Position numbers and translations under genes: made by a program. 64,000 bases of DNA, taken from Candidatus Komeilibacteria bacterium. Its GTDB lineage: Bacteria; Patescibacteriota; Patescibacteriia; UBA1558; UBA10009. Below are positions 1 to 64,000 of the stretch, in pieces; the first letter of the stretch is position 1, and each line of letters starts with the position of its first letter. The notes beneath the pieces are model-generated. The model did no database searches. It was not told where the DNA came from and saw only the letters and a program-made list of their open reading frames with translations. Location of the stretch: assembly GCA_026396575.1 (NCBI GenBank), contig JAPLWM010000007.1, positions 76,760-140,759 on the forward strand, read 5' to 3'.

Positions 1-302
1 AAACTTTAACCTTTTCCTATCATTTGCCTTTTAAATTAACGTTTAGCGCAGGTTATTTAAGCCGGCTCTTAACCCTGCTGGGGCTTAAAGAAGCGGTTAA
101 CGATCCCACTTATAGTTTGTTGGTGCAAAGCCAGTCCGGCGTAAAGGGCGCCACCTTTAGCGGCAATTTGTATTTGCCGGAAAACCGAAGCGTTGTTTGG
201 TCCAATTCCAGCACCAATAAAGAATTAACGGTTAAGGGAAGAAATGTAAATTTTAAGGAAGATTTAAGCGGGGATTTTAAGATCGGCGTTTTAATCCGCT
301 GA
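1..302 (+). CDS. C-terminal fragment of an upstream gene of unknown function; the frame is open to the window edge
   Basis: The frame of ORF 24..302 has no stop back to position 3. No recognisable motif. Confidence 0.3.
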   Translation, partial: TLTFSYHLPFKLTFSAGYLSRLLTLLGLKEAVNDPTYSLLVQSQSGVKGATFSGNLYLPENRSVVWSNSSTNKELTVKGRNVNFKEDLSGDFKIGVLIR

Positions 303-325
303 TAAGATTTTAAATAAAACGGAGC

Positions 326-354
326 TTGAAAAAAACTTTGATTTATTGTATAAT
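326..354 (+). promoter_or_regulatory. Putative sigma70-like promoter of murJ: TTGAAA, 17-nt spacer, TATAAT
   Basis: -35 at 326-331 and a perfect -10 at 349-354. AT-rich sequence, so it could be chance. Confidence 0.35.
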
Positions 355-356
355 TT

Positions 357-390
357 AAACAATCCAACAACGGATTGTTTATTTTTTTTA
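357..390 (+). terminator. Intrinsic terminator: 9-bp stem, 6-nt loop, T-run
   Basis: aaacaatcc / ggattgttt stem followed by atttttttta. It lies after the upstream ORF stop. Confidence 0.5.
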
Positions 391-399
391 ATATCTAAT

Positions 400-1974
400 A
401 TGCTTAAAATAGTTTGGAATAAATTGGTTACTACCGTCAGCGGCGGGGCGATTTTAATTTCCTTTTTCAGTATTTTAAGCAATCTGCTCGGCTTAATCAG
501 GGATCGGACCTTGGCCGGTTATTTCGGCGCCGGTCCCATTTTGGACAGTTATTATGCCGCTTTCAAATTGCCGGATTTGATTTTTAACACTTTGGTTTTG
601 GGCGCTTTGGCCTCGGCTTTTATTCCGGTTTTTACCCGCGTTTGGCTGGAAAATAAAGAACGTGCTTACCGTTTGGCTAACACGATTTTAAATTATCTTT
701 TAATCACCTTAATTGTTTTGGCGGCGATCATGTTTTTTGTGGCGCCCATGTGCACCCGTTTAATCGTGCCCGGTTTTAACGGCAGCGAGCTGGCCCAAAC
801 CATCGCCTTAACCAGGATTATGCTGCTTTCCATCGTCTTTTTCGGCGCCAGCAACGTGGTCGGCGGCATCTTGAATTCCTTAAAAAAATTCCTGACTTTT
901 TCCTTGGCGCCGGTTTTTTACAATCTGGGCATTATTTTCGGCATCCTGGTTTTTTATCCCATCTGGGGAATCAAAGGTTTGGCTTGGGGCGTGGTTTTCG
1001 GTTCGGCTTTGCATCTTCTTATCCAGCTGCCGGAAGTTTTAAGAGCCGGCTGGCGCTGGCAATGGTTTTGGGGAATAAGCCTGGAAGTTAAGCGGGTTTT
1101 TAAATTAATGGTGCCGCGGACCGTGGGCTTGGCCGCTAATCAGTTTAATTTATTGGTCATTACCGTGATCGCTTCCACTTTAATGCCCGGCAGTTTGGCG
1201 ATTTTTACCTTGGCCAATAATCTGCAGACTTTTCCCAGCTCCATTTTCGGCATTTCTTTGGCCATTGCCGTTTTTCCGCTTTTTTCCGAAGTGCTGGCGA
1301 AAAAACAGCACGGCCGTTTTGTCCAGATTTTTTCTATTAATTTCCGCCGGATTCTGTTTTTAATCATTCCGCTGTCCGTTTTAATGCTGCTCCTTAGGGC
1401 CCAATTGGTCAGGGTAATTTTGGGCAGCGGCCATTTTGATTGGCAGGATACCTATTATACGGCGCAAACCCTGGGCTGGTTCGTGGTTTCCTTGTTCGCC
1501 CAAAGTTTGATTCCCATGCTGGCCAGAACTTTTTACGCGTTGGAAGACACCAAAACGCCGGTGATTATCAGCCTGGTTACCATTGTCGTAAATATTCTGG
1601 GTTCAATTGTTTTAGGCAAGCGTTTTGGCGTGCAAGGTTTAGCTTTGGCCTTTTCTATCGCTTCCATTTTAGACATGATTTTATTGTTGATGGTTTTAAG
1701 GTTGCGCCTCGGGTATTTGGACGATAAAAAAATCATCTGGTCAACTTTTAAAATCAGCGTTAATTCGCTTTTGGCCGGCGGGGTGGTTTATATCATGTTG
1801 CGTTTTATGGCGGGCCTGGTAAACATGCAAACTTTTATCGGCATTTTTTTGCAAGGATTGGCAGCCGGAACCGTCGGCTTGATTTTCTATCTAGCCATCT
1901 GCCTCTTAACCAACTGCCAGGAAATTGATATTGTTAAAAATTGGCTGAAAGGCTTAAGGCCGCTGTTAAAATAA
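400..1974 (+). CDS. murJ: Lipid II flippase MurJ/MviN
   Basis: About 14 predicted TM segments and a MurJ-type N-terminus (RDRTLAGYFGAGPILDSYYAAFKLPDLIFNTLVLGALASAFIPVF). Start chosen at ATG 400, after the terminator. Confidence 0.85.
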   Translation: MLKIVWNKLVTTVSGGAILISFFSILSNLLGLIRDRTLAGYFGAGPILDSYYAAFKLPDLIFNTLVLGALASAFIPVFTRVWLENKERAYRLANTILNYLLITLIVLAAIMFFVAPMCTRLIVPGFNGSELAQTIALTRIMLLSIVFFGASNVVGGILNSLKKFLTFSLAPVFYNLGIIFGILVFYPIWGIKGLAWGVVFGSALHLLIQLPEVLRAGWRWQWFWGISLEVKRVFKLMVPRTVGLAANQFNLLVITVIASTLMPGSLAIFTLANNLQTFPSSIFGISLAIAVFPLFSEVLAKKQHGRFVQIFSINFRRILFLIIPLSVLMLLLRAQLVRVILGSGHFDWQDTYYTAQTLGWFVVSLFAQSLIPMLARTFYALEDTKTPVIISLVTIVVNILGSIVLGKRFGVQGLALAFSIASILDMILLLMVLRLRLGYLDDKKIIWSTFKISVNSLLAGGVVYIMLRFMAGLVNMQTFIGIFLQGLAAGTVGLIFYLAICLLTNCQEIDIVKNWLKGLRPLLK

Positions 1975-1982
1975 TATATCAA

Positions 1983-3758
1983 ATGAACCAAATTCGTAAT
2001 TTTTGCATTATCGCCCATATTGATCACGGCAAATCCACTTTGGCCGATCGTTTTTTGGAAATCACCAAAACCGTGGAAGTGCGCAAAATGAAGGAACAGC
2101 TGCTTGATAGCATGGATCTGGAGCGCGAGCGGGGCATTACCATTAAGCTGCAGCCGGTGCGGATGGACTGGCAGGGTTATATTTTAAATTTAATCGATAC
2201 GCCGGGCCATGCCGATTTTACCTATGAAGTTTCTCGGTCCTTGGCGGCCGTGGAATCCGCCATTTTATTGGTGGACGCCACCCAAGGTGTGGAAGCCCAA
2301 ACCGTAGCCAATCTGTATTTGGCTTTGGAACAGAATCTAGTGATTATTCCGGTGATTAATAAAATAGATTTGCCGGCGGCTCGCACTGCCGAAGTGCGCA
2401 AGGAAATCGTTAATCTGCTGGGCTGCGCCAGCGAGGATATTATCGAGGTTTCTGCCAAAACCGGCAAAAACGTTGATTTGGTTTTGCAGGCGGTTATCGA
2501 GCGTACGCCCGCCCCCAAAGGCGAAAACAAAAATAATGTTCAGGCACTTATTTTTGATTCCAAGTTCGACGATTACAAAGGCGTGGTGGCTTATGTCCGC
2601 TTAACCGACGGCCAGTTTAAAGCCGGGGACAAGGTGGTGTTTTTAGCCACCGATACGGAAAGCGAAGTTTTGGAAGTGGGCTACTTTAAGCCGGATTTTA
2701 AAAAAGCTGAAAAGTTGTCGTCCGGTGAAATCGGTTATTTGGTTACCGGCTTGAAGGATTTAAGCAAGGTAAAAGTGGGCGACACCGTTACTTTAGCCGC
2801 TGCTCCGGCGCCCTCCTTGCCCGGCTATAAAGAAGTTAAGCCCATGGTTTTTGCCGGCGTTTTCTGTAAAGAAGGCGACGATTATCCCCATCTTCGGGAA
2901 GGCATTGAAAAACTAAAATTAAACGATTCCGCCCTTTTTTACGAGCCGGAAAATTCGCCGGCTTTGGGCATCGGTTTCAGGTGCGGTTTTTTGGGCTTGT
3001 TGCATTTGGAAATTTTTCAGGAACGCCTTAAAAGGGAATACGGCCTGCATTTGGTAATTACCACCCCGTCGGTGGCTTATAAAATAAAAACCTCAAACGG
3101 CAAAGAAATTACCATTCATAGCCCCCAGGAATTGCCGGACCAGGGCCAAATTGCCGAAATTTACGAACCCTACGTAAAAATAGACATTATCAGCCCGTCC
3201 GAATATTTAGGCAATATTATGAAGCTGGTCCAGGAAAACCGCGGCGAATATTTAACTACCGAATATTTGGACGAAAACCGGGTAATTTTGCATTACCAGA
3301 TTCCGCTGGCCGCCATTTTGGTGGATTTTTACGATAATTTAAAAAGCGCTTCTTCGGGCTACGCTTCTTTAAATTACGAATTTTTTGAATACCGTTTGGC
3401 CGATGTGATAAAATTGGATATTTTGGTAGCCGACGATAAAGTGGAAGCGCTCTCCACTATTGTTTACCGCGATGACGCTTTCCGGGTGGGCAAAAAAATA
3501 GTCAATGCTTTAAAAGAAGTTCTGCCCAAGCAGATGTTTGTGGTAAAAATCCAGGCGGCCATCGGCGGAAAAATAATCGCCGCCGAGCGCATCAGCGCCA
3601 TGAAAAAAGACGTTATTGCCAAGCTCTACGGCGGCGATGTAACCCGCAAACGCAAATTGTTGGAAAAACAGAAGAAAGGCAAAAAGAAAATGCTGGCCAT
3701 GGGCACGGGCAAGGTGGATATTCCCCAGGAAGCGTTTATGGCCGTGCTAAAAAGATAA
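1983..3758 (+). CDS. lepA: Translation elongation factor 4 (LepA)
   Basis: IRNFCIIAHIDHGKSTLADR G1 motif, DTPGHADF, NKID, and the LepA C-terminal domain. Start at MNQIRNF. Confidence 0.9.
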   Translation: MNQIRNFCIIAHIDHGKSTLADRFLEITKTVEVRKMKEQLLDSMDLERERGITIKLQPVRMDWQGYILNLIDTPGHADFTYEVSRSLAAVESAILLVDATQGVEAQTVANLYLALEQNLVIIPVINKIDLPAARTAEVRKEIVNLLGCASEDIIEVSAKTGKNVDLVLQAVIERTPAPKGENKNNVQALIFDSKFDDYKGVVAYVRLTDGQFKAGDKVVFLATDTESEVLEVGYFKPDFKKAEKLSSGEIGYLVTGLKDLSKVKVGDTVTLAAAPAPSLPGYKEVKPMVFAGVFCKEGDDYPHLREGIEKLKLNDSALFYEPENSPALGIGFRCGFLGLLHLEIFQERLKREYGLHLVITTPSVAYKIKTSNGKEITIHSPQELPDQGQIAEIYEPYVKIDIISPSEYLGNIMKLVQENRGEYLTTEYLDENRVILHYQIPLAAILVDFYDNLKSASSGYASLNYEFFEYRLADVIKLDILVADDKVEALSTIVYRDDAFRVGKKIVNALKEVLPKQMFVVKIQAAIGGKIIAAERISAMKKDVIAKLYGGDVTRKRKLLEKQKKGKKKMLAMGTGKVDIPQEAFMAVLKR

Positions 3759-3822
3759 TTAAAGTTGACTTAAAGTTAATCTTTTAGTAAACTTTATTTA
3801 TTAACAATTAAACTGTATTTTT

Positions 3823-4074
3823 ATGGAAAAAATTATTGGTCTAAAGGAATTAAGGCAGAATATGCCGAGCTTTGCCCAAAAAGTGCAAAAAGGCCAGTCG
3901 TTTATCGTGGTTAAGCAATCCAAGCCTTTGTTTAAAATTACTCCTTTGACATATCTGGACAACGAGGTTGAGCAATCCCAGCAAAGCGCTTTTTTACAAA
4001 CCGGCGCGATTGACTCCCACCGCACTTTAAAACCGCTGTCTAAAGAAGAGCATGATTATTACATGGGCTTATGA
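3823..4074 (+). CDS. Type II antitoxin, Phd/YefM-like
   Basis: Small protein whose end overlaps the mazF-like start by 4 bp (ATGA). Its N-terminus resembles Phd/YefM. Confidence 0.6.
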   Translation: MEKIIGLKELRQNMPSFAQKVQKGQSFIVVKQSKPLFKITPLTYLDNEVEQSQQSAFLQTGAIDSHRTLKPLSKEEHDYYMGL

Positions 4075-4406
4075 AACAAGGAGAAATTTGGCTGGTTAAA
4101 TACGATCCCAGCGTTGGGCATGAATTTAAAAAAAATCGGCCCGCGGTAATTTTAAGTTCCACTGATATTTTAAACTATTCCGGCTTAGTCACGGTTATGG
4201 CCATTACCAGCAATCTTAGCGATTGCTTAAGCAATGATATAGAGGTGATTAAGGATAAAACAAATAATCTTTACGCCGATTCCGTTATTAAAGTTTATCA
4301 TCTTTCTTCATTTGATAAGCAAAGATTCATTAAAAAAATAGGAGGAGCGAATATAGCGGTTTTAGCTAAAATAAAGAGCTATCTTAAAAAACATTTTAAT
4401 ATTTAG
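4071..4406 (+). CDS. mazF: Type II toxin, MazF/PemK-family endoribonuclease
   Basis: GEIWLVKYDPSVGHEFKKNRPAVILSS matches the PemK/MazF signature. Confidence 0.8.
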   Translation: MKQGEIWLVKYDPSVGHEFKKNRPAVILSSTDILNYSGLVTVMAITSNLSDCLSNDIEVIKDKTNNLYADSVIKVYHLSSFDKQRFIKKIGGANIAVLAKIKSYLKKHFNI

Positions 4407-4445
4407 CCGGTATGATTAATAAACATAAAACCGGCTTTTTAAATT
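4406..4445 (+). terminator. Putative intrinsic terminator after the toxin-antitoxin pair
   Basis: gccgg...ccggc stem followed by ttttt. Confidence 0.35.
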
Positions 4446-4449
4446 TTTC

Positions 4450-5985
4450 ATGAATAAATTTGATTATCAATTATTAAAACCTCATAAAATAAAGCCAAAT
4501 AATCCTCGGTTTAAATGGCTGGAAAAAGATTATCCTGGCTTTTTGCATACCATTTTTATGCAGGGCATCCATGCCGGAGTTTATGAAATGAATAAGCTTT
4601 ACCCTTTTGGTTTTAAAGTCGGCTATTGTTTTAATAGCCAAAATAAGCAGGGTAATTTAGAATTGGATTGGCTTTGGGATTTAAGGGATTTAACTAGGGT
4701 CAGGAATATTTTTATCAGCCAGGCTAAGAAAAATTTAAATTTTTTCAATAAAATTTACCAGCACTGGCAAAAGGATTCCGCCTTTAATTTTAAAGTTTAT
4801 CAACAGGCGGAAAAAATCGATTTTTCTTCATTGGACGATAAAGATTTATATCATTGGTACGAAAAACTGTATTTAGCCAATATTAAGCAGGGCCGAACCG
4901 GTTATTTGGCCGATTGTTTTTTAACAGTCGGTTCGGAGGATTGGTTAAGTAATTTTATTAAAGGCCGTTTGCCTAAAAAATTTAATTTGCCAAAGACCAT
5001 TACTATTCTTACTGCTCCAACTATCGCTTCTTATACCAATAAAGAGGCGATTGATTTATTTTGGTTAACAAAATTGATTACAGGTAATTGGTCCGCCTTG
5101 AGCCAGTTTTTAAATTATCTTAAAAAGAATAAAAAGGCATGGTCGGCTTTAACTAAACACGCTGCCAAATATTATTGGATTGGGAATAATTATTTTGCCA
5201 GAATTTTAAAACCGGAGGATTTTGCTAAAAAATTATATCAACAGCTTTTAATAAATCAACAAAATCTTGCAGCGGTTTTATCTCTAAATTACAAAAATAA
5301 AAAGAAGCTGCTTAAAAAAATTAATGATCCTTGGTTAACCAAGGTAATTAAAATGTCTGAGTTAATGGGACATATGCAGGATTACCGTAAATGCGCTTTG
5401 GTAAGATTCAGCCATTTTTTGGCTATTATTTTTATTGAAATGGCTAAGCGGACTAATTTAAAATTAAATGATTATTATAATTTGGTTTTTCCGGAAGTTA
5501 AGGAAATATTTTTAAATAAAAAGATTAATCGGCAAAAAATAACAGCTAGAATTAAAGAGAATTTTACTTACGGCAATCCTAAAGGTTTTGTTGTTTACGA
5601 AGGCGATTATTTAAAAAAGTTTGTAAATAAAAAAGATTTCTTCCCCGATTTAAATAACTTTGTTAAAATAAGGGGGGTGTCGGCTTGCGCCGGCTTGGTA
5701 AAAGGCAGGGTTAAAATAGTTAAGGATGCCCATAAAATTTCCAGTTTAGGAAAAAATACGGTTTTGGTTACCAATAATACTACTCCGGAGTTTGTGCCTC
5801 TTATGAAGCAGGCGATAGCCATTGTTACTGAACAAGGCGGCATTACTTGCCACGCCGCTATTGTTTCGCGGGAATTGGGCGTTCCTTGCATTATCGGCAC
5901 CAAAATCGCCACTCAAGTATTTAAAGACGGCGACCTAGTTGAGGTTGACGCGAATAGGGGAATAGTTAGAAAACTAAAAAGCTGA
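4450..5985 (+). CDS. Protein with a C-terminal PEP-utilising-enzyme mobile (phosphohistidine swivel) domain; N-terminal region uncharacterised
   Basis: The C-terminus carries GGITCHAAIVSRELGVPCIIG, the phosphohistidine motif of PEP synthase, PPDK and rifampin phosphotransferase. Confidence 0.6.
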   Translation: MNKFDYQLLKPHKIKPNNPRFKWLEKDYPGFLHTIFMQGIHAGVYEMNKLYPFGFKVGYCFNSQNKQGNLELDWLWDLRDLTRVRNIFISQAKKNLNFFNKIYQHWQKDSAFNFKVYQQAEKIDFSSLDDKDLYHWYEKLYLANIKQGRTGYLADCFLTVGSEDWLSNFIKGRLPKKFNLPKTITILTAPTIASYTNKEAIDLFWLTKLITGNWSALSQFLNYLKKNKKAWSALTKHAAKYYWIGNNYFARILKPEDFAKKLYQQLLINQQNLAAVLSLNYKNKKKLLKKINDPWLTKVIKMSELMGHMQDYRKCALVRFSHFLAIIFIEMAKRTNLKLNDYYNLVFPEVKEIFLNKKINRQKITARIKENFTYGNPKGFVVYEGDYLKKFVNKKDFFPDLNNFVKIRGVSACAGLVKGRVKIVKDAHKISSLGKNTVLVTNNTTPEFVPLMKQAIAIVTEQGGITCHAAIVSRELGVPCIIGTKIATQVFKDGDLVEVDANRGIVRKLKS

Positions 5986-6002
5986 TGTTTATCAGCTTTT
6001 TA
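5979..6002 (+). terminator. Hairpin plus T-run overlapping the stop codon
   Basis: aagctgat gttt atcagctt tttt. Confidence 0.35.
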
Positions 6003-6120
6003 AAAAACCAAAATTAAGGTAAAATTAATTGAAGAGCGAGCTGATGCTCCAAAAAATCATGGAGATTACCATGAACACACTTAGAATTATCCACACTATT
6101 TTTACCCGTTTGCGATTCAT

Positions 6121-6615
6121 ATGCCTTATTTTACCAGAATTTTAAAAGAAAAGGAAGAGCTGGAGCGTTTAATCCGTTTCTCGCCGGCGGTTTTTTTCAA
6201 GCCGGCCGCGGCGGCCTTATTCTTTTTTTTATTGCCTTTCTTTTTGATGTTCCTGCTGTTTAGATGGGAATTATATGGCTTAATTTTATTTTTTATCCTG
6301 TTAATTATCGGCCTGTGGCTGCTGGTCCGCTTGATTGTTATGTGGCATTATAATGTTTTTTTAATCACCAACCAAAGATTGATTTTATACCGGCAAAAGG
6401 GCTTATTCGATCGGCGGGTCAGTGAAACCGATTATGAAAAAATCCAGGACGTTTCCTGGCGCATCAAGGGCTTTTGGCAGACGGTTTTACGCTACGGTTC
6501 GGTGCGCCTTCAGCTGATTGGCAGCGAATCGCCGATTATTGTTAGTAAAATACCCAAACCCCAGCAAGTCCAGCAGCTTTTGCTCTCCATTAAGAAAAAC
6601 CGCCCGGCAGCCTAA
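6121..6615 (+). CDS. Membrane protein with a bacterial PH (bPH_2, YdbS/YdbT-like) domain
   Basis: Two TM helices followed by ITNQRLILYRQKGLFDRRVSETDYEKIQDVSW. Confidence 0.5.
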   Translation: MPYFTRILKEKEELERLIRFSPAVFFKPAAAALFFFLLPFFLMFLLFRWELYGLILFFILLIIGLWLLVRLIVMWHYNVFLITNQRLILYRQKGLFDRRVSETDYEKIQDVSWRIKGFWQTVLRYGSVRLQLIGSESPIIVSKIPKPQQVQQLLLSIKKNRPAA

Positions 6616-6666
6616 AAGGGAGATTTTTGCCGTTTAGGCCGATTTGTGGTATAATTTTTTGTAACT

Positions 6667-7080
6667 ATGTGGGGCAACAAAAATTTAGGCAGGCGTTTTT
6701 TATCTTCCAAAATTCTTTTAATTGCCAGTTTGTTTGTTTTAATCTTTTTTTCCGTTAATTTGGCCAAGGAAATCATCAATCGCCGCGATTTGCAGCAGGA
6801 AATCAATAAATACTTGGTCCAGCTGGATGATTTAAACAAAAGCAACCAGGATTTAAGCGGTTCGATTGAGTATTTTAAAACCATGGCTTTCGTGGAAAAC
6901 GAAGCGCGGACCAAGCTTAATTTAAAAAAGCCCGGCGAACAGATTATTATCGTGCCGGAAGAAAAAACCCCGGGCCAAGCAGCGGCCAATACTTCATTGG
7001 TTAATGGTTTAGCCGATCAAACGGCCAGCCAGCCTAATTATTTAAATTGGTGGAATTATTTTTTTAACCAAAATTTGTGA
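6667..7080 (+). CDS. ftsB: Septum formation initiator (FtsB/DivIC-like)
   Basis: N-terminal TM helix, then a coiled coil and the FKTMAFVENEARTKLNLKKPGEQII box. Sits next to other division genes. Confidence 0.55.
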   Translation: MWGNKNLGRRFLSSKILLIASLFVLIFFSVNLAKEIINRRDLQQEINKYLVQLDDLNKSNQDLSGSIEYFKTMAFVENEARTKLNLKKPGEQIIIVPEEKTPGQAAANTSLVNGLADQTASQPNYLNWWNYFFNQNL

Positions 7081-8483
7081 TGGTTATCAATTCAATGCCG
7101 TCTAAAAAATTCACAGCCGCCGCGGCTAAAGTTAAAACAGCCAAGGTAATTCCCGAAGCGCTTTTAAAAACCAAAGAACCGAAATCAACCAAAGCGGCTC
7201 CGGCCGTTAAATTAAGTTTGTCAGCCAAAAAGAAAATCGAAAAACAGTATCAGAATGAAATTAAGGAAGTTTTGGGTTTGCCGGTAAAAGACGATTCGGC
7301 TGAAAAAGTTCAGGAAAAAAGCGCGCCAAAGTTATCAGCCATTCCGGCGCCGCCGGTTGTGGCGACGGCCAAAACCGCAGCCGCTAAAAATTCTCCCGTT
7401 AAAGCCGTTGAGCCGGAAAATTTAAGCGAGGCGGAATTGGCTAAAATCAGGGCAGCGGTTTTGGCGGAAATTAAATCGCCGGTTTTACCGGTCATTGAGG
7501 AAAAAGTTGAACCGCTGCCGGTTGCGGCCGAACCGGTAAAAAAACAGCCCGCAGGCGAAACAGAACAAGCGGTCGCCATTATTATCGGGCCAAAGGGCGT
7601 TAAGCATCATTTATTAAGAATCGTCAGGATAATTTTTTTAACCGCGGTTTTTTTGTTGTTTTTATCCGCTGCCGGCATTTATTTGGGTGGCTGGGATCAA
7701 TCGGCCGTAAAAAAAGTGGCCGAATTTATTCCTTATCCGGTGCTTAAGGTTAACAATCGGTTGATTGCCGCTAAAATCTACTTTGCCGATTTAAGCGCTT
7801 TAAAAAAATATCTTAACCGCGCCCAGATCACGGCCGGCGAGGCGGACATAAAATCGCAGGTCATTAAAAGCCTGATTGCCAAGGAAGTCATCGCCCAATT
7901 GGCCGCCCGGCAGGGTTTAAGCGTTACCGCTCCAGAATTGCAGCAACAGCTGGATTTAATAGTCGCCAGCGCCGCTTCCAAAGCGGAAATAGAAAAATTG
8001 GTCAAGGATTTATATGATTGGGATTTAAGCGAATACGGCGAAAAAATCATCAAGCCGCTGCTGCTGGCTAAAAAAGTGGAAGGGCAATTTAATCAGTCGC
8101 CCGCTAATTCGGCCATTAAAAAACAAATGGCAGATTATCTGGCCGAACTTAACCAGGATCCGACCAAATTTGAGGCCATTGCCGGCGCGGTTAATCAGGA
8201 TAGTACCAAATATGTGGCCGGCGATTTGGGCTGGTTTGCCCTGGGCACGCTGGCGCCGGAGCTGGAAGCGGCCCTGTTAAACTTGCAGCCGGGCCAGTTC
8301 AGCGCGGTGGTGGAGAGCGCCGACGGCTATCATATTATTAAACTGATTGAAAAATTGTCGGACGATAAAACCGGGCAAACCACTTTTCATGCCGCTCAGA
8401 TCTTTTTGCAGCGTCCGTCTTTTGCCGATTATTTAAACGAACAAATTAAAAAAGCCAAGGTTTTGACTTTTATAAAAATTTAA
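7077..8483 (+). CDS. PpiC/parvulin-type peptidyl-prolyl isomerase (PrsA/SurA-like) with a Lys/Ala/Pro-rich N-terminal region and a TM anchor
   Basis: The C-terminus carries GDLGWFALGTLAPELEAALLNLQPGQFSAVVESADGYHIIKLIEK, a rotamase domain. Confidence 0.7.
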   Translation: MMVINSMPSKKFTAAAAKVKTAKVIPEALLKTKEPKSTKAAPAVKLSLSAKKKIEKQYQNEIKEVLGLPVKDDSAEKVQEKSAPKLSAIPAPPVVATAKTAAAKNSPVKAVEPENLSEAELAKIRAAVLAEIKSPVLPVIEEKVEPLPVAAEPVKKQPAGETEQAVAIIIGPKGVKHHLLRIVRIIFLTAVFLLFLSAAGIYLGGWDQSAVKKVAEFIPYPVLKVNNRLIAAKIYFADLSALKKYLNRAQITAGEADIKSQVIKSLIAKEVIAQLAARQGLSVTAPELQQQLDLIVASAASKAEIEKLVKDLYDWDLSEYGEKIIKPLLLAKKVEGQFNQSPANSAIKKQMADYLAELNQDPTKFEAIAGAVNQDSTKYVAGDLGWFALGTLAPELEAALLNLQPGQFSAVVESADGYHIIKLIEKLSDDKTGQTTFHAAQIFLQRPSFADYLNEQIKKAKVLTFIKI

Positions 8484-8585
8484 TTGTCCGCCTCCGCTAA
8501 AGCTGCGGCGAACTAGCCTTTTGCCAGCTTATCAGCTGGCACGTCTGGCAAAGCCAGCCGTAGTCCCGCTTTGCGGGACGAAGGC

Positions 8586-8661
8586 TGGAGCCAACGGTCG
8601 GATTTGAACCGACGACCTCTGCTTTACGAAAGCATTGCTCTACCAGCTGAGCTACGTTGGC
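8586..8661 (-). tRNA. tRNA-Thr (anticodon CGU), CCA encoded
   Basis: Folded by hand: 7-bp acceptor stem, GCTC/GAGC D-stem, anticodon loop TTCGTAA, T-loop TTCAAAT. Confidence 0.75.
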
Positions 8662-8669
8662 TAAAATAT

Positions 8670-8743
8670 TGGAGCGGATGACGGGAATCGAACCCGCGTT
8701 GCTTGCTTGGGAAGCAGGTGTACTACCACTGTACTACATCCGC
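8670..8743 (-). tRNA. tRNA-Gly (anticodon CCC), CCA encoded
   Basis: Folded by hand: acceptor GCGGATG/CATCCGC, D-stem GTAC/GTAC, anticodon loop TTCCCAA, 4-nt variable loop, T-loop TTCGATT, discriminator U. Confidence 0.75.
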
Positions 8744-8862
8744 ATCTATCCTTGCTTGCCCGCCGTAACGCGAAGCGCTTAGGCGGGGGAAGGACACGTT
8801 CTACCGCTAAACTTATACCTGCTTATCTTATCAGCTTTACATTATAATACAAATTTTAAAAT

Positions 8863-10272
8863 ATGCAATTAAGAGGATTACTTCTTTTTTTGTTAATCGG
8901 CTTGATTTTTTTGCCGGGCCTGGCTTTGGCCGAAAGCCAGCATTACAGCGCCGCGGATCTAACTAATGAAGTTATTTTCCGAAGCCAGGACAAGGTTTTC
9001 AGTTTAACCGTGCCGGCGGCGGGTTACAGTTATTTGGATGTTTATCTTTACCCGGCGGATAATTCCGTTTTACCTGGCAATTTAACGGGCAGCGTTTATT
9101 CCTATTATCTTAATGCGCCGGAAATAACCGATGATCAGTCCTTTAAAATAAGTTTGGCTTTGGATAAAAGTAACAATGCCGGCAAAATTGTTTATTATCT
9201 AGACTCTAAAACCAATCAGTGGCAATTTGCTCCGCTAGTGGAACAAACGGACAGTGAAATTATTATTGAACTTAAAGGCAAAAACAATCAGCTTATTTTA
9301 GCCGATGCCAGTGCGGTGACCAATCCTTGGCAGGGCCAAGCAACGGTTGCTTCAAACGATAATTTATTAAGCGTGGCTTTGCCCGAATCTTTAACCGGCC
9401 AAAGCGGCACCATTGCCATTCAACCTAAAGCTTTCCTGGGCACGACTTCGGCTAAGAAGCGGCTTTCCAATATTTACCAGCTGGACCTAAAATCATCTGC
9501 CGATACGGATTTAAACGAAGCTTTAAAGCAAGGCAAGGCAGCGGCTTGCCAGCCGATTTTAAAACAATCAATTGCCAGCACTAAAAAAAACAGCGTCAGC
9601 GAAGTTAAAAATCTGCAGAAATTCCTCAAAGACACGGCCGAGTTTTCCAGTGTTCAAATTACCGGCAAATATGATAAAATAACAGCACAGGCGGTAGCCA
9701 GGCTTCAGGAAAAATACGCTAAGGAAATTTTAAAGCCCTTGGGGCTAACCAAGGGCAGCGGCGAGGTCTATCAGGCCACTTTAAAAAAGATTAACCAGCT
9801 TTATTGCCAGGATTTGGCCGCCAAACGCTCTTTTATAGAATTGTCCTTTAAATACGATTCTTTGGATAATCGGTCCAAAGCGGTGTATTATTGGGACGCC
9901 AGTTCAACCGCTTGGCTGCCCTTGCCTTCATTTGACGATTACCGGGAACAAACGGTTACGGCTTTAACCAAATCACCTTCTTCAACTTTCGCTTTATTTG
10001 AAGAAGAAAACCAGTGGTCGGGCCAAGCCAGCTGGTATGCCTTTAAAAACGGCTTATTTGCCGCCAGCCGCGACTGGCCCAAAGGCACTCGGCTTAAGGT
10101 TACCAATCAGAGTACTGGCTTAAATCGGGGCAAAACCGCCATCGTGACCGTTAATGATTACGGCCCGGAGCTTTGGACCAAACGGATTATTGATTTGGAT
10201 AAATTCGCTTTTGAACAGATCGGCAATTTATCAGGCGGCATTATGCCGGTAAAAATTGAAGCAGTTAAATAA
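8863..10272 (+). CDS. Secreted RlpA-like (double-psi beta-barrel) protein with a peptidoglycan-binding-like domain
   Basis: Signal peptide. The C-terminus has WSGQASWYAF...GTRLKVTN...AIVTVNDYGP, an RlpA/DPBB pattern. The middle has a PG_binding_1-like segment. Confidence 0.7.
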   Translation: MQLRGLLLFLLIGLIFLPGLALAESQHYSAADLTNEVIFRSQDKVFSLTVPAAGYSYLDVYLYPADNSVLPGNLTGSVYSYYLNAPEITDDQSFKISLALDKSNNAGKIVYYLDSKTNQWQFAPLVEQTDSEIIIELKGKNNQLILADASAVTNPWQGQATVASNDNLLSVALPESLTGQSGTIAIQPKAFLGTTSAKKRLSNIYQLDLKSSADTDLNEALKQGKAAACQPILKQSIASTKKNSVSEVKNLQKFLKDTAEFSSVQITGKYDKITAQAVARLQEKYAKEILKPLGLTKGSGEVYQATLKKINQLYCQDLAAKRSFIELSFKYDSLDNRSKAVYYWDASSTAWLPLPSFDDYREQTVTALTKSPSSTFALFEEENQWSGQASWYAFKNGLFAASRDWPKGTRLKVTNQSTGLNRGKTAIVTVNDYGPELWTKRIIDLDKFAFEQIGNLSGGIMPVKIEAVK

Positions 10273-10275
10273 ACC

Positions 10276-10956
10276 ATGATTAAATTCACCAACGTTTCCA
10301 AATACTATAAGCCCAATGTGGTTGCTTTAAAAACCGTTAATTTGGATATTGCTTCGGGCGAATTCGTTTCCATTGTCGGCCAATCCGGCACCGGCAAAAC
10401 CACTTTGATCCGTTTGATGATTGCCGAAGAAAAGCCGTCCGAAGGCCAAATTATTATCGGCGGCTGGGATATTACCGATATTAAAGAAAGGGAAGTGCCG
10501 TATTTAAGGCGCCAGATCGGGGTGGTTTTCCAGGATTATAAATTATTGCAGAAAAAAAACGTTTTCGAAAATATCGCTTTTGCTTTGCAAACCTGCGCCG
10601 TGCCTTTGGCCAATATCCGCCGGATTGTGCCGCAGGTGATTAAAATCGTGGGCCTGGAAGGCAAGGAAGAGCGCTATCCTTTCCAGCTTTCGGGCGGGGA
10701 GCAGCAGCGCGTGGTTATTGCCCGCTCGCTGGTTCATAAGCCCAAGCTCTTGGTGGCCGACGAGCCCACCGGCAATCTGGATTCCATCAATACCCGCGAA
10801 ATCATCGATTTATTGAAAAAAATCAACGAGCTGGGCACCACCGTAATTTTGGTCACCCACGACCGGGATGTGGTTAACAGCTTAAAGAAACGGGTCATTA
10901 CCATCGACGAAGGCCAAATTATCGGCGACCAATCCAAAGGCAGATACGTTTTATAA
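10276..10956 (+). CDS. ftsE: Cell division ATP-binding protein FtsE
   Basis: Walker A GQSGTGKTT, LSGGEQQR signature, Walker B LLVADEPT. Immediately upstream of ftsX. Confidence 0.9.
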   Translation: MIKFTNVSKYYKPNVVALKTVNLDIASGEFVSIVGQSGTGKTTLIRLMIAEEKPSEGQIIIGGWDITDIKEREVPYLRRQIGVVFQDYKLLQKKNVFENIAFALQTCAVPLANIRRIVPQVIKIVGLEGKEERYPFQLSGGEQQRVVIARSLVHKPKLLVADEPTGNLDSINTREIIDLLKKINELGTTVILVTHDRDVVNSLKKRVITIDEGQIIGDQSKGRYVL

Positions 10957-10972
10957 GTTTAAAATATAATTT

Positions 10973-11896
10973 ATGTTTTTTATTGAATTTTCCCGGGTAG
11001 TGAAATTCGCCTTGCAGAGTATTTTGAGGAATTTTTGGCTGTCCTTGGTAACCGTTTCCATTATCACCCTGGCTCTTTTTTCCGTCAGCTTTTTGTTTAT
11101 TTTCAATTTAATGTCCGCCCATACTTTGGCGGTGGTGGAAGGCAAAACCAATGTTTACATCGATTTAACCGCTTCGGCCACGCCCGAGCAGGCCCAGCTT
11201 TTAGTGGCCGAACTGCAAAAATTGCCGGCTATTAAGGAAGCGGAGTTTATTACGCCGGAAAAAACTTTGGAGGATTTTAAGGCGCGCCACCAGGATAACA
11301 AGCTGATTTTGCAATCCCTGGCTTCTTTGGAACAAAATCCTTTCCGCGGCAGCTTGCGGATCAATGTTTACAATATTTCGGATTTTCCGGTAATTTTAAG
11401 CGAGCTGTCCAAAAAGGATTATGGCCAGTATTTGGAAATTGAAGACCAGGAGTTTACCGATGCCAAGCTCTTAATCCAGGGCATCGGCGATTATTCCCAA
11501 AAAATTCAGCGCGGCGGCTTAATTATCAGCTTATTTTTCATCATTATTTCCTTGTTGGTGGTCTTTAACACCATTCAGGTGGGCATTTACACCCATCGGG
11601 AGGAGATCGGCATTATGAAGCTGGTCGGCGCTTCCAACAGTTTTGTCCGCTCGCCGTTTTTAATCGAAGGCATTGTTTACAGCATTTTGGCCGTGGCCAT
11701 TTTAATGGCCGTGTTATACCCTTTATTGGCCTTTATCCAGCCCTATATTGACGGGTTTTTCAAAGAATATTCCACCAGCCTGATTACTCTGTTAAACCAG
11801 AATTTTTTCAGGGTTTTTGGCATTCAATTTTTAATTGCCGTGGTGATTACGGTGTTAAGCGGATTTTTCGCGGTTAGGCGATATATTAAAGTATAA
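10973..11896 (+). CDS. ftsX: Cell division permease FtsX
   Basis: FtsX topology: N-terminal TM, a periplasmic domain, then three C-terminal TM helices (MKLVGASNSFVRSPFLIEG). Confidence 0.85.
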   Translation: MFFIEFSRVVKFALQSILRNFWLSLVTVSIITLALFSVSFLFIFNLMSAHTLAVVEGKTNVYIDLTASATPEQAQLLVAELQKLPAIKEAEFITPEKTLEDFKARHQDNKLILQSLASLEQNPFRGSLRINVYNISDFPVILSELSKKDYGQYLEIEDQEFTDAKLLIQGIGDYSQKIQRGGLIISLFFIIISLLVVFNTIQVGIYTHREEIGIMKLVGASNSFVRSPFLIEGIVYSILAVAILMAVLYPLLAFIQPYIDGFFKEYSTSLITLLNQNFFRVFGIQFLIAVVITVLSGFFAVRRYIKV

Positions 11897-11906
11897 TCCG
11901 TGAATC

Positions 11907-12011
11907 AAAAAAAGGCCTTGCCTAATTATCATGTAATTTAAAATGTAGGGGCACAACATGTTGTGCCCCTACATCGTTTTACAATAATTATTACCAGGCA
12001 AGGCCTTTTTT
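11907..12011. terminator. Nested palindrome acting as a bidirectional terminator between ftsX and rpmA
   Basis: Outer arms are aaaaaaggccttgcc / ggcaaggcctttttt. They enclose a perfect 32-bp palindrome at 11943-11974 (atgtaggggcacaa catg ttgtgcccctacat) with T-runs on both strands. Confidence 0.6.
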
Positions 12012-12300
12012 AATTTGAACGTGTTATTCCTTCCACGCTGACGAATTTGGCCGGTTTCAAGTTGCCGTCAAAGCGCCTGATTTTTTTGGTGGAAAATTTA
12101 ACTTTGCCCGGGATCAAGGCGAATAAAGTGTCGTCGCCGCCCTTTTTAACGCCTGTGCCAGGCCTGAACTTGCTGCCCCGCTGCCTGACCAAAACCATGC
12201 CGGATTTAACGATTTGTCCGGCGTGCCTTTTAACGCCCAAGCGCTTGGAAACCGAATCCCGGCCTAAACTTGTAGAACCGCCTGATTTCTTATGAGCCAT
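12010..12300 (-). CDS. rpmA: Ribosomal protein L27
   Basis: [16 protein letters not shown]...GVKRHAGQ is the L27 signature. Confidence 0.9.
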
Positions 12301-12333
12301 AGATTTAATGGATTAATTGAGTAATTGATTAAT

Positions 12334-12362
12334 AGGATAATTGATTTTCGTTTTATTGTCAA
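12334..12362 (-). promoter_or_regulatory. Consensus-like promoter of rpmA: TTGACA, 17-nt spacer, TATCCT on the minus strand
   Basis: The minus strand reads ttgaca ataaaacgaaaatcaat tatcct, about 35 nt upstream of the rpmA ATG. Confidence 0.5.
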
Positions 12363-12373
12363 GTTTTAAAGAT

Positions 12374-12416
12374 AAAAAAAGCTGCCAGAGGTTCACAGGG
12401 TGAACTTAGCAGCTTG
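12374..12416 (-). terminator. Intrinsic terminator of the zinc-ribbon gene (minus strand)
   Basis: Imperfect inverted repeat gctgccagaggttcac / gtgaacttagcagc, followed on the minus strand by ttttttt. Confidence 0.5.
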
Positions 12417-12442
12417 GAAAGGGAAGTTTGGTAGCGAGGTAT

Positions 12443-12904
12443 TTATAGACACTGAGAGGCCCAGTGCTCTTCCGGATCAGGTCTTTCCGCAAGACCCGAC
12501 TTTTCTATTTTGTCCATGTCTTTTTCGGACAATGGACGCTCTGCGGCTTCAGCTCTATCTTCGCGCGCATAATCAAAAAAGTCATCTATTTCTGTCTCCC
12601 GGCATTTCCAGCAGATCGGCCGGCATTCATCACGTTTGAGATGCCAGAGAATCCTCCGGCCCAGTTGCGAGTCGATTGGAATGTCTTCGTGGGTCTCAAG
12701 ATCGTGGATCGAATCGACCTTGATAAACACGACTCTGTCGGTGACTTTCTTGCCGGGATACTCGTCTGATCCCAGCTCTTCGTTGTACTTACCGCAGCGG
12801 TGGCAATGGCGTCGAACCTCCTGCCATTCGTAATCGAGGTAAACTCGATATGAGGCGTTGTTTAGTTCAACCTCAAAATTCGAGTTGTTGATACCTATTC
12901 CCAT
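12443..12904 (-). CDS. Hypothetical C4 zinc-ribbon protein (CHRC...CWKC) with an acidic C-terminus, on a GC-rich atypical islet
   Basis: Start moved to the internal ATG at 12904, which has a GGAG Shine-Dalgarno 5 nt upstream. Composition and codon usage differ from the neighbours. Confidence 0.55.
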   Translation of the reverse strand: MGIGINNSNFEVELNNASYRVYLDYEWQEVRRHCHRCGKYNEELGSDEYPGKKVTDRVVFIKVDSIHDLETHEDIPIDSQLGRRILWHLKRDECRPICWKCRETEIDDFFDYAREDRAEAAERPLSEKDMDKIEKSGLAERPDPEEHWASQCL

Positions 12905-12954
12905 GGGAACTCCTTTGTTATATTGAATTGATGAAATATGTTCAAATTCAAGAA

Positions 12955-12983
12955 AACATACCATAATTTGATTTTTTTGTCAA
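12955..12983 (-). promoter_or_regulatory. Consensus-like promoter of the zinc-ribbon gene: TTGACA, 17-nt spacer, TATGTT on the minus strand
   Basis: The minus strand reads ttgaca aaaaaatcaaattatgg tatgtt, about 45 nt upstream of the ATG. Confidence 0.5.
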
Positions 12984-13023
12984 GTTTAGCTATACTTACC
13001 AAATAATTATTAAAACATTTGTT

Positions 13024-13530
13024 ATGTTAATCGGCCATTTGCCTGCTGGTTATTTCTTAACCAGATATTTGATAAAAAAAAATAAATTGCCTTTAAATAT
13101 CTGGTGGCTGGGCTTAGGGCTGATAGCTTCAATTTTGCCCGATTTTGACATTGCCTACATCGTTTTCCATGATACCACCGTTTCCAGCCACCGCAATTAT
13201 TTTACCGATTATCCGTTTTTTTACCTGCTGGCCTTTTTAATGGCGCTGCTGGTTTATTTTTTTAATAAAAAGAAATGGCTGATTAAAGGAATTTATCTGA
13301 TTTTTGCCAATGTGCTGTTGCATTTTTTATTGGATACGCCGTTTGTGGGCATAAAATGGCTTTGGCCGGTTTATAACAAATTTATCGGCATTTATAACGC
13401 GGGCTTTACCGGCGGTTTTTTGGTAGGCAATTATTTTACCCACTGGTATTGGTATTTGGAAATCGCTTTATGGCTGGCGGCCATTACGGCGGTAATAATT
13501 TCTTATAAAAAAGGCGAGTTGAAAAATTAA
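13024..13530 (+). CDS. Polytopic membrane protein, possibly a YdjM-like membrane-bound metal-dependent hydrolase
   Basis: 4-5 TM helices with conserved His/Asp positions (HDTTVSSHRNYFTD, HFLLD). The call is weak. Confidence 0.35.
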   Translation: MLIGHLPAGYFLTRYLIKKNKLPLNIWWLGLGLIASILPDFDIAYIVFHDTTVSSHRNYFTDYPFFYLLAFLMALLVYFFNKKKWLIKGIYLIFANVLLHFLLDTPFVGIKWLWPVYNKFIGIYNAGFTGGFLVGNYFTHWYWYLEIALWLAAITAVIISYKKGELKN

Positions 13531-13605
13531 ATTTTTCCACTTGACCAGGTTTAAACAAGTGATATTATAAATATTCCAGAGTCGATTCATTAATAATTAA
13601 AAAGT

Positions 13606-13878
13606 ATGCCTAGAAAAGCGAACTTTTCCCCAGACGCGCCATTTACCGTTAAAATGGCGGACATTTATTTTACCGCCATTAAAGCCGATTCCGACGGTTT
13701 AAGAGCGGAATTTAACGATTTAAGGTCGGAAATTAATCAGAAATTTGCTAAGCAGGATGGTACTTTGGAAACTATCCTAAGTATTATTAAGCACATTGAT
13801 TTGGAAAGAAAAGATATTAAAGCTATGCTTTGGGAGCATGATACCAGATTACTGAAGTTAGAAAGAGAAAGAGCTTAA
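13606..13878 (+). CDS. Hypothetical coiled-coil protein
   Basis: ORF followed by a terminator. No recognisable motif. Confidence 0.4.
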   Translation: MPRKANFSPDAPFTVKMADIYFTAIKADSDGLRAEFNDLRSEINQKFAKQDGTLETILSIIKHIDLERKDIKAMLWEHDTRLLKLERERA

Positions 13879-13885
13879 TTTAAAG

Positions 13886-13915
13886 AAACCGCCTAACTAG
13901 GGGCGGTTTTTTGAT
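13886..13915 (+). terminator. Intrinsic terminator
   Basis: aaccgcc taactag gggcggtt stem followed by ttttgatttt. Confidence 0.5.
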
Positions 13916-13946
13916 TTTACCTGGGTATTTGTTATACTATTAAAAT

Positions 13947-14927
13947 ATGCTTTACCAGGATAAAATTTACGGCCCAATAGAAATAACCGAACCGGTGATT
14001 TTGGAGCTTTTGGCTACGCCGCAAATGCAACGCTTGAAAAAGATCCACCAGCAGGGCAATTATTTCATTCCTTTTCCGGAATTCAATTTGACCCGTTTTG
14101 ACCATTCTTTAGGGGTAATGCTTCTCTTAAAGCGTTTTAAAGCTCCGTTCGCGGAGCAAGTTGCCGGCTTGCTCCACGATTTATCGCATGGCCCTTTTTC
14201 CCACGTGATCGACCATCTTTACAATAAAACCGCCAATCAAGACCATCAGGATTCCATTCATCTTGAATATTTCGGCCAGGAAATAAAAAATATTTTAACC
14301 AAGTATGATTTAAATTATCAAAAAACAGCCAATTTGGAAAAATGGCCGTTGTTGGATAATGAGTTGCCGGATATTTGCGCCGACCGTTTGGATTACACTT
14401 TAAGGGATGGTGAGTGCGTTGGCCGGATTATCCAAGCCGAGGTTGAAGGAATTTTGTCGGATTTGATTATTGAACAAGGCAGGTTTGTTTTTCGCTCTTT
14501 AGCTGCGGCTTTAAAATTTGCCAATCTTTCTTATTATCTGTGCCGCTATGTTTGGCATGTTGAATGGGGCGAGGCTTTATTCCAGATGATGGCCGAAGTT
14601 TTAAAACTGGCGCTGGAAGATAATTTAATTAATGAACAAGATTTGCAAAGCGGCGATGATGACAGTGTTTTAGCAAAACTACAAGCTTCAACCAATCCTA
14701 AATTGGCGCAAAAATTGGCTGAGATTAAAAATTTAAGAAAAGAAAAAGTGGTGGAAGATAAAGTTAATTACCGTTACCGTTTAGCCACTAAGAACCGGGT
14801 AATTAATCCTTTGGTAAAAATTAATGGAGCAATGGTTAGGGTTTCTGAGGTTGATCAGGATTTTAAAAATAAATATGAAAGCGAAAAAATCAGAGTTAAG
14901 CAGATTTTTTTGAAAGTTTTGGAATAA
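13947..14927 (+). CDS. HD-domain metal-dependent phosphohydrolase
   Basis: FDHSLGV...LLHDLSHGPFSHVIDH HD motif. Confidence 0.75.
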   Translation: MLYQDKIYGPIEITEPVILELLATPQMQRLKKIHQQGNYFIPFPEFNLTRFDHSLGVMLLLKRFKAPFAEQVAGLLHDLSHGPFSHVIDHLYNKTANQDHQDSIHLEYFGQEIKNILTKYDLNYQKTANLEKWPLLDNELPDICADRLDYTLRDGECVGRIIQAEVEGILSDLIIEQGRFVFRSLAAALKFANLSYYLCRYVWHVEWGEALFQMMAEVLKLALEDNLINEQDLQSGDDDSVLAKLQASTNPKLAQKLAEIKNLRKEKVVEDKVNYRYRLATKNRVINPLVKINGAMVRVSEVDQDFKNKYESEKIRVKQIFLKVLE

Positions 14928-14928
14928 T

Positions 14929-16002
14929 ATGAAAAATAAAGGCGAAAAAGTTATCGTGGCTTTATCGGGCGGAGTGGATTCTTCCGTAACCTGCGCGCTT
15001 TTACTGCATCAGGGCTATGAAGTAGAAGCGGTTTTTATGAAAAATTGGACGCCGCGCTCTAGCGCCGAGGGCGCCTTAATATGCCCGCTTGGCTCGGATG
15101 AAAAAGACGCGCGCTTGGTGGCCTCACAGCTGGGCATTAAATTATCGGTAGTCAGTTTTGAAAAAGAATACCGCAGCCAGGTGGTGGAATATTTATTCAA
15201 GGAATACAAGGAAGGCCGAACGCCCAATCCGGATATTTTATGCAACAGCAAAATAAAGTTTAAGGCCTTTTTGGATTACGCCTTAAAGCGGGGAGCGGAT
15301 TATGTGGCTACCGGACATTATGTAAGAAATCAAAAAATCAAAAAATCAAAAAATCAGTACCAGCTATTGAAAGGTTTGGACAACAATAAGGATCAGTCGT
15401 ATTTTTTGTATCAGATAATGCAAGAGCAGCTGAAGCGTTGTTTGTTTCCTATTGGCGAATACGAAAAGCCGGAAGTGAGGAAGCTGGCCAAAAAATTCGG
15501 TTTGGCAACGGCAGCCAAGCCGGATTCCATGGGCATTTGTTTTGTGGGCGAAGTGGCGATGAAGGAATTTTTACAGCAAAGAATTAAACCAAAAACCGGC
15601 GAGATTATAACAATTGACGGAAAGAAGATCGGCGAGCATGAAGGCGTTTGGTATTACACCATCGGCCAAAGACGGGGGATTGGCGTGGGCGGTGGTATGC
15701 CCTACTATGTGATGGCCAAGGATTTAAAGCACAATCGCTTGATTGTGGCCCGGGGCGATTCCGACGAGGCCTTGTTTAAAAAAGAAATGATTATCGGTGA
15801 AGTTCATTGGATTTCCGGAGTTCAGCCGAAATTTCCGTTAAAATGCCGGGCTAAAATAAGGTACAGGCAGGCGGAGCAGGAATGCATCATTACCAAGCAA
15901 AAAGTAGTGTTTAAAGAAAAGCAGCGAGCCATAACCCCGGGCCAATTTGCGGTTTTTTATAAAGGCGAACAAATTTTGGGCGGCGCTAAAATTATCAGTT
16001 GA
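14929..16002 (+). CDS. mnmA: tRNA-specific 2-thiouridylase MnmA
   Basis: PP-loop SGGVDSSV at the N-terminus plus catalytic Cys residues, with MnmA-typical length and architecture. Confidence 0.9.
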   Translation: MKNKGEKVIVALSGGVDSSVTCALLLHQGYEVEAVFMKNWTPRSSAEGALICPLGSDEKDARLVASQLGIKLSVVSFEKEYRSQVVEYLFKEYKEGRTPNPDILCNSKIKFKAFLDYALKRGADYVATGHYVRNQKIKKSKNQYQLLKGLDNNKDQSYFLYQIMQEQLKRCLFPIGEYEKPEVRKLAKKFGLATAAKPDSMGICFVGEVAMKEFLQQRIKPKTGEIITIDGKKIGEHEGVWYYTIGQRRGIGVGGGMPYYVMAKDLKHNRLIVARGDSDEALFKKEMIIGEVHWISGVQPKFPLKCRAKIRYRQAEQECIITKQKVVFKEKQRAITPGQFAVFYKGEQILGGAKIIS

Positions 16003-16033
16003 TTTTAAGCCGTTTTTATGGTTAGATATAAAT

Positions 16034-17788
16034 ATGAGAGCCGGTGAAATACGTAAAAAATATTTGGAATTCTTCAAGGAAAAAGGGCACGCCGTTATTC
16101 CCTCGGCTTCTTTAATTCCGGAAAACGACCCTTCGGTATTGTTTACCACGGCCGGCATGCACCCCTTGGTGCCGTTTTTATTGGGCGAAAAACATCCTGC
16201 CGGCAAGCGTTTGGTTAGCGTGCAAAAATGTTTAAGAACCGGCGATATCGATGAAGTGGGCGATAATTGCCACCTAACCTTCTTTGAAATGCTGGGCAAT
16301 TGGAGTTTGGGCGATTATTGGAAAGAAGAGGCGATTAAGTGGTCTTGGGAATTTTTAACTGATGCTAAATGGCTGGGCTTAAATCCTAAAAAATTGGCTG
16401 TTACTGTTTTTGCCGGCGATGAAGATTGCCCTTTTGATGAAGAATCATATAACCTTTGGCGCGCGCTCGGTATGCCGGAGGCAAGAATCGCCCGTTTAGA
16501 TAAAGATGAAAATTGGTGGCCGGCCGGCGGAAACAATCCCGGTCCGCAAGGCCCGGATACTGAAATATTTTATTGGACCGCGCTAAGCGCGGCTCCGGCC
16601 CGTTTTGATCCCAAGGACGCCAATTGGGTGGAAATTTGGAATAATGTTTTTATGCAGTATAACCGCACTGCTATGCGCAACTATGAACCGTTAAAACAAA
16701 AAAACGTTGATACGGGCTTTGGCTTGGAAAGAACCGCCGCCGCTTTGCAGGGCAAAGATTCCATTTATGAAATCGAACTATTGGCGCCGCTGATGGATTA
16801 TTTAAAATCGGTGGCCAAGAATTATAACGAGCGTTCGGCCCGGATTATCGTTGACCATTTAAGAGCCGCCATTTTTATTTTGGCCGACCATTCCGGCATT
16901 ATTCCTTCTAATCTTAAACAGGGTTATGTTTTGCGGAAGTTAATCAGGCGGGCGATCCGCTTGGCTAAAAAAATCAATATTCCCTTGGCCGTAAACTTAA
17001 GCGATAAAATCGCGGAAATGGTTATTGATCAGCTTAAAGACGCTTATCCGGAATTGTTAAAAAATAAGAAAAAAATTTTAACGGAATTGGATAAGGAAGA
17101 AAAAAGTTTTGAAAAAACTTTGGAAAACGGCTTAAAGCAGTTTTCCAAAATGGCCATTGATAAAAAAATTTCCGGAGCCGAAGCTTTTGAGCTTTACGCC
17201 ACTTATGGTTTTCCTTTGGAAATAATCCAGGAACTGGCCGAAGAAAAAGGCGCCAGAGTTGATGAGCGGGAATTTGATTTGGAAATGGCCAAACACCAGG
17301 AGCTTTCCCGCACCGCCTCTAGCGGCATGTTTAAAGGCGGTTTGGCCAATCATTCGGAGCAGGCGGTTAAATACCATACCGCTACCCATTTATTGCATCA
17401 GGCCCTGCGGGATGTTTTGGGCGGTGCGGTGGAGCAAAAGGGCAGTAATATAAACGAAGAGCGTTTGCGGTTTGATTTTTCCCATGCGCAAAAAATGACC
17501 GATGAAGAAATTAAAAAAGTTGAAGATATTGTTAATGAAAAAATCAAGAAAGGTTTGCCGGTAGTTTGCGAAGAAACCACTGTTAGCCGGGCCAAAGAGC
17601 GGGGAGCAATTGGCTTATTTGGCGATAAATACGGCGAAAAGGTAAAAGTTTATTCCATGGGTAACTATTCCAAGGAAATCTGTGGCGGGCCGCACGTGGA
17701 GCATTTGGGCGTTTTAGGGCATTTTAGAATCATTAAAGAAGAGGCCTCTTCCAGCGGCATTAGGCGGATTAAGGCGGTTTTGGAATAA
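16034..17788 (+). CDS. alaS: Alanyl-tRNA synthetase, short form: catalytic and editing domains present, no C-Ala domain
   Basis: N-terminal AlaRS motifs (FTTAGMHPLVPFLLG, GFGLERT). The editing domain has HTATHLLHQALR and CGGPHV. The protein ends right after the editing domain. Confidence 0.85.
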   Translation: MRAGEIRKKYLEFFKEKGHAVIPSASLIPENDPSVLFTTAGMHPLVPFLLGEKHPAGKRLVSVQKCLRTGDIDEVGDNCHLTFFEMLGNWSLGDYWKEEAIKWSWEFLTDAKWLGLNPKKLAVTVFAGDEDCPFDEESYNLWRALGMPEARIARLDKDENWWPAGGNNPGPQGPDTEIFYWTALSAAPARFDPKDANWVEIWNNVFMQYNRTAMRNYEPLKQKNVDTGFGLERTAAALQGKDSIYEIELLAPLMDYLKSVAKNYNERSARIIVDHLRAAIFILADHSGIIPSNLKQGYVLRKLIRRAIRLAKKINIPLAVNLSDKIAEMVIDQLKDAYPELLKNKKKILTELDKEEKSFEKTLENGLKQFSKMAIDKKISGAEAFELYATYGFPLEIIQELAEEKGARVDEREFDLEMAKHQELSRTASSGMFKGGLANHSEQAVKYHTATHLLHQALRDVLGGAVEQKGSNINEERLRFDFSHAQKMTDEEIKKVEDIVNEKIKKGLPVVCEETTVSRAKERGAIGLFGDKYGEKVKVYSMGNYSKEICGGPHVEHLGVLGHFRIIKEEASSSGIRRIKAVLE

Positions 17789-17792
17789 ATCC

Positions 17793-17820
17793 TTGACATA
17801 TTCCGCCATTAGTGTAAAAT
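17793..17820 (+). promoter_or_regulatory. Putative promoter of the infA-rpmJ-rpsM-rpsK-rpsD-rpoA-rplQ operon: TTGACA, 16-nt spacer, TAAAAT
   Basis: Perfect -35 at 17793-17798 and -10 at 17815-17820. About 135 nt of leader precede infA. Confidence 0.45.
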
Positions 17821-17956
17821 TATACCTGCGTTAGAGTTTTTACAAAATATCCAATATTTTCCCTAATTTTAGCGGGATATTCCCTTAAATTCCGAGTTCC
17901 AGTTAAAACATCGGCAGGAAGTTAAGAGAATTCCTTTTTTGTTTATCTTTTAAACC

Positions 17957-18190
17957 ATGGAGGATCAATCAAAACCCAATAAAAAGGGATTCATCGAGGT
18001 CATCGGCATTATTGAAGAATTATTGCCGGCCGCTACCTTTAAAGTCCGCCTGGAAAACGGCCACCAGCTTTTAGCCCATCTTTCAGGCAAAATGAGAATG
18101 TTCAATATCCGCTTAATTCCCGGCGACCGGGTAAAAGTGGAAATTACCCCTTACGATTTAACCAAGGGCAGAATTACTTACAGAATGTAA
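17957..18190 (+). CDS. infA: Translation initiation factor IF-1
   Basis: S1-like fold with [45 protein letters not shown]. Confidence 0.9.
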
Positions 18191-18201
18191 ATTCAATTAA
18201 T

Positions 18202-18315
18202 ATGAAAGTTAGAGCTTCAGTTAAAAAAATCTGCAAAGATTGCATTATTACCCGCCGCAAAGGCCGGGTGGTTTGCCTTTGCGCCAACCCCAAGCACAAG
18301 CAGCGCCAGGGTTAA
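18202..18315 (+). CDS. rpmJ: Ribosomal protein L36 (37 aa). It is missing from the ORF track because it is shorter than the cutoff
   Basis: Translation is [37 protein letters not shown], the canonical L36 zinc ribbon. It sits between infA and rpsM. Confidence 0.85.
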
Positions 18316-18332
18316 TTTAAATTTTTTATCTT

Positions 18333-18725
18333 ATGTTAATTAGAATTGCCAGCGTAACTTTACCCGCCCAGAAACGATTGGAAATCGGCTTAATGGCCAT
18401 TTACGGCATTGGTTTGCCCAGGGCCCATAAAATTCTCAAGGAATTAAAAATGGACGGCGATGTGCGCATTAAGGATTTAACCGAAAAAGACGCCAACCGT
18501 TTGCGGGAATATATCGAGAAAACCTATAAAATCGAAGGTGAATTAAAAAGGGAAGTTTTAACCAACATCAAAAGGTTGAAAGAAATCAAATGCTACCGCG
18601 GCACCAGGCACCAAAAAGGTTTGCCGGTAAGAGGCCAGCGCACCAAAACCAATTCCCGCACCGTTAGGGGCAATACCCGCAAAACCATGGGCAGTGGCCG
18701 CAAACCGACGGCGCAAAAAACTTAA
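18333..18725 (+). CDS. rpsM: Ribosomal protein S13
   Basis: IYGIGLPRAHKIL and a C-terminal RGQRTKTNSRT region. Confidence 0.9.
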   Translation: MLIRIASVTLPAQKRLEIGLMAIYGIGLPRAHKILKELKMDGDVRIKDLTEKDANRLREYIEKTYKIEGELKREVLTNIKRLKEIKCYRGTRHQKGLPVRGQRTKTNSRTVRGNTRKTMGSGRKPTAQKT

Positions 18726-18768
18726 CCAATGAATCAAAAAATCAAGAAATCAATTAATCAAGAAATAC

Positions 18769-19170
18769 ATGGCAGAAGATAAATCAGCAGTAAAAAGAAT
18801 CAAGAAAAAGAAAATCAAGCGCACACTTAAGCGTGGCCAGGCCCATGTTCAGGCCAGTTATAATAATACCATTGTGACCATTACCGATTCTAACGGCAAC
18901 GCCATTGCGGCCGCTTCTGCCGGCCAGTGCGGTTTTAAAGGCCCTAAAAAAGCCACTCCTTACGCTGCCGGCGTGGTGGTTAAGAATTTAATGGAAAAAT
19001 TGCGCGAAACCGGTTTGGAACAGGTTGATGTTTTTATCAAGGGCGTGGGTTCGGGCAGGGAAGGCGCCATCAGGGCGCTGCATGCCAACGGCTTGGAAGT
19101 TATGTCCATTAAGGATATGACTCCCATTCCCCACAACGGCTGCCGTCCGCCTAAAGTAAGGAGAGTTTAA
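18769..19170 (+). CDS. rpsK: Ribosomal protein S11
   Basis: [45 protein letters not shown]. Confidence 0.9.
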
Positions 19171-19191
19171 GTTAAATTTTGATTTCAACAT

Positions 19192-19827
19192 ATGGGAAGA
19201 AATTTAGATCCAAAATGCAAGCAGGAACGCCGGGAAGGCATGAAGCTTTTTTTGAAAGGCGAAAAAAGCATGTCGCCCAAGAATCCGTTGATTAAGCGCC
19301 CTTATCCGCCGGGCATGCACGGTCCGGCCGGCATGAAAGGCAAAAGAATGTCCGGTTATGGCACCCGTTTGCGCGAAAAGCAGCGCGCCAAGAAAATTTA
19401 CCGCTTAATGGAAAAAGATTTCCATAAATATTATGTTTTAGCCGGCAAGGCGCAGGGCGATACTTCGGAAAATTTGTTAAGATTTTTGGAACTTAGATTG
19501 GATAATGTTATTTACCGCTTGGGTTTGGCCGATAGCCGCGATAGCGCCAGGCAGCTGGTTAACCACGGTCAATTTTTGGTTAACAATAAAAGAGTCACAA
19601 TTCCCAGCTACCAGGTTAAAAGCGGCGATCTTATTACTTTAAAAAAATCAGTGGTAGCCAAGCCCTACTGGGTGGCCCGTTCGGAAAAACTGGCCAAGGT
19701 GGAAACACCGGGCTGGCTGGCTTTAAACGCTGCCGCCGTGGAAGGCAAGGTTATCAGCTTGCCATCAAAACAGGAACTGGTGGCGCCGTTTGACCCAACC
19801 TTGATTATTGAGTTTTATTCTCGTTAA
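19192..19827 (+). CDS. rpsD: Ribosomal protein S4
   Basis: N-terminal Cys/Lys-rich region and an S4 RNA-binding domain (LRLDNVIYRLGLADSR). Confidence 0.9.
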   Translation: MGRNLDPKCKQERREGMKLFLKGEKSMSPKNPLIKRPYPPGMHGPAGMKGKRMSGYGTRLREKQRAKKIYRLMEKDFHKYYVLAGKAQGDTSENLLRFLELRLDNVIYRLGLADSRDSARQLVNHGQFLVNNKRVTIPSYQVKSGDLITLKKSVVAKPYWVARSEKLAKVETPGWLALNAAAVEGKVISLPSKQELVAPFDPTLIIEFYSR

Positions 19828-19855
19828 TTTTTAATTTTTTAAACAGGAGGATGTT

Positions 19856-20710
19856 ATGAGCATTGCTTTACCAACAACTTTCAACCTTAAGGAAGCCAAA
19901 GATAATCGGGCCACGGTAATTATCGAGCCCTGCTATCCGGGTTACGGCGTAACCTTGGGTAACGCCCTCCGCCGGGTTTTGCTTTCTTCCATTAACGGCG
20001 CGGCCATTGTGGCTTTTAAGGTTAAAGGCACCCAGCACGAATTTTCGGCCTTGCCCCATATTAAAGAGGACGTGGTGGAAATAATGCTTAATCTTAAAAA
20101 ACTCCGCTTAAAGGTATTTTCCAATGAGCCGATTATTTTGAACTTAAACGTTAAAGGTGAAAAGGTGGTTATTGCCGGCGATATTCAAAAAAACGCCCAG
20201 GTGGAAATTGCCAACCCCAATGCCGTGATTGCCACTTTAACCGATAAAAATGCCGTTTTGGAAATGGAATTAATCGCGCAAGCGGGCATGGGTTACGTAA
20301 CGGTGGAAGAGCGGGCCAAAGAAAAAGTGGATTTAGGCACCATTATGATTGATGCCCTGTATTCGCCGGTGGTTAAAGTTGGTTTTGAAATTGAAAACGT
20401 CCGCGTGGGCCAGCGCACCGATTTTGACCGCCTAATTTTAAAAATAGAAACCGACGGCACTATTTCTCCATCCGTTGCCATTGCCCAAGCCGCCGAAATT
20501 TTAAACAGCCATTTTCAGTTTATTTTAAACGCCGGACAAGGCGAAGCGGGAGTTGCTCCCAAGGCTGGAGCAGCGGAAGAAGTTTCCGTTGTTGAACCGA
20601 AAGCTTCCAAAAAGAAAGAAAAAGAAACGGCCGACTCATCCTCCAAAGCTTTAGCGAAGGAGGAAGAAAAACCCAAAGCGGTTAAGCGCGGCCGGCCCAA
20701 AAAAAGTTAA
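19856..20710 (+). CDS. rpoA: RNA polymerase alpha subunit: N-terminal domain only, with a lysine-rich tail ending KRGRPKK
   Basis: An AGGAGG Shine-Dalgarno lies upstream. The alpha-NTD motifs GNALRRVLLSSINGAAI are present. The protein is 284 aa, too short to hold an alpha-CTD. Confidence 0.9.
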   Translation: MSIALPTTFNLKEAKDNRATVIIEPCYPGYGVTLGNALRRVLLSSINGAAIVAFKVKGTQHEFSALPHIKEDVVEIMLNLKKLRLKVFSNEPIILNLNVKGEKVVIAGDIQKNAQVEIANPNAVIATLTDKNAVLEMELIAQAGMGYVTVEERAKEKVDLGTIMIDALYSPVVKVGFEIENVRVGQRTDFDRLILKIETDGTISPSVAIAQAAEILNSHFQFILNAGQGEAGVAPKAGAAEEVSVVEPKASKKKEKETADSSSKALAKEEEKPKAVKRGRPKKS

Positions 20711-20722
20711 TTTTTCATAATT

Positions 20723-21073
20723 ATGAGGCATAGAAAGAAAAAAGTTACCCTAGACAGGAAAAAGGCGCCGCGCAAGGCCCTGCTTGGCAATTTAATCTGC
20801 CAGGTGGTTTTGTATGAAAAAATCAAAACCACCGAGGCCAAAGCCAAGGCCGTTAAGCCCATGGTGGAAAGATTAATTACCCGCGGCAAAGTTAACACTT
20901 TAGCCAATCGCCGGGTGGTTATGTCCAGGCTGCCAATTAAAAGCGCGGCCAAGAAAATTTTTGAAGTTTTATCGCCCCGCTATTTGGAAAGGCCGGGCGG
21001 TTATTTGCGGATTATCAAATTAGGCGCTCGGCAAGGCGACGGAGCTAAAATAGTTTTATTGGAATTTGTTTAA
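20723..21073 (+). CDS. rplQ: Ribosomal protein L17
   Basis: MRHRKKKVTLDRKKAPRKALLGNL, an L17 N-terminus. Confidence 0.9.
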   Translation: MRHRKKKVTLDRKKAPRKALLGNLICQVVLYEKIKTTEAKAKAVKPMVERLITRGKVNTLANRRVVMSRLPIKSAAKKIFEVLSPRYLERPGGYLRIIKLGARQGDGAKIVLLEFV

Positions 21074-21437
21074 ATTTATGAATTCAGCAATCATCAGAGA
21101 AAAACATATCTTAGACGCTGCCGGCAAAGTGCCGGGCCGTTTTGCCACCGAAGTTGCCATTTTACTGATGGGCAAACACAAGGTCAGCTACCGGCCGCAT
21201 ATTGATGCCGGCGATTTTGTGGAAGTAAACAATATTTCCCAGCTTAAGTTTACCGGCAAAAAACTGATTCAGGATGTGCGCTATACCCATTCCATGTACC
21301 GGGGCGGCTTAAAAATCGCGCCTTTAGCCAAGTTGTTCAAAGAAACTCCGGACAAGCTTTTTAAAAAAATGGTCAGCAAAATGCTGCCCAAAAATAAATT
21401 AAGAAAAGAAATGATTAAGCGTTTGACTATTAAATAA
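21066..21437 (+). CDS. rplM: Ribosomal protein L13 (start may be the ATG at 21078)
   Basis: The motifs resemble ribosomal protein L13, and the gene precedes rpsI as in the conserved rplM-rpsI pair. Confidence 0.85.
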   Translation: MFKFMNSAIIREKHILDAAGKVPGRFATEVAILLMGKHKVSYRPHIDAGDFVEVNNISQLKFTGKKLIQDVRYTHSMYRGGLKIAPLAKLFKETPDKLFKKMVSKMLPKNKLRKEMIKRLTIK

Positions 21438-21441
21438 TCCT

Positions 21442-22011
21442 ATGCCCAGAACCACTACCACTCATCCTGCCCCAGCCCATAAAGCCGCTCCTCATAAAGC
21501 TCCGGTTAAGGCCAAAGCGCCGGTAAAAGCTCCGGTTGTTGTTAAAGAGCCCAAAACCGAACCAACAGCGGAAATTAAACCGGAAATTAAAATTAAACCG
21601 GCCTTGGGACACGCCAAGCTGACTTATTTATTTGCCGCCGGCAAGCGCAAAACGGCTGTGGCCAGAACCCGCCTTAATTTTAAAAGCGAAAAAACCGGCA
21701 TAGAAATCAACGGCAAAACCTATCAGGAATATTTTCCTTACTTTGAATCACAGCAATTGGTGGAACAGCCGTTGAAAAAATTGAATTTACTGGGCAAATA
21801 TTTTATTTCCATCAAGGTGGCCGGCGGCGGCAAGCATTCCCAAGCCGAAGCCGTGCGCCACGGCATTTCCAGAGTGCTGTTAAAGCTTGATGAAACTTTT
21901 AGGAAAACTTTAAGAGGCGAAGGCCTGTTAACCAGGGATTCCCGCAAAAAAGAGCGCAAGAAGCCGGGTTTAAAACGAGCCAGGCGCGCGCCGCAATGGC
22001 AGAAGCGTTAA
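21442..22011 (+). CDS. rpsI: Ribosomal protein S9 with an Ala/Pro/Lys-rich N-terminal extension of about 60 aa
   Basis: The C-terminus ends GGGKHSQAEAVRHGISRVL...RKKERKKPGLKRARRAPQWQKR. Confidence 0.85.
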   Translation: MPRTTTTHPAPAHKAAPHKAPVKAKAPVKAPVVVKEPKTEPTAEIKPEIKIKPALGHAKLTYLFAAGKRKTAVARTRLNFKSEKTGIEINGKTYQEYFPYFESQQLVEQPLKKLNLLGKYFISIKVAGGGKHSQAEAVRHGISRVLLKLDETFRKTLRGEGLLTRDSRKKERKKPGLKRARRAPQWQKR

Positions 22012-22032
22012 AATATTATTTTACGCATATCA

Positions 22033-22064
22033 ATGTAGGGGCACAAAATTTTGTGCCCCTACAT
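22033..22064. terminator. Perfect 32-bp palindrome between convergent rpsI and dus genes. It has the same 14-bp arms as the element at 11943-11974
   Basis: atgtaggggcacaa aatt ttgtgcccctacat, flanked by T-rich sequence on both strands. Confidence 0.55.
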
Positions 22065-22098
22065 TTAATTTACCATAATTTTTTTAAACGGCGCGCGC

Positions 22099-23070
22099 CT
22101 AACCTTCTATCTCCATGAACGCTTTTTTAATTTCAGCCAGATTATTCAACCTGACCAATTTTTCCCTGTAATCAGTGGCATTGGGTAGGCCCTTAACGTA
22201 CCACAACAGCTGTTTGCGCAGTTCAATTAAACCGTGTTCGCCTTTTATTTCAAAAGCCAGCTGGGCGTGTTCCAGCGCGATTTTTCGCCTTTGCGGCCAG
22301 CTTAAATCTTTATATTTGCCAGTTTTTAAGTATTCTTTGATTTGCTTGAAAATCCACGGGCAGCCGTAAACGCCGTGGCCGATGCCCAAGCCGTCGGCAT
22401 TGGTTAATTCCAAAACTTCCTTGGCTTTTTCCGAAGAATTAATTCCGCCATTGGCCAGCAGGATGCCTTTAAAATGGTTTCTCATGCTTTTAATATATTC
22501 GTAATCCACTTCTTCCACCCAGGGCGCTTCAAAAGATCGCCCGTGCACCATAACGGCGCTAACGGGCAGATCTTTAATTTTATCCAGCAGTTCCCAGCTG
22601 TAATGCACCTTGGCTTTATCGCTGGATTTGATTTGCGTTCTGGTTTTAAGCGAAACGGGCAAACCGCCAGCGCCTTCTATAACGGCCTGGACGATTTGAT
22701 AGGATTTTTCCAAATCCCTAAGCAAGGCTGCGCCGCTGCCGTGACCAGCCACTTTTTTTGCCGGACAGCCGAAATTAATGTCTAGGCCATCAGGCTGAAT
22801 TTCTTCAGCCCCTACTTTGGCCGCTTTGTAAAAAAGTTCAGGATCATTGCCGCCTAATTGCAAAACCACCGGCCGTTCTTGATCCGATATTTTTGCCAGG
22901 TCCATAACTTGTTTGCCTTTGCGTGACAGGGCCTGGACCATGATCATTTCGGTATAAACCACGTCCGCGCCCAGGTTATGGCAAATGGTTCTAAACGGCA
23001 AATCCGTTACCCCGCACATCGGGGCCAGGGCCAGAATAGGTTTTTTAAGTTTTAGCCAAAAGTTTTCCAT
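22099..23070 (-). CDS. dusB: tRNA-dihydrouridine synthase (DusB-like)
   Basis: LAPMCGVTDLPFRTICHNLGADVVYTEMI, an FMN-binding TIM-barrel Dus signature. Confidence 0.85.
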   Translation of the reverse strand: MENFWLKLKKPILALAPMCGVTDLPFRTICHNLGADVVYTEMIMVQALSRKGKQVMDLAKISDQERPVVLQLGGNDPELFYKAAKVGAEEIQPDGLDINFGCPAKKVAGHGSGAALLRDLEKSYQIVQAVIEGAGGLPVSLKTRTQIKSSDKAKVHYSWELLDKIKDLPVSAVMVHGRSFEAPWVEEVDYEYIKSMRNHFKGILLANGGINSSEKAKEVLELTNADGLGIGHGVYGCPWIFKQIKEYLKTGKYKDLSWPQRRKIALEHAQLAFEIKGEHGLIELRKQLLWYVKGLPNATDYREKLVRLNNLAEIKKAFMEIEG

Positions 23071-23112
23071 ATTTTGGTATTATCCCTGATTCTGGGGAAA
23101 AATTCAAGAACT

Positions 23113-23141
23113 TTGCCAAAAATCCCTTATTTTGTTATAAT
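23113..23141 (+). promoter_or_regulatory. Putative promoter of the glycan cluster: TTGCCA, 17-nt spacer, TATAAT
   Basis: -35 at 23113-23118 and a perfect -10 at 23136-23141, 14 nt before the ATG at 23155. Confidence 0.4.
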
Positions 23142-23154
23142 TATTGCGATTTTT

Positions 23155-24597
23155 ATGGAATATCAGCAAGCAAAAATCGCACGTAATACGAGCTATTTTA
23201 CCAGCGCTTTGGTTATCCAAAAGCTCATTTCTTTTATTTATTTTTCGTATATTGCTGTTAAAATCGGGGCTAACAGTTTGGGCAGTTATACCTTTGCCCT
23301 GTATTTCACCACCATCTTTGCGGTTTTAATCGATATCGGCTTATCCAATGTTTTGGTCAGAGAAGTGGCCAAGTTCAGGGAAAAGAGCCAGCAGTATTTA
23401 TCGGCGGTTATGTCGGTTAAAGTGCCGTTGGCAATTTTAGTCTACGCGGCGGCCGCCCTTACCATTAATTTTTTAAATAATCCCACTTTGGTTAAGCAAT
23501 TGGTTTATTTATCGGGCGTTATCATGGTGCTGGATTCTTTTACCTTAACTTTTTATGCCTTTCTGCGGGGGCATCAGAATTTAAAGTTCGAGTCCATCGG
23601 CACTATTATTTTTCAGCTGATTGTTTTTATTTCCGGCATCATTATCGTTAATTTAACGCATGATTTGCGGGTTTTAATTCTGGCCATACTGCTCGCCAGC
23701 TTTTTCAATTTCAGCTATTCGGCAATTTTATTAAAGGTTAAATTGGGTTTAAAATTCTTAGCCAAAGTTGATAAAAGCATTGTTAAAGCGTTGCTGCTTT
23801 TTACCATTCCTTTTGCCTTAGCCGCCATTTTTACCAGGGTTTACGGCTATATTGATACGGTTTTATTAAATCAGCTGATCGGCGCCAGCGCGGTTGGCTA
23901 TTACAGCATTCCTTATAAAATAACTTTTTCTTTTCAGTTTATTCCCATGGCCCTGGTAGCTTCGCTGTATCCGGCGTTTTCTTCCTACTTCGTGCAAAGC
24001 AAGGAATTGCTGGAAAAAACTTTTGCCAAAGCCATGGTTTTTTTAGGCATCATTGCCGTACCTATCAGCTTAGGAGTAATCGCTTTGGCCAGGCCGCTGA
24101 TGATCAGGATTTATACCAGCCAGTACGAGCCTTCCATCTTGCCGTTGCAGATTTTAATCGTTACTTTGGTTTTTTTGTTTTTAAACTTTCCTTTGGGTTC
24201 GCTCTTAAACGCCTGCAATCGCCAAACCCGCAACACCGTCCATATCGGCATTGTCATGGTGGTTAATATTATTTTGAATTTTCTGTTGATTCCGCGCTTC
24301 AGCTATATCGGCGCGGCCATTGCTTCCAGCTTAAGCACTCTTTTAATGTTCGGTTTGCAGCTGTATGTGGTTAAACAGATTATTCCGGTAAATTTTAAAT
24401 ATTTAGCCGCTCGCTTTGGCGCTATTTTTATTTCCAGTTTAGCAATGTATTTTATTTTGATTTGGCTGCTAGCTTTCCTTAATTTTATAGTTTTAGTGCC
24501 AATCGGCGCTGTTATTTATTTGGCGGCGTTATATTTATTAAAAGGTTTTAATAAAGAAGATTTAACGATGATTAAGCAGAGTTTTAAACGATCATGA
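23155..24597 (+). CDS. Polysaccharide flippase (Wzx/MOP superfamily)
   Basis: Polytopic membrane protein of the polysaccharide-biosynthesis/MOP transporter type. Start placed at ATG 23155, downstream of the predicted promoter. Confidence 0.7.
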   Translation: MEYQQAKIARNTSYFTSALVIQKLISFIYFSYIAVKIGANSLGSYTFALYFTTIFAVLIDIGLSNVLVREVAKFREKSQQYLSAVMSVKVPLAILVYAAAALTINFLNNPTLVKQLVYLSGVIMVLDSFTLTFYAFLRGHQNLKFESIGTIIFQLIVFISGIIIVNLTHDLRVLILAILLASFFNFSYSAILLKVKLGLKFLAKVDKSIVKALLLFTIPFALAAIFTRVYGYIDTVLLNQLIGASAVGYYSIPYKITFSFQFIPMALVASLYPAFSSYFVQSKELLEKTFAKAMVFLGIIAVPISLGVIALARPLMIRIYTSQYEPSILPLQILIVTLVFLFLNFPLGSLLNACNRQTRNTVHIGIVMVVNIILNFLLIPRFSYIGAAIASSLSTLLMFGLQLYVVKQIIPVNFKYLAARFGAIFISSLAMYFILIWLLAFLNFIVLVPIGAVIYLAALYLLKGFNKEDLTMIKQSFKRS

Positions 24598-25691
24598 AGA
24601 TTTTACTGGTAACTATGGAATATCCGCCGTTTAAGGGCGGCGTGGGCAATTATTATTTTAATTTGGTTAAAAATCTAACCGGGCACCAGGTTAAGGTTTT
24701 TCAAGCCGGACCCGCCTCTTTTTACAAATTTTTCTGGCCAAAGTGGCTAAAATTGTATTTTGAAATTAAAAAAAATGTAAAAAAAGATAAGCCGGATTTA
24801 ATCTGGGTCGGCCAAGTGTTGCCGGTGGGCGAAGCCGCTTACTTGATTAAGAAATTTTACAACATCCATTATTTTGCTTCCACCCATGGTTTGGATATCA
24901 TGCTGCCGCAACAGCAGTTAAGAAAGGAAAAAGCTATGAGGCAGGTTTTGGACAATGCCGAGTTTATTACCGCCAACAGCAATTTTACCAAAAAAGAGCT
25001 GTTAAATTTGGGTTATGCCGAAGATAAAGTGGAAGTGGTTTATCCCTGTTCTAATATTTTAATGAATCGAGAAATCAATGAAGCAAAAAAACAAATTATC
25101 AGAAATAAATTAAATTTAAATAATAAAAAGGTTTTATTAACGGTAGGGCGATTGGTGGAACGAAAAGGGCAGGGGACGGTTATTGGGACCCTGCCAAAAT
25201 TGTTGGAAAAATTTCCTGATTTGGTTTATGTTATGGTCGGTGACGGTCCGGACAACGCAAAGCTTAAAGCTCTTGTTTTCAAATTGGGCTTGGCGGATAA
25301 AGTATTTTTCTTGGAAAATATCTCCAACGAAGAGCTCCCCGCTTATTACCAAGTTGCCGATTTATTCGTGATGCCCGCTAAAAATCTGGCTGGCGACGTT
25401 GAGGGCTTTGGCATTGTTTATCTGGAAGCCGCCGCTTGCGGCTTGCCCGCCGTGGCCGGCAAAAGCGGCGGAGTTATGGAAGCGGTGGTAGACGGCCAAA
25501 CCGGTTTATTGGTTGATCCGGATAATCAGGAGGAATTGGCGGAAAAAATCAGCGAGTTATTGATTAACCGAGAGTTATATAAAAAATTGGCCAACAATGC
25601 CCGCAGCCGAGTTGAACGGGATTTTATTTGGGCCAAGCAAGCCGATAAATTAATTTCCAAGTTAAACTTATGGCGGAAAACAAAAAAATAA
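24594..25691 (+). CDS. Glycosyltransferase family 4 (GT-B)
   Basis: EAAACGLPAVAGKSGGVMEAVVDGQTGLL, the E-x7-E region. Confidence 0.8.
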   Translation: MKILLVTMEYPPFKGGVGNYYFNLVKNLTGHQVKVFQAGPASFYKFFWPKWLKLYFEIKKNVKKDKPDLIWVGQVLPVGEAAYLIKKFYNIHYFASTHGLDIMLPQQQLRKEKAMRQVLDNAEFITANSNFTKKELLNLGYAEDKVEVVYPCSNILMNREINEAKKQIIRNKLNLNNKKVLLTVGRLVERKGQGTVIGTLPKLLEKFPDLVYVMVGDGPDNAKLKALVFKLGLADKVFFLENISNEELPAYYQVADLFVMPAKNLAGDVEGFGIVYLEAAACGLPAVAGKSGGVMEAVVDGQTGLLVDPDNQEELAEKISELLINRELYKKLANNARSRVERDFIWAKQADKLISKLNLWRKTKK

Positions 25692-26836
25692 AAATCGTCA
25701 TGTTCAATATGTCCAGCTACTGCGAGTGGGAACGGGACGTACAAAACCGCAATTGGCATATTTTAAGGCACCTCTTGCAAACCGAAGAGGTGGAAAAAAT
25801 CATTGCCGTGGATTATCCGCCCCGCACTTTTAAACGGGCGATAAAAACTTTATGGCAGCAGCTTGGCGTTTATCGAGGCAAAACTAAGATTTTTAAATCT
25901 TTGTTTTCCAGCGCCTTTACCATTGATGAAAAATTAGTTGTTTACAGTTCTCTTTGGCCGTATTTCTCCCAAAAAAGGTTTTATCAGCAGCTGAATGAAT
26001 TATTAGCCGAGCTTGATTTTGACGATTATCTGCTTTGGTCTTATTATCCTTTGGAAATCGGTTATTTTAACCGGCTCAAACCGGCTTTAAAAATTTTTGA
26101 TGCCGTGGATAATTGGGCCCTACATCCTTCTTATCGGCGCGTGGCCGCCAAGTTAAAGGACAATTACAAATTAATCGACGAGCAGGCGGATGTTATTTTT
26201 ACCGTGGCCGAAGAGCTGAAAAGCTTGTTTGCCCACCAGGAAAAGGTCCATTTTTTGCCCAACGGCGTGGAGTTAAAGCATTACCAAAAAGAATACAACA
26301 TCATTAACCGCGATATCGGGGATTTGCCCCAGCCGATTATCGGTTATTTGGGAGTGATCCAGGATCGGCTGGATCTGGCTTTATTGGAATATTTGGCCCA
26401 AAACAATCCGGAAAAAACCTTTGTTTTAGCCGGGCCGGTTTGGTATAAATCAATTGAAGCGCGGTTTAAGAAATATGCCAACGTGCATTTTTTGGGCCGT
26501 AAAAGCTACGACGAAGCCCCGATGTATCTGCGGCAGTTTGCCGTAGGCCTGGTGCCGCATAAAATTGACAATTTCATTAAAACCACCAATCCCATGAAAA
26601 TTTATGAATATCTGGCTTGCGGCAAGCCGGTGGTTTCCACCCAAAGTTCGGGCTTGGCCGATTTGGATAAGTTTGTTTATTCAGCCAATAGTTACGAGGA
26701 GTTTAATCAACAATTAAATTTGGCTTTAACCGAAGACAAGCCCAAGCTTAAGGAATTGCGTTTGGCCGCGGTAAGCGAACACAGCTGGCTGAAGCGGATC
26801 AAACAGATGCTGGCTATTGTTTATCAAAAAATCTGA
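25670..26836 (+). CDS. GT4-like glycosyltransferase
   Basis: C-terminal GT-B fold with EYLACGKPVVST. Confidence 0.55.
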   Translation: MAENKKIKIVMFNMSSYCEWERDVQNRNWHILRHLLQTEEVEKIIAVDYPPRTFKRAIKTLWQQLGVYRGKTKIFKSLFSSAFTIDEKLVVYSSLWPYFSQKRFYQQLNELLAELDFDDYLLWSYYPLEIGYFNRLKPALKIFDAVDNWALHPSYRRVAAKLKDNYKLIDEQADVIFTVAEELKSLFAHQEKVHFLPNGVELKHYQKEYNIINRDIGDLPQPIIGYLGVIQDRLDLALLEYLAQNNPEKTFVLAGPVWYKSIEARFKKYANVHFLGRKSYDEAPMYLRQFAVGLVPHKIDNFIKTTNPMKIYEYLACGKPVVSTQSSGLADLDKFVYSANSYEEFNQQLNLALTEDKPKLKELRLAAVSEHSWLKRIKQMLAIVYQKI

Positions 26837-27669
26837 TGGACTTATCAATCATTATCGTTTCCTGGCGGGTTAAGGAATTGCTGGAAGCATGCTTGTTTTC
26901 CATTGTACAACAAAATTTTAATTTCAATTACGAAGTTCTTGTAGTGGATAATAATTCCGGCGACGGTACGGTGGAAATGGTGCGCCATAATTTTCCGCAG
27001 GTTAATTTAATCGCTTCCCAGGTTAATTTGGGCTTTGCCAAAGCCAATAATTTGGCACTGGCGCAAAGCCGCGGTAAATTTTTACTGCTGTTAAATCCGG
27101 ATACTAAACTGATAGACGATTCTTTAAAAGACGCCCTGGAGCTAATGAAGCAAAAACCGGAGATCGGCGTTTTAGGCGCCAAGCTGTTAAATTACAATTT
27201 AACCGTTCAGCCGTCGGTTAGGCGCTTTCCTACATTAGCCGACCATTTGTTAATGCTGTTTAAGCTGCATCATTTATTCCCCTTAAAGCGTTATTTGGCT
27301 TTGGATTTTGATTATGCCAAAACCCAGGCCGTGGATCAGGTGATGGGCGCTTTTTTCCTGTTTTCCCGCTCTTTAATGGAGCAAATCGGCAAGTTGGATG
27401 AAAAGTACTATATTTGGTTTGAAGAGGTGGATTATTGCCGGCGGGCTAAAGCTGCTGGTTTTAAAGTGGTTTATTTTCCCCAAACCAAAATTATCCATTA
27501 TAGCGGAGCCAGTTTTAAGCAGGTTTGGAATTTTAAGCGGCAGCTTATTTTTTCCCGCAGCCGTTTGCGCTATTTAAGAAAACACCAGAGCTTGGTGGCT
27601 TATCTCCTGATTTTATTATTAACCCCCGTCAGTTGGCTGTTATCCTTAATTTTCCATAAAAATGTTTAA
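26836..27669 (+). CDS. Glycosyltransferase family 2
   Basis: LSIIIVSWR...VVDNNSGDGT and a DxD region. Confidence 0.8.
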   Translation: MDLSIIIVSWRVKELLEACLFSIVQQNFNFNYEVLVVDNNSGDGTVEMVRHNFPQVNLIASQVNLGFAKANNLALAQSRGKFLLLLNPDTKLIDDSLKDALELMKQKPEIGVLGAKLLNYNLTVQPSVRRFPTLADHLLMLFKLHHLFPLKRYLALDFDYAKTQAVDQVMGAFFLFSRSLMEQIGKLDEKYYIWFEEVDYCRRAKAAGFKVVYFPQTKIIHYSGASFKQVWNFKRQLIFSRSRLRYLRKHQSLVAYLLILLLTPVSWLLSLIFHKNV

Positions 27670-29095
27670 TAATTTATTCGGTAAAACATTCAGGATAACT
27701 TTTTTATCGATCTTTATTGCCGAAGTCATTTCTTTTTTGGTTCAGGGCGTTGTTCAGTTGAATAATTTATTTTTTTTGTTAATCGCCGGCGCGGTTTTGA
27801 TTTTAAGCCTGTTTAAATTGGAATACGGCTTGTATGCCTTATGGGCTGAACTCTTAATTTCTTCCAAGGGTTATTTGTTTTATTTTACTTTAGCCGGCCA
27901 GCGGATTTCTTTAAGGATCGGCTTGTTTGTTGTTATTTTATCGGTTTGGCTGTGGCGGTTTGTTTTTAAAAAAGACAGAAAATTTTTTATCGGCAACCAA
28001 TGGCTTAACGGCTATTTGTTTTTGGCAGCGGTTATTATTTTGGGCCTAACCGCGGGTTTGCTTAATAACCGCTTAAGCAATGTTTTTTTGGATGCCAATG
28101 CCTGGCTGTTTTTTTTAATGGCGCCAGTTTGGTTCAGCGCTCTGGCGAGTGAAAAAATTATTAGAAATATTTTAGCCATTTTATTGTCCGCCGCCGGTTA
28201 TTTGTCGGTGCAGACCTTGGCCTTGGCGGCTCTTTTTTCCCGCCAGCTGCCGCCTGTTTCAGCCCCGCTTTATCAATGGATTAGAAGCAGCGGCTTGGGC
28301 GAAATTACTCCATTGGGCGACGGTTTTTATCGTATTTTTTTTCAATCCCAGATTTATTTGCTGGTGGCTTTGTTTTTAACTTTGGCTTTATTGATTTTAA
28401 CCAAGCCTAAAAAAGGGGAGAGAGTTTGGTTAAGCGCCGTGGCGGCTTTGTCCAGCACCGCCTTGCTGGCTTCGTTATCCCGCAGCTTTTGGCTGGGGTT
28501 GATAGCCGGCATTTTATTTTTATTAATCATGGGCGCGATAAAATTCAAATTGTCTTTTAAATATTTAACCGGGATTATTTTAATTTTAATTTCGGCCTTT
28601 GTTTTGGAATTGGGATTTTTATCGCTCCTGGCCGGCAATTATTATCCTAAGGTTTTATTCGGGCGCTTAACTAATCCAACGGAAGAGGCGGCCGGTTCCA
28701 GCCGTTTGCAGCAGTTTAAGCCGTTAATTAAAAGTATTTCCCAGCATTGGTTATTGGGAGCTGGTTTTGGCAAAACCGTAACTTACATCAGCAATGATCC
28801 GCGGGTCAGGGAAAAATCCCCCAGCGGGCTTTATACCGCCTATGCTTTTGAATTGGGCTATTTGGACATTTGGCTTAAACTGGGGGTTTTGGGCCTGCTT
28901 GCTTATTTGTATTTAATCGCTAAAATAGTTCAAGCCAGCTTAAAACTGGGGGTTTTAGGCATAAGCCTGATTTTAGGCCTGATTGCCATAGCCGTGACCA
29001 GCGTTTTCAGCCCGTATCTTAACCATCCTCTGGGCATCGGTTTTATTATTCTAAGCACGGCGATTATTAATTATCTGCCAAAGAATGAGCAATAA
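27662..29095 (+). CDS. O-antigen ligase/polymerase-like (Wzy/WaaL family) membrane protein
   Basis: About 10-12 TM helices with a WaaL-type loop (LASLSRSFWLGLIAG). Confidence 0.6.
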   Translation: MFNNLFGKTFRITFLSIFIAEVISFLVQGVVQLNNLFFLLIAGAVLILSLFKLEYGLYALWAELLISSKGYLFYFTLAGQRISLRIGLFVVILSVWLWRFVFKKDRKFFIGNQWLNGYLFLAAVIILGLTAGLLNNRLSNVFLDANAWLFFLMAPVWFSALASEKIIRNILAILLSAAGYLSVQTLALAALFSRQLPPVSAPLYQWIRSSGLGEITPLGDGFYRIFFQSQIYLLVALFLTLALLILTKPKKGERVWLSAVAALSSTALLASLSRSFWLGLIAGILFLLIMGAIKFKLSFKYLTGIILILISAFVLELGFLSLLAGNYYPKVLFGRLTNPTEEAAGSSRLQQFKPLIKSISQHWLLGAGFGKTVTYISNDPRVREKSPSGLYTAYAFELGYLDIWLKLGVLGLLAYLYLIAKIVQASLKLGVLGISLILGLIAIAVTSVFSPYLNHPLGIGFIILSTAIINYLPKNEQ

Positions 29096-30104
29096 ATTAG
29101 CCATCAGCTTGGTTACCAACAATGCGGAAAAGTATCTGCCTTTTTGTTTAACCTCTGTTTTTAACCAGACCTATAAGGATTTCACTTTATTGATTATAGA
29201 CAACGGTTCCAGCGACCGGACCGTAAAATATTTGCAGGAAAACTATCCCCAGCTTAAAATGGTGGCTCATCAGGAAAATCTGGGCTTTGCCCAGGCCCAT
29301 AATCAGGCCATTTCCTGGAGCGAGAGCGAGTATTTAATGATGTTGAACCAGGATATAATTTTAGAGCCCGATTATTTGGAGCAGGCCGTTAAGTATTTGG
29401 ATAACCAGCCGGCGGCGGCGGTCGCCAGCGGCAAAATTTTAATTTGGGATTTTGCGGATAATCAGCGGACCAAGATCATTGATTCGCTGGGGCTTAAAGT
29501 TTTTAAAAACCATCGGGTAGTTAATATCAAAGAAGGGGAAACGGATTTGGGCGAAGATAACGAGATTAAGGAAATTTTCGGCGTTTCCGGCGCCGCTCCT
29601 ATTTTTAGGCGCAGTTCTTTGGAGCGGGTAAAAATCAAACTGTCTTCTTTTAAGCACGAGGAATATTTGGACGAAGATTTCTTTTCTTACAAGGAGGATG
29701 TGGATTTGGCCTGGCGTTTGCGTTTGGCTGGATATCAGGCGGTTTATTTGCCGAAGTGCGTGGCTTATCATGACCGCAGCGTTAGGCGGGTAAAAGATTT
29801 AAGCGATAGCGCCGCCCGGGTTTATCGCCAGGAAAAAAACAAGCTGGTTAAGGTTTATTCCTATAAAAATCATTTCCTGCTGCTGTTTAAAAATGAATTT
29901 TTTAAGAACTTGATCAAATATTTTCCGCCTCTGGCCTGGTATGAATTTAAAAAATTCGCTTTTATCTTGTTGGTTGAACCGACCAGTTGGCAATCTTTTA
30001 AAATGATTAAACAACAATGGCGGAAAAATTGGCTGAAGCGCAAATATATCATTAAAAATATCAGAAAAATAACAGCCGAGGAATTGGCCAAGTGGTACGA
30101 ATAA
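29085..30104 (+). CDS. Glycosyltransferase family 2
   Basis: ISLVTNN...IIDNGSSDRT and a DxD region. Confidence 0.75.
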   Translation: MSNKLAISLVTNNAEKYLPFCLTSVFNQTYKDFTLLIIDNGSSDRTVKYLQENYPQLKMVAHQENLGFAQAHNQAISWSESEYLMMLNQDIILEPDYLEQAVKYLDNQPAAAVASGKILIWDFADNQRTKIIDSLGLKVFKNHRVVNIKEGETDLGEDNEIKEIFGVSGAAPIFRRSSLERVKIKLSSFKHEEYLDEDFFSYKEDVDLAWRLRLAGYQAVYLPKCVAYHDRSVRRVKDLSDSAARVYRQEKNKLVKVYSYKNHFLLLFKNEFFKNLIKYFPPLAWYEFKKFAFILLVEPTSWQSFKMIKQQWRKNWLKRKYIIKNIRKITAEELAKWYE

Positions 30105-30105
30105 T

Positions 30106-30906
30106 ATGGATTTATCAATTATTATTTTAAATTATCGGCAAAAGGGCTTGGTTAAATATTGCCTTAAAAATTTATTGTCCTTAGATTTGCCCATGAGTTG
30201 CGAAATTATCGTGGTGGATAACGCTTCTGGCGATGGTTTAGCGGAAATGCTGGCTGCTGAATTTATGGGCGTAAAATTCGTAGCGGCCCCATTAAATCGC
30301 GGTTATGGCGCCGGCAACAACTTGGGCATTAAAAAATCATCGGGCAAATATGTTTTAATTTTAAATCCCGATGTCCGCTTAAACGCCGAAGCGATTAGCG
30401 GGCTGTATGAATTTTTAGAGGCCCGGGCCCAGGCGGGATTAGTCGGCCCGAAAATTTTAAACCCCGACGGCAGCTTGCAATACACTTGTTCGCGCTTTCC
30501 CGATTGGCATTTGCCTTTTTATCGCCGGACGTTTTTAGGCAAAAGCGCCGCCGGCCAAAAGTGGAACGAGCATTATTTAATGATGGATTGGGATCATTTA
30601 ACGGAGAAATCAGTTGATTGGCTATTCGGGGCCTGTTTAATGGCTCGCCGGGAAGCAATTGATCAGGTGGGTTTGTTCGATGAACAATATTTTTTATATA
30701 TGGAGGATTTGGACTGGTGCCGCCGTTTTTGGGAAAACAGCCGGGAAGTTTGGTATCTGCCACAAGCCGAGGTAATCCATTATCATCAGCGCGCTTCGGC
30801 CGAAGTTAATGTTTTCTGGTCTTTATTTTCCCGCACGCCCCGCAGCCATTTGTTAAGCTGGCTAAAGTATTATTTTAAGTTTAAAAACAAAAAATTGCCC
30901 AGGTAA
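30106..30906 (+). CDS. Glycosyltransferase family 2
   Basis: LSIIILNYR...VVDNASGDG. Confidence 0.8.
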   Translation: MDLSIIILNYRQKGLVKYCLKNLLSLDLPMSCEIIVVDNASGDGLAEMLAAEFMGVKFVAAPLNRGYGAGNNLGIKKSSGKYVLILNPDVRLNAEAISGLYEFLEARAQAGLVGPKILNPDGSLQYTCSRFPDWHLPFYRRTFLGKSAAGQKWNEHYLMMDWDHLTEKSVDWLFGACLMARREAIDQVGLFDEQYFLYMEDLDWCRRFWENSREVWYLPQAEVIHYHQRASAEVNVFWSLFSRTPRSHLLSWLKYYFKFKNKKLPR

Positions 30907-30925
30907 ACGAGGGCAGGCGATTTTC

Positions 30926-30954
30926 TTGTCAAAAACCGATTTTTTGGATATAAT
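30926..30954 (+). promoter_or_regulatory. Putative lysS promoter: TTGTCA, 17-nt spacer, TATAAT
   Basis: -35 at 30926-30931 and a perfect -10 at 30949-30954, 9 nt before the ATG. Confidence 0.45.
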
Positions 30955-30963
30955 AAGCCCATT

Positions 30964-32445
30964 ATGACACAAAAAACTTCAGCGCCAATCAATCCCTCGG
31001 ATGAGTATAAAATCCGTTTGGAGCGGTTGAATCAAATTAAAAAAGCGGGCATTGACCCCTATTTAAAAACGGCCATCCGCAGCCATGAAATTAAGGTTCT
31101 TTTGGCCGATTTTGATAAAATTAAAAATTCCGTAATCATTGCTGGGCGCTTGCGTTCGGTGCGGCTGCACGGCGGTTCCTGCTTTGCCAATTTGGCAGAC
31201 GAATCCGGCAAAATCCAGCTGTATTTTAAAAAAGACCAAGTCGGCGAAGCTTACCGGTTTTTTACCGATCAGATAGATATCGGCGATTTTTTGGAAGTTA
31301 GCGGCACTTTATTTAGCACCCATAAAGGCGAAAAAACGGTTTTAGTGGAAAGCTTTAAACTGTTAACCAAATCCCTGTTGCCCTTGCCGGAAAAATGGCA
31401 CGGCTTAACCGACGTGGAAACCAGGTTTAGGCAGCGTTATTTGGATTTAATCGCTAATCCCAAAGTCAAGGAAATTTTTCTCAAGCGTTCGCGGATTATC
31501 CAGTTTATCCGGGATTACTTATTAAAGTTGGGTTTTACCGAAGTGGAAACGCCCATTTTACAAGCCGTGGCCTCGGGCGCCATTGCCCAGCCGTTTAAAA
31601 CTCGGCATAACGCGCTTAAAGCCGATTTGTACCTAAGAATCGCTCCGGAAATTTATTTAAAGGAATTGATCGTCGGCGGCTTTGAAAAGGTTTTTGAAAT
31701 TGCCCGCTGTTTTAGAAACGAAGGCATCGATTACGCCCATAATCCGGAATTTACCCAAGTGGAGTTTTACTGGGCTTATAAGGATTACGAGGATTTAATG
31801 GAGTTTATGGAAAAGTTCATGGCCGATCTGGTTAAAGCGGTAAACGGCTCAACGGTTGTAGAGTACGACGGCAAGCAAATTGATTTTGCCGGCCCTTATC
31901 CCAGAGTGGATTTTAAACAGGCCCTGTTGGAAGAAATCAAAGTGGATTTGGATGAAATAAACAATAAGGAGCTTTTTAAAAAAGCCCATGAGTTAGGCCT
32001 GAAGCCGGAAAAAAGCTGGGGCCGCGGCAAATTGGCCGACGAGCTGTATAAAAAATTCGTCCGGCCTAAGCTGATCAATCCAACTTATATCATTAATCAT
32101 CCGATCGAGCTTTCGCCTTTGGCCAAAAAAATCGCTGACCGTCCCAATTACGTGGAAAGATTCCAACTGATCATTGGCGGCCGGATAGAATTAGCCAACG
32201 CTTTTACCGAACTCAACGATCCCTTGGACCAGGAAGAAAGGTTTAAGTTTCAGCAGGAATTGGCGCGCCAGGGCGATGCCGAAGCCATGGGCAAGGATGA
32301 CGAATTCGTGGAGGCCTTAAAATACGGTTTGCCGCCCACCGCCGGTTTGGGCCTGGGCATCGATCGCTTGGTTAACGTTTTAACCAATACCCATAATATC
32401 AAAGAGGTTATTTTATTTCCCACGCTGCGGCCGGAAAAATATTGA
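30964..32445 (+). CDS. lysS: Lysyl-tRNA synthetase, class II
   Basis: OB-fold N-terminus plus class II motifs (FRNEGIDYAHNPEFT, GLGIDRL). Confidence 0.9.
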   Translation: MTQKTSAPINPSDEYKIRLERLNQIKKAGIDPYLKTAIRSHEIKVLLADFDKIKNSVIIAGRLRSVRLHGGSCFANLADESGKIQLYFKKDQVGEAYRFFTDQIDIGDFLEVSGTLFSTHKGEKTVLVESFKLLTKSLLPLPEKWHGLTDVETRFRQRYLDLIANPKVKEIFLKRSRIIQFIRDYLLKLGFTEVETPILQAVASGAIAQPFKTRHNALKADLYLRIAPEIYLKELIVGGFEKVFEIARCFRNEGIDYAHNPEFTQVEFYWAYKDYEDLMEFMEKFMADLVKAVNGSTVVEYDGKQIDFAGPYPRVDFKQALLEEIKVDLDEINNKELFKKAHELGLKPEKSWGRGKLADELYKKFVRPKLINPTYIINHPIELSPLAKKIADRPNYVERFQLIIGGRIELANAFTELNDPLDQEERFKFQQELARQGDAEAMGKDDEFVEALKYGLPPTAGLGLGIDRLVNVLTNTHNIKEVILFPTLRPEKY

Positions 32446-32474
32446 AGAAATTTTAAAATATCTTATATAAAAAT

Positions 32475-33743
32475 ATGCTGGACATCAATAAAATAAGAGA
32501 ACATCAAGAAGAAGTTAGGCAAGCTTTATTAAAGCGCCTTAATCAAAAAGATTTTGATTTGGCTAAAATTATTGAATTGGACGATGCCAGGCGCGCTTTA
32601 ATTAAAGAAGCCGATGAACTTAAAAGCCAAAGAAATAACACTTCCAAAACCAAGCCCGCTCCGGAAGTTATCGCCAGCATGAAAAAAGTGGGCGAGAAAA
32701 TAAAGCATTTGGACCAGGAAATTAAGGAGACGGAAAATTTGCTTAATGAAAAATTAGCGGCTTTGCCAAATTTGCCGGCTGATGATGTAAAATCCGGCAA
32801 CAAGGAAAATAACGAAGTTTTAAAAATATGCGGCAAAAAACCGATTTTTAAATTTCAGCCCAAGGATCATATTGAGCTGGCTACTGCTTTAAAGCTGGTG
32901 GATTACGAGAGGGGTGTTAAAATGTCCGGTTCGGGCTTTTGGGCCTATACCGGCAAAGGCGCTTTGTTGGAATGGGCATTATTGAATTATTTTATAGATT
33001 TCCATAAAAAAAATAGTTATACTTTTTTAATCCCGCCGTTTTTATTAACCGAACAATCGGCTTATACTTCCGGCCATTTGCCCAAGTTTAAAGACGATTT
33101 ATATTGGACGTCCGCCTCCGCTGGCGCTACGGCGGACAGGCAGGACAAGTTGTGTTTAAATGCCACTAGCGAGATGATGTTATTGAATTACCATCGGGAC
33201 GAGATTTTAACCGAAACGGAATTGCCCAAAAAATATTTTGCCTATTCGCCTTGCTTTAGAAGGGAAGCGGGCGCTTACCGCACCGAAGAACGGGGCATGG
33301 TTAGGGGCCATCAATTCAACAAAGTGGAAATGTTCGCTTTTGCCAAGCCGGAAGATTCCTGGAAAATTTTCAAGGAATTGCTTAAAAACGCCGAAAAATT
33401 ATTGGACGGCCTGGGCTTGCATTTTCAAACGGTTAAACTGGCGGCCGGCGATGCTTCGGCGGCTATGGCCAAAACGGTGGATTTGGAAGTCTGGCTGCCC
33501 AGCATGAAGATGTATAAGGAAGTTTCCAGCGTTTCCAGCGCTTTGGATTACCAGGCCAGAAGAGGCAATATCCGCTATAAAACTGCCGGCGGTAAAAATG
33601 AATTTATGCACACGCTTAACGGTTCCGGCTTGGCTACCAGCCGCTTATTGCCCGCTATTTTGGAGCAGAATCAGCAACCCGACGGTTCGGTTAAGATACC
33701 CAGGATCTTAAGGAAATATTTGGATTTTAAGGTGATTAAATAA
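32475..33743 (+). CDS. serS: Seryl-tRNA synthetase
   Basis: N-terminal coiled-coil arm and a class II core (FRREAGAYRTEERGMVRGHQFNKVE). Confidence 0.9.
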   Translation: MLDINKIREHQEEVRQALLKRLNQKDFDLAKIIELDDARRALIKEADELKSQRNNTSKTKPAPEVIASMKKVGEKIKHLDQEIKETENLLNEKLAALPNLPADDVKSGNKENNEVLKICGKKPIFKFQPKDHIELATALKLVDYERGVKMSGSGFWAYTGKGALLEWALLNYFIDFHKKNSYTFLIPPFLLTEQSAYTSGHLPKFKDDLYWTSASAGATADRQDKLCLNATSEMMLLNYHRDEILTETELPKKYFAYSPCFRREAGAYRTEERGMVRGHQFNKVEMFAFAKPEDSWKIFKELLKNAEKLLDGLGLHFQTVKLAAGDASAAMAKTVDLEVWLPSMKMYKEVSSVSSALDYQARRGNIRYKTAGGKNEFMHTLNGSGLATSRLLPAILEQNQQPDGSVKIPRILRKYLDFKVIK

Positions 33744-33786
33744 CACGATTAAGAGGCGGTTATTTTATAAGCGACTGATTAGGCGA

Positions 33787-33816
33787 GGTAATATGAAAAT
33801 TTATTTTCATATTACC
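33787..33816. promoter_or_regulatory. Inverted repeat with 14-bp arms (ggtaatatgaaaat tt attttcatattacc) upstream of the hydrolase gene
   Basis: Two 14-bp arms separated by 2 nt with no flanking T-run. Candidate operator site. Confidence 0.3.
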
Positions 33817-33850
33817 GAGACGAGGAGCTTATATTAGCACGGGGAAATAT

Positions 33851-34600
33851 ATGGAGATTAAAAACACGGTTATTGATAATCTCTCCATCCGCTATTTGGA
33901 GATTAATAATAATGCCAGCCGGCATTTGCTTTTTTTACCCGGCTGGGGCGGCAGTTTGGAAACCTGGCAGGAATTTTTAACCAAGTTCATCGGCGCGCCG
34001 ATTGATGTTTTAGCTTTGGATTTGCCCGGCTTTGGCCAAAGCGCCAAGCCTGCTGCTGCCTGGGATTTGGAAAATTATACTAAATTTTTAAAAAATGCGG
34101 TTGATTATTTTAAATTGGATCATTTTTATTTGTTCGGCCATTCTTTCGGCGGCCAGGTAGCCGTTAATTTTGCCTACCATTACCCCGACCGTTTAATCGG
34201 TCTGTTTTTATCCGGCGCGGCCGCCTTAAGGCCCAAGGCGCCGGCTTTAAAACGCTTGATTATTTTGGCGGCCAAATTCTTTAAAAATATTTTGCCGCCG
34301 CCGATAAAAACCATGATTTATCGCGCTTTGGGTTCGGATTACGGCAAGCTGGATGATCCAATAATGAAACGAATTTTTCAAAATGTAATTAAGCACGACC
34401 TGAGGCACCTCTTAAAATATTTGCGGGTGAAAACGATAATTATTTGGGGCCGGCAGGATAATTTTACGCCGCTCTGGCAGGGACAATTGATCCACGGTTT
34501 AATTGGCAATTCCCAGCTGGTTGTTCTGGAGAATATCGGCCATAGCCCGCAACTGCAAAGCCCGGACGAACTTTATCAAATAATCAGCAATAATCTTTAA
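33851..34600 (+). CDS. Alpha/beta hydrolase
   Basis: GHSFGG nucleophile elbow and a C-terminal His motif. Confidence 0.75.
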   Translation: MEIKNTVIDNLSIRYLEINNNASRHLLFLPGWGGSLETWQEFLTKFIGAPIDVLALDLPGFGQSAKPAAAWDLENYTKFLKNAVDYFKLDHFYLFGHSFGGQVAVNFAYHYPDRLIGLFLSGAAALRPKAPALKRLIILAAKFFKNILPPPIKTMIYRALGSDYGKLDDPIMKRIFQNVIKHDLRHLLKYLRVKTIIIWGRQDNFTPLWQGQLIHGLIGNSQLVVLENIGHSPQLQSPDELYQIISNNL

Positions 34601-34605
34601 CGGCC

Positions 34606-36186
34606 ATGGCGATAAATTACAGCCAAATTTTTCTGTGGCTTTTGTTTTTAACTGTCATCGTCAAGCACGGTTTATTTTGGACGGCCGTTTGGCAGATTAA
34701 GGAATATCGCCTGGATCGGTTGCGGGATTATTTAAGCACTCCGGAAGGCAAAAAAGCCGTTTTTAATTTCGGCGCGCTGATGGAATTCGCCGCCTTGGTT
34801 TTGATTTTAACTTTAATTAACAGGACGGGCTGGTTATTGCTAGTTACGATAGTTTTTTTAGCGGAAGCGGTTTTGGCTATTCAACATTTAAAGAAGCGAA
34901 CTTTTATCAAACCCTCTTTTACCGCCAAAGCCGGTTTAATTTCCGCTGGGACGGCAATTTTGGCCTTAGCCATGGCTCTGCTGGTTTTTTATAATCGGCC
35001 TGTTTTATTTTATCCGGGTTTATTGGTTATCGCTTTGGTTGCCGGCGCTTTGGTTGCCGGGATTATTTTATTGTTTTATCCCTTGTCTTTTTTCTTAAAA
35101 CAAAGAATTATCGCGGTTGCCAAAAATAAAATAGCCCTGGCCAAAAATCTTAAAGTTATAGGCATTACCGGCAGCTATGGTAAAACCAGCGTTAAAGAGC
35201 TTACTTATCAGGTATTGGCACGCCATTTTCAAACAGCCAAAACCGAAAAAAACAATAATACGGAAATCGGCGTGGCCCAAACCGTTAACCGGCTGAATTT
35301 GGCGGAAACCGAACTTTTTATTGCGGAAATGGGAGCTTATAAAATCGGGGAGATCAAGCGGCTCTGCGATCTGGTAAAACCCAGCATCGGCATTTTAACC
35401 GGCATTGATAACCAGCACGGCGCTTTATTCGGCGGTTTGGATAACATTATTAAAGCCAAAGCGGAAATTATCCTAGCTTTGCCAATTGGCGGAACCGCCA
35501 TACTTAATTATGAAAATAAATTCATCAGGCAATTGGTTTTACCCGCCAATCTTAAAAAAATCAGCTATGGTTTTGCCGCTGCGGATTTGATTGCTTCCAA
35601 AATAACTTTTAACGGGCAGCGGCAATCGTTTAACGTTACGTACCGAAATCAAAACGCGGAGTTTTCCACCGAATTAATCGGCCGGCATAATATTTTGAAT
35701 TTGCTGGCGGCCATGGCCGCGGCTTTGGCTTTGGGTTTAACTTTGGCGGAAATCAAAGCAGACGTGTCCAAGGTAACGATGGTCGATCAAACTTTGAAAT
35801 TAATCAATCGCGGCCAGCTGATTTTATTGGACGACAGCTACAACGCCAATTTTACCGGGGTGTTGGCGGCTCTGGAAACATTGGGGCAATTCAAGCAGGC
35901 TAAAATGGTGGTTTTGGACGATATCTTGGAATTGGGCCGAGAAACCAAAAAAATCCATCAGGCCGTGGCCGAGGCCGTGGCCGAGTGCGCTGCGGCCAAA
36001 ATCATTTTAACGGGCAAAAATTACAGCCGGCTGCTGGCCGGCTGTTTAAAGGCATTAAACGTTCCGGAAACAAAAATTTTAATTAAGCCCGCAGAAATTA
36101 GCAGTTATTTAAAATCGTTAAACGGAGAAAATGTTATTTTATTTGAAGGCCGCCGTTCCGGAAATTATTTAAAACTGTTTTTATGA
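34606..36186 (+). CDS. murF: MurF-like Mur ligase with a ~170-aa 4-TM membrane domain in place of the usual N-terminal domain
   Basis: GITGSYGKTS P-loop, NNNTEIG (MurF NNxIG signature), and the Mur ligase C-terminal domain. The first ~170 aa form 4 predicted TM helices. Confidence 0.6.
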   Translation: MAINYSQIFLWLLFLTVIVKHGLFWTAVWQIKEYRLDRLRDYLSTPEGKKAVFNFGALMEFAALVLILTLINRTGWLLLVTIVFLAEAVLAIQHLKKRTFIKPSFTAKAGLISAGTAILALAMALLVFYNRPVLFYPGLLVIALVAGALVAGIILLFYPLSFFLKQRIIAVAKNKIALAKNLKVIGITGSYGKTSVKELTYQVLARHFQTAKTEKNNNTEIGVAQTVNRLNLAETELFIAEMGAYKIGEIKRLCDLVKPSIGILTGIDNQHGALFGGLDNIIKAKAEIILALPIGGTAILNYENKFIRQLVLPANLKKISYGFAAADLIASKITFNGQRQSFNVTYRNQNAEFSTELIGRHNILNLLAAMAAALALGLTLAEIKADVSKVTMVDQTLKLINRGQLILLDDSYNANFTGVLAALETLGQFKQAKMVVLDDILELGRETKKIHQAVAEAVAECAAAKIILTGKNYSRLLAGCLKALNVPETKILIKPAEISSYLKSLNGENVILFEGRRSGNYLKLFL

Positions 36187-37424
36187 AACTGATCAGCGCC
36201 TCATTTTTCAGCACCCTCTCGGCCAGGCAGACCAAAGCCGCTTTAAAATATTTTTTGCCTTGGTTTTGGTTTAAAATAAGAAAAGGCGGATCGGTTCTAG
36301 AATTAGAAAAAACTTTTTCTAAAATTATCGGCGCCAAGTACGCTAAAAGTTTTTACAATGCCCGCAGCGCTATTTTTCAGGGGCTGGCCGCCTGCGGGAT
36401 AGGGGAGGGCGACGAAGTTATTGTCCAGGCTTATACCTGCGTTTCGGTAGCCAATGCCATTATGGCCTTGGGCGCGCGGCCGATTTATGCGGATATCAAG
36501 CCAGCGGACTTGAATATTGACCCTAAAAAAATTGCAGCGGCCATTACCCCTAAAACCAAAGCCATTATGGTTCAGCACACTTTTGGCACACCGGCCGATT
36601 TGGGGTCAATTTTGGCTCTGGCTAGTGCCAAAGGGTTGATTTTGGTGGAAGATTGCGCCCATGCTTTAGGCGCTCGTTATCAAAGGCAAAATGTAGGGAC
36701 TTTCGGTAAATTTTCGGTATTCAGCTTTGGCCGGGATAAAGTGATTTCCGGGGTAAACGGGGGAATGCTGGCAACTAACGATTCGGAGTTATTCAATAAG
36801 CTGCCAAAAAATCTGCCGCTGCCTCCAGTAGGCGTTATTTTGCAGAATTTGCTTTATCCGCTAATTGCCCAAATCAGCCGAGGAACTTATTATTTCGTCG
36901 GGCTGGGCAAGTTAATCATTGCCGCTGCCAAAACGCTTAAATTAATTCCCAAAATTACTTCTGCAGCGGAAAATAAATGCCAAGATCATAAAATTTTAAA
37001 TTACGCTTTGCCCAATTGTTTGGCCGATTTGATTATTGAGGAATTGGTAAAGTTGCCGGCTATTAACAGCCATCGCCAAAAAATAGCCGCTTATTACCAA
37101 CGGGCCTTAATCAATAAACAGGCTGATTATTTATACCCAAACGATCATCAAAAGGAAAACATTTATTTGCGTTTGGTTGTTTTAACTTCCAACAGGAAAT
37201 CGTTGTCTGATTATTTAAAGCGCCAAAGCGTAATTTTGGGCAATTGGTACGATGCCGCCATTGCCCCGCATCAGGTTAATTTCAATGATTGCGCTTACCA
37301 ATTAGGCAGCTGCCCCATAGCCGAAGATATTGCTCAAAAAACTTTAAATTTACCCAATCATGCCGGCATTGATTTTTCGCAAGCCAAAAAAGTAGCTGAT
37401 TTAATTAACCAATGGCAGGAATGA
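36183..37424 (+). CDS. DegT/DnrJ/EryC1/StrS-family PLP-dependent sugar aminotransferase
   Basis: Aminotransferase pattern (VQAYTCVSVANAIMALGARP, FSFGRDKVISG) with the PLP lysine region. Confidence 0.8.
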   Translation: MKLISASFFSTLSARQTKAALKYFLPWFWFKIRKGGSVLELEKTFSKIIGAKYAKSFYNARSAIFQGLAACGIGEGDEVIVQAYTCVSVANAIMALGARPIYADIKPADLNIDPKKIAAAITPKTKAIMVQHTFGTPADLGSILALASAKGLILVEDCAHALGARYQRQNVGTFGKFSVFSFGRDKVISGVNGGMLATNDSELFNKLPKNLPLPPVGVILQNLLYPLIAQISRGTYYFVGLGKLIIAAAKTLKLIPKITSAAENKCQDHKILNYALPNCLADLIIEELVKLPAINSHRQKIAAYYQRALINKQADYLYPNDHQKENIYLRLVVLTSNRKSLSDYLKRQSVILGNWYDAAIAPHQVNFNDCAYQLGSCPIAEDIAQKTLNLPNHAGIDFSQAKKVADLINQWQE

Positions 37425-38461
37425 GCATTATTTTTAAAGAAATTACCGATCAGGCGGAGTGGGATGATTTTGTTTTTGCCAGGCAATTTTACAGTTTTTT
37501 ACAAAGTTTTAACTGGGCGCAGTTTCAGGAATTAAACGGCGCGGTGGTTTTTAAACTCGGCGGATATTTAAATGATAAATTAGTCGGCTTGGCTTTGGTT
37601 ATTAAAGTTTCGGCCAAGAGGGGAACCTTCCTGCTTTGCCCGCACGGCCCGCTGGTTGAAGACGATTATCAAACGGAGTTTTTCCGTGAGTTAACCGGTT
37701 ATTTGAAAATCTTAGCTAAAAAGGAGCAGGCGGATTTTATCCGTTTAAGCCCTGTTTTGGAAAATACCAAAGCCAATGCGAAAATGCTGGAAGGCATTGG
37801 TTATCGATTTGCGCCAATGCACGTTCATGCCGAAACCACTTGGCTCTTGAATTTAAGTCAGCCGGAAGATAAGTTAATGGCGGATTTACGGAAAACCACG
37901 CGTTATTTAATTAAGCGGGCCGAAAACGAAGGCGTAGAAATTACAGCCGACCAATCAAACGAAGCGATCGAACGATTTATAGCCACGCACCGCGCCCACG
38001 CCCAAAAAACGCATTATGAGCCGTTTTCCGCGGCTTATATCAGAAATTTGTTCAAGGTTTTTAAATCAAATGAAATCAGCTTGAAATTTGCCGTTTATCA
38101 GGGCCAGGCCGAGGCCGCTTCCATTATCGTTTATTTCGGTAAAACCGCGGTTTATTATCTGGCCGCCACCAATACTTTGCATCCGCAGTTTTCACCATCG
38201 TACTTATTGCAATGGCGTTCTATTTTAGAAGCCAAGCAGCGCGGCTGTGTTTTATATAATTTTTGGGGCGTTTCGCCGGATAACAATCCGCGCCACCCCA
38301 TTGCCGGAGTCAGCCGGTTTAAAATGGGCTTTAGCGGCTACAAGCTGGATTTACTGCATGCCTACGATTTGCCGATAACGGGCAAATATTGGTTGAATTG
38401 GCTGGTAGAAAGCGGACGCCGCATAGCGCGCCATTATTATTTTTTAAAACCGCTTGAATAA
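37412..38461 (+). CDS. FemAB-family peptidyltransferase (peptidoglycan interpeptide bridge formation)
   Basis: Length and motifs fit the FemX/FemAB GNAT-like duplicated fold. Located in a murF-ftsQ neighbourhood. Confidence 0.6.
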   Translation: MAGMSIIFKEITDQAEWDDFVFARQFYSFLQSFNWAQFQELNGAVVFKLGGYLNDKLVGLALVIKVSAKRGTFLLCPHGPLVEDDYQTEFFRELTGYLKILAKKEQADFIRLSPVLENTKANAKMLEGIGYRFAPMHVHAETTWLLNLSQPEDKLMADLRKTTRYLIKRAENEGVEITADQSNEAIERFIATHRAHAQKTHYEPFSAAYIRNLFKVFKSNEISLKFAVYQGQAEAASIIVYFGKTAVYYLAATNTLHPQFSPSYLLQWRSILEAKQRGCVLYNFWGVSPDNNPRHPIAGVSRFKMGFSGYKLDLLHAYDLPITGKYWLNWLVESGRRIARHYYFLKPLE

Positions 38462-38463
38462 AT

Positions 38464-39324
38464 ATGCTGCGTAAATTTTTCCATTCCGGTTATCAAAGAA
38501 GGCGGCATTTTCAGGCCGCGGCTTTGCCCAAGAGTAAAAGAACCCACGAATACGGCAGGGAAGAGGCTGCCGGTTTGCGTAAAAAAGTTTATCGGATTTT
38601 AAGCTGCCTGTTGGTTTTTTATTTAATTTATTTATTCGGTTGGTCTTCGGCTTTAAGGATTACCGCCCTTAATTTAAGCGGTTCGGCAGGGGAGACCCAG
38701 TCCGGGGATATAGAAAAAACCATTTGGCAGGCCATGAATCAGCGTCGCTGGCTGATCTTTCCCGGCAATAATTATTTTTTCGCCGATTTAAAAAATATTC
38801 AGCGCCAGTTTCAGCAAGCCAATATTTTAGCGGAACTTTCCTTAACCAAAAAATTTCCCCATACTTTAAACGTCGGCTTAGCCACGCGGCTGGGCAAATT
38901 AATCTGGGTCTCGGGCGGACAGTTTTATATTTTGGAATTGGACGGCAAAATTACCAGCCAATTGATGATTAAAGAGCTGGTTAATGTAAAAATGCCCGTG
39001 GTTTACGATTTAGCCGATACGCGCGTTGTTTTAGGACAGGATTTTGTTAATCCGCGCACAGTGGCCTTAATTGCCGATTTATACACCAATTTTGGCAAAT
39101 ATGACCTGCCGGACGCGGATTTGGACTATTTTAAGGTTGACGGCCCGCAGGCCAACTATGTTAAAATCGTGACCAAGCAGGGTTTTGAAATCCACGTTAA
39201 TTATTTGGACAGTTCGGCTGATCAGTTTGCCAAGCTGAAAAAATCATTATTAGCCGGCATCATTGATTTAACCAAGGTCAATTATATCAATTTAAGGGTA
39301 GCCGGCCAGGTTATTTATAAGTAA
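38464..39324 (+). CDS. FtsQ/DivIB-like cell division protein (weak call)
   Basis: Single N-terminal TM helix and a beta-rich extracytoplasmic domain, positioned after murF and femX. Confidence 0.35.
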   Translation: MLRKFFHSGYQRRRHFQAAALPKSKRTHEYGREEAAGLRKKVYRILSCLLVFYLIYLFGWSSALRITALNLSGSAGETQSGDIEKTIWQAMNQRRWLIFPGNNYFFADLKNIQRQFQQANILAELSLTKKFPHTLNVGLATRLGKLIWVSGGQFYILELDGKITSQLMIKELVNVKMPVVYDLADTRVVLGQDFVNPRTVALIADLYTNFGKYDLPDADLDYFKVDGPQANYVKIVTKQGFEIHVNYLDSSADQFAKLKKSLLAGIIDLTKVNYINLRVAGQVIYK

Positions 39325-39469
39325 GCCGGTGAAAGCCTGTATTTAAGTGTCGTCTAAGATATATTGTGCGACTCATCAAACTGGGTAAAATCCGGGGGTA
39401 AAAGGGTTAAAAACGTCAGTTAATGCCCTGCCCTGCCAAATTAAACCGTTAACTATTAATTTTAGATAG

Positions 39470-39604
39470 ATGGGCAAACAAATCGTTCTCCTGCTGCTGG
39501 CTCTGGTGATTCTTTTTGTTTTCATGCAGAATCATGCCAACGTTTGGCTGTACATTATTGTTTTGGTGGCTACCCTGGGTTTTTGGAATTTATTGGAGGA
39601 TTAG
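39470..39604 (+). CDS. Unannotated 44-aa hydrophobic peptide (MGKQIVLLLLALVILFVFMQNHANVWLYIIVLVATLGFWNLLED)
   Basis: Found by manual translation of the 365-bp gap between convergent genes. Leu is mostly encoded by CTG, unlike the host. No Shine-Dalgarno sequence. Confidence 0.3.
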   Translation: MGKQIVLLLLALVILFVFMQNHANVWLYIIVLVATLGFWNLLED

Positions 39605-39688
39605 CTCGTTGCATATCTTGGCTTAACAAAAAATAGGGCGCTCTCTTCCCTATTTTTATATTGAACGGATTTTAAGTGTCGCAAAATA

Positions 39689-40960
39689 TTATGGCAAGTA
39701 GCTCAGCGGATCAACCGGAATGCCGTTTAAGCGGACTTCAAAATGCAGATGCGGGCCGCTGGTTAAGGAACCGGAACCGACCGAGCCGGGCATGCCGCCG
39801 GAGAGCGCAATCACCTCTCCTTGCACCACGAAATCGTCTTCTTTAACGTAGGGCTTGGAAATATGGCCGTAAACCGTGGCTAGGCCGTCGCTGTGGACGA
39901 TTAAAATATAAGCGTAGCTTTTGCTGCCGTCGAATTTTACCGTGGCCACGTAACCGCTTCTGGCTGCCCTAATGGGCGTGCCTTGCGGGGTGCGGCCGAT
40001 ATCAATAGCCGGGTGTTCAAAAATATAGCGGTAGGGATAATCCGGATCATGGAAATAAGCGCTGACTACCCGGGAAGCCACCGGCCAGATAAAATCCTTG
40101 TCGTTAGGTAAAATGCCGTTGGTTTGTTTTAAATGCTCCCTGGCTTTAATTTCCAGGCTTTGGATGTCGGAATTGATTTGCGCCTGTTCGGCTTTAACCT
40201 CGGCCAAAAGTTTTTGGAACTGGGCTTCCTGCCCTTTAGTATTGGCCAGCAGCTGATTTTTGGCGTTTTTATCCATTTCCAATCGCTCTTTTTTGCCCAG
40301 CAACTGTTCGTGCAGATCGCTTAATTGGGTTTTTCTTTGGGCCAAACTGTCTTTTTGGCTATTGAGCTGGGTTTTTAAATCGTTTAAGGTTGTTAATTTT
40401 TCACTCAAGCCCTGCTCCAAAACCTGCAGTTCGTTGACTTCCTTGAAAAAGCCGCCCAAGTTGCCCTGCAAGACCACGATTTCCAAATAGCTTTTTTTGC
40501 GCTCCTGCAAATAGATAGTCCTGATTACGTCGCCCATTTGGCCTTTTTGCCCGGCGATTTCCTTTTCTTTAAGGTTGATTTCCAGGCCCAAGTCGGCGAT
40601 TTCCAAATCGGTCTTTTTTATCTCCAAATCCAGGGTTTGCGCTTCCACCCCCACTTTTTGAACGTTGCTGTCCAGCAAATCCATTTGGTTTTTTAAATTG
40701 CTGATTTCCTGGCGCTTGATGCTGATGCTGGCTTCGTAGGCCTGATGCTGTTTTTCCAGTTCCGTCATTTGGTCCTGGTATTTTTGGATTTCGTCTTTTA
40801 ATTTTTGGATTTCCGGATCGGCGCTGTCGCTGATGGCGCTGTCAGCGGTGCCAGCAGCCGGTGCCACGGTTTGGCTGAAGGAATTTTGGGGCAATAAAAA
40901 ATTGGCCGAAATAAACAACGCCAAAACAATAATCGCCGATTTTCGTTTTTTTATTTTCAT
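39689..40960 (-). CDS. M23 peptidase with a long N-terminal coiled coil (EnvC-like murein hydrolase activator)
   Basis: The C-terminus has HSDGLATVYGHISKP...GPHLHFEVRLNG. The start ATG at 40960 overlaps the gltX stop (ATGA). Confidence 0.8.
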   Translation of the reverse strand: MKIKKRKSAIIVLALFISANFLLPQNSFSQTVAPAAGTADSAISDSADPEIQKLKDEIQKYQDQMTELEKQHQAYEASISIKRQEISNLKNQMDLLDSNVQKVGVEAQTLDLEIKKTDLEIADLGLEINLKEKEIAGQKGQMGDVIRTIYLQERKKSYLEIVVLQGNLGGFFKEVNELQVLEQGLSEKLTTLNDLKTQLNSQKDSLAQRKTQLSDLHEQLLGKKERLEMDKNAKNQLLANTKGQEAQFQKLLAEVKAEQAQINSDIQSLEIKAREHLKQTNGILPNDKDFIWPVASRVVSAYFHDPDYPYRYIFEHPAIDIGRTPQGTPIRAARSGYVATVKFDGSKSYAYILIVHSDGLATVYGHISKPYVKEDDFVVQGEVIALSGGMPGSVGSGSLTSGPHLHFEVRLNGIPVDPLSYLP

Positions 40961-42408
40961 TTTAATTTTAATTTTTCTATGGCGTTTTGAATTCTTTTTA
41001 AACTTTTTTCTTTTCCTAAAACCCACATAATTTCTTCCGGGGCCGGGCTTTTTTCCAAGCCGGAAACAGCTACCCGAACCGGCCAGAAAACATCGCCGTT
41101 GGTTAAGTTGTTATCCCCCACTGCCTTAGCCAGAGCCTGGCTCATTTTTTCTTTTTGCCAATCGTTTTCTTTTTGCAAAATTTCCAACGCCAGTTCTAAA
41201 CCCTTAACAGTTGTTTCTTTATTTGATTTTTTAAAAATTAGGATTTTAGGATTGTAAGCAGGCAGTTCCAGAAACATTTTAACCTTTTCCCCTATTTCCG
41301 AAAGATTATTCAAACGCTCTTTTTCAACTTTTAAAATTTTCAATAAAAGGCCCTGCTCAACATTATTAGGCAGGAATTCCCTGCACTTATTAAGCAGTTC
41401 TTTTTCCGATAATTGCTTAATATAATAAGCATTGAACCAATTCAGTTTTTCAATGTCAAAAATGGCGCCGGCTTTTTGAGTTTTATTTAAATCAAAAGCC
41501 TTAACCAATTCTGGCAAAGAGAAAATTTCTTTATTATCGCTTGGATGCCAGCCCAGCAAAGCCACGTAGTTTATTATGGCTTGGGGCAAATAGCCCTTGG
41601 CCAAATAATCTTCAACCGCCACATCGCCTTGGCGCTTGGATAATTTTGATTTGTCGGCATTCAATAATAACGGCAAATGGGAAAATTGAGGCAATGGCCA
41701 GCCAAAGGCCTCATACAATAAAATATGCTTGGGCGTTGAAGGCAGCCACTCCTCTCCCCTGATCACGTGGGTAATGCCCATTAAATGATCGTCTACCACG
41801 TTGGCCAAATGATACGTGGGAAAGCCGTCGGATTTTATTAAAACCTGATCATCGATTTCCGCGGTCTTGAATTTTATTTCCCCGCGGATTAAATCGTTAA
41901 ACACCACTTCTTTATTCTCCGGCACTTTCAATCTGATAACAAAATTTTCATTGGCTTTGGATTTTAGATTTTTCTCCCGGCAACAGCCGTCGTATCTTGG
42001 CGCTTCTTTGCGCGCTTCCTGCTCCTGCTTTAATTTTTCCAAGCGTTCGGGCGAACAGGTGCAATAATAGGCCTGGCCTGCCAAAACCAGTTTTTGGGCA
42101 TGGTTTTGGTAGATTTTAAGCCGTTTTGACTGAAAATACGGCCCGTTTTGGCCCTTATCCGCGATTTTGGCTATAAAGCCCTGTTTAGGGCCTTCGTCCC
42201 AGTTTAAGCCCATTTTTTGCAAGGTTGCCATTAGGGCTTCCGCGGCGCCTTTAACCTCTCTTTTTTGGTCGGTATCTTCAATGCGCAAAACAAACCGGCC
42301 TTTATTTTGTTTGGCATAAAGGTAATTGTACAGGGCGGTTCTTAAGCCGCCGATATGCAAATATCCTGTCGGTGATGGCGCAAAACGGGTTTTAATTTTT
42401 TGGTTCAT
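40957..42408 (-). CDS. gltX: Glutamyl-tRNA synthetase
   Basis: FAPSPTGYLHIGGLRTALYNY (HIGH region) and KLSKR (KMSKS). Confidence 0.9.
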   Translation of the reverse strand: MNQKIKTRFAPSPTGYLHIGGLRTALYNYLYAKQNKGRFVLRIEDTDQKREVKGAAEALMATLQKMGLNWDEGPKQGFIAKIADKGQNGPYFQSKRLKIYQNHAQKLVLAGQAYYCTCSPERLEKLKQEQEARKEAPRYDGCCREKNLKSKANENFVIRLKVPENKEVVFNDLIRGEIKFKTAEIDDQVLIKSDGFPTYHLANVVDDHLMGITHVIRGEEWLPSTPKHILLYEAFGWPLPQFSHLPLLLNADKSKLSKRQGDVAVEDYLAKGYLPQAIINYVALLGWHPSDNKEIFSLPELVKAFDLNKTQKAGAIFDIEKLNWFNAYYIKQLSEKELLNKCREFLPNNVEQGLLLKILKVEKERLNNLSEIGEKVKMFLELPAYNPKILIFKKSNKETTVKGLELALEILQKENDWQKEKMSQALAKAVGDNNLTNGDVFWPVRVAVSGLEKSPAPEEIMWVLGKEKSLKRIQNAIEKLKLK

Positions 42409-43234
42409 GTTTATATTTTACCGTATAATAAATAAATTTAACAGTTGCATTTAAAATCCTAATAAACCGCCAGGGCTGGTTAAATAAGCGCCAGAGCCAT
42501 TCCAGGTTTAAATCCCTAAAAATTAGAGGAGCTCTCCTTACTTTACTGGAAATAAAGTCAAAGGCGCCGCCAACGCCCATAGCCAATTTAACGCTACTTA
42601 GTTGAAGTAGGATTTGCTGGATAAAAAAGTCCTGTTTAGGTGCGCCAAAGGCCACGAATAATATATCCGGTTGAACTTGATTGATTTTATCGGTTTGCAG
42701 TTTAAAGTCGGAACTTTGCTTGGCAGATTTAAGTTTAAAGCTGGGGCCGGAATCATAGCCGACGATTTGCAAATCAGGATATTTATTTTTTAAAATTTCG
42801 GCGGTTTCTTCGGCAATCCCCTCTGCCGCGCCCAGTAAGTATATTTTTAAATTGTTTTTTATCGCTAGTTCACAGATTTTTTCCATTAAATCCACGCCGG
42901 TAATCCGTTCCGGCAAAACCTCGCGGCAGTATTCGGGGTGGATCATTAAGCTGAACAGGCTGGCCACCGCCTGGGCAATGGAAACAATAATTGAATCGCT
43001 GGGTAAGGATAAAAACTTAGCAGCCCAAAGCAAGCCAATGCCGTCGGGCACTACCAAAGAAGCGTTGTTGATTAAATTTTTGTATTCTCGGTTTTTAGAA
43101 GCTTCCAAAATAATTTCCGGATTGGCGGTAATAATCTGCAGTGGTGTTTTGGCCAAAATAAAAGATTCAACTTTTTCCAAAACTTGATTTTGGGTTAGCG
43201 TGTCGATTTTTATGCCAAGAATGTCGGTTTTCAT
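42392..43234 (-). CDS. WecB/TagA/CpsF-family glycosyltransferase (GT26)
   Basis: ASLVVPDGIGLLWAAKFL and FVAFGAPKQDFFI. Confidence 0.75.
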   Translation of the reverse strand: MKTDILGIKIDTLTQNQVLEKVESFILAKTPLQIITANPEIILEASKNREYKNLINNASLVVPDGIGLLWAAKFLSLPSDSIIVSIAQAVASLFSLMIHPEYCREVLPERITGVDLMEKICELAIKNNLKIYLLGAAEGIAEETAEILKNKYPDLQIVGYDSGPSFKLKSAKQSSDFKLQTDKINQVQPDILFVAFGAPKQDFFIQQILLQLSSVKLAMGVGGAFDFISSKVRRAPLIFRDLNLEWLWRLFNQPWRFIRILNATVKFIYYTVKYKHEPKN

Positions 43235-43779
43235 TTTAATTTGAATTCTTCCAAAATTTTATAACTGGGACCGGCGGGCATTAATTTGCTTTCAAATAAT
43301 TGAATGGCGGCTGCCATAAACGATTCTTCAAATGTTAATTTGAAGATTTTTTCTTTTTCCCTGGCCGTTAAATCATCCTTTACCCTGCCTAAGGTAATGT
43401 GGGGCGTGTATTTTCTTTCTTCCACCGGAATAAAATCAAGCCCGATCCAGCCCCGGGAAATTTTTTTAACCAAGCCCTCCAAGTTGGAACTGATTACCTT
43501 TAAAGCCAAAACGCGGGGCTGTTCCAAATTGGGGAAAACCAAACTATCTTTTATTTGCACCGTAAAGCTTTTAAAATCAACGATATTCTGCCTAAGGTTT
43601 TGGCTAACTTTGGCAATTTGCTCGTCGGTTAAATCGTCCAAAAATTTGATGGCAATATGGGCATTTTCTTGCTCTACCAATTTTAGCGGCAATTTATTCA
43701 GTTTATTGGATAACTTAAAATCCTCTATTTTGGCTTTTAAGTTGTCGGGCAAATCAATGCCTAAAAAAACTCGCGGCAT
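43231..43779 (-). CDS. thpR: RNA 2',3'-cyclic phosphodiesterase (2H family, LigT/ThpR)
   Basis: Two H-x-T/S-x motifs (HIAIKF and HITLGRV) at a 2H-family spacing. Confidence 0.7.
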   Translation of the reverse strand: MPRVFLGIDLPDNLKAKIEDFKLSNKLNKLPLKLVEQENAHIAIKFLDDLTDEQIAKVSQNLRQNIVDFKSFTVQIKDSLVFPNLEQPRVLALKVISSNLEGLVKKISRGWIGLDFIPVEERKYTPHITLGRVKDDLTAREKEKIFKLTFEESFMAAAIQLFESKLMPAGPSYKILEEFKLK

Positions 43780-43781
43780 AA

Positions 43782-44240
43782 TTAATGTTTGGCGGCGGTT
43801 TTGGCCAGTTCGTTAATTTCTTCAGCCGTCAGGCCAACGTCGCGGTAAGTTAAATTGCCTTTTTCCAGGCAATGCTCCAGTTTTTCAATTTCCATTTTAC
43901 AGCCGGGCCGGCCATGAAGTTTTTGGGCGTAACGCCAATGGAATAACGCTTGTTCTTTGGCTATTTCCGCTATCGGTATAAGCAGGTCTTCATCAACTAG
44001 CTCGTGATTTTTTAAATGCGTAAGTAATAGCAAAAAAGTGGAAAAAGCGCTATTGCTGTCGCCATCATCAATACTTTTTTGCAAGCGCGGCAGATATTCG
44101 TTATTGATTTTTTCTATAGCTTGCAATTTATCCGATTCAGCCGAGCCGCTTCTTTGCTCAAAGGTCATATTAAATGAGTTAATTATTATGATTATTTTAC
44201 CATTTTCCATAGAATTTTTCAATATTAGGGTAATAAACAA
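43782..44240 (-). CDS. Hypothetical protein
   Basis: ORF only. The true start may be an internal Met. Confidence 0.3.
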   Translation of the reverse strand: MFITLILKNSMENGKIIIIINSFNMTFEQRSGSAESDKLQAIEKINNEYLPRLQKSIDDGDSNSAFSTFLLLLTHLKNHELVDEDLLIPIAEIAKEQALFHWRYAQKLHGRPGCKMEIEKLEHCLEKGNLTYRDVGLTAEEINELAKTAAKH

Positions 44241-44280
44241 AGTAATTGAAAAAGTTTCTAAAAAATGCTAGAATAAACCC

Positions 44281-45819
44281 ATGAATTTGAAAAAAAATAT
44301 AATCATTTTGGCGCTATTTTCCTTATTTATCAATCCCGAGGCGATTTTGGCGCAAGGGTTGGTGTCTTTTTACGAAACCAATGATAAATTCAACCCCAAT
44401 TACCTGATTTCGGATATTGATTTAACCGATTACAACGCTTTAACCTTGGAGCAGATCAAACAGTTTGTTATTGCCAAAGGCGGCACTTTAGCCATTTATA
44501 TTGATCCGGCGGCCAATCTGCCGGCTTATTGGATAATTTGGCAAACGTCGCAGGAGTTTAAAATCAATCCCAAGTTTATTTTGGCCATGCTGCAAAAAGA
44601 GCAGGGCCTGGTAACCGATCCTGCTCCCACGCCGAACCAGTACGATTGGGCGGTCGGCTACAGCTGTTACGGCGGCCTTTGTCTGGAAATTTATCGCGGC
44701 TTTGCCAAACAGGTCAGGGCCATGGCCGATAAATTCATCAACGGTTATCTGGCCGATTTGAACGCTTTGGGCAAATACAAGGATAATTATTTCTGCACTT
44801 TTACCAAGTGGTGCGTTAACGATTTAAAAATCAGCCAGGATGCCCAAACCATAGTGCCGCAAAACAAAGCCACCGCCGCCTTATACACTTATAACCCTTA
44901 TCGCGGCGGCACGCTGACGGATAACGGCAAAGTGGGCGCCAATTATAATTTTTGGAAAATCTGGAACAGCTGGTTCGCGGCCCTGGTTTTGCGGCCCAGC
45001 GGCAGCTTGTTGAAAGCCGCGGGCGACGCCAAAGTTTATCTGATTGCCGGCGATACCAAACGGCCTTTTGCCAATTTCAGCGCTTTTATCACCCGCTATA
45101 ATCCGGCCGATATTTTAACCGTGGCTCAAGCCGAACTTGACCAGTATCAAGCGGGGCGCGAAATAAAATTCGCCCAATATTCCCTGCTTAAAGACGAAGC
45201 CGGTTCCGTTTTTTTAGCGGTTGACGACAGTTTAAGAAAAATCGATTCTCCAGAAGTTTTCCGCACTTTGGGTTTTAATCCGGAAGAAGTTGGCCAGGTT
45301 ACCGGCGCGGATTTGGCCGGTATATCTTTTGGTCCGGTTATTACTTTAGCCGCCAGCTATCCGACCGGCGCTTTAATCCAGGATGCTTCAAATGGCGGCG
45401 TTTATTACGTGCAAAGCGGCATAAAATATCCGATTTTTGCCAAGGAAATTATCAAGGTAAATTATCCGGGCCGGAAGATTATTTCCGTTCATCCCAAAGA
45501 ATTGGACAAATATCCCAAAGGCGACGCTATTTTGTTTAAGGACGGCACTTTGGTTAAAGCCAAAGATAATCCCCAGGTTTACGTAGTGGCAGCGCGCAAA
45601 AAATTGCCGATTGCCGACGAGGCCTCTTTTATTTCCCGCGGCTATGATTGGTCTAAAATCGTGGAAACTTCGGCAGCCGCTGTGGAAATTCTGCCCACCG
45701 GCGAAACTTTGCAGGTTTTGGACCTGTCTTTGTTAAAAATTAACATCCCCACTTCCACGCCCATCTTTATGCCAACTTATACGCCCACTTCAACCGCCAC
45801 TTCTACTCCGATTAATTAG
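44281..45819 (+). CDS. Secreted hypothetical protein with a Thr/Pro-rich C-terminal tail
   Basis: Signal peptide. The C-terminus is PTSTPIFMPTYTPTSTATSTPIN. Confidence 0.45.
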   Translation: MNLKKNIIILALFSLFINPEAILAQGLVSFYETNDKFNPNYLISDIDLTDYNALTLEQIKQFVIAKGGTLAIYIDPAANLPAYWIIWQTSQEFKINPKFILAMLQKEQGLVTDPAPTPNQYDWAVGYSCYGGLCLEIYRGFAKQVRAMADKFINGYLADLNALGKYKDNYFCTFTKWCVNDLKISQDAQTIVPQNKATAALYTYNPYRGGTLTDNGKVGANYNFWKIWNSWFAALVLRPSGSLLKAAGDAKVYLIAGDTKRPFANFSAFITRYNPADILTVAQAELDQYQAGREIKFAQYSLLKDEAGSVFLAVDDSLRKIDSPEVFRTLGFNPEEVGQVTGADLAGISFGPVITLAASYPTGALIQDASNGGVYYVQSGIKYPIFAKEIIKVNYPGRKIISVHPKELDKYPKGDAILFKDGTLVKAKDNPQVYVVAARKKLPIADEASFISRGYDWSKIVETSAAAVEILPTGETLQVLDLSLLKINIPTSTPIFMPTYTPTSTATSTPIN

Positions 45820-45838
45820 AAATTTAAAATTAAGTTAT

Positions 45839-46630
45839 ATGCCCATTGTTTTCGCGGCGCTTTGCCCCCATCCCCCGCTGTTAATCCCGGCTATCGGCAA
45901 AGAAAATTTGGCCAAATTGCAAAAAACCCGCATAGCCATGGAAAAATTGGAAGAAGATTTTTATCACTCCAAGCCGGAAACGGTTATTGTTATTTCGCCG
46001 CACGGCGATTTAATGGCCAAAGCTTTTACCATTAACCACGCACCGGTTTTAAAAGCCGACTTTGCCGATTTCGGCGATTTGGCCACCACTTTGGAATTTA
46101 AAAACGATTTGGGCTTGAGCTACCGAATTCGGGAAAAAACGGAAACCAAACTTCCCTTGATTTTAACCACCAGCGCCAAGCTGGACCACGGCTCGAGCGT
46201 GCCTTTGTATTATTTAACCCAGCATCTTAAAGATTTAAAAGTTATTCCGCTGGGCTATTCGCTGCTGTCGCGGGCCGTCCATTTTTCTTTGGGCGCTTAT
46301 ATCCGTTCGGTTTTAAACCAAACCAACAAAAGAGTGGCTATTATCGCTTCCGGAGATTTGTCGCACCGCTTAACGGTTGATTCGCCGGCCGGCTATTCCT
46401 CGGCCGGGCAGGAATTTGATCAGAAATTAATCGGCTTGCTGGCCGATAAAAAAATCAAGGAGATTCTTAAAATTAAAAAACCCTTGATCAAAGAAGCCGG
46501 CGAATGCGGCTACCGATCGCTCTTGATTTTATTGGGCGCCTTGGCGGAAATTAATTTTAAAACCGAGATTTTAAGCTATGAAGGCCCGTTCGGCGTAGGC
46601 TATTTGGTGGCCAATTTTACGATTCGCTGA
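45839..46630 (+). CDS. LigB-family (class III extradiol dioxygenase / Memo-like) protein
   Basis: CPHPPLL, VIVISPHGD, DHGSSVPL and ASGDLSHRL resemble LigB/DODA metal-binding motifs. Confidence 0.45.
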   Translation: MPIVFAALCPHPPLLIPAIGKENLAKLQKTRIAMEKLEEDFYHSKPETVIVISPHGDLMAKAFTINHAPVLKADFADFGDLATTLEFKNDLGLSYRIREKTETKLPLILTTSAKLDHGSSVPLYYLTQHLKDLKVIPLGYSLLSRAVHFSLGAYIRSVLNQTNKRVAIIASGDLSHRLTVDSPAGYSSAGQEFDQKLIGLLADKKIKEILKIKKPLIKEAGECGYRSLLILLGALAEINFKTEILSYEGPFGVGYLVANFTIR

Positions 46631-46898
46631 TCTTTTTATACTGGTCGATCAGCTTAAAAAAATAGCGCCATTTTTCTCCGCTTTTGCAAAGTTCCTGGGT
46701 ATCCGAGAAGCAGCCCAAAATATAACTTTGAGGCAAATCGCGGCAAACTTTAAAAATCGCGCTTTTTTTGTAAGGCGGAATGGCCAATTGCTTAATAATC
46801 CGCAAGGCCATATCCTGCCAGGGATAGACAGGCGGCTTTGGGCCGGCTTGGCGGCGATTATTGAAGATTTCCTTAATGTTTTTAAAGCCCTCGCTCAT
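46617..46898 (-). CDS. Hypothetical small protein
   Basis: ORF only. Confidence 0.3.
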   Translation of the reverse strand: MSEGFKNIKEIFNNRRQAGPKPPVYPWQDMALRIIKQLAIPPYKKSAIFKVCRDLPQSYILGCFSDTQELCKSGEKWRYFFKLIDQYKKISES

Positions 46899-46940
46899 AA
46901 AATTTTGTAGATTTCGTATTTTATAGTAGAATTATAGCAT

Positions 46941-47441
46941 ATGTTAGAAATTATTAAATATCCCCGCTTAATCTTAAGAACCAAGGTGAAAAAGGTTAAA
47001 AATATCCTTAATGCCGAGGTTCAAAAATTCATCGGAGAATTAATAAAAACCATGGTGGCAGCCGACGGTTTGGGTTTGGCGGCCAATCAGGTTGATAAAA
47101 ATTTAAGAATGCTGGCGATTAACCATAAAGACGGGCCTAAGGTTTTTATTAATCCGGTTATTTATTGGAAATCATGGAAAAAAAACGAAGCCGAGGAGGG
47201 CTGCCTTTCTTTTCCCGGAGTTTACGGTTTGGTTTGGCGCAGCAAAAAAATACGGCTGTTTTACCGCGACGGCCAAAATCGTTTACGGCATCTGGCTGCC
47301 GATGAATTATTAGCCCGGGTGCTGCAGCACGAAACCGACCATTTAAACGGCGTTTTATTTATTGATAAAGCAACCAAGTATACTCGCGGCGAAAACCAAG
47401 TTAAAGATTGGCAAAATCAGGCAACCAATGAAAACATATAA
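46941..47441 (+). CDS. def: Peptide deformylase
   Basis: EGCLSFPG and QHETDHLNG motifs. Confidence 0.9.
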   Translation: MLEIIKYPRLILRTKVKKVKNILNAEVQKFIGELIKTMVAADGLGLAANQVDKNLRMLAINHKDGPKVFINPVIYWKSWKKNEAEEGCLSFPGVYGLVWRSKKIRLFYRDGQNRLRHLAADELLARVLQHETDHLNGVLFIDKATKYTRGENQVKDWQNQATNENI

Positions 47442-48369
47442 ACCTTCAATTATTTTTTTCGGTACTCCCGATTTTGCCGTACCAACTTTACAGGCCCTTA
47501 TTAGAGAGGACTATGATGTTATTTTAGTTGTTACCCAAGCCGCCAAGCCGGTTGGCCGAAAACAGATTTTAACCTCGACGCCGGTTAAAATTGAGGCGAA
47601 AAAGTTAAGCTTGCCCGTTGGCACCGATTTGGCAGAACTTAAAAAATATCACGCCGATTTGGGCGTGGTGGCGGCTTACGGCGAGCTGATTCCCAAAAAA
47701 ATTTTGGATTTATTTCCGCTAGGCGTTTTAAATATTCATCCTTCGCTGTTGCCGAAATACCGCGGCCCCTCTCCCATTCAAACCGCTATTTTAAACGGCG
47801 ATAAAGAAACCGGCATAACCATTATTAAATTGGATGCCAAAATGGACCATGGGGAAAAGCTTAAAGCTCAAAGCTTAAAGCTCAAAGCCGATGACGGTTA
47901 TAAAAGTTTATCGGAAAGTTTGGCGCTTTTGGGCGCTAAAATGCTAGTGGAGATATTACCGGATTATTTAAATGATAAAATAAAGTTATTACCGCAAGAC
48001 GACAGTCAAGCGACATTTACCAAAATTATCAGTAAGGAAGACGGGAAAATTAATTGGCAAAAAAGCGCGGAACAAATTGAACGGCAAATCAGGGCTTATG
48101 CGCCGTGGCCCGGTTGTTATGCGGAATTTATGGTTAACGGCAAGAAAATCAATGTTAAAATCGTATTCGCGCGGGTTTGTGATAACGTAACGACGCACAA
48201 TTGTGCGTCGTTACACGGCGATAATCAAGAAAATATTGGTAAATTTACGAGTAAAGATAATTTTTTATATATTCGGTGCGGCCACGGCGCGTTATTGGTG
48301 GAAACATTACAGCCGGAAGGCAAGAAAGAAATGTCGGCCAGGGAATTCATTAACGGGTATTTGCGGTAA
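47428..48369 (+). CDS. fmt: Methionyl-tRNA formyltransferase
   Basis: FFGTPDFAV at the N-terminus, a HPSLLPKYRG formyltransferase core, and an Fmt C-terminal domain. Start at MKTYKP, overlapping the def end. Confidence 0.85.
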   Translation: MKTYKPSIIFFGTPDFAVPTLQALIREDYDVILVVTQAAKPVGRKQILTSTPVKIEAKKLSLPVGTDLAELKKYHADLGVVAAYGELIPKKILDLFPLGVLNIHPSLLPKYRGPSPIQTAILNGDKETGITIIKLDAKMDHGEKLKAQSLKLKADDGYKSLSESLALLGAKMLVEILPDYLNDKIKLLPQDDSQATFTKIISKEDGKINWQKSAEQIERQIRAYAPWPGCYAEFMVNGKKINVKIVFARVCDNVTTHNCASLHGDNQENIGKFTSKDNFLYIRCGHGALLVETLQPEGKKEMSAREFINGYLR

Positions 48370-48383
48370 ACAAAAAAGGTCTT

Positions 48384-49886
48384 TTATTTTTTCGCCGTCA
48401 CCCAAAAACCCAAACGGTATTTGCCGCCCAGCATCAGCCGGGTTTGGGCGTCGGTCGCAGGAATGGAGCCGAAAAATACCATGGTAAGCGGAAATAAAAT
48501 CCATTCCAAAAAAGTTAAAGGTATTTTTAGCCAATTTTTTGTTTTAGGCCTTTCCGGCATCAGATAAGTGCTTAAGAAAGCGTTTAAAATTAAACCCAAT
48601 AAGGAGTAGGTCATGATTTTTTCCAAAATTAAAGGAGCGTTTTGGGCAATGGCCGTGGCTTGAATGCTCTTACCCGCTAGCATTAGGGGCAGGCGGCCCA
48701 TAATGGTAATTAAAATAGGAGCGGTGGCCCAGGACCACATGCCTTCCAGCTGGTTAAAGAAATGCTTGAATTTAATAGTGAAAGGCATTTTAGGATGATT
48801 TTTAAAATGTTTGGCCATGTAAGAAATATGTTCCACGCCCCATGCCCAGCGCTGCATCTGTTTGTATTGGTCTTTCATGGCTTGCCAAAAATTGCCGGTG
48901 GAAACCGTATTCATGGAAACTGGAATGTACAGCGGCTCCACCTGGTAATCGCCGTCATAGCGGAAAAGGCACTGTAAAAAAATCCGCGAATCTTCGGAAA
49001 TAATGTCTTTTTCCCAAAAGCCCACGTCCACCAAAGCCCTAAAACTCATGGAATGGGAAGAAAACGTAAAGAGCCGGTCAGAGCGGGCTAAATCGGTAAA
49101 CAGCCAAAAAGTGGTGGAGTTGGCCACGACTCTGGTTAAAGGATCGGATTCCCAAATATTGTTATGGTAGAGGGCAATGGGCTGATAGCTGACCCGGGTG
49201 GGTTTGGGGTGAGTTAAATATTTATAAGTTAAATAGGCGAAATATTGGAAATGCGGATGGGTATCCACGTCAAAAGAAGAAACAATCACGTTATCGTAAG
49301 GAATTTTTAATTCATCAATCAGTTTTTGAGCCAAATGCCCGGCATAATTGATATTGGAGCCCTTACCCGGCACTTCGCCCGGCAGATCATTGGGATGGAC
49401 GGTAATCAGCAGTTTTAAAAATTTATCCCGGTATTGCTTGGAAATTGTTTCGGCAATGGCCGAAAAGTTGGCTTGGTCCCGCTCTTCGCCGGCTAAAACC
49501 AGGATGAATTTTTTAGGATCGTAATTGGTATCCAATAAAGAAGCGAAAGTTTTGCTGATAACTTCGTAGGGCTCTTTGTAAGTGGGCAGAAAAATCAAAT
49601 GGTAATAATCCTGCCAGTTTTTTTCGGTCAAGGCTTTAATTTTAACCAGCCAGTTGATTTTTACTTCGCGCCTGAAGCGGGACCAGGCGGTTAGCTGGTT
49701 GATGATCAAGTAAATAACTTTCATCAGCCACAAGAAGTCGAAGATGATGATAAAGTAAATGGCCCAAATCGGCAGCCAGATGGAAAAAACCACGGCTAAA
49801 ATAAAAGTCAACCAGGTTAAAGCGCCCGGCACAATTTCCCAAAATCTTCTTCTAAATGTAGCAATAATTTTCATCCGTGTAATCAA
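48384..49886 (-). CDS. Processive family-2 glycosyltransferase (cellulose/chitin-synthase-like) with N- and C-terminal TM helices
   Basis: ISEDSRIF (ED motif) and QMQRWAWG (QxxRW motif), flanked by TM segments. Confidence 0.7.
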   Translation of the reverse strand: MITRMKIIATFRRRFWEIVPGALTWLTFILAVVFSIWLPIWAIYFIIIFDFLWLMKVIYLIINQLTAWSRFRREVKINWLVKIKALTEKNWQDYYHLIFLPTYKEPYEVISKTFASLLDTNYDPKKFILVLAGEERDQANFSAIAETISKQYRDKFLKLLITVHPNDLPGEVPGKGSNINYAGHLAQKLIDELKIPYDNVIVSSFDVDTHPHFQYFAYLTYKYLTHPKPTRVSYQPIALYHNNIWESDPLTRVVANSTTFWLFTDLARSDRLFTFSSHSMSFRALVDVGFWEKDIISEDSRIFLQCLFRYDGDYQVEPLYIPVSMNTVSTGNFWQAMKDQYKQMQRWAWGVEHISYMAKHFKNHPKMPFTIKFKHFFNQLEGMWSWATAPILITIMGRLPLMLAGKSIQATAIAQNAPLILEKIMTYSLLGLILNAFLSTYLMPERPKTKNWLKIPLTFLEWILFPLTMVFFGSIPATDAQTRLMLGGKYRLGFWVTAKK

Positions 49887-49906
49887 TATTAATCCGTGTA
49901 ATCCGT

Positions 49907-51406
49907 TTAGTATTCGAAAACATTGATTTTTTTAATGGCTTCCTTGGCCAGAGCCATGCGCGCATCGTTCCGGGCGTACATGGTAAAAAGCCGCTCGCCC
50001 TTGGCGACGCTGTTGCCGATTTCCTTGTTTAAGTAGATGCCGCCCAGCTTATCGGCGGGGGCGCCTAAAATCCGGCAGATATCGTTGACTTTTTTATTGT
50101 TAATCATGGTAATTTTACCGCCTCTATCGCTGTCAACATAAAATTTAATCGCCCCCAAGGTTACCGTTTCCGAATCAATGTCGGCTTTGCCGCCCTGTGC
50201 CTTGATGATTTCCGCCATTTTTTTCCAAGCCGCGCCGCTTACCAGCTGATCAGTTGCGATTTTCTTGCCCCAGCCTTTGCGCGCCCGCCCGGCCAGCTCT
50301 AAAAGTTCGCCGGCCATCATCAGGCCTTTATCTTCCAAATCCAGCGGCCGGTTGGCTTTTTGCTGCAGCACCCTTAAAACATCGCGGGCTTCCAGAGCCG
50401 GACCAATGCCCTTGCCCACCGGATCCGAGCTGGCGGTGATAATCACTTTGATTTTTATGCCGTATTTTTTGGCAATGTATTCAAATTTTTCCTTGATCTC
50501 AAAGGCGGTTTTTTGATCGGGAATTTTAGTGGTGGGCCCGATCGGCATATCAATGACCAAATGCGTTACCGAAGCGGCGATTTTTTTAGCCATAATACTA
50601 ACGATCATTTTATCGTAGGGTTCCAAGGATAAAGGATAAGTGACTTTTAAAATTTTATCGTCGGCCGGCGCCAGGTTGAATCCCCCGCCCCAAATTAGGC
50701 AGCCGTTGGTTTTTTTAACGATTTCCCTCATTTCTTCGGCGCTGAAAGAAACCGGAGATAATACTTCCATGGTATCGGCGGTGCCGGCCGGCGAAGTAAT
50801 TGCCCGAGACGAGGTTTTGGGAATTTTAAGCCCGAGCGAAGCGATAATCGGCACGGCAATCATGGTGGTGCGGTTGCCCGCCAAGCCGCCGACCGAATGC
50901 TTGTCCACCACCATGCCGGAACCGAATTTTAAAATTTCGCCGGTTTCGGCAATGGCTTTGGCCATAAAATAAAGTTCTTCGTTGGTATAGGGATATAAAA
51001 AGCTGGCGGCCACGAAATAAGTAATGCCCACGTTGGTTAAGCGGTTATCGGTAATATCTTTCATAATGGAATAGATTTCCTGATAATTCAGCTTTTTACC
51101 GAAGAGCTTCTTTTTAATGGCTAAAATTGAATCAGGCCGGCTTAACAGATGGACCTCCATGATTTCATTCATGTCCACCGAGTATTTTTTCCAAATATCC
51201 TCATACAGGCCGATAAAACCGGGCTTAAGGTATTTTTCCGTCAAGTTAACTTCCACATTAATGGTTTTATTGCTCCGCCAGGTTAAGGAAATTTTATCGC
51301 CGGCTTGGATGCCGAAATTATTCGCTTCCTCTTCGTTAAACAGGGCGATTAATTGCTGTTTGCCGGTGGACAGATCCAATTTTTTTACTTTTAAATATAA
51401 AGCCAT
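49907..51406 (-). CDS. deoA: AMP phosphorylase / thymidine-phosphorylase-family protein (DeoA-like)
   Basis: Pyrimidine-nucleoside phosphorylase fold (GGKADI, glycosyltransferase family 3 N-domain). Last gene of the e2b2-RuBisCO operon. Confidence 0.75.
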   Translation of the reverse strand: MALYLKVKKLDLSTGKQQLIALFNEEEANNFGIQAGDKISLTWRSNKTINVEVNLTEKYLKPGFIGLYEDIWKKYSVDMNEIMEVHLLSRPDSILAIKKKLFGKKLNYQEIYSIMKDITDNRLTNVGITYFVAASFLYPYTNEELYFMAKAIAETGEILKFGSGMVVDKHSVGGLAGNRTTMIAVPIIASLGLKIPKTSSRAITSPAGTADTMEVLSPVSFSAEEMREIVKKTNGCLIWGGGFNLAPADDKILKVTYPLSLEPYDKMIVSIMAKKIAASVTHLVIDMPIGPTTKIPDQKTAFEIKEKFEYIAKKYGIKIKVIITASSDPVGKGIGPALEARDVLRVLQQKANRPLDLEDKGLMMAGELLELAGRARKGWGKKIATDQLVSGAAWKKMAEIIKAQGGKADIDSETVTLGAIKFYVDSDRGGKITMINNKKVNDICRILGAPADKLGGIYLNKEIGNSVAKGERLFTMYARNDARMALAKEAIKKINVFEY

Positions 51407-51415
51407 AATGTTTTA

Positions 51416-52687
51416 TTATTTATTTTTCCAATAGTTTAAAGCTGTTTTTAATTCAGGATGAATTTTAGCGTATTGTTTCAAAGGAATTTTTTTCATAGTT
51501 GCTTCAACCGCCTGCACGCAGGCGCGGGCGCCGGCCGCGCTGCCGCCTGGGTGGCCGTGCAAGCCTCCGCCGAAATTGATAATTAAATCCGGTCCTAAAA
51601 TTTTAATCAGCTTTGGAACCAAGGCCGGATGCAAACCGCCCGAAGCAATCGGCAAAGTCGGCTTGATTTTGGACCAGTTTGCTCTAAGGAAATTTACATG
51701 GTACCAATCTTCTTTCATTAAGGCATTAATCGTGGTTACTTCTTTTTTATCCCCTTCCATTTTGCCAACCACCGTGCCGGTGTGCAGCTGGTCAATGCCG
51801 GCCAGGCGCGCCAGTTTGGCTAAAACCAGCATGGCCATGCCTTCGCGTTTATCGCGGGTAAACATGGAATGCCCGGCCCGATGGCCGTGGATAATCAGGC
51901 CCAGGTTTTGTTTTCTTAAATATTCAACGTTATCCAGGCCTACCGAAACAATATCCGCCATGACGCATTTGCCGCCCAGTTTTTTTACCAATTTTGCACG
52001 TTTTAGCATTACATCGGGCAGGCCGGTAATATTGAAAGAATAAATTTTTTTTAAGCCGGTTTCTTTTTCAACTTTCTTTTTTAAGGCCATTACCAATTTT
52101 ACTCTATTTTGAAAATGGTTAAAACCAAGGTCGGTTAAATTTTCGTCGTCTTTAACCAAATCAACGCCGTTTTTCCAAATGGTATAAGCCAGTTTGGCTT
52201 GCTCGGCCGAACTTAAGCCCACTTTAGGCTTGATAATTGAGCCGATAATCGGGCGGGTTTTAATATTTAAAATTTTTCTAACGCCGGGAATGCCGAAGGC
52301 CGGGCCCATAAAGCCGTTTAAATATTTATCGGGCAATTCTAGGTCCAAGAGGCGCAAGCGGTCAACGATTTTCATGCTGAAAATATTGCCGGCCAAGCTG
52401 GACAGCAACTGCGGAATGCTCCCCTTTTCAAACAAAGCAAGCGGATAAGCGATTTTGATGATTTTTTTCTTTTGATTGATTAAAAATATCCGGGGCGCCA
52501 GCTTATTGAAAGTTTTTTGCTCCAAAGTGGAAAGTTTGGTCCAGGTGCCGATGGAACTTTCGGCCGCCAGTTTTTGAGCCGCTTGGGCCAAAGGCAATTT
52601 TGACTCCACTCGGTAAGTGGCAATAATTTCGGCAGTCCACTTGGGCCGGTATTTTAAATTAAGGTAGCCGTGTTTTATTTTAGCCAT
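51416..52687 (-). CDS. rbcL: RuBisCO large subunit, form II/III-like
   Basis: GGLHGHPGGSAAGARA, the KDDENL region, and the carbamylated-Lys loop. Confidence 0.9.
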   Translation of the reverse strand: MAKIKHGYLNLKYRPKWTAEIIATYRVESKLPLAQAAQKLAAESSIGTWTKLSTLEQKTFNKLAPRIFLINQKKKIIKIAYPLALFEKGSIPQLLSSLAGNIFSMKIVDRLRLLDLELPDKYLNGFMGPAFGIPGVRKILNIKTRPIIGSIIKPKVGLSSAEQAKLAYTIWKNGVDLVKDDENLTDLGFNHFQNRVKLVMALKKKVEKETGLKKIYSFNITGLPDVMLKRAKLVKKLGGKCVMADIVSVGLDNVEYLRKQNLGLIIHGHRAGHSMFTRDKREGMAMLVLAKLARLAGIDQLHTGTVVGKMEGDKKEVTTINALMKEDWYHVNFLRANWSKIKPTLPIASGGLHPALVPKLIKILGPDLIINFGGGLHGHPGGSAAGARACVQAVEATMKKIPLKQYAKIHPELKTALNYWKNK

Positions 52688-53571
52688 AAATAGTGTTTTT
52701 TAAAGTATTGCTTTACCCGGCTCGGCTTAATAACGCCGAATTCGCAAATAAAACCGGTAATGGCTTTGGCCGGAACTTTGTCAAAGGCAAAATTGATTAT
52801 TTTATCGTTTTTAGGTTTATTCGGCCAAACTTCTTGGCTGGAACGAATTTCCAAAGGAATTTTGCCGCCAGGAGCGAATCTTAACAATTCCGCCACGATA
52901 TACAAAGGAATTTTACTACCCTGGGCGGCCAGGGAAATGCCAAAACTGCCGATTTTGTTGATAACAGAGCCATCGGGTAAGATAACATCGGCACCCAATA
53001 ATACAAGGTTTATTTTTATCTTATCGCCGGATTTATCGCTGATGGTGTAAGCGGCGGCCGAATCAACCAAGGTAGTTATGTTAATGCCGGCTTGGCTTAA
53101 CTTTTGCGCGGTAATCCTGCCTTGAAACAAAGGCCGGGTTTCGGTATTGTAAACTTTAAATTTTTTGCCGGATTGTTTAGCGGCTTTGAGCAATTTTTCC
53201 ACCGTGCCCGAGTGGCAGTGGGTAAAAATATTTTGTTTTGCTTTAATGATTTTTAAGCCGTTTTTAACGGTGGCCTGCTCCGCTTTAAGCAGCAGTTTTT
53301 CCAGGCCCTCAATTGATTTAATGAAAGTTTTTGCTTTTAACGGTTGTTTGGCCAGGTAATTGAGGAAGTTTTGGTTTAAGGGTTCGGTGGGCCGGGCTTG
53401 TTTTAATAGGCCGATGGCTTGCCTGATTTTTTTATTAAAGTTAGTCGGTGAAGCGTTTTTAAGCCCGGCAGCATATTTTTTTAAGCAATTTAAAGAAGCC
53501 GCGGCAATGGCTTTGGCTCCCTGGATTTTTAGATCTTTGATTTTTTTAGCGGTGATTTTTGGCAAATTCAT
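52675..53571 (-). CDS. Ribose-1,5-bisphosphate isomerase (eIF-2B alpha/beta/delta-like, e2b2 family). The likely start is ATG 53571; the track ORF begins at TTG 53577
   Basis: eIF-2B-like fold (LLGADVILPDGSVINKIGS). First gene of the operon. Confidence 0.75.
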   Translation of the reverse strand: MNLPKITAKKIKDLKIQGAKAIAAASLNCLKKYAAGLKNASPTNFNKKIRQAIGLLKQARPTEPLNQNFLNYLAKQPLKAKTFIKSIEGLEKLLLKAEQATVKNGLKIIKAKQNIFTHCHSGTVEKLLKAAKQSGKKFKVYNTETRPLFQGRITAQKLSQAGINITTLVDSAAAYTISDKSGDKIKINLVLLGADVILPDGSVINKIGSFGISLAAQGSKIPLYIVAELLRFAPGGKIPLEIRSSQEVWPNKPKNDKIINFAFDKVPAKAITGFICEFGVIKPSRVKQYFKKHYLWLK

Positions 53572-53577
53572 GGTCAA

Positions 53578-53615
53578 ATTATACCAATAATTGCCTTAAA
53601 ATACAAGAAAATCAG
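53578..53615 (-). promoter_or_regulatory. Promoter TTGTAT, 17-nt spacer, TATAAT, with an upstream conserved CTGATTTTC box. The motif recurs at 63589-63628
   Basis: The minus strand reads ctgattttcttgtattttaaggcaattattggtataat ttgacc ATG. The -10 lies 6 nt before the ATG. Confidence 0.45.
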
Positions 53616-53625
53616 AAAACAAAAA

Positions 53626-53650
53626 CACCGCCAATTAAGCGGTTTTTTTA
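53626..53650. terminator. Hairpin (accgcc caattaa ggcggt) with T-runs on both strands
   Basis: Downstream of the minus-strand STAS-like gene. It resembles the hairpin at 55202. Confidence 0.45.
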
Positions 53651-53772
53651 TATGCCTGCCTTCAGCTTATGTATTTAGCCGAATAGAGCTGACGCCCCAC
53701 AAGCACATTTAGAGTGTATAGCAGATTTAAAAATAAATCAAGGGGTGGGTGTGGATAATGGGTTTATTTAAA

Positions 53773-54126
53773 TTATTGGTCAAGAAGAGTTTTTGCGCTT
53801 AATATTTTAGGTTGAAATTTTGGTTCTGCATTAGACACGGCTCGGTTAGCACCTATTATTCTAAACATTAAGTTTACATTATTACTGGTATTGGTAAATT
53901 CAATCTCTTTTAATGGAAAGGTATTATTAAGCCGTTCTTTTAATAGTAATAATTCGTGGGCGGCAGACCTTGAGACAAACTCAACGCTGGAAAAATCTAA
54001 ATAAACAATAGATGATTTAGCTTGCGAAATATAGGGCTCAATAGTTTGAACAACATCACGAGAGCCTATAACATTAGTCAGTAAATCAATTATTTTTATA
54101 TTAGTTGGTATTGTATTATTTTTCAT
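53773..54126 (-). CDS. STAS-like (DUF4325-like) small protein, putative anti-sigma-antagonist-like partner
   Basis: IVYLDFSSVEFVSRSAAHELLLL has a STAS-like pattern. A GGGAGG Shine-Dalgarno lies 6 nt upstream. It is 38 nt downstream of the GHKL ATPase gene. Confidence 0.5.
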   Translation of the reverse strand: MKNNTIPTNIKIIDLLTNVIGSRDVVQTIEPYISQAKSSIVYLDFSSVEFVSRSAAHELLLLKERLNNTFPLKEIEFTNTSNNVNLMFRIIGANRAVSNAEPKFQPKILSAKTLLDQ

Positions 54127-54164
54127 AAGAACCTCCCATATTTATTATACTTGGAAATTGTACT

Positions 54165-55133
54165 TTATACAATGTATGGATAAATGTTAACAGGCTGTTC
54201 TGGTTGAGGTATGCGATAAGCTATAATTACGCCTTTCCAATGAAAATCAGCCCCCGTAAATAAAGTCTCCTCTTTTTTATTAGATATTAACATTGTTGAG
54301 CCGGAAATAATAACAAAATCGCCTCCTAAGCCCTCACAAGTCAACCTTTTTGAGGTTCTAACCCCATAACCTCTCTCATTACTTTTTTTAACAGAATGGC
54401 CTTTCATTACTTCTGCTATTGCATCTTCATCGGATAAATTTAATCCTTTTTCTTTTTTATATGACATAGCATAGCCTATGCCAGTATCAACTATACAGAC
54501 GTCAAGATATTTTTTCTTTGGATAAAACTGACTAAAAATAAAACCCATATCTTGTTCGCTGTGTTCAAATATGTTATTTGTTAGTTCTTCAATAGGATAA
54601 TAAATAGCGTTTTTAATACCTTCTTGAAAACTTAAACTTTTTAAAATCAGAGAAGCAAAGAGCGCCAAAAGCCTCCCTCTTATTTCAGGGGCATCTTTTT
54701 TAAGGACACTGATTGGAATAAATGTTTTGTTATCCTGCAGAACTTGTTCTAAAGGAGAAATCGAATCAACGCCCTTTGGAAACTGTATTTTTTGTAAATA
54801 TGATAAAGTCTGTTCATTTTCAACCGTTTTGTAAGCGCTACCCGTTAGTTGCATATAGGCAACCAAAGGTAAAATTGATAAAGGAGAACACCAATCTAAT
54901 TGAGTAAGATTAAAAGATAGTTGCTCACCAAACTTAACACCCTTAAAGATTCTATAAAAAGAAGCTAATTGATGAATAATAGCATCCCCCTTAGGTTTAT
55001 TTACTATAATTTCTTTCATAAAGCTATTATAGCAAGAAATTAAAAAACCCGCACACTCCTTTAGACCTAAAGGCCTAGGGGAGGCACAGGCGACTTCATT
55101 TAGAAGAATACTTGAAAATCTATAAAAAGTCAA
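54165..55133 (-). CDS. GHKL-superfamily ATPase (RsbW/histidine-kinase-like HATPase fold) with an uncharacterised N-terminal region. The start may be the internal Met at 55019
   Basis: N-box EELTNNIFEH, G1 box VDTGIGY and G2 box ERGYGVRTSKRL, in Bergerat-fold order. Confidence 0.5.
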   Translation of the reverse strand: MTFYRFSSILLNEVACASPRPLGLKECAGFLISCYNSFMKEIIVNKPKGDAIIHQLASFYRIFKGVKFGEQLSFNLTQLDWCSPLSILPLVAYMQLTGSAYKTVENEQTLSYLQKIQFPKGVDSISPLEQVLQDNKTFIPISVLKKDAPEIRGRLLALFASLILKSLSFQEGIKNAIYYPIEELTNNIFEHSEQDMGFIFSQFYPKKKYLDVCIVDTGIGYAMSYKKEKGLNLSDEDAIAEVMKGHSVKKSNERGYGVRTSKRLTCEGLGGDFVIISGSTMLISNKKEETLFTGADFHWKGVIIAYRIPQPEQPVNIYPYIV

Positions 55134-55201
55134 CCTCTTGTGGAAAACTCCCTATTTTCCATTTTTACATTTTTTTAAATTAAAATATCGGCAAACAAAA
55201 A

Positions 55202-55229
55202 CAGCCCGCCAATTCGGCGGGCTGTTTTT
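55202..55229. terminator. 9-bp GC-rich hairpin plus T-run, terminator of the minus-strand surface-protein operon
   Basis: cagcccgcc aattc ggcgggctg ttttt. Confidence 0.55.
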
Positions 55230-55252
55230 AACTTATTTAAGGTAATAGTAAT

Positions 55253-56362
55253 TTAATAGCTATTTACTACCGCATCATTGACATCGTAAATTTTCTGGCC
55301 CCGATACTTGGCTAATTCGGCTAAACTGGTAATGTGCTGTTTTTGGCCGTTTACCAGCACATAGATTTTTTTATCGCTGCCGCGCAATAAAGCGCCGTTG
55401 GCATAAGTTTTAACGCCTAGAACCGCGCTTGGGGCGCTGGATTGATATTTCTTGATTGCCGCGGCGGTAATTGAACCGAAGTAGTTGGTTGGTTTTAAGT
55501 TCTTTTGGAAGAAGCCCTGTTTTTGCAATTCTGTTTGCAGCGCCCGGACTTGTTCATTTTTATCGCCGAATTTAACAGCGCTGATTAAATTATCAAGCGC
55601 ATTGATTTTAACGCCTAAAACCGCTTGCCCAGCAACAGTTTGGCCGTAAGAAGCAATAACATCATCACTTACATTAAGAATTGCTTTGCCGGCGTATTTA
55701 GCAAGTTCACTTAAGCTAGTGATGTGTTTTAACTGGCCACTTTCAACAACATAAATCTTTTTATCTGATCCGCGAAGCAATGCGCCGTCAGCGTAAAGTT
55801 TAACGCCTAAGACCGCTTGAGCTGGAGTAGTAACAACGGGAGCAGTTACTATTGGAGTAATTGGAGTATTAGTTGTTGGGACAGCGTAAAATCCGCCACC
55901 GCCGCCGCCACTTACTGGGGCCGGAGCAGGCGCAGGCGTTGAGGGAGTTGGTGTAGGAGCAGGTGCTGGGGTAGTGGCAGATCCAGGTACGGTCAGATTG
56001 AGCTGATTAGAAGCGCCATTGGTAAATATCGCTGTTTCGTTTGCTTTGATGCCGGAAACGTAAAATTCAATTGTTTTGCCTGTATTTGTGTTTTGATTAT
56101 CGGTAACGAAAAGCAAATCGGGGTTATAACCATAATTTCCACTCGCCGTTACCGAACTACCGACCACGACACCGTCAATTTTTGCTTCAACAGATAATCC
56201 ATTAGGAGTCGTGCCGCTCGCAAAATGCACGGTGCCGAAAAACTGGTGCGGTATTCCAGGATTTTGAGCAAATGCAAAAGCAGGAACCAAAAAGCCCAGA
56301 AGCGCTGTTATTGTAATTGTTTTTAGAAATACTGTTTTCATATTCATTTTCGTTGCCGTCAA
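55253..56362 (-). CDS. Secreted protein with a Thr/Pro-rich linker, a Gly6 stretch, and three ~55-60-aa internal repeats (possible cell-wall-binding repeats)
   Basis: Signal peptide, then ATTPAPAPTPTPSTPAPAPAP, then repeats of the AVLGVKxYAxGALLRGSDKKIYVV type. It is 4 nt downstream of the giant gene. Confidence 0.55.
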   Translation of the reverse strand: MTATKMNMKTVFLKTITITALLGFLVPAFAFAQNPGIPHQFFGTVHFASGTTPNGLSVEAKIDGVVVGSSVTASGNYGYNPDLLFVTDNQNTNTGKTIEFYVSGIKANETAIFTNGASNQLNLTVPGSATTPAPAPTPTPSTPAPAPAPVSGGGGGGFYAVPTTNTPITPIVTAPVVTTPAQAVLGVKLYADGALLRGSDKKIYVVESGQLKHITSLSELAKYAGKAILNVSDDVIASYGQTVAGQAVLGVKINALDNLISAVKFGDKNEQVRALQTELQKQGFFQKNLKPTNYFGSITAAAIKKYQSSAPSAVLGVKTYANGALLRGSDKKIYVLVNGQKQHITSLAELAKYRGQKIYDVNDAVVNSY

Positions 56363-56366
56363 CTAA

Positions 56367-60977
<4,611 letters not shown>

Positions 60978-61246
60978 ATTTTTTACTAGGTATGACCCTT
61001 AATTATTAGACCCTTATAATATATATAAAACTGATAATTTTTGATGTTGGACCCAATAAATTGCCTTGATTTTTTAGTCAATAATTACCCTACCATATAG
61101 CGATTTTCTTGTCAAGTTCTCTTAAAAATCACATTCCCTTTTAAGGGGTAAAAATCTTTTCTTTTAAAGCAACATTCAAGGTTATCATGCTATAAAAATA
61201 TTGTCAAGGCGGGCGGGCAAGTGTGAAAAATTATTTTAAGTTATAA

Positions 61247-61954
61247 TTACGCCAATTCAATTAATTTTTTGGCGATGATTGGTATTTCTTTTTGAAAAAA
61301 TTTTTTAACCTCTTTCCATGAAATTTTAAAATTAATCATCGGCTGGGGATCGTTTTCCGCATCGTCAAAATAAACCAAACTTTTTAAAAGATGGTGATAA
61401 TCGTGGGCAACCAAGGGATATTGCGTTTTTAACCGTTTAATAATATTGATTAACGGTTCATTGTTTTTAGCGCACCAGTACAAATCAAAAAAATCTCTTT
61501 TCCGGCCGCGCTGGGAAATAGCGATGACTTTCATGACCGCGATATCGGCTAGCGGCAAAATCCTAACAAAGCCGTAAAATTGCGGCTGGCCTTTGGGAAT
61601 AAAAACAGGATAAGCGATAAAGCTTACCTTGGCCTTAAACAGTTCGCCGTAAACAGTGCCGGGTTCTTTAAAATTTGTCTTCCAAACCGGCTGTTCGACA
61701 AAACGGCCCAATAACTTTTTTTCATCAAACTTGCTTTTTGGCAGGAAAAAATCCAAATCAACGGAACAACGATGGCCCGCCAAGAGGGCCAGAGCCGTGC
61801 CGCCAGCCAAATACCATTTTGAATTTTTCAGCCACGTTTGTTTGGATAAAAAATCAAGCGCCTTTTTTGTATTTCGCGGCAAGATTTGATCATGCCAAAT
61901 TATTTGGTGTTTGTCAGCAAGGTCCATAAAGCTTTTGTTCTTGGCCTTAAACAT
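61247..61954 (-). CDS. AbiEii/AbiGii-family nucleotidyltransferase (type IV toxin-antitoxin or abortive-infection toxin-like)
   Basis: WYLAGGTALALLAGHRCSVDLDFF matches the DUF1814/AbiEii GGTAL...HR.S.D.DF signature, and the length (~235 aa) is typical. Confidence 0.6.
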   Translation of the reverse strand: MFKAKNKSFMDLADKHQIIWHDQILPRNTKKALDFLSKQTWLKNSKWYLAGGTALALLAGHRCSVDLDFFLPKSKFDEKKLLGRFVEQPVWKTNFKEPGTVYGELFKAKVSFIAYPVFIPKGQPQFYGFVRILPLADIAVMKVIAISQRGRKRDFFDLYWCAKNNEPLINIIKRLKTQYPLVAHDYHHLLKSLVYFDDAENDPQPMINFKISWKEVKKFFQKEIPIIAKKLIELA

Positions 61955-62181
61955 CGCGATTTAGCGATTACCCGGCGCAAAAATGATTTATCGTAATAAT
62001 TTAAAACCCAGCGCGCTTCTTTATCATTGCCAAAATCAGCCACCCGTTCAATGATATACTGGGCGTTTTTTTTAGGGTTAATACTAGATGGTTTAGTGTC
62101 CCAAAATAATGATTGCCTGAATTGCATATGCTGATTATAGTATAAATTTGCCTTAAAAACAACCGTATTATTAGATAACAA
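61900..62181 (-). CDS. Small upstream ORF overlapping the AbiEii-like start. Possible cognate antitoxin, no recognisable domain
   Basis: 93-aa ORF with no winged helix-turn-helix, so it is not a canonical AbiEi. It may be spurious. Confidence 0.25.
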   Translation of the reverse strand: MLSNNTVVFKANLYYNQHMQFRQSLFWDTKPSSINPKKNAQYIIERVADFGNDKEARWVLNYYDKSFLRRVIAKSRCLRPRTKALWTLLTNTK

Positions 62182-62207
62182 TATTGCCAGCGGGCTTGTT
62201 TTTACAG

Positions 62208-63566
62208 CTACAAAATTATCAGTATGGTTAAGATTAAAATCAAACCCAGACCAAGCGCGACCGAACGAGGATGCTGTTTTTTAATCTCAATAAAGACATT
62301 AAGCGCTAAAGCGATAATGGCTAAAAACAAAATTATTTTAAAGTAGATGGAGCTGATGTTAAAAATTTCACTTAGGGCTTTATTGGGATTGCTCCTTAAA
62401 AGCGCGTATTGCCTGGCCAAAGAGGTTTTCCAGGGCGTAATGCTTTTTAAATTAAGGTCAGTTTGGGTAACCTGGCCGGTTTTATCCGTTACGGCGAGAG
62501 ACGCCGGCATAATCGGCTGGGCATTGTTTTGGCCGGCTTCATTCGAGAAAACAATGGCCTGCCCTTGCCAGCTGCCATCGGCCGTTTGTGCCAGCGGTAT
62601 GGTTTTATCCAAAACAGTTGCCATGGCCGCTTGGGTATCCGGCACCAAAGCCGCCTCAACTTTAATCAACCGTTCATTTTTGCCAACGGGCTGATCAATG
62701 GTAACATTGGTCTTTGTCCTATCGGCTATAGGCGAAGTTAGGGCGGTTTTTTCCGATAAAACCGCTTTAGATCCGGTGTTATCAGCCGGCTTGGGGGTTA
62801 TTGCCGAAGGGGCTTTAACCTCCGGTTGGGTAGCGCTGATGGGTGAACCAAAATATTGGGCCACCAAAACCGTTTGATTATTATTAAAAATATCGCCGGC
62901 AAAACTTACGCCGATTTCGCTAAAACTTGAGTCAATCAGGTTATCATAGTGGGTGGGGCTTTTTTCCCAGGCCGCCATTACTTCTTGGGAATTATTATAA
63001 CCCATGGCTAAATTTTCTCCGGCCACGGCGTAATTGTAGCCAACCTGGCCCAGCCAATAGGCCAAGCCGATGCTTTGCGGACTAATGTGGGCGAAATATT
63101 TGTTTAAAAACATGTCCTGGACTTTTTCATAAGCCGCATTGTTTAATTGAGAATTTTCCAATACGGTTGGCGCAGCCAAAGTGCTTCTTAATTTATTGGT
63201 AAGCGCGATAATTTTTTCGCCCTGCTCTTTCATTACGTCCGGCGTCATCCAGGCCGATAAGGGATATAATAAAACAAAAACCACAACCACCAGTTTAATG
63301 GCAATGGCGCTTATGGCATGGAATAAAACTCGGCGGGGATGCAAGGAGCGGGGCTGGTAATTATTGCCCTGATGCGGGATAAAAAAATCCTTCAAAGAAC
63401 CTCCGCCTAAAGGATTGCGGCCCATTTTAACCGCTTGGCCGTCGCTTATGCCATCGCCGTCGGTATCCGGATTATCAGGGTCGGTGCCGTAAATCCGCTC
63501 CTGGGCATCGGTTAAACCGTCGTTATCCGAATCGGTAGAGAAATCTTTTTTAGTTAGTTTAGGCAT
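62208..63566 (-). CDS. CAP/SCP (PR-1-like) domain membrane protein with N-terminal Asp-rich calcium-binding-like repeats and two TM helices
   Basis: [33 protein letters not shown], then a TM helix, then a CAP domain (YFAHISPQ...GENLAMGY...HYDNLI), then a C-terminal TM helix. Confidence 0.65.
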
Positions 63567-63588
63567 TGTTTATTTAGGTGAATAAGCA

Positions 63589-63628
63589 AAGATACCATAA
63601 ATCTCCTTAAAATACAAGAAAATCAGCA
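63589..63628 (-). promoter_or_regulatory. Second copy of the TTGTAT promoter motif (-10 TATCTT), including CTGATTTTC, upstream of the CAP-domain gene
   Basis: The 22-bp core ccttaaaatacaagaaaatcag is shared with 53594-53615, and the consensus-like promoter geometry is preserved. Confidence 0.4.
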
Positions 63629-63681
63629 AAACTTAACCTGCACTTAATCCCCTCATTATTAAAGAGGGGTAGGGGGTGATT

Positions 63682-64000
63682 GTTATTCCGCTATCTGGGC
63701 CGAATTGCCCTGTTTTTTAAAGCTTTGCGGCGATTTGTTTATGGCGTCGCTTAGGGAAATCGGCGTTTGTTCCAAGGTTGCCTGATCCAAATGAACTGTT
63801 TTATCCGCGGTTTTAGCCAACCTTTCCTCTTTGCTTTTTTTAAGGCAGTTTTTGCAGTAGATGGGTTTTTTAGGATCGGGAATGAAATTTAATACGGTAG
63901 CGGCGCCGCAATTATCGCAGACCGCCTTGAACTGGATGCTCTTGGCCGTAGGCGGAATATGTTTAGCTGGCGGCAGGGCCTCGGGCTCTCTTTTTTTATT
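63682..64000 (-). CDS. C-terminal end of a gene running off the window edge. It encodes a C4 zinc ribbon (CDNCGAATV...CKNC)
   Basis: The minus strand reads open from the window edge to a TAA stop at 63682-63684. It is absent from the track because it has no in-window start. Confidence 0.35.

Follow-up and report, generated by a model that had tools for sequence, protein, structure and literature searches.

An AT-rich islet in a Candidatus Komeilibacteria contig encodes a predicted STAS-GHKL kinase and STAS partner related to CapK/CapS and VapK/VapS

The window, a stretch of 64,000 nucleotides from a Candidatus Komeilibacteria contig, contains an AT-rich islet at ~53600–55200, with a GC content of 0.30–0.34 compared with 0.42–0.50 in its flanks. 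Two minus-strand open reading frames (ORFs) are found in the islet, at 53773–54126 (117 residues) and 54165–55133. They are flanked on one side by e2b2, RuBisCO and AMP phosphorylase genes, and on the other by genes for a PG_binding_1 protein and a 1536-residue surface protein, in agreement with the RuBisCO operon and surface-protein genes named in an earlier note made from the sequence alone. The deviant codon usage proposed there is likewise evident. The GC3 values of the two islet genes, 0.22 and 0.245, are the lowest among the 54 window ORFs of at least 100 residues kept by a greedy ORF caller, and lie more than three standard deviations below the window mean of 0.475 (sd 0.073). The features of the islet are collected in Table 1.

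Table 1. Features of the islet and its edges, with positions in the window.
Feature	Position	Strand	Basis or remark
Kinase gene, 284 residues + stop, VapK/CapK-like STAS-GHKL protein	54165..55019	-	Homologue starts, AF2 model, hhalign
N-terminal STAS-like domain and helical linker, residues 1 to ~125	54645..55019	-	Alternating beta/alpha order
GHKL (Bergerat-fold) ATPase/kinase domain	54168..54644	-	N, G1 and G2 boxes
Putative extended -10 element TGCTATAAT	55026..55034	-	Read directly off the minus-strand sequence; absent from the consensus-scan list
STAS/DUF4325 partner gene, 117 residues + stop	53773..54126	-	STAS domain and short C-terminal tail
Shine-Dalgarno GGGAGG of the small gene	54132..54137	-	5 nt ahead of the ATG
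Bidirectional intrinsic-terminator hairpin	55197..55229	.	14-bp stem including A/T runs, 5-nt loop
Bidirectional terminator hairpin ACCGC-CAATTAA-GCGGT	53627..53643	.	A and T runs on both sides

The larger ORF exists as first described, but its start is most likely ATG 55019, giving a protein of 284 residues, rather than TTG 55133. An NCBI protein of 284 residues is 100% identical to the product from ATG 55019. About 100 homologues are all 276–302 residues long, and their alignment begins at the same methionine. In the AlphaFold2 (AF2) model and the homologue alignment, the chain opens directly with β-strand 1 of the STAS-like domain. The maximal TTG ORF to 55133 is probably unused. With the start at ATG 55019, the N-terminal region measures ~125 residues, not the ~150 of the earlier note, and is predicted to be a STAS-like domain where that note saw an uncharacterised region. 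The putative -10 element ends 6 nt ahead of the kinase ATG, and no Shine-Dalgarno sequence is seen ahead of this ATG on reading the minus-strand sequence. The closeness of the -10 element and the missing Shine-Dalgarno sequence suggest that the kinase mRNA is probably leaderless. The small gene does possess its own strong Shine-Dalgarno sequence, as the earlier note proposed.

Both hairpins at the edges of the islet score terminator-like. The upstream one ends the PG_binding_1 gene (stop at 55253) and constitutes the upstream edge of the AT-rich islet. The downstream one, 56 nt ahead of the e2b2 start codon, closes the cassette ~130 nt past the small-gene stop. The two had been taken as related and as a sign of cassette insertion. 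The hairpins are real, but their similarity is not special: they match each other at 26 of 37 positions, a value equalled by an unrelated terminator at 13886, and the 9-mer CCGCCAATT common to both occurs four times in the window against 2.3 expected, a count reached in 20 of 100 shuffles. The hairpins are generic bidirectional terminators and are ruled out as insertion scars, since the 9-mer is not enriched and a third terminator is just as similar. No direct repeats surround the islet apart from the terminators themselves, and no tRNA gene lies within ~45 kb of it, the only two in the window being at 8586–8743. An Rfam scan of the islet gave sub-threshold matches only, due to the terminator. 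Control of the downstream RuBisCO operon by the pair was considered and rejected, because a terminator stands in between, the partner lacks a DNA-binding domain, and the genes that follow the pair are unrelated from locus to locus.

In the AF2 model of the kinase (pLDDT 90.4, pTM 0.90), an N-domain in which strands alternate with helices precedes a Bergerat-fold domain. The sequence does contain the motifs ELTNNIFEH, VDTGIGY and ERGYGVRTSKRL, and they fall on invariant columns. The N box is E145-N149-H153, the G1 box D178xG180xG182, and the G2 box R216-G217-x-G219-x-x-T222. E145, N149, H153, D178, G180, G217 and G219 are invariant across 229 homologues. The position of W43 is aromatic (W, F or Y) in 220 of these 229, and P46 of the N-domain, where the partner carries an SRS motif, is near-invariant. 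In addition, a basic patch of the form YP-x-K169 retains its lysine in 78% of homologues.

The AF2 model of the small protein (pLDDT 86.9) contains a STAS domain and one short C-terminal helix. Its family shares an invariant R23 and the motif LDFxxVxF-(I/V)-S52-R53-S54-AAHELL. All 65 homologues have serine or threonine at position 52, and S54 never varies; the two residues lie where helix 2 begins, the helix starting at residue 53 in the model. Most of the top 50 PDB matches in a Foldseek search are STAS domains or STAS-containing proteins, including TM1442, RsbS and SpoIIAA.

The window's own proteins stay below the Pfam thresholds. The kinase matches HATPase_c_2 at E=0.11, and the small protein scores 16.1 bits with DUF4325 (cut-off 23) and 14.8 bits with STAS (cut-off 22.6). 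Their families do match: 21 of 26 large-protein family members match HATPase_c, and at E<0.01 more small-protein homologues match STAS (PF01740; 41/65) than DUF4325 (PF14213, 'STAS-like domain'; 16/65). The proposed GHKL and STAS/DUF4325 two-gene module is thus upheld, with its assignments resting on the families. Some small-gene homologues pass the DUF4325 threshold, as in known pairs of a DUF4325 protein and an 'ATP-binding protein'. These include ORFC of the Methanothermobacter prophage psiM100, with 29.4 bits and a probability of 99.1% by hhalign to the small-protein family, and a Nostoc fusion protein.

Foldseek with the kinase model returns GHKL matches only, which are Hsp90 and GyrB in the PDB and phage HATPase proteins in BFVD; the kinase-family profile found nothing useful among PDB sequences. 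Since the top PDB matches are Hsp90 and GyrB, not histidine kinases, and fusions to SF2 helicases occur, the GHKL domain might be an ATP-driven clamp or chaperone on nucleic acid, in the style of MORC, Hsp90 or GyrB, with the STAS protein as a regulator of its nucleotide state. We regard this as highly improbable. The matches are weak and generic to GHKL proteins (TM about 0.2), and the partner carries a conserved Ser/Thr acceptor. Homology to a VapK-like kinase extends over the whole protein, as described below, and the G2 box, ERGYGxxT, resembles that of SpoIIAB-type kinases.

Pairs of a HATPase and a DUF4325 protein had been regarded as uncharacterised. This view is outdated, since a 2026 study characterised CapK/CapS and VapK/VapS/VapC (Chambers et al., EMBO J 2026, PMC13373217). 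CapK/CapS and VapK/VapS are ssDNA-activated kinase–STAS switches over immune operons or a PIN toxin, with biochemical proof of ssDNA activation for CapK only (PMC13373217). [quoted passage not shown]

A Deinococcus plasmid carries a vapKSC-like operon encoding an ATP-binding protein, a DUF4325 protein and a PIN protein. By hhalign, the present kinase family aligns with the Deinococcus kinase over its full length (249 columns) with a probability of 97.35% and E=1.6e-11. The part of the Deinococcus protein aligned with the N-domain scores 23.3 bits with Pfam STAS, above the threshold. Direct comparison is less telling: the whole-kinase alignment against the STAS alignment is insignificant (1.6%), and a deeper profile of the N-domain against the small-protein family reaches a probability of 63% (E=6.9e-5). 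The STAS nature of the N-domain is therefore suggested mainly by the VapK-like homologue.

The ssDNA-stacking residues are F54 in VapK and W68 in CapK, and the basic patch of CapK is K237/K239 (PMC13373217). W43 aligns with W53 of the Deinococcus kinase and is the likely counterpart of VapK F54, as judged from this alignment and residue numbering, not from the Escherichia sequence. K169 lies at +20 from the N-box asparagine, and the CapK lysines at +19 and +21. On the partner side, the phospho-serines S54 of CapS and S48 of VapS occupy the corresponding position, where helix 2 begins (PMC13373217). The small protein aligns with the Deinococcus VapS-like protein at a probability of only 3.8%, and its best STAS match among PDB sequences is 9z7o_A, 'Escherichia VapS', a weak match overall (E=0.069). 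In that alignment S52 is paired with the serine of the FASPFF motif, which we infer to be the S48 of VapS.

The pair shares with VapKSC a STAS-GHKL kinase without an HTH, the order of kinase then STAS, and a partner of ~116–117 residues in which a STAS domain is followed by a short tail at the C terminus and the Ser/Thr at helix 2 is absolutely conserved. It differs in three respects. First, no VapC/PIN gene is found here or in 75 related loci. Second, the small protein is only marginally VapS-like in sequence and has its own signature, SRS-AAHELL with the invariant R23. Third, CPR bacteria and DPANN archaea form the core of the present clade. The pair also resembles CapK-CapS, in which a GHKL kinase with an internal STAS domain acts with a separate STAS substrate phosphorylated on a conserved helix-2 serine, the two genes being adjacent with the kinase first. 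However, the kinase here lacks the N-terminal HTH of CapK. The partner lacks the wHTH of CapS, having no Pfam HTH match and only 117 residues, and so could not act as a CapS-type repressor. In addition, a terminator and then the e2b2-RuBisCO-AMP phosphorylase operon lie downstream, not an immune operon. These comparisons indicate that the pair is a relative of CapK/CapS and VapK/VapS without their toxin or DNA-binding output, that is, an effector-less variant.

The distribution of the pair was surveyed in 75 loci, with neighbouring genes called at 70 residues or more and shorter ORFs left out. A small-gene homologue adjoins the kinase gene in ~64 of the 75. No third gene is conserved; the next largest cluster occurs in 10 of the 75 loci. 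The order is kinase then STAS, inverted in Thermococcus. CPR bacteria and DPANN archaea make up most of the hosts, and some are Bacteroidales or Thermococcus; the archaeal carriers comprise Thermococcus, psiM100, Woese-, Pace- and Nanoarchaeota. The pair is also carried by Bacteroides phage BF1-TP2 (gp43/gp42, annotated as an ATP-binding protein and a DUF4325 protein) and by Francisella phage KIRK, and an IMG/VR scan gave one distant viral locus only. In psiM100 the pair lies within an annotated 'inserted fragment IFa', and the prophage annotation refers to the chromosomal homologues MTH315/316. The gene pairing is obligate and the module is mobile.

The islet itself looks horizontally acquired, as the earlier note supposed on the additional ground of the hairpins. 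The evidence comprises its GC3 and codon usage, a module GC below that of the flanks in 51 of 58 loci (p=1.5e-9), and the position of the psiM100 pair inside IFa. A search for an empty site found the module in all 11 contigs with an identical e2b2 protein, and in none of 80 among the nearest other metagenome e2b2 loci, which are at most 57% identical. Such a pattern fits a gain specific to the lineage but does not prove an empty site.

The earlier note likened the pair to an RsbW/RsbV partner switch with no sigma factor or phosphatase nearby. Both parts of the statement hold. Like SpoIIAB-SpoIIAA and RsbW-RsbV, the pair combines a Bergerat-fold serine kinase bearing N, G1 and G2 boxes with a STAS partner that has a serine at the N terminus of helix 2, the site of the SpoIIAA phospho-serine, and some sources label homologues 'anti-sigma regulatory factor' or 'anti-anti-sigma factor'. 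The pair might then be an ordinary anti-sigma/anti-anti-sigma switch acting on a sigma factor encoded elsewhere in the genome, which we consider quite improbable. RsbW and SpoIIAB are compact single-domain kinases without an extra STAS-like domain, and the present kinase has one. Neither a sigma factor gene nor a PP2C phosphatase gene is conserved in the neighbourhoods. Moreover, the module is a mobile, AT-rich accessory pair of foreign composition that occurs in phages, archaea and archaeal proviruses, and archaea lack sigma factors.

The earlier note also suggested a stand-alone conflict or defence module. The connection is plausible through homology to CapKS and VapKSC (PMC13373217), but enrichment in defence islands is only weak. 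The 121 neighbouring genes are mostly housekeeping genes, with scattered AbiEii, Fic, NYN, REase and RT genes. No PIN gene, wHTH or sigma factor is found at the locus, and no ORF lies between the small gene and the terminator. Among the Pfam families that at least two of the 121 neighbours match, PIN (PF01850) does not appear, and phmmer with two PIN queries found nothing significant in the 75 loci or the window. The downstream gene is co-oriented in 37 of 60 loci, mostly more than 100 nt away. PADLOC v2.0.0 gives no system-level match for the pair; the kinase partly matches the DrmA model (positions 62–245 of 1750, E=1.9e-8), as do 25 of 26 kinase-family members to the N-terminal part of this model. 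Francisella MtvS, for which STAS is mentioned, is irrelevant to the kinase–STAS pair. Three genes downstream of the Thermococcus kinase there is a weak PIN gene.

An architecture of VapK plus VapS minus VapC, together with that Thermococcus gene, could mean that the pair is what remains of a degenerating vapKSC or capKS locus, its toxin or regulated operon gone and its function with it. Such decay is improbable. The two-gene form is kept in ~64 loci across many phyla and likewise carried as phage cargo, with catalytic and acceptor residues intact and proteins of full length. At E<=0.001, a profile search returned 5609 cluster representatives; of the best 150 listed, the majority have 275–310 residues.

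No other effector is found encoded in the module, so the kinase might itself be one. The freed GHKL protein would then phosphorylate essential host proteins or burn ATP, with the STAS protein as decoy substrate or inhibitor, and the pair would be a two-gene abortive-infection or addiction system. The module's mobility on phages and plasmids and some toxin-antitoxin genes in its neighbourhoods are compatible with this. DUF4325/STAS proteins are antitoxins to PIN toxins in VapKSC, and a PIN.4 group is 'transcriptionally coupled to DUF4325' (PMC5499597). In the characterised relatives, however, the kinase is the sensor and not the toxin. A seemingly leaderless kinase gene in first place and a strong Shine-Dalgarno sequence on the STAS gene would fit an excess of antitoxin but are not diagnostic. 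We hold a kinase toxin to be unlikely.

The explanation we favour, with moderate confidence, is that the islet constitutes a self-contained phospho-switch of two genes, of the CapK/VapK–CapS/VapS type, that was acquired horizontally. The 284-residue protein would be a STAS-GHKL serine kinase and the 117-residue STAS protein its substrate. By homology to CapK and VapK, the kinase may be activated by a nucleic-acid danger signal, most likely ssDNA. The ssDNA would be bound in the groove between the STAS-like and GHKL domains and stacked on W43, with K169 nearby. The active kinase would then phosphorylate the conserved serine of its partner at the N terminus of helix 2. S52 is favoured as the acceptor by the alignment to VapS, and S54 is the alternative. 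Phosphorylation is expected to alter the binding partners of the STAS protein. Because the partner lacks a wHTH and neither a PIN/VapC toxin nor an immune operon is adjacent, the controlled target would not be encoded in cis; it may be supplied in trans, or be the kinase itself. The predicted ssDNA activation, the phosphotransfer and a defence or stress role are all suggested by homology.

A bolder form of this phospho-switch is possible, if doubtful. The two genes might constitute a complete, host-independent immune or stress switch, in which an ssDNA-sensing kinase and its STAS partner work without a dedicated toxin or DNA-binding domain. Either the kinase would act on cellular targets after decoy phosphorylation, or the STAS protein would gate a universally conserved host factor. 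The target would be common to bacteria and archaea, since the module spans CPR bacteria, DPANN archaea, Thermococcus, methanogen proviruses and Bacteroides phages. If so, the pair would represent a minimal phospho-relay defence typical of ultra-small symbionts.

In CapK/CapS and VapK/VapS, a GHKL kinase and a STAS substrate link DNA damage or ssDNA as a signal to the transcription of immune operons or the release of a PIN toxin. The group consisting of kinase and STAS protein only appears to be a large sister group of CapKS and VapKS that has kept the sensor-substrate pair with no recognisable output. Horizontal transfer has distributed it over CPR bacteria, DPANN and other archaea, temperate phages and plasmids. 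Once found, the target of the phosphorylated STAS protein would add a new output class to the modular-sensor idea and open a first way into the study of inducible signalling for stress or defence in CPR and DPANN organisms. To our knowledge, very few defence systems are catalogued in these organisms.

Fused forms of the pair offer natural experiments on its mechanism. On a Nostoc plasmid, kinase and STAS protein form a single chain of 414 residues that matches HATPase_c and DUF4325 (50.8 bits). Fusions of the kinase to SF2 helicases are also found; the helicases match the PADLOC models 'poss. alt. Cas3', DpdF and PsyrT, and a STAS partner gene is retained downstream of the fusion genes.

The islet is a real, well-defined feature of this Candidatus Komeilibacteria (CPR) contig. 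It contains two minus-strand genes, which lie between an operon of e2b2, RuBisCO and AMP phosphorylase genes and the terminator that closes a PG_binding_1 surface-protein gene. NCBI entries NTZ18_02030 and NTZ18_02025 match the encoded kinase and small protein at 100% identity. The GC content is 0.30–0.34 in the islet and 0.42–0.50 in the flanks. The two genes have GC3 values of 0.22 and 0.245, the lowest two among the 54 called window ORFs of at least 100 aa (window mean 0.475, sd 0.073). The composition of the module is clearly foreign to its surroundings, confirming the lower GC and deviant codon usage described in an earlier note.

The longest reading of the large ORF starts at TTG 55133 and yields 322 aa. 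The kinase gene was assigned a later start because the NCBI model has 284 residues and the Met at 55019 is where the alignments of about 100 homologues (276–302 aa) all begin. The small gene has its own Shine-Dalgarno sequence, as previously claimed. Inspection of the sequence upstream of the kinase and e2b2 ATGs revealed no such element. Since the putative −10 box TGCTATAAT ends 6 nt before the ATG and a Shine-Dalgarno sequence is absent, the kinase mRNA may be leaderless. The putative start-codon −10 boxes of the e2b2 and kinase genes together suggest that leaderless mRNAs occur in this Komeilibacteria genome.

Genes and start-codon elements of the islet and the adjoining operon (window coordinates)
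Feature	Position	Strand	Basis or remark
Kinase gene	54165-55019	-	NCBI model and homologue alignment
Small gene	53773-54126	-	GGGAGG Shine-Dalgarno upstream
Kinase-gene -10 box TGCTATAAT	55026-55034	-	6 nt before ATG 55019; read from sequence
e2b2 -10 box TATAAT	53583-53578 (region 53578-53606)	-	6 nt before ATG 53571; read from sequence

All Pfam matches of the two window proteins are under threshold (HATPase_c_2, E=0.11; DUF4325, 16.1 bits; STAS, 14.8 bits). Among homologues, HATPase_c is matched by 21/26 kinases and HATPase_c_2 by 9/26, while STAS is matched by 41/65 small proteins and DUF4325 by 16/65. Judged from these matches, the assignment as a GHKL kinase with a STAS/DUF4325 partner is secure at the family level. 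E145, N149, and H153 of the N box, D178 and G180 of G1, and G217 and G219 of G2 are invariant across 229 full-length kinase homologues. AF2 predicts the kinase confidently (pLDDT 90.4, pTM 0.90), as an N-terminal domain of alternating strands and helices (residues 1–107) with a helical linker and a Bergerat-fold domain after it. The small protein is modeled as a STAS fold (pLDDT 86.9), and the majority of its top 50 Foldseek matches in the PDB are STAS domains or STAS-containing proteins, including TM1442, MlaB, RsbS, SpoIIAA, and SLC26 STAS. Its family signature is LDFxxVxF(I/V)-S52-R53-S54-AAHELL. All 65 homologues have S or T at position 52, and S54 is invariant; both residues lie at the N-terminus of helix 2. 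The deep profile of the kinase N-domain also aligns with the STAS core of the small family (hhalign 63%, E=6.9e-5), with an invariant Pro of the kinase at the place of the SRS motif.

A locus scan with one genome per species returned 75 loci. The majority are from Patescibacteria/CPR; the rest belong to DPANN archaea (Woese-, Pace-, and Nanoarchaeota), Bacteroidales, Latescibacter, and a few others. In about 64 of the 75, the kinase gene is directly followed by a small-gene homologue, which bears out the two-gene module proposed earlier. No third gene is conserved across these loci, the next largest protein cluster being present in 10. The distance to flanking genes mostly exceeds 100 nt, and only 37/60 loci have a co-oriented downstream gene. 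The conserved unit is the kinase–STAS pair. On the Nostoc cf. commune plasmid pANSO36B (L096 1914–3158, positions within that locus), both proteins form a single 414-aa fusion (HATPase_c and DUF4325, 50.8 bits), a Rosetta-stone arrangement that supports a physical interaction. Against 1.84 billion cluster representatives, a profile search identified 5609 relatives at E<=0.001, of which 2006 also reach E<=1e-10; the best 150 of the 5609 are mostly 275–310 aa long. In Thermococcus sp. 101 C5 (L079 9680–11571), the order is inverted, with the STAS gene directly upstream. This pair resides in a glycosyltransferase/polysaccharide island, its small protein has H instead of R in the SRS motif, and a weak PIN-domain gene is located three genes downstream of the kinase.

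Pairs of a HATPase and a DUF4325 protein are not uncharacterised, as had been supposed: CapK–CapS and VapKSC were described in 2026 (Chambers et al., EMBO J 2026; PMC13373217). CapK is an ssDNA-activated HTH-STAS-GHKL kinase that phosphorylates S54 of CapS, a STAS-wHTH repressor, and thereby de-represses CBASS, Bub, or Thoeris operons (PMC13373217). VapK is a STAS-GHKL protein with F54 in a predicted ssDNA site. It phosphorylates S48 of VapS, a STAS domain with a short tail, which frees the PIN toxin VapC; VapKSC protected against one phage by about 2 logs (PMC13373217). The best STAS match of the small-family profile among PDB chains is 9z7o_A, "Escherichia VapS" (weak, E=0.069), in which the Ser of FASPFF aligns with S52. 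With the 9z7o_A fragment as query, a vapKSC-like operon was found on a Deinococcus gobiensis plasmid, with genes for ATP-binding, DUF4325 (53.9 bits), and PIN proteins. The Deinococcus kinase, whose N-domain exceeds the Pfam STAS threshold, aligns with the window kinase family over 249 columns and both domains (97.35%, E=1.6e-11). In this alignment W43, a position that is aromatic in 220/229 kinase homologues, corresponds to W53 of the Deinococcus protein. K169, 78% conserved, lies at +20 from the N-box Asn; K237 and K239 of CapK lie at +19 and +21 from N218. From the Deinococcus alignment, the conservation of W43 and K169, and the N-domain/STAS match, the large protein is read as a STAS-GHKL kinase of the VapK/CapK family and the small protein as its STAS substrate.

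The module is nevertheless neither of these systems. The kinase lacks an HTH, its partner lacks a wHTH, and no immune operon follows, excluding CapKS. VapKSC was rejected because the window has no PIN gene and none turned up in related loci. Nor is it a classical sigma-factor partner switch: no sigma factor or PP2C phosphatase is present, neither is conserved near the homologues, and the module also occurs in archaea and archaeal proviruses. The module is a new, effector-less variant of the kind of system described in 2026. A target supplied in trans is the favoured output; the rival explanations are that the kinase itself is the toxin, or that the module has simply decayed. Its significance lies mainly in the output that is missing and in its distribution across CPR and DPANN genomes and in phages.

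The kinase also occurs as the C-terminal part of SF2 helicases of 1266–1376 aa. In L090 (6295–10795; also L091), a 1376-aa SF2 helicase (DEAD and Helicase_C) ends in a STAS-GHKL kinase and is followed by the gene of a 117-aa STAS partner (hhalign 97.8%). The fusion matches the PADLOC model "poss. alt. Cas3" (1.5e-162), as well as the DpdF and PsyrT models. Such a protein would couple an ssDNA-handling motor to a putative ssDNA-sensing kinase. In addition, the N-terminal positions 62–245 of the PADLOC DrmA model PDLC02567 (1750 positions) match 25/26 kinase-family members, over part of the STAS-like domain and the GHKL domain. An N-terminal copy of the kinase module may therefore be present in some DrmA-type (DISARM helicase) proteins. 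For the window module, a PADLOC search of the pair and its family led us to reject a catalogued system.

Module GC averages 4.5 points below flank GC and is the lower of the two in 51/58 loci (Wilcoxon p=1.5e-9). Several copies reside in phages. In the Methanothermobacter prophage psiM100 (L094 3923–6544), ORFB (kinase) and ORFC (DUF4325, 29.4 bits; hhalign 99.1% to the small family) lie within the annotated "inserted fragment IFa". IFa also holds most of ORFD (492 aa, without a Pfam match), whose 3′ end extends beyond the annotated IFa end, and the record notes that ORFB and ORFC are similar to chromosomal MTH315 and MTH316. Bacteroides phage BF1-TP2 encodes gp43 "ATP-binding protein" and gp42 "DUF4325". 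In the ORF table of Francisella phage KIRK, a hypothetical protein of 293 aa precedes a DUF4325 protein of 112 aa, both listed between the CI repressor and the integrase (PMC7924643). The Sphingobacterium sp. ML3W chromosome contains two loci about 10 kb apart at ~5.08–5.10 Mb (L092/L093), each with a gene for an identical 311-aa kinase and then a 121-aa gene, whose product is a STAS family member (hhalign 98.4%, one copy checked). Zeta-toxin, Fic/DUF4172, DCD-like, and DUF6036 genes neighbour them in this island.

The earlier note proposed a check for defence-island enrichment. The 121 genes within two positions of a pair include AbiEii, Fic, DUF3800, and NYN twice each and REase, RT, Cas1, and MzaA-like once each; most are housekeeping genes, so the signal is weak.

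The hairpins at 53627–53643 and 55197–55229, formerly taken as related marks of cassette insertion, are both good bidirectional intrinsic terminators. The window contains 4 copies of their common 9-mer CCGCCAATT, where chance predicts 2.3, and their 26/37 match is no better than that of an unrelated terminator at 13886. Their similarity is generic, and they were rejected as insertion evidence, which comes from the compositional data instead. Apart from this argument and the supposition that such pairs lack characterisation, the earlier note read the module largely correctly. The upstream hairpin serves the PG_binding gene and the downstream one ends the cassette. No empty insertion site was found: all contigs with an identical e2b2 protein also carry the module, and the nearest other e2b2 loci, at most 57% identical, carry it in 0/80 cases.

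The module is most probably a horizontally acquired kinase–substrate pair. Its switch is probably phosphorylation of S52 or S54. Activation of the kinase by ssDNA or DNA damage, proposed by homology, is about an even call, and a role in defence or stress would be just as evenly balanced.

A second AT-rich islet lies at 4071–5985 on the plus strand (GC ~0.33; GC3 0.32–0.34, window mean 0.475). It codes for a 111-aa toxin of the PemK/MazF family (Pfam E=6.4e-23) and, after that, for a 511-aa protein that has a PEP-utilizers mobile domain at its C-terminus. The perfect palindrome ATGTAGGGGCAC-N8-GTGCCCCTACAT, with 12-bp stems, is present in two copies 10 kb apart (11943–11974 and 22033–22064), candidates for a repeated operator or a REP-like element.
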